From Zestosphaera sp. (lineage in GTDB: Archaea > Thermoproteota > Thermoprotei_A > Sulfolobales > NBVN01), in assembly GCA_038830105.1 (NCBI GenBank), contig JAWBLQ010000001.1, positions 1-33,124 on the forward strand: a stretch of DNA of 33,124 nt, in the 5' to 3' direction. The translations under genes were made by a program, and so were the position numbers. Under the pieces are notes generated by a model. It did no database searches and was not told the origin of the DNA. It saw only the letters and a list, made by a program, of their open reading frames with translations. Below are positions 1 to 33,124 of this stretch, piece after piece. How positions within the stretch are numbered: the first letter of the stretch is position 1; every line of letters begins with the position of its first letter.

Positions 1-516
1 AGGGAGGTTCTCAAGAGGGCTGGGGGGCGGGTCAAGAGGATTTGCTGGGAGACTAACGGGCTTCAGAACACGAAAATCATGGACGTCATGGCGCGCTTAA
101 GCCTTGAGTCAGGCGGTATCGTGAAGATAGATTGGAAGGCTTGGACACCGCAGGTATACGAGGCCTTAACAGGGGTTAACGGCGTTAAAGCCGTGGAGAG
201 GGTTAAGAGTAACGTGAGGCTGGTTAGTGAGTTAGGCTTAACCAGGAAGGACCCCCCGCTCTTAGTAGTGAGCACTCTCTTAGTCCCTGGTTACGTAGAC
301 CTACATGAAGTGAGGGGCATCGCTGAGTTCCTTTCAAACTTAAGCCAGGAGACGCCGTACGTCCTACTTGCATTCCATCCGACGCACTTGATGCGGGATC
401 TACCGACAACCAGCTACAGCCACGCCATCAAGTCGGTGAGGATAGCTCGTGAGGTCGGTTTAAAGGAGGTCTACATAGGTAACGAGTGGTTACTCTCCAA
501 CACGTATGAAGTCTGA
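1..516 (+). CDS. Radical SAM enzyme, PflA/AmmeMemoRadiSam-activase-like, C-terminal part (5' end outside the window)
   Basis: Frame 1 is open from base 1 with no stop before the listed ATG at 79, so the CDS enters from upstream. The C-terminal region resembles PflA-like radical SAM activases (STLLVPGYVD, LLAFHPTHLM, VYIGNEW). The CxxxCxxC cluster motif would lie upstream and is not visible. Confidence 0.55.
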   Translation, partial: REVLKRAGGRVKRICWETNGLQNTKIMDVMARLSLESGGIVKIDWKAWTPQVYEALTGVNGVKAVERVKSNVRLVSELGLTRKDPPLLVVSTLLVPGYVDLHEVRGIAEFLSNLSQETPYVLLAFHPTHLMRDLPTTSYSHAIKSVRIAREVGLKEVYIGNEWLLSNTYEV

Positions 517-605
517 CGAATTACTTTTGATAGCCTTCCTCGCTCAGACGTGACTGCTGGGTTGTGAAGATGAGGCTAAAATGGGATCGACGAGCTCGAA
601 TCAAG

Positions 606-1118
606 TTATCTAATCACCGCTATCCTATCACCCACGTTGATCGTGTCACCCGTCTTCACATAAACTTTCTCAACAACCCCGCTTCTGGGCGCTTTAATCT
701 CGAGCTCCATCTTCATGGACTCTATAGTGATCACGGTGTCACCAATGTTTACCCTGGATCCCTCCTCCACGAGGAGCTTCAGAACCCTGCCAGGGATCTC
801 AGAGGTGACTACAGCAGTCCCTGAAGGTGCTTCAGGACCCTTCAACTCAACTACCTGAAGTGGCTCCACACTCTCCTGAATAGTCGCAGTGGCGCTTGTC
901 ATCGTTGTCGCTGAGGCTTCATTGATCTCTTGGGAGAGCTCAATCTCCTCGCCGACCCGGACTACTATGTCCTTGCCGTTAACGCTTACGTAGTACGTTC
1001 CCTCACCGCCGTCCCTAACCTCAACGTTATATCTTCTTCCCCCGACCTCAACTACGTAGACTGCCTTACTCAAATCGCCACCACCACATTTAAGGGTTGT
1101 TAAGCTTAAATAGCTCAA
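606..1118 (-). CDS. Biotin carboxyl carrier protein (biotinyl domain subunit of an acyl-CoA carboxylase or methylmalonyl-CoA decarboxylase)
   Basis: The C-terminal biotinyl/lipoyl domain carries the biotin-attachment motif ESMKME (canonical E-A-M-K-M). It is preceded by an Ala/Thr/Ser/Pro/Glu-rich linker. The gene is divergent from the carboxyltransferase gene with only a 63-nt spacer. Confidence 0.8.
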   Translation of the reverse strand: MSYLSLTTLKCGGGDLSKAVYVVEVGGRRYNVEVRDGGEGTYYVSVNGKDIVVRVGEEIELSQEINEASATTMTSATATIQESVEPLQVVELKGPEAPSGTAVVTSEIPGRVLKLLVEEGSRVNIGDTVITIESMKMELEIKAPRSGVVEKVYVKTGDTINVGDRIAVIR

Positions 1119-1181
1119 TGGATCGCCTACATACCCAGGTTTAGATTTAAATGTCCTCTAAATTATCTTAGGGAGTTTAAG

Positions 1182-2759
1182 TTGGCAGGGGAATCCGTGT
1201 CTTCCAAGGTAGGTGAGTTAAGGCGTCTCATCGAGGAGGCTAAGCTAGGCGGCGGCTTGAAAGCTATCGAGACTCAACACGCGAAGGGGAAGCTCACAGC
1301 TAGGGAGAGGCTTGAGTTGTTGTTCGATCCTGACTCTGTCCTCGAGTTTGATACCTTCGTAACCCATAGAGCGACTGAGTTCGGCATGACCGAGAGGAAG
1401 GCGTTCGGAGATGGGGTGGTCACTATGCTGGGGAGGGTGAGCGAGAGGCCTGTCGTCGGCATCGCTCAGGACTTCACATTCATGGGGGGTTCCTTAGGTG
1501 AGATGCATGCAGCTAAGATCGTTAAGGCCATGCAGTACGCTCTCTCAGCTGGCATGCCGGTAGTCTTCCTTAACGACTCAGGTGGTGCGAGGATTCAGGA
1601 AGGCGTAGACTCGCTGAGAGGTTACGGCGATATATTCTATATGAACGTGATGGCCTCAGGAGTAGTGCCTCAGATAGCCGTTATAATGGGTCCATGCGCA
1701 GGAGGGGCTGTGTACTCGCCAGCCTTAATGGACTTTGTAGTAATGGTTGACAAGACATCCTACATGTTCATAACAGGGCCGAGGGTTGTGAAGGCCGCTA
1801 TAGGGGAGGAGGTGACTGAGGAGGAGCTAGGGGGGCCCCGAATCCACGTGACTAAGAGCGGTGTTGCACACTTCATAGTGAGGGACGATAAGGAAGCTAT
1901 AGACGTGGTTAAGAAGTTACTCAGTTACCTCCCATCAAATAACATGGAGATGCCTCCCAGAGTCACTGCTCGCGACCCGCCAGACAGGACGGAGAGCAAG
2001 TTAAACGAGATAGTTCCTGAGGACCCGCTGAAGGCGTACAACATGTATGAGATTATTGATGCAGTGTTTGATAAGGGTTCGTTCTTCGACGTGTCTAGGG
2101 AGTACGCTAGGAACGCTATAACAGGCTTCGCCAGACTCAATGGTTGGGTCGTCGGCGTCGTGGCGAACCAGCCAATGGTCCTGACAGGAGCTCTAGATAT
2201 AAACGCCTCAGACAAGATAACGAGGTTCGTCCGGATACTCAACGCGTTCAACATACCGATAGTGACGTTCGTCGACGTGCCAGGCTACATACCGGGGACT
2301 TACCAGGAGCATAACGGCATCATAAGACACGGTGCTAAAGTACTCTACGCGTACAGCGAGGCCACCGTCCCTAAGCTAACCGTCATAGTTAGGAAGGCGT
2401 ACGGCGGTGCCTACATAGCTATGAGCTCCAGACACCTAGGCGCTGACTTCGTTACGGCATGGCCTACTGCGGAGATAGCCGTTATGGGGGCTGAAGGCGC
2501 GGCGGAGATCATATGGAGGTCTGAGCTAGCTAAGGCCAAGACACCGGAAGAGAGACAACAACTCCTAAATAAGCTAGTCATGGAATACAAGGATAAATTC
2601 CTACACCCATACATAGCGGCGGCAAGGGGTTACATAGACTCCGTGATAGAGCCAGCTACAACACGCCCTACCCTGGTAAAGGCTCTTGAGTACCTCCTAA
2701 GTAAGAGGGATGTTCGAGTCAGGACGCCGCCTAAGAAACACGGCTTAATACCGATGTGA
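1182..2759 (+). CDS. Acyl-CoA carboxyltransferase subunit (propionyl-CoA carboxylase beta / methylmalonyl-CoA decarboxylase alpha family)
   Basis: 525 aa, with family-typical segments throughout (GKLTARERLELLFDP, FTFMGGSLGE, GGARIQEG, GPCAGGAVYSPAL, RKAYGGAYIAM). TTG start. T-rich tract immediately after the stop. Confidence 0.9.
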   Translation: MAGESVSSKVGELRRLIEEAKLGGGLKAIETQHAKGKLTARERLELLFDPDSVLEFDTFVTHRATEFGMTERKAFGDGVVTMLGRVSERPVVGIAQDFTFMGGSLGEMHAAKIVKAMQYALSAGMPVVFLNDSGGARIQEGVDSLRGYGDIFYMNVMASGVVPQIAVIMGPCAGGAVYSPALMDFVVMVDKTSYMFITGPRVVKAAIGEEVTEEELGGPRIHVTKSGVAHFIVRDDKEAIDVVKKLLSYLPSNNMEMPPRVTARDPPDRTESKLNEIVPEDPLKAYNMYEIIDAVFDKGSFFDVSREYARNAITGFARLNGWVVGVVANQPMVLTGALDINASDKITRFVRILNAFNIPIVTFVDVPGYIPGTYQEHNGIIRHGAKVLYAYSEATVPKLTVIVRKAYGGAYIAMSSRHLGADFVTAWPTAEIAVMGAEGAAEIIWRSELAKAKTPEERQQLLNKLVMEYKDKFLHPYIAAARGYIDSVIEPATTRPTLVKALEYLLSKRDVRVRTPPKKHGLIPM

Positions 2760-2768
2760 GGTTGTTTT

Positions 2769-2850
2769 GTTTCTCGTTTTGGTTTTGTTGTTTTCTGGGT
2801 TGGTTGAGCCTCTGCCCGGTCACAGAGCCTCACACCACACACCTATACAC
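2769..2850. repeat. Copy A of an 81-82 nt repeat (T-rich tract followed by a long imperfect hairpin)
   Basis: Near-identical to 11775-11855; the only differences are a 1-nt T-run indel and a 2-nt indel near the 3' end. It starts 10 nt after the carboxyltransferase stop. A hairpin spans 2799-2840: 10 bp outer stem with two bulged C, a C-C mismatch, 5 bp inner stem ctctg/cagag, and 8-nt loop cccggtca. Confidence 0.9.
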
Positions 2851-2984
2851 TAGAACTATCGATTACCCTACTGCTGAGAGCCTGTGAAGATTTATAGGAA
2901 CATGTTCACGAAACCCGGTTTACTGACTCCTCACTGGTCAACTATTGTTTATTTTTAACTTTCAGTTCTGTATTTCATAGGTAG

Positions 2985-4292
2985 GTGTACATGTACGAGA
3001 GAACTCCCGATATAAGTGATGTGCTTGAGAGGTTTGACGAGGGGTCTGAGGTAGTTATTCGTGGTTGGATCCACCGGGTTTTCAAGGTTGGCGGTAAGGT
3101 CTTCGCCTGGGTCAGGGATCACTCAGGTTTCATTCAGGTGGTTTTCGATAAGAGTGGCTTGAGCACTGAGTGGGAATCGGTGGAGAGGTTAAGCAGGGAG
3201 TCCAGTGTTGAGGTCAGGGGTTCTGTGAGGGTTGATGAGCGTGCCCCGGGAGGTAAGGAGGTAATCGCTACTGAGTTAGTTGTATATGGGTACTCACCAC
3301 CGTTCCCTATTAAGGGCGGTGAGGATGTTGAGTACCTGCTCAACGTCAGGCATTTATGGCTTAGATCCAGGCAGATGATAGCCTTGCTTAAGATCAAACA
3401 TACTGTGATCCAGGCGTTGAAAGACTGGCTACTCAAGGACGGCTGGTGGGAGACCACACCCCCAATACTGACAGGCTCCGCTGTTGAGGGCGGGGCCACG
3501 TTATTCGAGGTCAAGTACTTTGATAAGATCGCCTACCTCTCTCAGTCAGCGCAACTATATCTAGAGGTGCTCATATTCCCGTTGAATAAAGTGTGGGCTC
3601 TAACCCCCTCCTTCAGAGCTGAGAAATCCAGGACTAGAAGACACTTAAGTGAGTACTGGCACCTGGAGGTTGAGGCAGCCTGGTACGACATGGATGACAT
3701 GATGGGGGTTGCTGAGGGGCTTGTGAGTCATGCGGTGGCTAAAACTATTGAAGAGAGGAAGGACGAGCTGAAGCTACTTAACAGAGACATATCAAAACTT
3801 GAGAGTGCTCTCCACCCTCCCTACCCGAAGGTGACCTATGACGAAGCGCTCGAGATCCTCGCAAGGAAGGGATTCAATATCGGATGGGGTGAGGACTACG
3901 GCGCCGATGAGGAGAAGGCGTTGACGGAGGAATTCGACAAGCCTTTCTTCGTGACCCATTTCCCCAAACGCATCAAGGCCTTCTACATGAAGGAAGACCC
4001 TAAGAGACCTGAAGTAGTCCTGGGTTTCGACTTACTGGCCCCTGAGGGGTACGGAGAGGTCATCGGGGGCTCGCAGAGAGAGGACGATTACGAGAAACTA
4101 TACAATAGAGTGTTGATGGAGGGGCTAGACTTCAAAGACTACGAGTGGTACTTAGACCTAAGGAAGTATGGGTCAGTGCCGCATTCTGGCTTCGGCTTGG
4201 GCATCGAGAGGCTGGTCATGTGGATAGCCGGTATAGAGCACATAAGAGACGCTGTGCCATTCCCTAGGTGGAGGGAAAGAATATATCCGTGA
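2985..4292 (+). CDS. asnS: Asparaginyl-tRNA synthetase (class IIb)
   Basis: Strong resemblance to archaeal AsnRS as I recall it: DERAPGGKEV, ILTGSAVEGGATLFEVKYFDKIAYLSQSAQLYLE, PSFRAEKSRTRRHLSEYWHLEVEAAW (motif 2), GGSQREDDYEKL, and VPHSGFGLGIERLV (motif 3). The start is either GTG 2985 or ATG 2991. Confidence 0.9.
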   Translation: MYMYERTPDISDVLERFDEGSEVVIRGWIHRVFKVGGKVFAWVRDHSGFIQVVFDKSGLSTEWESVERLSRESSVEVRGSVRVDERAPGGKEVIATELVVYGYSPPFPIKGGEDVEYLLNVRHLWLRSRQMIALLKIKHTVIQALKDWLLKDGWWETTPPILTGSAVEGGATLFEVKYFDKIAYLSQSAQLYLEVLIFPLNKVWALTPSFRAEKSRTRRHLSEYWHLEVEAAWYDMDDMMGVAEGLVSHAVAKTIEERKDELKLLNRDISKLESALHPPYPKVTYDEALEILARKGFNIGWGEDYGADEEKALTEEFDKPFFVTHFPKRIKAFYMKEDPKRPEVVLGFDLLAPEGYGEVIGGSQREDDYEKLYNRVLMEGLDFKDYEWYLDLRKYGSVPHSGFGLGIERLVMWIAGIEHIRDAVPFPRWRERIYP

Positions 4293-4300
4293 CAACTCAT

Positions 4301-4771
4301 TCACTCGTAAACCACGCTAATTATATGCTTCACCTTCCCAACCCCCTCAGTGAGTATTAGATGTATTAACTCCCTCGTGGTGTCCGTTAACTCGAGTTTT
4401 AACGCGTCACTGAACTTAAAGAAACCAATCCCCAGAGACTCCTCATTCACTACGGGCTCGCCCTCAGCGTTCCTCACAAGGTAATCAAGTATGACATAGT
4501 GATACTTGACGCTGTAGTCTCTCTTAAGCCTCAGGTACTCAGTGATTGCAAGCAACTCAGCCTCACGGCCTTTAAGAGAGGTCTCCTCCTCCAGCTCCCT
4601 GAATAAAGCTGTGAGGATGGGTTCCCCAGCCTCGATGTGCCCGCCTGGTATTGACCATAGATTAGGTGAGGGTGGGTATTTCCTCTTAACAAGTAGTATC
4701 TCATCATTACCTCTGATGACGACGGCCCCGACAGCCACTCTAGGCCACTCACCCATTAAGAACACCCTCAC
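4301..4771 (-). CDS. Nudix hydrolase
   Basis: Nudix box GGHIEAGEPILTALFRELEEETSL (G-x5-E-x7-REUxEExGU). The listed start at 4771 is GTG; an ATG at 4756 (MGEWPRVAVGAVV) is an alternative. Confidence 0.85.
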   Translation of the reverse strand: MRVFLMGEWPRVAVGAVVIRGNDEILLVKRKYPPSPNLWSIPGGHIEAGEPILTALFRELEEETSLKGREAELLAITEYLRLKRDYSVKYHYVILDYLVRNAEGEPVVNEESLGIGFFKFSDALKLELTDTTRELIHLILTEGVGKVKHIISVVYE

Positions 4772-4795
4772 TAAGAGAACCTGCTTCAGGAATTA

Positions 4796-6163
4796 ATGCT
4801 TTTCTATTGCTTAGTGGCATTCATTATAGGATTAAGCATGGAATCAGAGACTCAGCTGATGTGTGTTAGGTGTGGGTTCAGGTTAGATGAGGTGAGGTAC
4901 GTTGACAGGTGTCCTCAATGCGGCGGTCTCTTAGTCCCCACGTTCACGGGCTCCTTAAGGAGGACGGGAGATTCAGGTGTTTGGGTGTGGGGTAGAGCGC
5001 TTTACACCGCCTTCATGAGGCCTAAGGTGACGTTAGGGGAGGGCCACACCCCTTTAACAAAGTCAACTAGAATCGGGAGGAGTCTCAAGGCTAACCTTTA
5101 CTTCAAGGATGAGTCTAAAAACCCTACCGGGTCCTTCATAGATAGGGGTGCCGCTACCCTCGCCACAGCTCTCAGGTACTTCAGAGTTAGATCAATTTCC
5201 GTCGCATCGACAGGTGATTTAGGTATATCGGTCTCAACGTATGTAAGGAGGGTCGGTCTCACCACCAGGATATATGTTCCCTCAAGCGTGACGTTAAGTA
5301 AGGCGTATAAGACCTTACTGACAGGCGGTAAGGTTAGGTTCGTTGACAGTTATGAAGAGGCGTTGCTTAGGGCTTCAAGAGCCGTAAAGCTTTATGGGGC
5401 AATGATACCTCCCTCACACCCGTACCTGATGGACGGGTATAGAACCATTGCCTTCGAGATTCTTCACGAGTTAAGTGGGAAGAAACCCCTAAACCTAGTA
5501 GTCCCTATAGGTGATGGGGTCTTAACCATGAGTCTCTACCAGGCATTTAAAGACTTAAACGTCAGGCCTAAGTTCCTCGGGGTCAAGGCCTGTAGGGAGT
5601 CACCGCTGTTAAGGGAGATATACGTGATGAAACCCATGCTTCACGAATACCTTGAAGAAATCGCGTCGTTAGGGATCCTGGAGATAGTTGATGTGTGCGA
5701 TGACGAAGCCCTTGAAGCGAGTGAATTAACCATTAAGAACGAGGGGTTCTTAGTGGGGCCTGTCGGCGCGTCTTGTATAGCGGCGCTTCTGAAGGCAGGC
5801 CCTGAAGCTGTGAGGGGTAAGGTGACCGTCGCGTTGATGACCGGTGACCCGTTGCAGGACCCCTACATAATGAAGGCGTTGCTAGAGAGGACTGCAGGCA
5901 CGAGAGAGGAACTCCTGACGCTAGGCTTCACTAAAACCAAGATCTTAGAGATGCTCGCGTACGGCGATCCTACCCACCCATACATGATATGGAAGGGTTT
6001 AAGAAGTAGGTATGGACTCTCCGTCAGTAGGAGAACCGTGTACAAGCATGTAGAGGAACTCATAGACGCAGGCCTTCTCAAGGTGGTCAGCTACAAGAAA
6101 GTAGGTGGCAGATTGAGGAAGGTTATCTCCATAACTGAGTCTGGCTTGAGGTACCTTACCTGA
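4796..6163 (+). CDS. Threonine-synthase-like (fold-type II PLP) domain lacking the catalytic lysine, with an N-terminal Zn ribbon and a C-terminal PadR-like winged helix; probable ligand-sensing regulator
   Basis: CVRCGF...CPQCGG zinc ribbon as in archaeal ThrC. The family signature reads NPTGSFIDRG, with Ile (ATA, 5138-5140) where the PLP lysine should be. The C-terminal ~80 aa (KTKILEMLAYGDPTHPYMIWKGL...RRTVYKHVEELIDAGLL...GGRLRKVISITESGLRYL) is PadR-like. The first 14 codons are hydrophobic and atypical, so the true start is probably ATG 4838. Confidence 0.75.
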   Translation: MLFYCLVAFIIGLSMESETQLMCVRCGFRLDEVRYVDRCPQCGGLLVPTFTGSLRRTGDSGVWVWGRALYTAFMRPKVTLGEGHTPLTKSTRIGRSLKANLYFKDESKNPTGSFIDRGAATLATALRYFRVRSISVASTGDLGISVSTYVRRVGLTTRIYVPSSVTLSKAYKTLLTGGKVRFVDSYEEALLRASRAVKLYGAMIPPSHPYLMDGYRTIAFEILHELSGKKPLNLVVPIGDGVLTMSLYQAFKDLNVRPKFLGVKACRESPLLREIYVMKPMLHEYLEEIASLGILEIVDVCDDEALEASELTIKNEGFLVGPVGASCIAALLKAGPEAVRGKVTVALMTGDPLQDPYIMKALLERTAGTREELLTLGFTKTKILEMLAYGDPTHPYMIWKGLRSRYGLSVSRRTVYKHVEELIDAGLLKVVSYKKVGGRLRKVISITESGLRYLT

Positions 6164-6288
6164 CCTCTCTGTTCTTGAAGAGGTGAGGATTTAGCTTCGC
6201 GCCTGGTTTAAAACTTTCATCTATAACCTCAGTTCATAGTGAACCTGATAGTGACTCCATGACCTAAAAACTTCGCTGAGTCGTTAGT

Positions 6289-7044
6289 TTGGGTGAGGTA
6301 ATGGTCAGCGTCGTTAGAGTCTCTCTTTACACTGCTTTAGTGTTGATTGCAACGATAGTTCTTCAAATATACACGCCGGCAACGAGAGGGTATTTCAACT
6401 TAGGGGAGGTCGCTATATACACCGTGGCAGCGTTATCCACGCCCTTAGCGGCTGGTGTTGCTTCAGGCGTGGGTTCAGCTTTAGCGGACTTAGTGACTGG
6501 TTACGGGATCTTCGCGCCAGGTACGTTGCTGATTAAGTTCTTCGAGGGTTTCGCTGTTTCGCTGTTAATCAGTAGCTTCAGGAGGAGGGTTGGTAATCTG
6601 CTTAGGCTCCGCTTAATCTCTGTCCTAGTCGGCGTCCTCTTAGGGGCACTCATAGCGGGTCTCGGGTTAACCCTCTTCACAGGCGAGGTTGAACTCATAT
6701 CAGTACCGCTGAACATAGCGGGTCTTAACATAACTATTGTGGCTCTCTCATTCACGCTTGGCACCTGGTTCTGGGTTGTGTTAGGCGTTATCATTGCCGG
6801 CTCGATAGCGTACGTCGTGATTAGGGCTGGAGGCGAGGCTTTAAGCTACACGGTTCCGATACTGATCGGCGGGTCGCTGATGGTTCTTGGTTACTTCCTG
6901 TATGAGTACTTCATATCGAATCCCCTTCAAGGAATACCTCCTGAGGAGGCGTTCTTTGAGGTCCCGGTTAATTACGGTCAGGCTCTAGCAGGCCTGACGC
7001 TTTCATCCCCAGTTATTTCATTTGTTAACAGGGCTAGAAGGTAG
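6289..7044 (+). CDS. Polytopic membrane protein, probable substrate-capture (S) component of the adjacent ECF transporter
   Basis: Very hydrophobic, about 7 predicted TM segments. S-component-like segment GSALADLVTGYGIFAPGTLLIKFFEG. It lies directly upstream of the ECF ATPase gene, 6 nt away. TTG 6289 or ATG 6301 start. Substrate unknown. Confidence 0.5.
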   Translation: MGEVMVSVVRVSLYTALVLIATIVLQIYTPATRGYFNLGEVAIYTVAALSTPLAAGVASGVGSALADLVTGYGIFAPGTLLIKFFEGFAVSLLISSFRRRVGNLLRLRLISVLVGVLLGALIAGLGLTLFTGEVELISVPLNIAGLNITIVALSFTLGTWFWVVLGVIIAGSIAYVVIRAGGEALSYTVPILIGGSLMVLGYFLYEYFISNPLQGIPPEEAFFEVPVNYGQALAGLTLSSPVISFVNRARR

Positions 7045-7050
7045 GCTGAG

Positions 7051-8307
7051 TTGATCGTTAGGGGTCTTAACGTATGGCTGGATAACCAACACATACTGAG
7101 GAACATCAGCCTTGAAATTAACGATGGTGAGGCTGTCCTCCTAGTAGGTCCCTCAGGCTCCGGCAAGTCAACGCTTCTCAAGACCTTAAGCAATGTAATA
7201 CCTTCAGTTATTAAGGGAGTTGTTAAGGGTCATTCCGATCCCCCACTGCACGTTTTAGGGCGTGTAGCCATGTACGTTCATCAGGAGCCCTGGTTCTTCG
7301 TCTCCACACCTTACGTCTGGTCCGAGGTAGTCAGCTACACGAAGATCAAGTCTCTAAGCGAGGTTAGAGAGGTTCTCGACGAATTCGGTTTAGGAGAACA
7401 TATAACCAGAACTACCTACACCCTAAGCTCCGGCGAGATTCAGAGGCTTGCGTTCCTCATAGCAGTGAATTCAGGTAAGGACCTACTCCTAGTTGATGAA
7501 CTCTCATCTTATCTGGACAGACGTAATTCCGAGACCTTAGTCAGGCTCGCTGAGAAAGTGGTGAGGGAATACGGCAAGACCCTGCTCATAGTCGATCATG
7601 AAGTGGATTTATGGAGTAAGGTAGTTAGCAGGACGCTCTACATGAGTGAGGGAACTCTAACCGAAGGTGTTGGAAACCCCTTCAGCGATACGCTCAAGCG
7701 CTTGAGCGAGAGCCTCAGCTCCCCTGATGAGGGAGGTGACGAATGCCTGAGCATTCACATCGACAGTTTCAAGTTCCCTGACGCTGAGGAGCCTTTGCTA
7801 AGTGATGTAGACTTCGACGTCTGCAGGGGTGAGGTGATCGTTGTGAAGGGTTCCTCAGGATCCGGGAAAACAACCCTGCTTAAAATCATCGCAGGTGAGT
7901 ACGTGAAGGGCGGGAAGGCGATCAAGTTGAGAGGGCCTCCCGGAAGGCTTGTATTCGTACCAGACAACCCGTTGCTCTACTTGAGCTCGCCTACGCCTGC
8001 GGAGGAGGTCGGTAGGGAGGGGTTAAGGTATTTGGAGTACTTAGGCCTCTTAAGCAAGGCTGAGACCCCTATCATGAAGCTCAGTAGTGGTGAGAGGAGG
8101 AGGTTAGCCATAGCCTCGGCGCTGGCAAGAGGATACGAATACGTGCTTATGGACGAGCCAACCGCCGGACTTGACCCCCTAAACAAGGGTAGCGTTCTTG
8201 AGGCCATCATTAAGGCATCCTCGTTAGGGACGGGCTTCGTGATCGCATCTCACGACCCCTTCGTTGAGATGATCGCTAATAAGGTGGTGGACATTGAGCG
8301 TTGTTAA
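7051..8307 (+). CDS. Fused tandem ABC ATPase (EcfA-EcfA'-like) of an ECF transporter
   Basis: Two ABC cassettes in 418 aa. Walker A: GPSGSGKST and GSSGSGKTT. Signature: LSSGEIQR and LSSGERRR. Walker B: LLLVDE and YVLMDE. H-loop: VDHE and ASHD. TTG start. Confidence 0.85.
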   Translation: MIVRGLNVWLDNQHILRNISLEINDGEAVLLVGPSGSGKSTLLKTLSNVIPSVIKGVVKGHSDPPLHVLGRVAMYVHQEPWFFVSTPYVWSEVVSYTKIKSLSEVREVLDEFGLGEHITRTTYTLSSGEIQRLAFLIAVNSGKDLLLVDELSSYLDRRNSETLVRLAEKVVREYGKTLLIVDHEVDLWSKVVSRTLYMSEGTLTEGVGNPFSDTLKRLSESLSSPDEGGDECLSIHIDSFKFPDAEEPLLSDVDFDVCRGEVIVVKGSSGSGKTTLLKIIAGEYVKGGKAIKLRGPPGRLVFVPDNPLLYLSSPTPAEEVGREGLRYLEYLGLLSKAETPIMKLSSGERRRLAIASALARGYEYVLMDEPTAGLDPLNKGSVLEAIIKASSLGTGFVIASHDPFVEMIANKVVDIERC

Positions 8308-8986
8308 GAGGCTGACGGATCTAATCAGGTTTTTCACCTCTCTCTTGTTTAAATCTATCTTCATCCATGGGGACATCGCCGGGAGGCATGTCCCCACAGC
8401 GCTGAACTTAGCCTTACTTACTACTCAGCTACTTATAGCTAGGGGCGGTGTTCACAATATATTAGTGGTGCTTGCTTCAATAACCACTGTTTACGTGATT
8501 CGTGATTCACATAAGGTGGTTAAATATGCTGCCGTCCTGGCTTTAGTCCCGACCGTGTGGTACTTCTTAATGTCTCTGCCGTTCACCCTAAGTATACCGA
8601 GTTCAGGACTCATAGCCTTAAGAGTCTTCACAGTGAGTCTCTCGTTCCTGTGCTTCTTCTACTTCCTAAACCCTGTTGAGATTTCAACTTTGATGAAATG
8701 GTTGGGGTTAAGGAAGGCATCCCTTTACCCAGTCTTCACGTGGAGGGTTGTTCCTCATATAATGCGGGACGCCGAGACTGCCCTACTCATAGGCGAGATG
8801 AAAAGGGTTGAGTCCTGGAGGAGTCTCGCCATCTCCGTAGTCACTACCGAGGAGTACGTATCGCTGTATGAGGAGGGAACATACACTAAACCCTGCTACG
8901 ACCCGTACTTCAGATACGACATCAGGCATTCATTAATCACTGCGGTTATCCTCACGACGTTACTCACATTCCACGCAGTTGCTTAG
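8294..8986 (+). CDS. ECF transporter transmembrane (T) component, CbiQ/EcfT-like
   Basis: Hydrophobic 230-aa protein. It overlaps the ATPase gene by 14 nt, which suggests translational coupling. EcfT-like segment FLNPVEISTLMKWLGL. The call rests on position in the S-A-A'-T order. Confidence 0.6.
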   Translation: MSVVKRLTDLIRFFTSLLFKSIFIHGDIAGRHVPTALNLALLTTQLLIARGGVHNILVVLASITTVYVIRDSHKVVKYAAVLALVPTVWYFLMSLPFTLSIPSSGLIALRVFTVSLSFLCFFYFLNPVEISTLMKWLGLRKASLYPVFTWRVVPHIMRDAETALLIGEMKRVESWRSLAISVVTTEEYVSLYEEGTYTKPCYDPYFRYDIRHSLITAVILTTLLTFHAVA

Positions 8987-9046
8987 ACTTCGACATCGTG
9001 CACTGATTTAAATACTTTTAACTAACTTCTGTTTGGTGGTTTAACG

Positions 9047-9436
9047 ATGTCCTTCACCCCGGGCATGAGGTATGTGAGGAGTTACGTCACGACTTCTCAA
9101 CATTCAGCGAAGCACCTGGGCTCCGGCTCTCTGGAGGTGCTCTCCACTCCGTCAATGATTCTCTTCATGGAGGACACTTGCCGTGCCTTCACTGAAGGAT
9201 ACCTCTCCGAGAACCAGGCAACCGTGGGGACTCACGTGGACGTGTATCACGTGAGGCCGGCGCTCATAGGTAGTGAGGTAGAGATACGCTCAACGCTGGT
9301 GCAGGTTGACGGGAGGAAGCTGGTCTTCTGGGTGGAGGCATGGAGTGCAGGTGAATTAATAGGATACGGCATGCATGAGAGGGCAGTGGTTGATAAAGAG
9401 AAATTCATGTCAAGACTCAAGAGCTCAAGCCAGTGA
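9047..9436 (+). CDS. Hotdog-fold thioesterase (FlK/COG5496-like)
   Basis: 129 aa. HLGSGSLEVLSTPSMILFMEDTC and VGTHVDVYHVRPALIGSEVEI resemble the small predicted-thioesterase family. TATA-like atttaaata lies about 30 nt upstream. Confidence 0.6.
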   Translation: MSFTPGMRYVRSYVTTSQHSAKHLGSGSLEVLSTPSMILFMEDTCRAFTEGYLSENQATVGTHVDVYHVRPALIGSEVEIRSTLVQVDGRKLVFWVEAWSAGELIGYGMHERAVVDKEKFMSRLKSSSQ

Positions 9437-9513
9437 GACACACGTGTAGCGGACCACTTCTTTTACCTCAACGCTAAGCACCATCTTGGCTATGCTTAAT
9501 AAGTTGCTTAAGC

Positions 9514-10554
9514 TTATAACATGTTAGCTCTGAGCACCCTAAGCACGTTCTCGTGAGCTATCTTAACTAGGTCTCTGTCTGATAAACCCTTCTCCTTAAG
9601 CTTCCTCAGAAGCGCCGGTATCTTATCTACGGATTCAAGCCCCTCTGGCGTGGGCAGTCCTAGCAACCCTAGGAAGTCCGTCCCTACCGCTATCACATCT
9701 GGTCCGAACCTTTCGTATATGTAGATGAAGTGCTGGGCGAGGTCTTCTAATGACGGTCTGGGCTTCTTCGCTATCAAGGGTCCTATGACTGACACGCCCA
9801 TCACTCCGCCGCTCCTGTGAAGGGCCTCAAGAACCTCGTCATCAACGTTCCTCGGAGTGTCCACGATCCCTCTGACGTTTGCGTGACTGATTACCACGGG
9901 CCTCTTGCTCACCTCTATTGCTTCTAGAGCTGTTTTCTTACTCACGTGAGCTAGATCAACTAATATGCCAAGCTTGTTGGCAGTCCTGACTAACTCCTCA
10001 CCCTCTGATGTGAGTCCTACATCCTTCTTAGCGTTGCATCCAGTACCGTACTTATTCATGTAGTTCCAGGTCAATCCAATAGCCCTCAGCCCCAGCTTCT
10101 TCAGGAGGACTAGGTCGTAGGGCTCGTCTAAAACCTCCGCACCCTCTATGTGGAGGATGAAGCAAAGACCGTCACCTCTCAAACACCTCTCAACGTCGTC
10201 AATGCCATCCACCAACCTAACCCCGTACGCCTCCGAGATCTTGTGGTAGATGGATACATGCTCCAATAGCAAGGACTGAGGAACCCTATACCCTACGGCT
10301 GGCAACCACCTGCCGTAAAGCTTCTCAAGAGCCTTAGACTCCTCAGGCCTGAAGGTCTCGATACCTAGGAACATGGAGGCAAAGACGCACCTCACATTAC
10401 CTCTTAAGTACTTAGGGATATCAGCGTCACGACCGGGAATGTCTTCGCCGAAGTCCCCTAGAGGAGCTCCACCACCGTGAATGAGGAAGTAAGCGGATAC
10501 ATCCTCGTGAAGATCTACTACGGGAGCGTTACTGCCATTATAACTCAAGGTCAC
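9514..10554 (-). CDS. Membrane (renal-type) dipeptidase, peptidase family M19
   Basis: VVDLHEDV near the N-terminus, then GLTWNYMNKYG, DLAHVS, ISHANVRG, RNVDDEVLEAL and GTDF, in the order expected for M19. Confidence 0.8.
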   Translation of the reverse strand: MTLSYNGSNAPVVDLHEDVSAYFLIHGGGAPLGDFGEDIPGRDADIPKYLRGNVRCVFASMFLGIETFRPEESKALEKLYGRWLPAVGYRVPQSLLLEHVSIYHKISEAYGVRLVDGIDDVERCLRGDGLCFILHIEGAEVLDEPYDLVLLKKLGLRAIGLTWNYMNKYGTGCNAKKDVGLTSEGEELVRTANKLGILVDLAHVSKKTALEAIEVSKRPVVISHANVRGIVDTPRNVDDEVLEALHRSGGVMGVSVIGPLIAKKPRPSLEDLAQHFIYIYERFGPDVIAVGTDFLGLLGLPTPEGLESVDKIPALLRKLKEKGLSDRDLVKIAHENVLRVLRANML

Positions 10555-10669
10555 ACCCCTATAATACTGTCCTTAGGTAATTTAAGCTCAAACTAACCTC
10601 CATGAAAGCCCTACTCCTACGCTTGGTTTAATTTATTAATTCGTTTAAGGTATCTCTTTAATAAGGTGT

Positions 10670-11764
10670 GTGTTGATGGATGTTGAGACACGGGTTAGGT
10701 TAGCTGTTAGAGGGGCCTCAGAAGTAGTTACTGTGGAGGAGCTCAGGACATTGTTTGAGGGGGGTGGTGGTTCTGGTTACTTAGGTTTCGAGCCTAGCGG
10801 TATTTTTCACGTCGGTTGGTTTGTATGGGCTCTTAAGTTCAGGGATTTGGTTGAGGCTGGTTTAAGGATGAATCTCCTGGCTGCTACCTGGCACGCCTGG
10901 GTTAACGACAAGTTAGGCGGTGACATGAATTTAATCAGGGTTGCGGCCAGGCACGTAGCTACTGTGATGGATTCGCTAGGTATCGAGGGTCGGTATAGGC
11001 TCGTATACGCGGAGGACTTGATGAGCAACCCGAACTACTGGGCTACCTTACTCAGGGTCGCTAAGTCCGCTAGTCTAGCCAGGGTTAAGAGGGCGTTAAC
11101 GATACTTGGTAGAAGGGCTGACGAGGGTGAGTCAGACTTCTCCAAGCTCATGTACCCTCTCATGCAGGTTACAGACATATTCGAGTTAGGCGTGGATGTC
11201 GCGTTAGGCGGCACTGACCAGAGGAAGGCACACATGCTACAGAGAGATGTCGCCGATAAGCTTGAGAGGCGTAAGGTGATAGCTATACACACCCCATTAA
11301 TACCATCACTCCAGGGGCCTGGGAGAATGGATCTAGGAACCCTTAGCGACGAGGCCCTTGAGGAGGCCATGATGGAGTTCAAGATGAGTAAATCGAGACC
11401 TGAGTCAGCGATCTTCGTGACAGACCCGGATGAGGTGATCGTAGATAAAGTGCTTAAGGCCTACTGCCCGCCAAGAGTGATCGACGGTAACCCGGTGATA
11501 GAGATCGTTAAACACGTGATTTTCCGGGGGGAGGAGAGGAGATTCACTGTTGAGAGGCCGCAGAAATTCGGCGGCAGTATCGACATATGGAGTCAGGAGG
11601 AATTAATCAAGCAGTACGTCGATGGCGTGATACACCCGCTAGACCTCAAGAAGGCTGTAGCTAGCTATCTCACCGAGTTAATAAAGCCAATCCGCGAGAG
11701 ACTGATGAGCAGTAGGGAGTACAGAGAGGTCATTGACTTAATAACCGCCTCAGTGTCGAGGTAG
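10670..11764 (+). CDS. tyrS: Tyrosyl-tRNA synthetase (archaeal type)
   Basis: GFEPSGIFHVGW (HIGH-region variant), YPLMQVTDI, and KMSKSRP (KMSKS loop). 364 aa, typical of crenarchaeal TyrRS. The listed start is GTG; the first ATG is at 10676. Confidence 0.85.
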   Translation: MLMDVETRVRLAVRGASEVVTVEELRTLFEGGGGSGYLGFEPSGIFHVGWFVWALKFRDLVEAGLRMNLLAATWHAWVNDKLGGDMNLIRVAARHVATVMDSLGIEGRYRLVYAEDLMSNPNYWATLLRVAKSASLARVKRALTILGRRADEGESDFSKLMYPLMQVTDIFELGVDVALGGTDQRKAHMLQRDVADKLERRKVIAIHTPLIPSLQGPGRMDLGTLSDEALEEAMMEFKMSKSRPESAIFVTDPDEVIVDKVLKAYCPPRVIDGNPVIEIVKHVIFRGEERRFTVERPQKFGGSIDIWSQEELIKQYVDGVIHPLDLKKAVASYLTELIKPIRERLMSSREYREVIDLITASVSR

Positions 11765-11774
11765 CTATAACACC

Positions 11775-11855
11775 GTTTCTCGTTTTGGTTTTGTTGTTTT
11801 TCTGGGTTGGTTGAGCCTCTGCCCGGTCACAGAGCCTCACACCACACACCTACAC
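11775..11855. repeat. Copy B of the 81-82 nt repeat
   Basis: Same sequence and orientation as 2769-2850. It starts 11 nt after the tyrS stop and is followed by an A+T-rich islet. Confidence 0.9.
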
Positions 11856-11976
11856 ATCGATCCTAACCCCCCGTCTGCATATGGTAAGCGATAAAACTCA
11901 CAAGACGATTCAAACCATCTCGTAATACCTAGCGAAGTTTGTCAGGGTGTTTGTATTAAGACCGGCTTAACCCTCA

Positions 11977-12330
11977 CTAAGCTTTAATCTGTTGATTCTT
12001 AAGCGGTGGTCTCCTAGCCCTAGCTAGGATATTCGGGGACTCAAGCTCCTCAAGCCTCCTCTCAAGGTTATCCATTTTATCCATCATATCGTTCATAAGC
12101 TTCTCTATAAGATACATCTTCCCTTTAACGTACGTTAACTCACCGTCGTGACTGTTCAGTTTCTGTATGGTTGGGTTTTCAACTTGCAGGTTCCCGTAGA
12201 GCCCTTGCTTTATAAATATCTTGATTAAATCCGTGACTTGAATACCCATACTACTAGCTAACTGACGTAACTCCTCATAGAGCTTGTCAGGCAGCGATAG
12301 ATGCACAGTAGGTATAGTAGTCATCCTCAA
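11977..12330 (-). CDS. Ribbon-helix-helix (CopG/Arc-like) DNA-binding protein with a C-terminal coiled-coil extension
   Basis: N-terminus TVHLSLPDKLYEELRQLASSMGIQVTDLIKIFIKQGL fits a beta-strand plus two helices. The C-terminus (MNDMMDKMDNLERRLEELE) is heptad-like. The listed start is TTG; ATG at 12324 is more likely and has TATATAAA (12351-12358) 27-34 nt upstream. Low G+C. Confidence 0.6.
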   Translation of the reverse strand: MRMTTIPTVHLSLPDKLYEELRQLASSMGIQVTDLIKIFIKQGLYGNLQVENPTIQKLNSHDGELTYVKGKMYLIEKLMNDMMDKMDNLERRLEELESPNILARARRPPLKNQQIKA

Positions 12331-12371
12331 GAGTAATATTGTAAGAGGAGTATATAAAGCTATTCAACATG

Positions 12372-12399
12372 ATGTCTTCCTATTTAAATAGGAAGACAT
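12372..12399. promoter_or_regulatory. Perfect 28-bp palindrome (candidate operator) between the two divergent RHH genes
   Basis: ATGTCTTCCTATTT|AAATAGGAAGACAT, 14+14 nt with no mismatch. The centre TATTTAAATA is itself TATA-like. It lies in the 135-nt spacer between ATG 12324 (minus) and ATG 12460 (plus). Confidence 0.5.
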
Positions 12400-12459
12400 T
12401 TATTGATTGACTGCTGTGTATTGAATACTTCGAGCTAGTAATGATTTAATGGTGGCACG

Positions 12460-12639
12460 ATGAGGATAGTAACGTTTAAGTTAGACGAGATTACTCTTAG
12501 AAGACTAGACGAATTAGCCACTAAACTAGGTATTTCTAGATCCGAGATCATCAGACTGGCTTTGACGAGCTACATATCCAAGGAGAATATAAATCCTAAG
12601 AAGCAGGGAGTTAAGGTAAAACACGTCGTCCTGACATGA
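12460..12639 (+). CDS. Small ribbon-helix-helix (CopG / VapB-antitoxin-like) protein, 59 aa; not in the supplied ORF track
   Basis: My translation: MRIVTFKLDEITLRRLDELATKLGISRSEIIRLALTSYISKENINPKKQGVKVKHVVLT, then TGA at 12637-12639. This is the classic RHH pattern (beta-strand IVTFKL, helix DEITLRRLDELA, helix SRSEIIRLAL). It was presumably left off the supplied track for being short; no listed ORF is under 60 aa. Confidence 0.6.
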   Translation: MRIVTFKLDEITLRRLDELATKLGISRSEIIRLALTSYISKENINPKKQGVKVKHVVLT

Positions 12640-12662
12640 ATGAATGTAGCTGTCTTGTATTC

Positions 12663-13388
12663 TCATTTAATCGAGAAGACGACGACCTTAGTTAAAGCCC
12701 ACTCATCTAACTCGCTTGAGGAGATGACCCACTCCCTACCGACTTTAAGAACCTCGTAATTAACCAGTCTGATGAAGTGGTCGAGCGGTTTCAGAGGGAG
12801 TGTTGAGCCTTCTAACCAGTAATGCATGGGGACCACCGCTTTAGGTGATATCCCAGCAACCAGCTCGAGGACCTCCTCAGGCTCCAAGGTGAATGTACCG
12901 CCTGTGGGGGTGAAGAGCACGTGCGTGCCTCTCAAGATGTTCATAGTTGCTTGACTCGGTACCTCCCCTAAATCACCTACGTGTAGGAACCTCACACCAT
13001 CTACCTCAAGGAGGTACATGAGAACCTTGCCTCTCCTCCTCCCCTTAAACTTATCGTGATAAGCCTCAATTCCAAGAACTCGATGCTTACCGGCCTTAAA
13101 CTCCCCTCTCTGCATCGTGAACACCTTACTCTCCTCGCTCTTCCGAACCAGCTGGTACGCGTTATGATCGAAATGCTCGTGAGTCACTAGAATCACGTCC
13201 GCTCTAGCTTTAGGAGGCGGTAAGCCTACGCTCGCCCCGTCATGAGGGTCTATAACTATCGAGAAACCCTGATCATCGATTAACTCGAAACACGCGTGAC
13301 CATGCCACCTAATCAGAACCATACGTCCTCCCAATCTACACTGTCTCCCGGAAGATATAAATGCTCTTCCCGTGAACAACCTGGTCAC
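12663..13388 (-). CDS. Metallo-beta-lactamase-fold hydrolase (UPF0173 / UlaG-like family)
   Basis: IRWHGHACFEL, IVIDPHDG, VILVTHEHFDHN (HxHxDH motif). The real start is probably Met23 (MVLIRWHGHA, coordinate 13322), because family members begin at that motif. Confidence 0.75.
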   Translation of the reverse strand: MTRLFTGRAFISSGRQCRLGGRMVLIRWHGHACFELIDDQGFSIVIDPHDGASVGLPPPKARADVILVTHEHFDHNAYQLVRKSEESKVFTMQRGEFKAGKHRVLGIEAYHDKFKGRRRGKVLMYLLEVDGVRFLHVGDLGEVPSQATMNILRGTHVLFTPTGGTFTLEPEEVLELVAGISPKAVVPMHYWLEGSTLPLKPLDHFIRLVNYEVLKVGREWVISSSELDEWALTKVVVFSIK

Positions 13389-13414
13389 TAGCTAGCATGC
13401 TGTTCCAAGCCCTC

Positions 13415-14896
13415 TCACGACGTGCTCGCCTTCTTTTTAGTTATTGCGATCCACTGGCTAGGCAGTAATAGCGAGAGGACAGGTATCAACTCAAGCCTCC
13501 CTAACCACATGAGTAAGGCCAACAGGACCCTGCATACGTCGTTTAACTTGAATAAGTCCAGGTAACATGGCCCTACGTTACCTTGAGCAGACGCAACTGC
13601 GGAGAGCGCTTGAAACGGCTCGTAACCGAATGCCGTAAGCACTAACGTGCTTGCCAGTATAATCACGAAGTACGCTGAAATGAACATGAACAGCTTTGGG
13701 ATCTCATCACGATCTAAGACCTGGGACCCTAATTTCACGGGTTTAACGACGCCTGTAGGCAGGAAGAATAATTTGAATTGATTGACCATCACTTTAAGCG
13801 CCGCGACGATCCTGCCGACCTTAATAGCACCGCCAGTTGAACACAGATTACCGCCAATGAACATTAAGATTAGAAGCATGAATTTAGAGAAAGGAGGCCA
13901 TAAGTCGATATTAGTTGTGGTATACCCTGTCGTGGTCATTATGGATATCGACTGAAATATTGTGAGCCTGAAGGCATTCACCACATCGATATGTAGTCTG
14001 TAGATAAGGTCCAACGCCATAAGCGACGTGGAAATAGCGATTATGAGAACCGTCGCCTTGACCTCGTAGTACTTGAAGAAACGCTTAGGGCCACTGGTGT
14101 ATAATATGTAGTGAGCTAGGAAGTTGATAGCGCCTGTGAGCGCGAAGAAAGCAAGGGCCATCTCCACAGCAGGGTTGCGGAACGCAGCCACGCTCTCACT
14201 CCTCGTTGAGAAGCCCCCAGTAGCTAACGCCGTGAACGAGTGCGTTACGGCGTCGAACCAGTCGAGACCTAAGAACATTAACGTCAATACACACGCGGCA
14301 GTGTAACCTAGGTATATAACCCATATAGACTTAACGGTAGCCCATGTAGAGGGCTTTATCCTCGTTTCTCTGGCTTCGGCGACGTATAACCTCCATAAAC
14401 TAATGCTCCCAGTTGGCACTATCATGAATATTAAGAACAACATGATTATCCCAGTGCCACCTAACCACTGAGTTAACGCCCTCCAAAAAAGCACCGATCT
14501 AGGCACTACCTCAATAACGCTGATTAAGGTCATCCCGGTCGTGGTGAATCCAGACATGCTCTCAAAAAACGCGTCAACCCAATTCATCCTAATAGTTAAC
14601 ACGTAAGGTATGGCGCCGAGAAAAGCAACTATAACCCAAGTAATGCCCGAAATGAACGGCGCCTCCACTAACGCTATAGATGAGGGCGCTGGTAGGAACA
14701 GGCTCAGTATAAAGGATACCAAGAACGAGATTAAACTAACAAGCACGAAGACCCTGGCTTCAGCAATCTCCCCGTAAATGAAACCCACTAGAGCCGGTAG
14801 TAACATCGTTAAACTGGCGATACTCACTATCCTAAGCACCAAGCTCATCAGAGCTGTTACGCCTCTTACACCGACGGAACCATGATCATGCGTCAC
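13415..14896 (-). CDS. trkH: TrkH/KtrB-family potassium transporter
   Basis: Highly hydrophobic 493 aa with repeated selectivity-filter-like P-loops: SGFTTTGMT, ATGGFS, TTTGYTT and QGNVGP. No trkA partner is visible in the window. Confidence 0.85.
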   Translation of the reverse strand: MTHDHGSVGVRGVTALMSLVLRIVSIASLTMLLPALVGFIYGEIAEARVFVLVSLISFLVSFILSLFLPAPSSIALVEAPFISGITWVIVAFLGAIPYVLTIRMNWVDAFFESMSGFTTTGMTLISVIEVVPRSVLFWRALTQWLGGTGIIMLFLIFMIVPTGSISLWRLYVAEARETRIKPSTWATVKSIWVIYLGYTAACVLTLMFLGLDWFDAVTHSFTALATGGFSTRSESVAAFRNPAVEMALAFFALTGAINFLAHYILYTSGPKRFFKYYEVKATVLIIAISTSLMALDLIYRLHIDVVNAFRLTIFQSISIMTTTGYTTTNIDLWPPFSKFMLLILMFIGGNLCSTGGAIKVGRIVAALKVMVNQFKLFFLPTGVVKPVKLGSQVLDRDEIPKLFMFISAYFVIILASTLVLTAFGYEPFQALSAVASAQGNVGPCYLDLFKLNDVCRVLLALLMWLGRLELIPVLSLLLPSQWIAITKKKASTS

Positions 14897-15161
14897 GGCT
14901 AATACCTCTCAATCTTAGCTTAAGCTCAAGGCCCCCTAGAGTTCTTGCCTAGGAGTCCCCTCTCAGCCCTCACGAGCGGCACAGATTTGCTGGACATCGA
15001 GTCGAGGAAAACACCCCTCTGAGCCTGCTCAGGGTCATCGACAGCCTTCAGGGCTGTCGAAGCATTGAACATGCTGAACTCCCATCACCAAGAAAACAGC
15101 AAAACTTTTCTTTATAAGCATTTCGAGAGGCTCAGGACTGACATGTTTCATAGATAGAGGC

Positions 15162-15857
15162 TTATAAGCGTTTATTTAGGCCTTTCTTCATGCACATGCT
15201 TTCCACAGGACATGAAGCGCATCTAGGGGTTCTCGCCTTACATACCTCTCGCCCGTGAAGTATGAGTGCGTAGTGAGCTCTAAGTAGCTTGACAGGCGGT
15301 AGTTGCTCCATGACTGTAGCTCTTATTCTCTCGTACCTCTCAGAGCTACTTCCTGTGACCCCGAGTCTGTAGAGAACCCTCCTAATGTGGGTGTCTATAG
15401 GGAACGTTGGTACGTTGCGCACGCTCGCCAGGAACACGTCGACGGTCTTAGGCCCTACGCCGCGTATGGAGAGCAATAACCTCCTTAATTCATCGACATC
15501 CAACTCCATCAGCTCACCCTCCCTCTTTAACCTCGACGCTATGTTCTTGAGAGTCCTTGCCTTCAGTCTGTACATGCCCGCAGGCCTTATCAGGGCCTCT
15601 AACGTACTTGACTTGACCTCCCTTATTTTATCAATAGTCACCCGCCCGCCATAGTAATCCAGGAGGCTCTCAAGGACTCTCCAGGCGTTCCTATCAGTGG
15701 AGTTCTGCGATAGAACCACCCCGATTAGCACTTCGAGAGGGGTTAGCAAGCGTTCTCTGGCCTTAATAGGGATGAGTGACTCACTACTTAAATCCCTTAA
15801 GTAGTGCTTGATCAATACGTCGATCACCAGGTTTAAGTCGACGTTCAACGTGCTCAC
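15162..15857 (-). CDS. nth: Endonuclease III (HhH-GPD DNA glycosylase with a 4Fe-4S cluster loop)
   Basis: HhH motif LLSIRGVGPKTVDVFL, catalytic-region D in PIDTHIRRV, and C-terminal Cys cluster C-x6-C-x2-C-x5-C (CKARTPRCASCPVESMC). Confidence 0.85.
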   Translation of the reverse strand: MSTLNVDLNLVIDVLIKHYLRDLSSESLIPIKARERLLTPLEVLIGVVLSQNSTDRNAWRVLESLLDYYGGRVTIDKIREVKSSTLEALIRPAGMYRLKARTLKNIASRLKREGELMELDVDELRRLLLSIRGVGPKTVDVFLASVRNVPTFPIDTHIRRVLYRLGVTGSSSERYERIRATVMEQLPPVKLLRAHYALILHGREVCKARTPRCASCPVESMCMKKGLNKRL

Positions 15858-15861
15858 CTAA

Positions 15862-16794
15862 CTAATCAGTCGTTCCCGAGATCCGTCTCCTCGCCAGGAT
15901 GAGGTGGTAAAGGATGAGCATGGATGCGATGAGCACCGCTGTCACAGAGATTATCAAGACCCACACGCTGTATGTATCTGTTAACTGCTCCTTAAACACT
16001 ATGTCGTTGAGAATCTCTGTGTTCGCTCTATGCAACTCTAGACACACCGTATCCCTTACGACGTAGGTGGCGTCGCTTACCGCCTGTTGCGTTAGCCTGG
16101 TTACGTTTCCTTTAATAAGGATCCCGTACTTACAGTCGTAGTACGCCGCACCACTACCTCCCTCAGTGATTATGGAGACCTCAAATCCGTTGACGTAGGC
16201 ACTAGCTATTGAGACGCTAAAGCAACTCTGAGTAGTCTTCTCATGAATTAAAGGCACCACTGTTAGAGAGTTGATTAAATCAACGGCTAGACCCCTGTCC
16301 ACGGTTTGGTTGTAGTCAGTTAGTACGTGCTTTATAAGGAAGTCCGTATAGTTTCTGGCAGTCCAGTACATGAAGCCGCCTATGCCGACCCAGTCACTGC
16401 TAGATGCTGAGACTTCAATCATGGATCCGGGGAACCTGTAACCCTCCACGATCACGTGAGACTTGTCAAGAGCCCTAGCCCTCACCATGTACTCCTGCCC
16501 TACGCTGTAGGTCACGAGCCTCCCGCTCAGGTTCGATATGTAGACAGTCCTGACGACCTCGTAGGTGAGCACCAGGTCCCCCTTCGCCACCTCTAGCAGT
16601 CTCTCAAACGCCTGAGACTGCGCAAACGAGGTCGGGAGCAAGCTAGGCGACGCTACGCTGAGGATGAAGAGCAAGGCAAGAATTATTAAAGCAAGCTTAG
16701 TTAACGTAATCACCCACACCACTAAACATAAGGAAAAACAAGCATTAAAAACACAGTCTACGTAATAATCGCTGACCGTAGACGCGCTGAGCAA
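15862..16794 (-). CDS. Hypothetical surface or membrane-anchored protein
   Basis: N-terminal hydrophobic signal or anchor (LALIILALLFILSVASPSLL), a central soluble domain with several N-x-S/T sequons, and a C-terminal TM helix plus basic tail (VWVLIISVTAVLIASMLILYHLILARRR). No recognisable family. It lies 4 nt upstream of nth and 16 nt downstream of the NTase gene. Confidence 0.5.
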   Translation of the reverse strand: MLSASTVSDYYVDCVFNACFSLCLVVWVITLTKLALIILALLFILSVASPSLLPTSFAQSQAFERLLEVAKGDLVLTYEVVRTVYISNLSGRLVTYSVGQEYMVRARALDKSHVIVEGYRFPGSMIEVSASSSDWVGIGGFMYWTARNYTDFLIKHVLTDYNQTVDRGLAVDLINSLTVVPLIHEKTTQSCFSVSIASAYVNGFEVSIITEGGSGAAYYDCKYGILIKGNVTRLTQQAVSDATYVVRDTVCLELHRANTEILNDIVFKEQLTDTYSVWVLIISVTAVLIASMLILYHLILARRRISGTTD

Positions 16795-16810
16795 GTCCTC
16801 GAGCTGAAGA

Positions 16811-17809
16811 TCACGCTGGCACTACATACCCTCTATATTCCCTCCCGCCTACCAGAAGGTAAGGCTCTCCATCAGGGATTGATACCTCGAGCATCCCGGA
16901 GACCCTTAGTCTACCCCCTCTATACAGTACGTAGTCATACTCGGCTTCATAGCTGATCAGCCCTCTCAACACAGGTCCTTCAACGGTCTTGACCACTATA
17001 ACGTGGGATGGGTAGAAGAGAGCCTCACAGACACCGCCTTCCACCTCGACCACAGCATCCACAGGCTTAAGAGGTCTTAGAACCAGCCCCCCGTACCTCG
17101 TTTGATCCTTACTCACGAATGTAAATGTTACCGGTACTCCTTTATAACTAAGGAATTTGTAAGGCGGGATTAACTCTCTGTAGAGCTCGGGGCTTAACCC
17201 TAGAATCCTCGAGTTCCTCACTATCTTATCCGCCACCCAGCCCGCGGGCATTTTAACCATGTTGAGGTGCGGTATCTCAACGAACTTCACCACGTCCCTG
17301 CAACCATATATCACTAAATCCACGTCTGAGTGCATGCCGTGAATCCCAGCCAGCACTGAGCCCGTGACGCCTATGTTCCCAGGCTCCACACCCACGGTCT
17401 CTGAGACCAGCTCCGAGACCTCTACCGCCACCAGCTCCACGTTATCGCTAACCCTCCTCCTAAGCATATCCATCCTCAACTCAGGCTTAAGCCACACCTT
17501 AATCATTGATTCAGGTACCGCCGGTATGAAGACATTGAGTGTTGGGTCATAGATCTGAGTTCCAAACCCCTGCATGACCTTAACCAGTTCTTCGACGCTG
17601 TACTCCCTGAGAACCCTCTCGTAGTACGTGAACCTCCCCCTCCAGAGAGTAGGCCTGCTTGTGGGAACGTACTTAATGTATGCAGTGATAAGCCCGGGGG
17701 GATGTCTATTACCCATAACAACGTGGATATTGCCCTCCGTATCAACTATTAAGTCGTGATCTAGAAAACCCCTCTCCTCAGACGGTTTGCTACTAATCAT
17801 CCAGCTCAT
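16811..17809 (-). CDS. Predicted Pol-beta-superfamily nucleotidyltransferase (archaeal COG1665-like)
   Basis: NTase signature G-S...D-x-D in GVTGSVLAGIHGMHSDVDLVIYG. It is flanked by a ~140-aa N-terminal domain and a beta-rich C-terminal domain. The family assignment is from memory only. Confidence 0.5.
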   Translation of the reverse strand: MSWMISSKPSEERGFLDHDLIVDTEGNIHVVMGNRHPPGLITAYIKYVPTSRPTLWRGRFTYYERVLREYSVEELVKVMQGFGTQIYDPTLNVFIPAVPESMIKVWLKPELRMDMLRRRVSDNVELVAVEVSELVSETVGVEPGNIGVTGSVLAGIHGMHSDVDLVIYGCRDVVKFVEIPHLNMVKMPAGWVADKIVRNSRILGLSPELYRELIPPYKFLSYKGVPVTFTFVSKDQTRYGGLVLRPLKPVDAVVEVEGGVCEALFYPSHVIVVKTVEGPVLRGLISYEAEYDYVLYRGGRLRVSGMLEVSIPDGEPYLLVGGREYRGYVVPA

Positions 17810-17982
17810 CCGTTCGCCTCATCATCCAATTAAACGAACGACATCGCAGGTTATAATATTTACAACTGAAAGCCACGCCCTGAAGGGTAAGGAGGGAGAT
17901 GCCCCAGAGTTAACGTAAAGTCTTACACCGACCTGTAGATGCTGTTTATTTAGACAGGTTAAACATTATTTTGGTGTAGCGC

Positions 17983-18996
17983 TTGAAGCCAAGGGTCTTC
18001 ATAACTAGGGAGTTATTCGACGATGTTGTGGCTAAGATAGGGCGTTACTACGATGTTGAGGTGTGGGATAGGTATCAGGCACCGCCGTACGAGATCCTGC
18101 TCGAGAGGGTAAAGGTCGTTGATGCGCTCGTGTCGTTGCTCAGCGACAGAATAGACTGCAACTTATTGAGGAATGCCCCGCGACTCCGTATAGTGGCTCA
18201 ACTAGCTGTAGGCTTCGACAACATAGATGTTGAGTGTGCTACCAGGCTCGGTGTATACGTGACTAACACACCCGGGGTCTTAACCGAGGCTACTGCGGAG
18301 TTCACGTGGGCTCTCATACTAGCCACAACCAGGAGGGTTGTTGAGGGTGACCTCTTCGTCAGGTTCGGCGAGTGGTGGAGAGTCAGGACAGGCTGGCACC
18401 CGAAGATGCTCTTAGGCAGTGAGTTAAGAGGTAAGACCCTCGGCGTGGTTGGGCTGGGGAGGATAGGCAGGAGAGTCGCCGAGATAGGTGCTAGAGGCTT
18501 TGGCATGAGGGTCATATACTATGACCTGACGAGAAATGCCGAGGCCGAAAATGAGTTGAGGATCCAGTTTAAGGAGTTTAAGGACCTCCTCAGAGAGTCG
18601 GATGTAGTCACGCTTCACGTCCCTCTCACTCCTGAGACTAGGTATTTGATTGGTGAGGATGGTTTGAGGCTTATGAAGAAGTCTGCGATACTTATTAACA
18701 CTTCTAGAGGTGGTGTTGTAGACACTCAAGCATTAATCAAAGCACTGAGTGAGGGGTGGATAGCGGGGGCGGGACTAGACGTCTTCGAAGAAGAACCACT
18801 ACCGCCAAACCACCCACTAACGGCCTTCAAGAACGTGGTGTTAGCGCCGCACGCGGCCAGCGCTACTTACGATGCAAGGCACGGCATGGCGGAGGTGGTT
18901 GCTGAGAATCTGCTTACCTTCTACGAAGGGAGAACACCGCCAACTCTGGTGAACAGAGAGGTGTCTGAAGTCAGGCCGCCTGGATTCGGTGAGTAG
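17983..18996 (+). CDS. D-isomer-specific 2-hydroxyacid dehydrogenase (glyoxylate/hydroxypyruvate reductase-like)
   Basis: NAD-binding GVVGLGRIGRRVAE, then NTSRGGVVD, GAGLDVFEEEP and the catalytic His in APHAASAT. 337 aa, TTG start. Confidence 0.8.
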   Translation: MKPRVFITRELFDDVVAKIGRYYDVEVWDRYQAPPYEILLERVKVVDALVSLLSDRIDCNLLRNAPRLRIVAQLAVGFDNIDVECATRLGVYVTNTPGVLTEATAEFTWALILATTRRVVEGDLFVRFGEWWRVRTGWHPKMLLGSELRGKTLGVVGLGRIGRRVAEIGARGFGMRVIYYDLTRNAEAENELRIQFKEFKDLLRESDVVTLHVPLTPETRYLIGEDGLRLMKKSAILINTSRGGVVDTQALIKALSEGWIAGAGLDVFEEEPLPPNHPLTAFKNVVLAPHAASATYDARHGMAEVVAENLLTFYEGRTPPTLVNREVSEVRPPGFGE

Positions 18997-19152
18997 TGTG
19001 TCACGGTGTGGAAAGATCCTAAAGCCTAAAACATGTTCAACTAAACCAGGGCTTTCATCCCTTAACGTGATTTAAAAAGAACGGCTTTACGCTTTACGTA
19101 GGTTTTAAATCGCTAGAGAGTGAGGTTTGAGCCGTCACCACAGGTGTCACCC

Positions 19153-20361
19153 CTACGCACTACCAGTAGGCGCTCTGTATCTACTCCTCAAGACTTCCAT
19201 AGCCTTCTCGTAGTTGTTGTGTAGTTTCTTCGTAGCTTCTAAAGCTATATTCGCGAGCAACATGGCATCATCGTAAGTCGCGTACGGTATTCCGTTGCTC
19301 TGAATGTAAGCGTTCCCAACAGCTATAGAAGCAACAGCACTAGTTCCCGGAACCACGCCAGAGAAGCCTACCACCTCACTTAAGTCCTCGCTCATGAAGA
19401 CTACCCCACCGAAGTCCTCGCATATGAGTTTTGCTAAGTTAGCTATGGTAGTGGATTTCTCCAGAGCTCCCTTGGAGCTCTCGAGCTTCAACGCCTCCCC
19501 CTTCAAGGACTCCACTAGCGTGTGCTTAACGCTCTCTAAACCCCTGCTGAACCTCGGGTATGCGTTGTCGACTTCGATATAGTTCGCGTTCCTTTCCTCT
19601 AATGCGTTTCTAATAGCCTCAGCGACAACGACGTTATCGTACTCCTTATTATACCTCAGGAGGAGAGAGGTCCATATAACCCTCCCAGCTAACGCCGGGA
19701 TGAAGGCCTTGCTCTCAAGGACCACTGTCGGCGTTGCTAACACTCCTAAGGCCTTCATCACCTCGCCCTTAACGCCTAACGGGACGTTACCCTCTAAATC
19801 CTCAACAGGCCCTACCCCGGATCTAGAGCCGTTCACAGTAAGTAGGACGGAGAACGTGCCCCCCTCTAGATTCACCTCCACACCCCCGACTATGTCGTCC
19901 GTTACGCCATCCTTCTTCAGGATGAAGCCCGGGATCCGTCTCGCTAGAGTGTCAAGCGCGGCCTCAGCCAGGGAGTACTCAACTGCTACAGGAGCTTCGA
20001 GACAGCCGTTGCCGTACATCCTCCCGAAAACTCTCAGCGTCGCTAGGTGGGGTAGGGACGCGTCGGCCCCCTCTAGACTCCTCAACATCTCGGTCTCGAA
20101 AGTCGTTAAGCCTCTTCTCGGTGAAGCACACCCGAACCCGCCATCCTCAGTCTCTACGCAGACAGTCCTTAGGGAATGTATCGTGACCTTCCTCACGCTA
20201 ACATTGAAATCGAAGAACTTACGGAGTAGGGCTACGGCTGACGCGTACCCGAGAGAGTCATCTTGAATTAAGCCACTGTGACTATGAACATGTCCAACCC
20301 CGATGTGCCCGGCTACGCAGACGGTCCTACTTGATCCAGTCATGTGGATCACGTGGTTCAA
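19153..20361 (-). CDS. Hypothetical protein (402 aa) with an N-terminal His cluster, co-transcribed with the GltP-type transporter
   Basis: Long uninterrupted ORF. The TTG start overlaps the upstream stop by 4 nt; an alternative ATG 20343 is 14 nt downstream of that stop. H-x4-H-x-H-x-H cluster (AGHIGVGHVHSHSG). I recognise no family. Confidence 0.6.
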   Translation of the reverse strand: MNHVIHMTGSSRTVCVAGHIGVGHVHSHSGLIQDDSLGYASAVALLRKFFDFNVSVRKVTIHSLRTVCVETEDGGFGCASPRRGLTTFETEMLRSLEGADASLPHLATLRVFGRMYGNGCLEAPVAVEYSLAEAALDTLARRIPGFILKKDGVTDDIVGGVEVNLEGGTFSVLLTVNGSRSGVGPVEDLEGNVPLGVKGEVMKALGVLATPTVVLESKAFIPALAGRVIWTSLLLRYNKEYDNVVVAEAIRNALEERNANYIEVDNAYPRFSRGLESVKHTLVESLKGEALKLESSKGALEKSTTIANLAKLICEDFGGVVFMSEDLSEVVGFSGVVPGTSAVASIAVGNAYIQSNGIPYATYDDAMLLANIALEATKKLHNNYEKAMEVLRSRYRAPTGSA

Positions 20362-21632
20362 CGTGACTTGAACTTCTCCTCGTTGAAGTCCTTAATAACC
20401 AGCTTGCTCACGGTTAGAGTGCCAAGAGGGTCTCCAGTCACGTTAAGCATGGTGTTCGGCATGTCTATGAGCGTGTAGACCCCGGCAATCCATCCAACAG
20501 GTTCTAGAGGCAGGCCTAAGGTTGTCATGGTTATCGCGGCGATCATTATACCTCCTCCAGGGATTCCCGCGCAAGCAGCTGACCCAAGCAACCCCATCAG
20601 CAGCGCTATGAACGTCTCAGGACCTCCCAACGGAACACCGTACATCTGAGACACCCATACAGCGTAGATAGGCATCTCAGCGGCGACTGCCTGCATGTTT
20701 ATGGTCGCAGCTATGGGTAGGATTAAGTTAGCAGCGTCCACAGGCACGCCTAACTCCCTCGTGACCCTCATAGTCACTGGCAGGGTTGCTGAACTACTGC
20801 ACGTAGTGAAGGCGGTTAGCATCGCCGGGTATATCTTCCTCCAGTATTGTAGCGGGTTTAACTTGAGTATGCCTGCAAGCAGTACCGGGTGGTAAACGAG
20901 GATTACTATAGCATAGCTAACCCACTGAGTTATGATCATCTTCCCAACAGCCGTTAGACCCATGGCACCAACGGTCGCGACAAGGTTGGACATTAAAGCG
21001 AACACACCTACTGGAGCGTACCATAGGATGAAGTCAACGATCTTATAGATGGCCGTCAGGGAAGCGCTCAGCAGTTTCTCAAGCGACTGCCTACCCTCCG
21101 GCGAGAACTTCCCCATCAGAGACACGGCGAAGCCCACGAGCAAAGCCATCACTATTATTTGCAGCATGTTGAGCTCAAGGAACGGCTGGATAGGATTCCT
21201 CGGGATGAGTCCGAGTAGCACGTCAATGGCTGAAGCAGGCTTCGGCGCAGTCCACTCCGGCGGTGGAGGTAGTTGCAAGCCAACGCCTGGCTGCATTATG
21301 TTCGCCATCACGTAGCCAGTGGCGGCGGCTAGGAGACCCATTATGAGCCAGTACACGAAGAACCCTCCAAATATCTTGCCAAGCCTTGCGTACACCTTAA
21401 CAGTAGTGACGGCCCACGCGATAGATACGAACACTAACGGTCCGACAATGAACTTCAACAGGTAGATGAATATATCCCCTAGGAACTTTATGCTTGTGAT
21501 AGGCTCGCCAACAACCCAACCGACTATAAGGCCTAAGAGCGTTGCCACCAGCATTGCTAGAGGTCTCTTACCAGGTTTCAAAGCTAATTCTAACTCAGCC
21601 CCGATCTCTTTAGTGTCAGAGGTAAAAGCCAT
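20358..21632 (-). CDS. Dicarboxylate/amino acid:cation symporter (DAACS; GltP/GltPh family)
   Basis: Signature TCSSSATLPVTM (HP1 serine motif) and IDMPNTMLNVTGDP (the TM8 D-x3-N-x2-D region). About 8 TM segments plus hairpins, 424 aa. Confidence 0.85.
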   Translation of the reverse strand: MAFTSDTKEIGAELELALKPGKRPLAMLVATLLGLIVGWVVGEPITSIKFLGDIFIYLLKFIVGPLVFVSIAWAVTTVKVYARLGKIFGGFFVYWLIMGLLAAATGYVMANIMQPGVGLQLPPPPEWTAPKPASAIDVLLGLIPRNPIQPFLELNMLQIIVMALLVGFAVSLMGKFSPEGRQSLEKLLSASLTAIYKIVDFILWYAPVGVFALMSNLVATVGAMGLTAVGKMIITQWVSYAIVILVYHPVLLAGILKLNPLQYWRKIYPAMLTAFTTCSSSATLPVTMRVTRELGVPVDAANLILPIAATINMQAVAAEMPIYAVWVSQMYGVPLGGPETFIALLMGLLGSAACAGIPGGGIMIAAITMTTLGLPLEPVGWIAGVYTLIDMPNTMLNVTGDPLGTLTVSKLVIKDFNEEKFKSR

Positions 21633-21734
21633 AGACTACCACAAATATAGATCTCCTTTAGATTTATAAGCTTTAAGTACCTGCCCGCGAACGTAAGGAG
21701 TTGCTTAAGTCGTGATCACGTTAAGAGGCCCTGT

Positions 21735-22958
21735 TTACCTGGAGGAGGGTGATTGGTTTAAGTAGTTGTAAGCTATTAGCGAGTGGAGCGCCGTACCTAA
21801 CCACAACACGTCTTCGTCGACGTCGAATCTGGGGTGGTGGTGTGGATGTATAATCCCCTTACACTCGTTCTTAATGCCTAATGAGATGAAGGCACCGGGC
21901 ACCTTCTGTAGGTAGTACGAAAAGTCCTCGGCACCCATACTCATAGACGCTTCAGCCGTGGTCCCTAGCTTGCCGGCCACATTCATTACGAAGTCAGCTA
22001 GCTCGGGCGTGTTAATCACCGGCGGGTACGTGATTTCCTCTAACTCTAGAGTGCCTTCACACCCCCATGCTAGTGAGTAGTGTTTAACTACGGCTTCAAT
22101 CCTAGCCAGCACATAATCCCTTACGTTTAAGTCGAACGTCCTTAAGGTGCCGTAGATCCTGACTTCATTAGGTATCACGTTACTGGCGTTGCTTCCCTCG
22201 AACTTAGGTGTCGATATCACCACGGGTGTGTGTGGGTTTACGTTCCTAGACACTATCTTCTGAATAGCGTTGTATATGTCTGCGGCGGGGGCTGTAGGAT
22301 CTCTGGTTAACTCGGGGTGAGCTGCGTGGCCTCCTGAACCCTTAACCCTGATTACGAAGGAATCGGCTGACGCGTTCATAGGACCTCTCCTAGTGGCTAT
22401 AACGCCTGCAGGCAGTTCAGACCATACGTGGACGCCGAATATAGCGTCCACGTCGTTCAAGTGACCCTCATCAACGATCTTCTTAGCTCCCGCACCACCC
22501 TCCTCAGCGGGTTGGAAGATCAGTTTGACGGTGCCATTCAGGTGATCCCTAACGCCAGACAACACTCTTGCAGCGCCTAACAACATGGCCACGTGCGCGT
22601 CGTGACCGCACGCATGCATCTTACCTGCGACTCTAGACCTGTAGGGCACGTCGTTTTCCTCTTGGATCGGCAACGCATCCATGTCAGCCCTCAAAGCAAC
22701 GACGCGCCCGCCACACCCGCCTCTAAGAACGCCTACAACACCGGTCCCCGCAGCCCTAACTACTTCAACCCCTACAGACCTCAGCTCCTCAGTGATTAAT
22801 TGTGAAGTCCTGAATTCCTCGAACCTCAACTCAGGGAACATATGTATATCCCTCCTCAACCTAACCACGTACTCGCTCAACGACCTTGATAACTCGATAA
22901 CCCTAACCTCAACAGGGTCTAAACCCATACCTAAACACCATTGACTAAGATCATGCAC
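21735..22958 (-). CDS. M20D-family amidohydrolase (N-acyl-amino acid amidohydrolase / carboxypeptidase-like)
   Basis: RRDIHMFPELRFEE, ALRADMDALP, MHACGHDAH, FQPAEEGGAGA and GSGGHAA are typical of M20D. An alternative start is Met11. Confidence 0.85.
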   Translation of the reverse strand: MHDLSQWCLGMGLDPVEVRVIELSRSLSEYVVRLRRDIHMFPELRFEEFRTSQLITEELRSVGVEVVRAAGTGVVGVLRGGCGGRVVALRADMDALPIQEENDVPYRSRVAGKMHACGHDAHVAMLLGAARVLSGVRDHLNGTVKLIFQPAEEGGAGAKKIVDEGHLNDVDAIFGVHVWSELPAGVIATRRGPMNASADSFVIRVKGSGGHAAHPELTRDPTAPAADIYNAIQKIVSRNVNPHTPVVISTPKFEGSNASNVIPNEVRIYGTLRTFDLNVRDYVLARIEAVVKHYSLAWGCEGTLELEEITYPPVINTPELADFVMNVAGKLGTTAEASMSMGAEDFSYYLQKVPGAFISLGIKNECKGIIHPHHHPRFDVDEDVLWLGTALHSLIAYNYLNQSPSSR

Positions 22959-23060
22959 TCATATAAAGGTTAAGTAGCTAAGCTCGCGCTGGCAACCCTC
23001 GTCAGTTCATCCTTAACTAACTCAAGGTAGTCGAAGCTGATTCAGTCAGGATCTACTGAG

Positions 23061-23693
23061 TCACGTGTTGAGAAGCCCCCTCACGTAAGGGTTACTGTAT
23101 TTTTCACGGTTAAGCGTTGTGACGTCGCCGTGACCTGGAAGGACGACAAGGTCTCCGGGTAGCTCGACAAGCTTCTTTAAAGAAGACCTCATCTTACTTG
23201 TAGAGCTCTCCGGGAAGTCCGTCCTGCCGACAGTGCCTTTAAATAGGGTGTCACCGCTGATTAGGAACCCGCCCGTCAGGACGCAGATACTCCCCTGCGT
23301 ATGCCCCGGCGTGTGAATGACTCTAACTTCAAACCCTTTGACGGGCTTCACAGTCATGCCATCGTAAACACGCATTACGTCTCCCGGCTCTTCATACACG
23401 TCACCGTAGTATCGCTCGGCAACCTCCCTATGCCTGGAGGTTAGATCAACGTCAAGCTCGTGCATGTAGAGCCCCACGTCAAGTAACCTACAGAGTCTGC
23501 CGGCGTAGAACACGTGGTCGAAATGACCGTGGGTCGCGATAACGAAGCACACGTTAGTGACTCCCAACTGCTTCAAAGCAGACGTGATGTCCGCCAAGCG
23601 GATGCCTGGATCCACTATAAAGCCTGTATCCCCAACGTACATGATATAAGTGTTTGTGCTTAGAGGGCCTCCCGTGATCCTATAGTATTTCAT
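23061..23693 (-). CDS. Metallo-beta-lactamase-fold hydrolase (glyoxalase II-like)
   Basis: IATHGHFDHV (HxHxDH), HTPGHTQGS, GDTLF and PGHG. 210 aa. Confidence 0.8.
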   Translation of the reverse strand: MKYYRITGGPLSTNTYIMYVGDTGFIVDPGIRLADITSALKQLGVTNVCFVIATHGHFDHVFYAGRLCRLLDVGLYMHELDVDLTSRHREVAERYYGDVYEEPGDVMRVYDGMTVKPVKGFEVRVIHTPGHTQGSICVLTGGFLISGDTLFKGTVGRTDFPESSTSKMRSSLKKLVELPGDLVVLPGHGDVTTLNREKYSNPYVRGLLNT

Positions 23694-23787
23694 AGCGTCG
23701 CGCCTTCCTTATAGCGTTTCGAGTCGGTCGTATTTAAATAATGACCGCTACCGGAGCTATTTCACGACTCGTAATTAGGCATGGCAG

Positions 23788-25257
23788 GTGCTTTTATGGT
23801 GGTTTTCAGCTTTAAGGCGTGTGTTTAACTCGTCAAGAACAACATATATATGTTGCTACGGCGTTACCATTGTAGGTAGGGATATCCGCATGGAGAGGGT
23901 TGACACTGTTTTAAGCGGGGGGTACATCATAACTCTCGACGAGTTCAACCGCGTTATCCCTGGAGGGGCTGTGGCGATTAGAGACGGCGTTATTGTAGAC
24001 GTGGGTGTGGAGGATGACATCAGAGGGAAGTACGTGGGTGAGGAGGTCGTGGAGAGGAGGCACCACATCATAATCCCTGGTTTGGTTGACTGCCACACGC
24101 ACACGCAGCAGTATCTACTCAGGTCTGCTATAAACGACGCGATGCTTCAACTACCTCCTGTCTGGACTAAGGTGTTGGTCCCGTTCGAGAGGATGATGGG
24201 GGAGGACCTGGCGAGACTCTCGACGCGGGCAAGCATAGTCAACATGCTGAGGAATGGCGTGACTTACTTCATAGAGGCGGGAGCTCCGTACCCTGAGACA
24301 CTTGCACAGGAGGTCCTGAGGTCAGGGATTAGAGGCGTAGTTACCTACGCGACGTACGACGTCGCTGAGGAGAAGGTCACGGAGCCTGGCGAGGTGCTGA
24401 GGAAGGTTGAAGAGCTCTACAGGAGTTACAGCAGTGGAGGTGGTAATCTGCATGTATGGATGAGCATAAGGCAGGTAATGATGGTGACTGAGGAGTTAAT
24501 GGACGCGGTTATGGAGATGGGCAGGAAGTACGGCGTTGGCCTTACACTACACTTAGGTGAGTACCAGGGGGAGGTCGACTACACACTGGCTAAACATGGT
24601 CGAAGACCTCTTGAGTATTTAGTGGAGAGAGGCCTTAAACACGTTAAGCCCGTGATCATAGCCCATGGAGTGTTCTTCTCACCAAACGAGATCGAGCTCC
24701 TTAGGAGATACGGGATGGGGGTCTGCTGGTGTCCGACGGTCGACTCCTGGTTGATGGGACCTCACTGGGCAGGGTTCACAGGGATCGAGGGATTAAGGAT
24801 AGGGTTAGGTAGTGACGGCGGGGCCTGGGGCAGGCTAGACATACTGCATGAAGTGAAAGTGGCTAAGGCCCTGGGTAAGGCAGTCGCTAACGCTGTCTCG
24901 TACTTCAAGGCAGGCCTGAACTCTACCACTTTGCTGGGTATGGCAACCGGCTCGAGAGGGTTGATGACGGGGGAGAAGGTCGGGAGAGTGGAGAAGGGCT
25001 ACGCAGCCGACCTCACAATCCTCGACGCAAGAACCATCAAGACATTACCGCTTAACAACCCTGTAGACTCGGTAGTGAATTACCTGGAGGGCGACAACGT
25101 CACGGACGTCATGATTGAGGGGAGGTTAGTAGTCAAGAACGGCAGAGTATCCTCGATGGATGAGGAGGGGATCGTGAGGGAATTGCTGGAGAGAGAGGAG
25201 GAAGTGAAGGAGAAGCTCAGGGAACTGACGAAACAGCTTAAAGTGTTGAGTGCTTAG
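23788..25257 (+). CDS. Amidohydrolase-superfamily deaminase/chlorohydrolase-like enzyme (MtaD/SsnA/TrzA-like)
   Basis: PGLVDCHTHTQQ (HxH metal site), LHLGEYQGE, IIAHGVF and GLGSDGGAW. The true start is probably ATG 23890 (MERVDTVLSGGYIITLDE), because the upstream 34 codons look non-coding. Confidence 0.8.
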   Translation: MLLWWFSALRRVFNSSRTTYICCYGVTIVGRDIRMERVDTVLSGGYIITLDEFNRVIPGGAVAIRDGVIVDVGVEDDIRGKYVGEEVVERRHHIIIPGLVDCHTHTQQYLLRSAINDAMLQLPPVWTKVLVPFERMMGEDLARLSTRASIVNMLRNGVTYFIEAGAPYPETLAQEVLRSGIRGVVTYATYDVAEEKVTEPGEVLRKVEELYRSYSSGGGNLHVWMSIRQVMMVTEELMDAVMEMGRKYGVGLTLHLGEYQGEVDYTLAKHGRRPLEYLVERGLKHVKPVIIAHGVFFSPNEIELLRRYGMGVCWCPTVDSWLMGPHWAGFTGIEGLRIGLGSDGGAWGRLDILHEVKVAKALGKAVANAVSYFKAGLNSTTLLGMATGSRGLMTGEKVGRVEKGYAADLTILDARTIKTLPLNNPVDSVVNYLEGDNVTDVMIEGRLVVKNGRVSSMDEEGIVRELLEREEEVKEKLRELTKQLKVLSA

Positions 25258-25326
25258 CTAGGGGCCTTCTAGCACACGTCCGGGTCTCGAGGGTTAAGAA
25301 ATTTTAACTCGCTTAAGATACATTGC

Positions 25327-27102
25327 GTGGCGGGTGTTATGAGCGTTATGAGGCATATCTCAGTTGCCTTGGGTAAGGAGCCAGCGGACCTAGTAGTCAT
25401 TAACGGAAATCTCGTGAACGTCGTCACGAAGGAGGTGTACGAGGGAGGGGTTGCAGTAGCGAACGGCAGGATAGTTGCTATAGGCGACGTTAACTACGTG
25501 ATAGGCAAAGGCACGAAGGTAGTCGACGCGGCGGGGGCTTACATCACACCGGGGCTGATAGACGGTCACGTTCACGTTGAGACAAGTCTCATGACGTACT
25601 CTAAGTTCGCCGAGGCGGTTCTACCCCACGGGACCACGGCTGTTGTGAGCGACTTCCATGAGGTAGGGTTAGTGTCTGGGGTGAGGGGTATTAAGGCGAT
25701 GGTTGAGGAGGCAAGGAGGACGCCGCTGAGGCTCTACTTCCTAGCCCCCGTCAGGTTACCGTTCCACCCAGGTCTGGAGACCGTGGGTGGTGAGTTAGGG
25801 CCTGATGACGTGGAGGAACTCTTGAAGCTGCCGGAGGCAGTAGGTTTAAGCGAGATCGTGGCGATGAACCTCCTCCTCGGCGATCAGGACTACCTAGCGG
25901 CGGTCGAAGTTGGCAGGAAACACAGAGTAACCCTGGAAGGCCATGCGCCAATGATTAAGGATCAAATGCTTTCAGCCTACGCCGCCTTCGGGATAAGATC
26001 TGATCACGAGTCATTCACCGCCGAGGAGGCATTGCAGAGAGTGAGGAACGGCCTCAGGTTAATGATGAGGGAGGGGTCAGTTGCTAAGAACCTCCACGAG
26101 ACTGTTAAGACCATAGTAGAGAAGCACGTCGACTCGAGGTACATTTTAATGATCACTGACGACGTTGACGCTCCGGATCTATTGAGCCAGGGCCACCTCG
26201 ACCACCTAATACGGAGGGCTGTGGAGGAGGGTGTCGATCCGTTAACCGCTCTCCAGATGGTTACAATCAACACGGCTGAGAACTACAGGATCGATCATGA
26301 AGTAGGGATCCTAGCCCCCGGCAGGTACGGTGACATACTTATAGTCAGTAATTTGGAGAGGTTTGACGTGAAGACAGTCATTACCAACGGCGAGGTAGTG
26401 GCCCAGGATGGGAGGATTATTAAGGAGTTACCTCCGGTGAAGCGCGATCCTTCGCTCCTTAACACAGTTAAACTCGTTAAGAGGATGTCGGCGGAGGATC
26501 TGAAGTTCAGGGTTGATAGGAAGTCTGGCAGGGCGCGGGTAGTGGTGATGAGGGTGCCACCCCACATACCGATCATTGAGCATGACGAGGAAGTTGTGGA
26601 GATAGTTGACGGGGTGATATATCCCGACCCGCAGAGGGACATCGCGCAGATATCCGTCGTGGAGAGACACGGCAGGTCAGGAGGGGTTGGGACAGCGTTC
26701 ATAAGGGGCTTCAACATAAAGAGGGGCGCTATAGCGTCCTCAATGGCTCACGACAATCATAACATAGTGGTTCTAGGGGTTAACCACAACGACATGGCCC
26801 TCGCAGTGAATAGGATCGCTGACCTGCAGGGAGGACAGGTTGTCGTGGAGGGCGGTAAGGTAGCTGCTGAGCTACCGCTACCCGTGGCCGGATTAATGAC
26901 GGACGAAGAGCCTTCAAAAGTCGCAGAGAGGGTTGAGACGCTTAAGAAGGCCGCGCAGAACCTCGGCATAACTATCTACCACCCCTTCATGTTCCTCATA
27001 TTCATACCGTTAGTAGCGATCCCGCTGTATGCAGTGACGGATAAGGGGCTCGTAGACGTGCTGAACCAGAAAATAATAAGCTCGATAATCCAGTATCTAT
27101 AG
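25327..27102 (+). CDS. ade: Adenine deaminase
   Basis: 591 aa. GLIDGHVHVETSLM, GHAP, IRSDHES, MITDD and SMAHDNHNIVVLG match adenine deaminase of the amidohydrolase superfamily. GTG 25327 or ATG 25339 start. Confidence 0.85.
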   Translation: MAGVMSVMRHISVALGKEPADLVVINGNLVNVVTKEVYEGGVAVANGRIVAIGDVNYVIGKGTKVVDAAGAYITPGLIDGHVHVETSLMTYSKFAEAVLPHGTTAVVSDFHEVGLVSGVRGIKAMVEEARRTPLRLYFLAPVRLPFHPGLETVGGELGPDDVEELLKLPEAVGLSEIVAMNLLLGDQDYLAAVEVGRKHRVTLEGHAPMIKDQMLSAYAAFGIRSDHESFTAEEALQRVRNGLRLMMREGSVAKNLHETVKTIVEKHVDSRYILMITDDVDAPDLLSQGHLDHLIRRAVEEGVDPLTALQMVTINTAENYRIDHEVGILAPGRYGDILIVSNLERFDVKTVITNGEVVAQDGRIIKELPPVKRDPSLLNTVKLVKRMSAEDLKFRVDRKSGRARVVVMRVPPHIPIIEHDEEVVEIVDGVIYPDPQRDIAQISVVERHGRSGGVGTAFIRGFNIKRGAIASSMAHDNHNIVVLGVNHNDMALAVNRIADLQGGQVVVEGGKVAAELPLPVAGLMTDEEPSKVAERVETLKKAAQNLGITIYHPFMFLIFIPLVAIPLYAVTDKGLVDVLNQKIISSIIQYL

Positions 27103-27197
27103 ATTTTGCCTTTAAAACGGCTTCACACTTACCTAGGTTATTATTCATTATTCTTTTCACTTAAAGCAACTGATTACAAAACCAGACTTCCACCACT

Positions 27198-27539
27198 TCA
27201 ACCCCCCTCGCCCTGAAGGTTAGGCTTAGGTCTTGTTATAAGTTCCTCGCCTCTGTTAATGGCTATTGATGCAATCAATAGGTCTGGAAAAGCCTGCGGC
27301 TTACCTACTTCAAGAAGACTCAGCTGGAGTTTATGTGCTAATATAAAATCATACTTAACAGGGAACCGCTCCACTCCTAAATAGCTTGCAGTAGATTAAT
27401 TTCAGGAAACTCTACCAGCATTATCGCTGTTATGTTCTCGTTGATAGAGCTCCTTGACCCTGAGCTTGGGTAAAACCTCGTCGAGAATCTTAGTCAACTC
27501 CTCATCGAAAACCCATGAGGGGATCTTAAACGAAACAGT
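27198..27539 (-). pseudogene. Decayed PIN-domain (VapC-like) gene remnant
   Basis: My minus-strand translation: ...TVSFKIPSWVFDEELTKILDEVLPKLRVKELYQREHNSDNAGRVS*N*STASYLGVERFPVKYDFILAHKLQLSLLEVGKPQAFPDLLIASIAINRGEELITRPKPNLQGEGG*. There are two in-frame stops (TGA at 27402-27404, TAA at 27396-27398) and no start codon. The DLLIASIAINRGEELIT segment is the classic third-acidic-residue region of PIN domains. Confidence 0.35.
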
Positions 27540-27666
27540 CCTAGACCCCCAACAAATACAGCGTGAGGAACCAAAGCAACCACAATTATAAACTTAAATG
27601 AACACCTTAGCTCTTAAGAAGCGAACATTAAGACACCTTGCTTCTAATCTAACTGCGAAGGAGAGC

Positions 27667-27743
27667 TGGAGCCGCCGGCGGGGTTTGAACCCGCGACCCC
27701 CGGCTTACAAGGCCGGTGCTCCACCAGGCTGAGCTACGGCGGC
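27667..27743 (-). tRNA. tRNA-Thr (anticodon UGU), CCA encoded
   Basis: Reverse complement folds as a cloverleaf. Acceptor GCCGCCG/CGGCGGC, D-arm GCUC-AGCCUGGUG-GAGC, anticodon arm CCGGC-CUUGUAA-GCCGG (U33, UGU, A37), variable loop GGGUC, T-arm GCGGG-UUCAAAC-CCCGC, discriminator U, then CCA. 77 nt, no intron. Confidence 0.95.
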
Positions 27744-27825
27744 CCCATTTATTTGTGTTTACTTAAAGCCTTATAATGTTTATCCTTTAAAGGTCAGGAA
27801 GGAGGTCAATAGTTGGGGTGTATGT

Positions 27826-29223
27826 TTGAGGGTTAAGCTGATCGCTTCCTTAGGCCCTTCATCGAGCTCCAGCGAGGTTATTGAGTCTCTAGTTCGTGAG
27901 GGGGTTTCGGGATTCAGGATTAATTTGGCGCACGGGAGCTTGAGTGAGTGGAGTGAGTTGATTAGTAGGGTCAGGAACGCCGAGGTTTCTTTAGGTAAGT
28001 TCACGGCGGTGATCGTTGACATTAAGGGCCCCTCACTGAGGTTAGGTGATTTCCCTGAGGTCCTTCAAGTTAGTGCGGGTTCTCTCGTCGAATTCTGTGT
28101 CTCCGGGTACTCGTTAGTTGAGTTGAGGGTTCCGTTCCCGCACAGCGGGATCCTCAATGAATTGTCTGCCGGCGACTTCCTCGTCATGGATGATGGTAGA
28201 GCTCGATTCAAGGTCGTCGACGTCTCGAGGGAGTGCTTCAAGGCTCAAGCACTGACCTCCTGCTCCTTGAGATCTAGGAAGAACGTCGCCTTCCCTGGGA
28301 AGGAGTTCAAGCTACCTTACTTAACGAGCGAGGATACTGAGGCTCTCAAGGCGTTATGCATTGAGGGGATTGACTACGTCGGCGCGAGCCTGGTCAGGAG
28401 GGCGAGGGACGTTGAAGAGCTGAAGGATTTCCTCAGAAGCATCGGTTGCGACGCGTTGGTGGTGACGAAGGTCGAGACTAAGGATGCCGTCGAGAACCTC
28501 AACGAGGTGGTCGAGGTGTCGGACGCCGTCCTAGTTGCCAGAGGTGATTTAGGCATGAACTTCGGTCTGGAAGAAGTCCCGATACTCCAGAGAACGATAG
28601 TTGAGGCATCGCTTAGAATGGGTAAGCCTGTCATCGTAGCGACGCAACTCCTGGAGTCCATGACTAACAGTCCAGTCCCCACTAGGGCTGAGGTCTCCGA
28701 CGTGAGTAACGCCGTCATGGAAGGCGTTGACGCGCTCATGCTGACGGGCGAGACGGCGGTAGGGAATCACCCTGTCGAAGCTGTTAAGTGGTTGAGAAGG
28801 ATTGTGGATAGGACAGAATCAGTTTATAAGCCATTCATCCAGAGAACGGGTGAGCACGTTAAGAAGTCGCTGAAGAAGAGATACGCTAAGGGAGTTGTCG
28901 AGCTGGCTGAGGATCTAAACGGGGTGCTGGCGATTTACTCTATGAAGGGTACGACAGCCTTTTCAATAGCTTCGCTGAGGCCTAAGACACGCTTCTACGT
29001 AGCGGTCCCTAACGTCAACGTAGCTAGAAAGCTGTCGATAATCTGGGGCGCTGATGTAAGGGTTATTGAATCAAGTAATTATATGGAAGGTCTTGAGAAG
29101 CTATACGCAGACCTCCTTAGAGAGGGCTACCTCCGGGAGGGCGAGGTAGTCATCCTAACATACGGCTTGAGGGAGAGGGAGCAGGTGATCAAGGTTAGGA
29201 TGACGGGAAGCCAGCAAACTTAA
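27826..29223 (+). CDS. pyk: Pyruvate kinase
   Basis: (M)RVKLIASLGPSS, GFRINLAHGS, DIKGPSLR, KVETKDAVENL, VARGDLGM and VATQLLESM are family-typical. TTG start, with tttaaa about 35 nt upstream. Confidence 0.9.
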   Translation: MRVKLIASLGPSSSSSEVIESLVREGVSGFRINLAHGSLSEWSELISRVRNAEVSLGKFTAVIVDIKGPSLRLGDFPEVLQVSAGSLVEFCVSGYSLVELRVPFPHSGILNELSAGDFLVMDDGRARFKVVDVSRECFKAQALTSCSLRSRKNVAFPGKEFKLPYLTSEDTEALKALCIEGIDYVGASLVRRARDVEELKDFLRSIGCDALVVTKVETKDAVENLNEVVEVSDAVLVARGDLGMNFGLEEVPILQRTIVEASLRMGKPVIVATQLLESMTNSPVPTRAEVSDVSNAVMEGVDALMLTGETAVGNHPVEAVKWLRRIVDRTESVYKPFIQRTGEHVKKSLKKRYAKGVVELAEDLNGVLAIYSMKGTTAFSIASLRPKTRFYVAVPNVNVARKLSIIWGADVRVIESSNYMEGLEKLYADLLREGYLREGEVVILTYGLREREQVIKVRMTGSQQT

Positions 29224-29231
29224 AACTGAGC

Positions 29232-30038
29232 TTGAAGGTAATACTTTGTGAGCTGAGGAGGATGTCTAAGAAACCGAAGAAGGAGGTAGGGAAGGTAGTC
29301 AAGAAGAAGTCAAGAAGAGTCACATCTAGGCTGAAGAGGGTTGACGTCATCATCTTAGTGAGCGTCGTAGCCCTCATCATAGCCGGGATGTATCTAGCGT
29401 TTTTCGGGGTTCCCTCAATCCCGGCAACAAGTGCTCAGACTGTTGTGACCCCCCTGGAGGTCCTTAAGAAGGTCGTGACTTCTGTCTTCGTAAGTAATTA
29501 CACTAACACCTCTCTAATCGTTATGTATAGCGTCAGGGGGAATTACGCGCTTAACACGTCTCTCTCCATAGCTGATTCCATGTTCGTTACAGCGGCTTAC
29601 AATGGTGAGAGAGGCTACTGGTTCGCGTACTACGACGCAACGCCCTACATGAGGCCAGTCCTAAGAAAGTTAGGGATTGAGTCGTTCCAGGAAGACAACG
29701 CCACCCTACCGCCTAAGGTCAGTAAGCCTGAGGAACTCCTCATCAACGTTTTGAGGTTAGAGCGGAGGAATGCCTCCTTAATTAAGACCTACCTAGGTGA
29801 TGAGGATCTCCCCGTAACCCTATCAACACTCAATCTAAGCTCGGCCTCGCTCAATAAAATCAATACGGTCACTTCAACGAGGGCTACAGAGGTCTTCACT
29901 TACACAGTGACGGAGGGCAACTCGAGCTTGACCATCACCCTCTGGGTCGATAAGGAGACTCGAGTACCTCTGAAGGCCAGGCTAGTCTCAAGAGACGGCG
30001 AGCTTATATTCACGCTGACCAGCGTAGGGCTTATTTAA
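29232..30038 (+). CDS. Hypothetical N-terminally anchored membrane or extracellular protein
   Basis: Lys/Arg-rich N-terminus, a single TM helix (VIILVSVVALIIAGMYLAFFGV), then a soluble domain with many N-x-S/T sequons. The likely start is ATG 29262, preceded by gaggagg. No family recognised. Confidence 0.5.
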   Translation: MKVILCELRRMSKKPKKEVGKVVKKKSRRVTSRLKRVDVIILVSVVALIIAGMYLAFFGVPSIPATSAQTVVTPLEVLKKVVTSVFVSNYTNTSLIVMYSVRGNYALNTSLSIADSMFVTAAYNGERGYWFAYYDATPYMRPVLRKLGIESFQEDNATLPPKVSKPEELLINVLRLERRNASLIKTYLGDEDLPVTLSTLNLSSASLNKINTVTSTRATEVFTYTVTEGNSSLTITLWVDKETRVPLKARLVSRDGELIFTLTSVGLI

Positions 30039-30042
30039 CGGG

Positions 30043-30903
30043 GTGTTAACGTTGGAGAACATAAGACCTACTATAAGGTTACCTCCTAAGGACGTTGACC
30101 CACGTAAGCAGGCAGCTCAAGAGAGACTTAAAAACGTTAGGCATGTCATCGCTATTACCTCAGGTAAGGGGGGTGTTGGGAAGTCGTTCATAGCCTCTAA
30201 CCTGGCTCTGACGCTGAGGACTCTAGGGTATGAGGTAGGTCTGATGGATATAGATTTCCACGGCCCCTCAGCCCCGAAGATGTTGGGTATAAGGAACCAG
30301 AGGTTAATAGCCCTCTCAGAGGGTATACAGCCAGCTACGGGGCCTCTGGAGCTCAAGGTGATGTCCCTAGACTTCCTCCTGGAGAGCGATGACACTCCGG
30401 TCATCTGGAGGGGGCCCATAAAAACCACTGCGATATTTCAGTTCGTGACAGACGTGTCGTGGGGTGCTCTGGATTACCTGATTATAGACATGCCCCCGGG
30501 AACAGGTGATGAGGCGATAACGATCGCTCAGGAGCTGCCGAAGATGGACGGGATCGTCTTCATCACCATACCTTCGGAGGTCTCCGTGCTCGTCGTGGGC
30601 AGATCTATAATGTTCTACAAACGCCTGGGGAAGGAGCCGATAGGCGTGATCGAGAACATGTCGGCCTTCTACTGTCCCGACTCAGGCAAGACGTACAGGG
30701 TCTTCGGCAAGGGCTCGGGGAAGATTCTCTCAGAGAAATATAAAATACCGCTACTCGCCGAGATACCTCTAGACCCTAGGATAGGCGAGGTCAACGATGA
30801 AGGAAGACCCTACGTCCTGACGTACCCGGACTCCCCCATCACGCAATCTTTCAGAGGCATTGCAGCTAAGGTGGTAGAGATACTTGAGAACATGGAAAAA
30901 TAG
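30043..30903 (+). CDS. Mrp/NBP35/ApbC-family P-loop ATPase (Fe-S cluster carrier-like)
   Basis: Deviant Walker A ITSGKGGVGKS, Walker B LIIDMPPGTGDE, and IENMS. The usual CPxC motif reads CPDS here. GTG start. Confidence 0.85.
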   Translation: MLTLENIRPTIRLPPKDVDPRKQAAQERLKNVRHVIAITSGKGGVGKSFIASNLALTLRTLGYEVGLMDIDFHGPSAPKMLGIRNQRLIALSEGIQPATGPLELKVMSLDFLLESDDTPVIWRGPIKTTAIFQFVTDVSWGALDYLIIDMPPGTGDEAITIAQELPKMDGIVFITIPSEVSVLVVGRSIMFYKRLGKEPIGVIENMSAFYCPDSGKTYRVFGKGSGKILSEKYKIPLLAEIPLDPRIGEVNDEGRPYVLTYPDSPITQSFRGIAAKVVEILENMEK

Positions 30904-30957
30904 AGGGAGAACTCGGTCAAATGACCGTCTCCACCCCCACGCGTGGGTCTCTTACCC

Positions 30958-31839
30958 CTACGTTTGACGGTTCCAACCTATAACTACCTTGTTCCTCAGC
31001 ATAGCCACGTGCAGAGCGCCATCATAGTATTTATTAGAGACCCCCCTGACCCTCAACACTTCATTGACGGACTCAGCGCTTAATTGCAACGGATCGTGAG
31101 CGTCTGACGCTATTAAGTAGTTGCACGCGTAACCGAAGGAAGGTACCCAGGTCCAGTACTCCCTAACCACTCTGAAGACCTCTCTTAAACTCCCTACGAC
31201 CTCACTGTAGACCTCGGGGAAGAAGAACGAGTTGCCCGCTTGAGTAGCGAGAATCCCATCAACCTTCATGAGTTTCTTTAGTTCAGAGTAGAACTCCACG
31301 GAGTAGAGCTTACGCCCGATCTCAGGACCGTACGGGTCAGTTAGGTCGTTGATTACGACGTCGAATTGATTGCTGGGGGCTTCCCTTACATACTTAAGTC
31401 CATCCTCGATGATCACCTTAGCTCTTGGGTCGTTGAATGACCCTCTATGCATGAAGTACAGGTACTTCCTAGCGAAATCCACTAACTCCCCGTCGATGTC
31501 AACCATGACGACCTCCTCAACGGTCCTGTGTTTTAGGACCTCCCTCAACGTCGCGCCTTCACCACCGCCTATTATCAGAGTTCTCCGCGGGTCAGGGTGT
31601 GTTGTCATAGCCGGCTGGACCAGCGACTCGTGATATATGTATTCATCCGCTTCTGTTGACTGTATATAGCCGTCAAGAACTAACCCCCTCCCGAAGTCTT
31701 GAAGCTCAACTATCTGTACTTCCTGATACTTAGTCCTTGCCGTTAATATCACTTTACTAACGCTCGCCACCATCACCATGTTAGGGGCTACACCCTGAAG
31801 TAAGGCAATCCCTAGCTTAACTTCGCTCAACCATTTCAC
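30958..31839 (-). CDS. speE: Spermidine synthase / polyamine aminopropyltransferase
   Basis: YQEVQIVE, LVLDGYIQSTEADEYIYHE, IIGGGEGATLREVLKH, VDIDGELV and DLTDP are family signatures. Confidence 0.85.
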   Translation of the reverse strand: MKWLSEVKLGIALLQGVAPNMVMVASVSKVILTARTKYQEVQIVELQDFGRGLVLDGYIQSTEADEYIYHESLVQPAMTTHPDPRRTLIIGGGEGATLREVLKHRTVEEVVMVDIDGELVDFARKYLYFMHRGSFNDPRAKVIIEDGLKYVREAPSNQFDVVINDLTDPYGPEIGRKLYSVEFYSELKKLMKVDGILATQAGNSFFFPEVYSEVVGSLREVFRVVREYWTWVPSFGYACNYLIASDAHDPLQLSAESVNEVLRVRGVSNKYYDGALHVAMLRNKVVIGWNRQT

Positions 31840-31904
31840 CTAAACATATCATAGGAAAGCCAGGTTTAAAACAGTCCGCGAGCGCGTCGCACACAACCCT
31901 GGAA

Positions 31905-32231
31905 CTACTGCTCTGCGCGAGGTCGACTTAGAAGCTCACCGCATATCTTAAGACCGACCTCACTCAACTTGTAGTACTTGACGTTAGTTATGAATGACTC
32001 ACTCCCTTGTGATCTTACCCTGCACATCGCTCTCAGCGGGCATGCGTTGCACAGACATTGCGTGCCCGTGTCAACAGCGACCAGTAAACCCTCGCTGATC
32101 AGGGCTGAGAGAACCAAGTTAATGTCGTTATCCGCTAGCTTGAGTTTACTCGCCAGCTCGCTTGCTGTGAGGGTCCTTAACGTGCATATAAGCCTAAGAG
32201 ACTTGCTCACTACCTCCTCGGCCATGCTCAA
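31905..32231 (-). CDS. Small winged-helix protein with a FeoC-like cysteine loop
   Basis: An N-terminal wHTH (LTASELASKLKLADNDINLVLSALISEGLLV) is followed by C-x-C-x2-C-P-x4-C (QCLCNACPLRAMC). The spacing C-x2-C-P-x4-C matches the E. coli FeoC loop CKSCPEGKAC as I recall it. TTG 32231 or ATG 32225 start, 5-11 nt after the beta-CASP gene stop. Confidence 0.55.
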   Translation of the reverse strand: MSMAEEVVSKSLRLICTLRTLTASELASKLKLADNDINLVLSALISEGLLVAVDTGTQCLCNACPLRAMCRVRSQGSESFITNVKYYKLSEVGLKICGELLSRPRAEQ

Positions 32232-32236
32232 CGGAA

Positions 32237-33124
32237 CTACTCCCTCAAAACTATCTCCTCATTGTTCTGTGGTAAGTGAACCTCGACGTCGTTGAAGCCC
32301 TCTTTAACCTTACTCATGAAAACACTCCCGGCTTTCTCGCTTGTGTGGATGATTATAATGCGTGAGACTCCTCTAAACTCCCTCAGCAACTCTAGAAGCC
32401 CGTCAAGACCTGCATGACTTGAGAAGTCGAACCACTGCACTCTAGCCTTAACAGGACCTACCTCCTCGGAGGGAATGCCGTCCTCTAGCAAGGACCTTCC
32501 AGGCGTTCCCGGCGCTTGATAGGAGACCATAAAGACGGCGTTTCCAGGGTTCCCGGCAAATCTCTTCAGGTAGTAGAGTGCAGGGCCTCCCTTAAGCATC
32601 CCGGCAGACGCCACGATTACGTTCCCGTCACCCTCAACAACCCTCCTCCTCTGTGAAGGTCTGACCACGGGCTTGAACTCCTCCTTGGACTTCAGGAGTG
32701 ATTCATACTTGTTTATGTACTCAGGATAGCTCACCAACACCTCGTATATCTGCCTCACCATCCCGTCGTAATACACGTCACCCTTAAACCTCTCGTAAAG
32801 GAGTGAGAGTATCTCCTGTGCCCTGCCCAGGCTGAAGGCCGGAACCAGCACATTACCCCCTCTATCCGTGACCTCCCTGATGGAGTCTATGAACTCCTTC
32901 TCAACAAGCCCCCTCGACGGGTGTTCAATCCAACCGTACGTCCCCTCAATTATGACTGTGTCGGCCGTGAGTCCGGGGTTGCTAGCCCTTGAAACAAGCC
33001 TTGTGTCTATAGTGTTCACGTCTCCTGTGTAGATCACCTTAGAGTCGTTGACCTCCACGTAAGCCATGGAACTGCCTGGTATATGCCCGGCGTTGATTAG
33101 TTTAACTGAGTAGCCCTCAACATT
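32237..33124 (-). CDS. Beta-CASP metallo-beta-lactamase ribonuclease (aCPSF-like), C-terminal part; N-terminus outside the window
   Basis: The frame stays open upstream of the listed Met to the window edge (NVEGYSVKLINAGHIPGSS, the MBL motif-4 region). Beta-CASP motif A region PAFSLGRAQEIL, YQAPGTPGR, and motif C region FDFSSHAGLDGLLELL...IIIHTSE. Confidence 0.8.
   Translation of the reverse strand, partial: NVEGYSVKLINAGHIPGSSMAYVEVNDSKVIYTGDVNTIDTRLVSRASNPGLTADTVIIEGTYGWIEHPSRGLVEKEFIDSIREVTDRGGNVLVPAFSLGRAQEILSLLYERFKGDVYYDGMVRQIYEVLVSYPEYINKYESLLKSKEEFKPVVRPSQRRRVVEGDGNVIVASAGMLKGGPALYYLKRFAGNPGNAVFMVSYQAPGTPGRSLLEDGIPSEEVGPVKARVQWFDFSSHAGLDGLLELLREFRGVSRIIIIHTSEKAGSVFMSKVKEGFNDVEVHLPQNNEEIVLRE

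Follow-up and report, generated by a model that had tools for sequence, protein, structure and literature searches.

A threonine synthase fold without its catalytic lysine, fused to a PadR-type winged helix: a candidate regulator of vitamin B6 uptake in Archaea

Enzyme folds as transcriptional sensors

A described parallel to the locus analysed here is offered by the bacterial MocR/PdxR regulators, in which a PLP-enzyme fold acts as the effector-sensing and dimerisation domain and is fused to a winged helix. Among the genes in the regulons of bacterial PdxR is that of the B6 importer, pdxU (PMC5320631), the product of which belongs to Pfam PF07155 (PMC9997740), the same family as the ECF S-component encoded at our locus, and MocR/PdxR regulators are reported to be absent from Archaea (PMC5320631). 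We found no vitamin B6 regulator of Archaea described in the searchable literature. A second parallel is CysK-CymR of Bacillus subtilis, where a winged-helix repressor is paired with a fold-type II PLP protein that senses the metabolite, the two being separate proteins, with CysK remaining an active enzyme that has its lysine, whereas the protein described below is fused and Lys-less. The archaeal regulators RbkR and ThiR are one-component systems in which the fold of a vitamin-pathway enzyme senses a vitamin derivative and biosynthesis or transport genes are controlled, ThiR joining a ThiN domain to a DNA-binding domain. RbkR joins a riboflavin kinase to a wHTH (PMC5397151).

The window (the whole stretch of 33,124 nucleotides of Zestosphaera sp. 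DNA that was analysed) encodes a threonine synthase (ThrC) fold fused to a PadR-type winged helix. Where MocR/PdxR proteins combine fold type I with GntR and carry the DNA-binding domain at the N-terminus, this family combines the fold-type II ThrC domain with PadR and carries the DNA-binding domain at the C-terminus, and whilst MocR proteins keep the PLP lysine, most of this family is without it. Owing to the different folds and the reversed domain order, the family is therefore an analogue of MocR/PdxR and not a homologue. The folds of RbkR and ThiR are likewise unrelated to it, and RbkR is still an active kinase.

Domain architecture and the missing lysine

The features of the fusion gene are as follows.

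4838–6163, plus strand: coding sequence of the ThrC-fold/PadR fusion (start at 4838 supported by orthologues)
4862–4921, plus strand: N-terminal Cys4 zinc ribbon (C23, C26, C39, C42)
5027–5845, plus strand: degenerate fold-type II PLP-enzyme (ThrC-like) domain (Pfam PALP, Foldseek)
5138–5140, plus strand: ATA codon, Ile115 at the Schiff-base lysine position (phmmer alignments to ThrC structures)
5216–5218, plus strand: GAT codon, Asp141 in place of the PLP O3'-contacting Asn of STGN (alignment)
5513–5515, plus strand: GAT codon, Asp240, within what was the phosphate-binding glycine loop (alignment)
5927–6160, plus strand: C-terminal PadR-type winged helix-turn-helix, H-H-H-beta-beta-H (profile, Foldseek on model)

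The longest open-reading frame of the gene spans 4796–6163 on the plus strand (455 aa), and the Met at 4838, which is the first residue in orthologues of the window protein, is likely the true start. A sequence-only reading of this gene had proposed a Cys4 ribbon and a fold-type II PLP domain in the archaeal ThrC layout, followed by about 80 residues of PadR-like wHTH, and this architecture held up. The ribbon follows the pattern CxxC-12-CxxC (Cys23/26/39/42) and is kept family-wide, the HMM searches that the reading had suggested gave a clear Pfam PALP match (1.7e-47, residues 78–350), and the AF2 model aligned with the ThrC structures 6nmx, 2zsj and 1uim at TM 0.70–0.74 in Foldseek, so that the ThrC topology is present. 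For the C-terminal domain (residues ~378–455) the Pfam PadR score was 24.1 bits, just below the PF03551 cutoff of 27; several orthologues carry a precomputed PF03551 match, a family profile of the domain matches PadR structures almost exclusively (1.7e-4), and the top Foldseek matches of its model (pLDDT 90.5) are PadR proteins, one of them B. subtilis PadR on DNA (5x11; TMq 0.80, rmsd ~1.9 Å). Basic recognition-helix and wing residues are invariant (R44, Y47, H49, R70, R72, K73). The domain shares winged-helix fold and sequence signature with the PadR family, in which however the wHTH is N-terminal and followed by a short dimerisation helix, whereas here it sits C-terminally on a sensor of ~360 residues.

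In phmmer alignments with four solved ThrCs, NPTGSFIDRG lies over NPTGSFKDRG and Ile115 stands opposite the Schiff-base Lys, as had been claimed from the motif. A sequencing error at this codon is ruled out since orthologues vary it synonymously, Ile being retained in 20 of them through ATA (14), ATC (3) or ATT (3). The placing of STGDLG on STGN, of which the earlier reading was less certain, proved correct, and PIGDGVL stands where ThrC has its PVGNAGN/GSGG phosphate loop. The window's clade has also shed about ten other residues that are invariant in ThrC, and many of its substrate-site residues are gone. Homology to the zinc-ribbon type of ThrC (PRK05638/PRK08197) is clear from the shared Cys4 ribbon and fold-type II domain, but the fusion protein is without the catalytic Lys, its cofactor contacts are altered, a wHTH is added and its scores fall below the cutoffs (TIGR00260, 82.6 against 167.1; PRK05638, 166 against 421; PRK08197, 107 against 303). 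Going by these residues, Asp at both the phosphate loop and the O3' site in the window's clade speaks against phosphorylated PLP being bound as it was ancestrally. Arg-type relatives keep nearly all ThrC substrate and cofactor residues, Lys excepted, and given the Asp replacements the effector in the window's clade may differ from theirs.

The fusion family is large in archaea, with members in Desulfurococcales, Bathyarchaeia, Nitrososphaerales and Asgard. Lys is absent from 103 of 108 fused representatives, where I, L, R, V, T or M replaces it, and is kept in 39 of 42 unfused homologues and absent from the other three (Fisher p ~7e-27); to judge from this sequence comparison, losing the catalytic Lys and acquiring the wHTH go together throughout the family. 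In 11–12 Bathyarchaeia loci a canonical, Lys-bearing thrC adjoins the fused paralogue and is divergent to it, the fused gene is therefore not the housekeeping enzyme. It is hard to credit at all that the protein is nonetheless a working PLP enzyme, a threonine synthase acting through another residue or with a non-covalent cofactor. Such a reading could appeal to the intact fold and to the name 'threonine synthase' that NCBIfam PRK05638 and public records give to family members, but the Schiff-base position has no Lys, other residues stand in place of the Asn and the phosphate loop and some ten further invariants are gone, the scores lie far under every ThrC cutoff, the loss of Lys extends across the family and is linked to the wHTH, and canonical ThrC co-occurs in related genomes. 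Of what would mark a threonine synthase (EC 4.2.3.1), the window protein has the fold and lacks the Lys, the STGN/phosphate loop and a score above cutoff.

The PRK05638 model covers the C-terminal extension too, and a Lys-less Thermogladius relative exceeds its cutoff (444 against 421), which makes it probable that the 'equivalog' name is a misnomer for the family modelled. Thermogladius calderae 1633, which carries the homologue AFK51764.1, is a cultivable host for the family. We found no description of a ThrC-fold/PadR fusion in the full-text literature, where coverage of subscription journals is thin and absence is no proof, and the family is apparently undescribed. The sequence-only reading had also known of none; the fusion is however not rare, being a large family modelled as PRK05638.

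The adjoining ECF transporter

The genes surrounding the fusion gene are listed below.

4301–4771, minus strand: Nudix hydrolase, divergent, conserved in the cassette within Desulfurococcales
6301–7044, plus strand: ECF S-component, PdxU/PdxU2 (PF07155) family (Pfam, PDB profile match)
7051–8307, plus strand: A and A' ABC ATPases fused into one chain that carries two ABC_tran domains (Pfam)
8294–8986, plus strand: putative T component, hydrophobic, 230 aa, syntenic (identity not confirmed)
9047–9436, plus strand: FlK-type hotdog thioesterase, conserved at the cassette end within Desulfurococcales

The divergent Nudix gene upstream, which the earlier reading had also seen, was borne out by Pfam and by the layout of the open-reading frames. 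The S gene lies 125 nt downstream of the fusion gene on the same strand; its frame can open at TTG 6289, and the ATG at 6301 is preceded by a Shine-Dalgarno-like GGTGAGG motif. Of the S-A-A'-T transporter that had been read at this distance, the S (PF07155) and A-A' parts stood, the latter as a protein of 418 aa which the ECF_ATPase_1/2 models match below cutoff, but no profile matched the T component: the putative T protein of the window has neither a Pfam match nor a PDB match by profile search. Its position, size and hydrophobicity fit, and one of seven orthologues has a CbiQ match (E = 0.078). The fusion gene stands beside an S-component gene homologous to that of the window in 67–70 of 82 genome loci, spread over several archaeal phyla, and what is conserved is the pair of regulator and S gene, and not the complete S-A-A'-T operon. 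Profile comparison found no informative subfamily for the Nudix and thioesterase proteins, and no B6 or thiamine genes were found in the rest of the window.

PF07155 matches the window S-component at 76.2 bits (cutoff 26.7), and its only PDB relative in profile searches is 4HZU_S (PdxU2/HmpT, E 1.3e-13). Four of the six conserved pocket residues of PdxU2/HmpT (E41, Y120, N140 and Q143) are identical and invariant here as E36, Y198, N224 and Q227, whilst K79 takes the place of H84 and E82 that of Q87, these two being invariant as well. PF07155/COG4720 includes PdxU and PdxU2 (PMC9997740), and the ligand that co-purified with 4HZU_S (HmpT) was pyridoxamine by mass spectrometry (PMC4860826). The substrate of HmpT/PdxU2 was long disputed between HMP and B6, and Pfam names PF07155 for riboflavin transporters, family membership alone therefore cannot fix the substrate. 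We regard the S-component family as a probable archaeal B6 importer, transport being inferred.

HMP-P and PMP/PLP are nearly identical in shape, and HMP-PP and TPP are substrates of some Nudix hydrolases. Effector and substrate could be the thiamine pyrimidine HMP, HMP-P or a different small, heteroaromatic precursor of a vitamin instead of B6, with the same architecture and the same target gene, which we consider unlikely. Besides the likeness in shape, the Nudix gene conserved in the cassette would fit this, as would an AIRS-type protein adjoining the Bathyarchaeia importer, which is distantly ThiL-like (82 bits); that protein however scores higher against HypE and misses all cutoffs, the Nudix protein matches no specific subfamily, and a PLP-binding fold is the origin of the sensor. 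The structure 4HZU_S was indeed first named HmpT for hydroxymethylpyrimidine, yet its co-purified ligand was the B6 vitamer (PMC4860826).

Operator-like elements and the proposed circuit

Three elements lie at and beyond the end of the fusion gene.

6159–6188, plus strand: stem-loop over the stop codon (-14 kcal/mol), in the window and locus L003 only; a possible terminator between regulator and S gene
6236–6254, plus strand: candidate operator, tandem direct repeat ATAGTGA-N5-ATAGTGA (ATAGTGAnnnnnATAGTGA), period 12
6263–6271, plus strand: A/T-rich TATA-like box CCTAAAAAC, conserved; its identity as TATA box is inferred

The tandem repeat is the sole perfect match in the window and recurs at the same place and with the same spacing in 10 related loci, compared with eight matches in 706 kb of control loci, and the TATA-like box follows it at 8–9 nt in all members of the window's clade. 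A second site at 13945–13963 (two mismatches) lies inside the TrkH gene and is within chance expectation. Regulator sites had been anticipated on both sides of the fusion gene: an element was indeed present in 6164–6288, but none equivalent in the Nudix-regulator spacer (4757–4837), where the alignment of seven close loci has no tandem repeat and only A/T-rich promoter-like conservation. Autoregulation was set aside, there being no operator copy in this spacer. A CACTAAG/CTTAGTG inverted pair in the same spacer is confined to the window and L003.

The candidate operator of the Bathyarchaeia is a 22-bp palindrome, TAGTATAGTTATAACTATACTA, which directly follows the TATA box, whilst the tandem repeat of the window's clade is immediately upstream of the TATA-like box. 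Of 120 metagenome sites of the palindrome, 99 lie ahead of an S gene, and in 80 genome loci it is found (≤4 mismatches) before S genes only; six other metagenome sites (pilin-like protein, integrase and ATPase contexts) were taken as chance and not as a wider regulon. Variants in one arm lack compensatory change, which points to a DNA site and not an RNA hairpin, and with no Rfam match at E ≤ 1 across 4200–9600 an RNA element was ruled out. The operator sequence shifts between clades along with the regulator lineage, with the ATAGT core in common.

The link between operator and regulator rests on adjacency only, without binding data, and this leaves room for a reading that we find very improbable, in which the fusion protein is no transcription factor but a cytoplasmic partner of the transporter (vitamer capture or chaperone), its wHTH making protein contacts whilst another protein reads the promoter. 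The direct repeat, where PadR operators are usually inverted repeats, and the lack of an autoregulatory site would also suit such a partner. The C-terminal domain is however close to DNA-bound PadR, with its basic recognition-helix and wing residues invariant, and the operator changes with the regulator lineage around the common ATAGT core; moreover, one-component regulators usually adjoin their target genes.

In MocR regulators such as GabR, the effector is a PLP-amino-compound adduct. With this precedent, the sensor might keep a ThrC-like recognition of an amino-acid-type ligand such as O-phosphohomoserine, threonine or phosphoserine, possibly in an adduct with PLP that is bound non-covalently, and the transporter import a related compound; the residues kept in the Arg-type relatives and the divergent thrC beside the regulator in 11–12 Bathyarchaeia loci would agree with this. 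We consider it improbable, as the palindrome in the Bathyarchaeia loci stands at the S gene only and is absent from the thrC-regulator spacer, the S-component pocket matches that of PdxU2 in four of six residues, ECF transporters mostly import vitamins, and many substrate-site residues are missing from the window's clade.

The reading that we favour, if only slightly over its being wrong, is a ligand-sensing local regulator of the uptake of a B6-type vitamer, in which DNA binding, ligand and sign of regulation are all inferred, whilst the domain architecture, the Lys loss, the linkage to the S gene throughout the family, the conservation of the operator and the family of the S-component were observed. 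Against it count the PadR score just short of the Pfam threshold, an operator-regulator link by adjacency alone, the two Asp replacements, the disputed substrate of HmpT/PdxU2 and a direct repeat in place of the inverted one usual for PadR proteins. The fusion protein would be a one-component transcription factor, its ThrC-fold domain, with catalysis lost for want of the Schiff-base lysine, serving as small-molecule sensor and, by analogy with ThrC enzymes, probably as dimerisation module too, and its PadR-type winged helix would bind the operator at the promoter of the adjoining S gene. Given the PdxU/PdxU2-type S-component, the effector would most likely be a vitamin B6 vitamer, namely pyridoxamine, pyridoxal or their phosphates. 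Such a circuit would match B6 uptake to the intracellular pool and would be the functional counterpart of PdxR-pdxU in bacteria, made up of other folds. An operator after the TATA box, as in Bathyarchaeia, is placed as is usual for repressors in archaea; for the window's clade, the protein could act as a repressor by covering the BRE/TATA region, or else as an activator. That a pseudoenzyme sensor with a wHTH controls an ECF vitamin transporter, and that it may sense a B6 vitamer, had both been suggested beforehand, and the Lys loss, the S-gene adjacency, the operator and the PdxU family now support this on comparative, not experimental, grounds.

A broader proposal, for which we would not claim quite even support, is that this archaeal fold-type II pseudoenzyme/PadR family is the missing archaeal B6 regulator, non-homologous to PdxR, switching a PdxU-type ECF importer by way of an operator dedicated to it. 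Transcriptional control of B6 in archaea is undescribed in the searchable literature, and the family is a testable candidate with an operator, a target gene and a cultivable host. The name 'threonine synthase' that Lys-less members bear in the NCBIfam 'equivalog' model and in public records is a systematic misannotation, and for MAGs of Bathyarchaeia, Thermoproteota and Asgard it distorts how threonine biosynthesis is reconstructed. Were the broader proposal true, hundreds of archaeal 'threonine synthase' annotations would be wrong, and the AIRS/PurM-type gene after the Bathyarchaeia importer would be a candidate for B6 salvage by a non-orthologous enzyme. The family would then be the first transcription-factor family on the threonine-synthase/tryptophan-synthase-beta fold, and a second instance, independent of the first, of a PLP-enzyme fold turned transcriptional sensor, here with loss of the lysine.

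The fused protein and its missing lysine

The window derives from a Zestosphaera MAG (Desulfurococcales) in which the fused protein is recorded as MEM2020603.1, a "pyridoxal-phosphate dependent enzyme". A sequence-only reading had described it as a threonine synthase (ThrC) fold without its catalytic lysine, joined to a PadR-like winged helix; the open-reading frame is real and every sequence detail of that observation was borne out.

4796–6163, plus strand: open-reading frame of the fused protein, with a likelier start at the Met encoded at 4838, as in its orthologues
5138–5140, plus strand: ATA codon of Ile115, at the Schiff-base lysine position

When the protein is aligned with four solved threonine synthases, its Ile115 falls in precisely the column of the Schiff-base lysine in NPTGSFKDRG. 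Twenty orthologues encode this isoleucine with ATA, ATC or ATT, so it is a selected state, and a misread AAA, which would have refuted the reading, is ruled out. The STGDLG stretch does represent an altered S-S-G-N-type motif, with STGD (Asp141) where ThrC has STGN, whilst PIGDGVL (Asp240) replaces the glycine-rich phosphate loop, and about ten more positions invariant in enzymatic ThrCs are altered in the window clade. The Cys4 ribbon (C23, C26, C39, C42) is conserved, the Pfam PALP domain was confirmed over residues 78–350 (1.7e-47), and the AF2 model (pLDDT 80) has a TM of 0.70–0.74 to ThrC structures. The fold is retained and the lysine is not; that the protein is still an active enzyme is hardly credible. 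The PadR assignment held in structure and profile but not by the Pfam threshold (residues 383–454, 24.1 bits, slightly below the cutoff of 27): modelled alone, the C-terminal 86 residues (pLDDT 90.5) gave matches that are nearly all PadR proteins, including B. subtilis PadR on its operator (TMq 0.80, rmsd ~1.9 Å), and the sequence profile of the domain likewise points to PadR.

Scanning species-representative genomes returned 576 relatives, and the 80 kept, from Desulfurococcales, Bathyarchaeia, Nitrososphaerales, Thermogladius, Ignisphaera, Njordarchaeota and Promethearchaeota, all carry the C-terminal winged helix (80/80). Whether orthologues keep both fusion and isoleucine was a check proposed with the sequence-only reading; the fusion is family-wide, but isoleucine is found in the window clade, Nitrososphaerales and some others, with Arg in most Bathyarchaeia (NPTNSFRDR) and Thermogladius, occasional Leu, Thr or Tyr, and Lys in eight members. 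When 1.84 billion representatives were searched exhaustively with a profile, a method free of search-pattern bias, 584 proteins passed E ≤ 1e-30. Amongst the best 150 of these, 108 are fused and just 5 of the 108 keep the lysine (the others have I 37, L 22, R 15, V 10, T 6, M 5 and a few other residues), against 39 of the 42 unfused proteins (Fisher p ~7e-27). A rough neighbour-joining tree without bootstrap groups the fused proteins into essentially one clade, with canonical ThrCs outside, and divides it into a branch that is hydrophobic at the lysine site, including the window protein, and a branch with Arg or Lys.

The neighbouring S-component and its substrate

The proposed S-A-A'-T ECF transporter next to the fused gene was recovered in its S-component and in a fused two-domain ABC ATPase, but its T component remains unconfirmed.

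4301–4771, minus strand: Nudix hydrolase, divergent, upstream of the fused gene
6301–7044, plus strand: ECF S-component (PF07155, 76 bits), followed in order by the fused ABC ATPase and a hydrophobic 230-aa protein
9047–9436, plus strand: FlK-type hotdog thioesterase, end of the cassette

Both ATPase domains (A and A') lie in a single 418-aa polypeptide (7051–8307), which overlaps the next gene by 14 nt. Neither Pfam nor a profile search of the PDB gave a match for the protein in the T position (8294–8986), CbiQ reaching only E = 0.078 in one of seven orthologues, which leaves two options, a highly diverged EcfT or some other membrane subunit. Elsewhere in the window, four open-reading frames of 268–402 aa (15862–16794, 16811–17809, 19153–20361, 29232–30038) have no Pfam match at E ≤ 1e-5.

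The whole Nudix-to-thioesterase cassette is retained in relatives down to ~40% identity; the generic Nudix hydrolase and FlK-type thioesterase that flank it, conserved to that level in Desulfurococcales, have no obvious B6 link. By tblastn, 67 of 82 loci have a homologue of the window S-component immediately next to the fused gene, and clustering adds three further loci; this adjacency spans all phyla of the family, whether the lysine site holds Ile, Arg or Lys; several of the loci without it are contig ends. Bathyarchaeia and Nitrososphaerales have their ATPase and T genes elsewhere, away from the S gene. The deeply conserved unit is therefore regulator plus S gene. The usual next gene after S in these two groups encodes an uncharacterised member of the AIRS/PurM superfamily (HypE 127 bits, ThiL 82 bits, under all cutoffs). 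This protein is ~338 aa long, stands directly after the S gene in ~29 genome loci (L023, L024, L030, L035, L042 and others) and in most metagenome loci (L083–L202), and might serve to salvage whatever compound is imported.

Amongst solved structures, the archaeal S-component profile matched 4HZU chain S alone (E 1.3e-13). This is L. brevis "HmpT", now PdxU2, whose co-purified ligand was pyridoxamine by mass spectrometry (PMC4860826). HMP or a thiamine pyrimidine, the ligand class of the older name, is an unlikely effector in our estimation. The archaeal family shares four of the six conserved PdxU2 pocket residues without exception (E41, Y120, N140, Q143), and at the other two positions it has an invariant Lys (for H84) and an invariant Glu (for Q87). 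That the pocket residues stay constant from the Ile-type to the Arg-type clade hints at a single class of substrate family-wide. PdxU and PdxU2 both belong to PF07155/COG4720 and, together with P5PA, make up the full set of B6 transporters characterised in prokaryotes (PMC9997740); bacterial pdxU lies in regulons of PdxR, a MocR-type PLP-sensing regulator, and MocR regulators are "not present in Archaea" (PMC5320631). The archaeal S-components are longer than PdxU2/HmpT (~250 vs. 166 aa), with a ~80-residue hydrophobic insertion between two aligning regions (window 6301–7044) that probably adds transmembrane helices.

Candidate operators

6236–6254, plus strand: tandem repeat ATAGTGAacctgATAGTGA, 12-bp period, in the spacer between regulator and S gene

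The repeat has no other perfect match in the 33 kb of the window, and 10 related loci have this element at the equivalent place, where it reads ATATTGAAGnnnATATTGAAG in the clade at ~42% identity; a conserved A/T-rich box always follows 8–9 nt downstream (CCTAAAAAC in the window, 6263–6271). A relaxed repeat pattern matched only 8 times in 706 kb of unrelated loci. In Bathyarchaeia the spacer carries a TATA box and, immediately after it, a palindrome, TAGTATAGTT-nn-AACTATACTA, 0–45 nt before the S start. Variants in one arm have no compensating change in the opposite arm, as expected of a DNA site bound by protein rather than of an RNA hairpin, and Rfam has no family matching the operator region. 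With up to 4 mismatches the palindrome occurs only before S genes in 80 genome loci, and 99 of 120 exact-pattern sites in metagenome contigs directly precede an S gene, the remainder being mostly contig ends beside the regulator, with six in unrelated contexts. Both operator types share an ATAGT core; no repeat copy was found upstream of the regulator itself. That the fused protein merely partners the transporter without binding DNA seems to us very improbable.

Classical archaeal repressors bind TATA-proximal sites over the expected start site. The bathyarchaeial palindrome has this position, with promoter elements inferred from sequence, whilst the window-clade repeat abuts the upstream side of a TATA-like box, an arrangement that would be compatible with BRE occlusion or activation and leaves the two undecided. 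Seven bathyarchaeial spacers (L044, L048, L061, L063, L068, L072, L082) have an extra direct copy of the operator right half (AGTTnnAACTATACTA) ~17–21 nt 3' of the palindrome, a hint that more than one dimer binds. Three lysine-keeping fused members (L067, L073, L074) still adjoin an S-component, have a variant operator (TATTATAGnTATAACTATAATA + TATAGTTTAAACTAGAATA), and may work MocR-like with covalently bound PLP. A stem-loop at 6159–6188 (10-bp arms, -14 kcal/mol) overlaps the regulator stop codon and may be a terminator; the insertion that contains it is found nowhere but in the window and its 92%-identical relative L003.

Relation to known proteins and proposed function

In 11–12 Bathyarchaeia loci a lysine-bearing canonical ThrC without the winged helix is divergent to the fused gene, so the fused paralogue is not the cell's threonine synthase. 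Eleven loci (L021, L027, L032, L034, L036, L041, L044, L048, L053, L058, L061) show this canonical enzyme (NPTGSFKDRG, ~410–435 aa) head-to-head with an Arg-type fused paralogue, an arrangement that may either record an origin by duplication or reflect a functional tie to threonine metabolism. An amino-acid-type effector inherited from ThrC is nevertheless improbable in our view. PRK05638 (NF004170), an NCBIfam "equivalog" model named threonine synthase, aligns across the entire fused architecture, and a Thermogladius member with Arg at the lysine site (L049) exceeds its cutoff (444 vs. 421). Public records also use the name threonine synthase, for example for the proteins AFK51764.1 of T. calderae 1633 and WGM89052.1 of Ca. 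Bathyarchaeum tardum (L039). For such lysine-less fused proteins this name is very probably wrong, and the model and records together probably constitute a systematic misannotation.

The window protein is homologous to ThrC but fails its catalytic features and curated cutoffs, and its DNA-binding domain is PadR-type but in an atypical, C-terminal position. PdxR/MocR regulators are alike in the proposed mode of working, although both of their defining features (GntR domain, fold-type I) are absent. ThiR is an archaeal precedent for an enzyme-derived vitamin regulator. RbkR is another (PMC5397151). A full-text literature search of incomplete coverage, which cannot prove novelty, did not find a ThrC-fold/PadR fusion; enzyme-derived vitamin regulators as a kind are not new, but there seems to be no description of this pairing of folds, of the lysine loss across the family or of the connection with B6.

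Arg-type relatives retain nearly all cofactor contacts, which plausibly means non-covalent binding of PLP or PMP. In the Ile type of the window clade, Asp takes the place of the O3'-contacting residue and also stands in the phosphate loop, a pair that, as speculation only, better suits a non-phosphorylated cationic vitamer such as pyridoxamine than PLP. No experiment bears on function or effector; we are fairly confident that the window protein is a transcription factor for the S gene, and lean only slightly towards a B6 vitamer as its effector. It would act as a one-component regulator, in which the ThrC-fold domain, no longer catalytic, would reversibly bind a B6 vitamer and the PadR domain would bind the operator of the importer gene.
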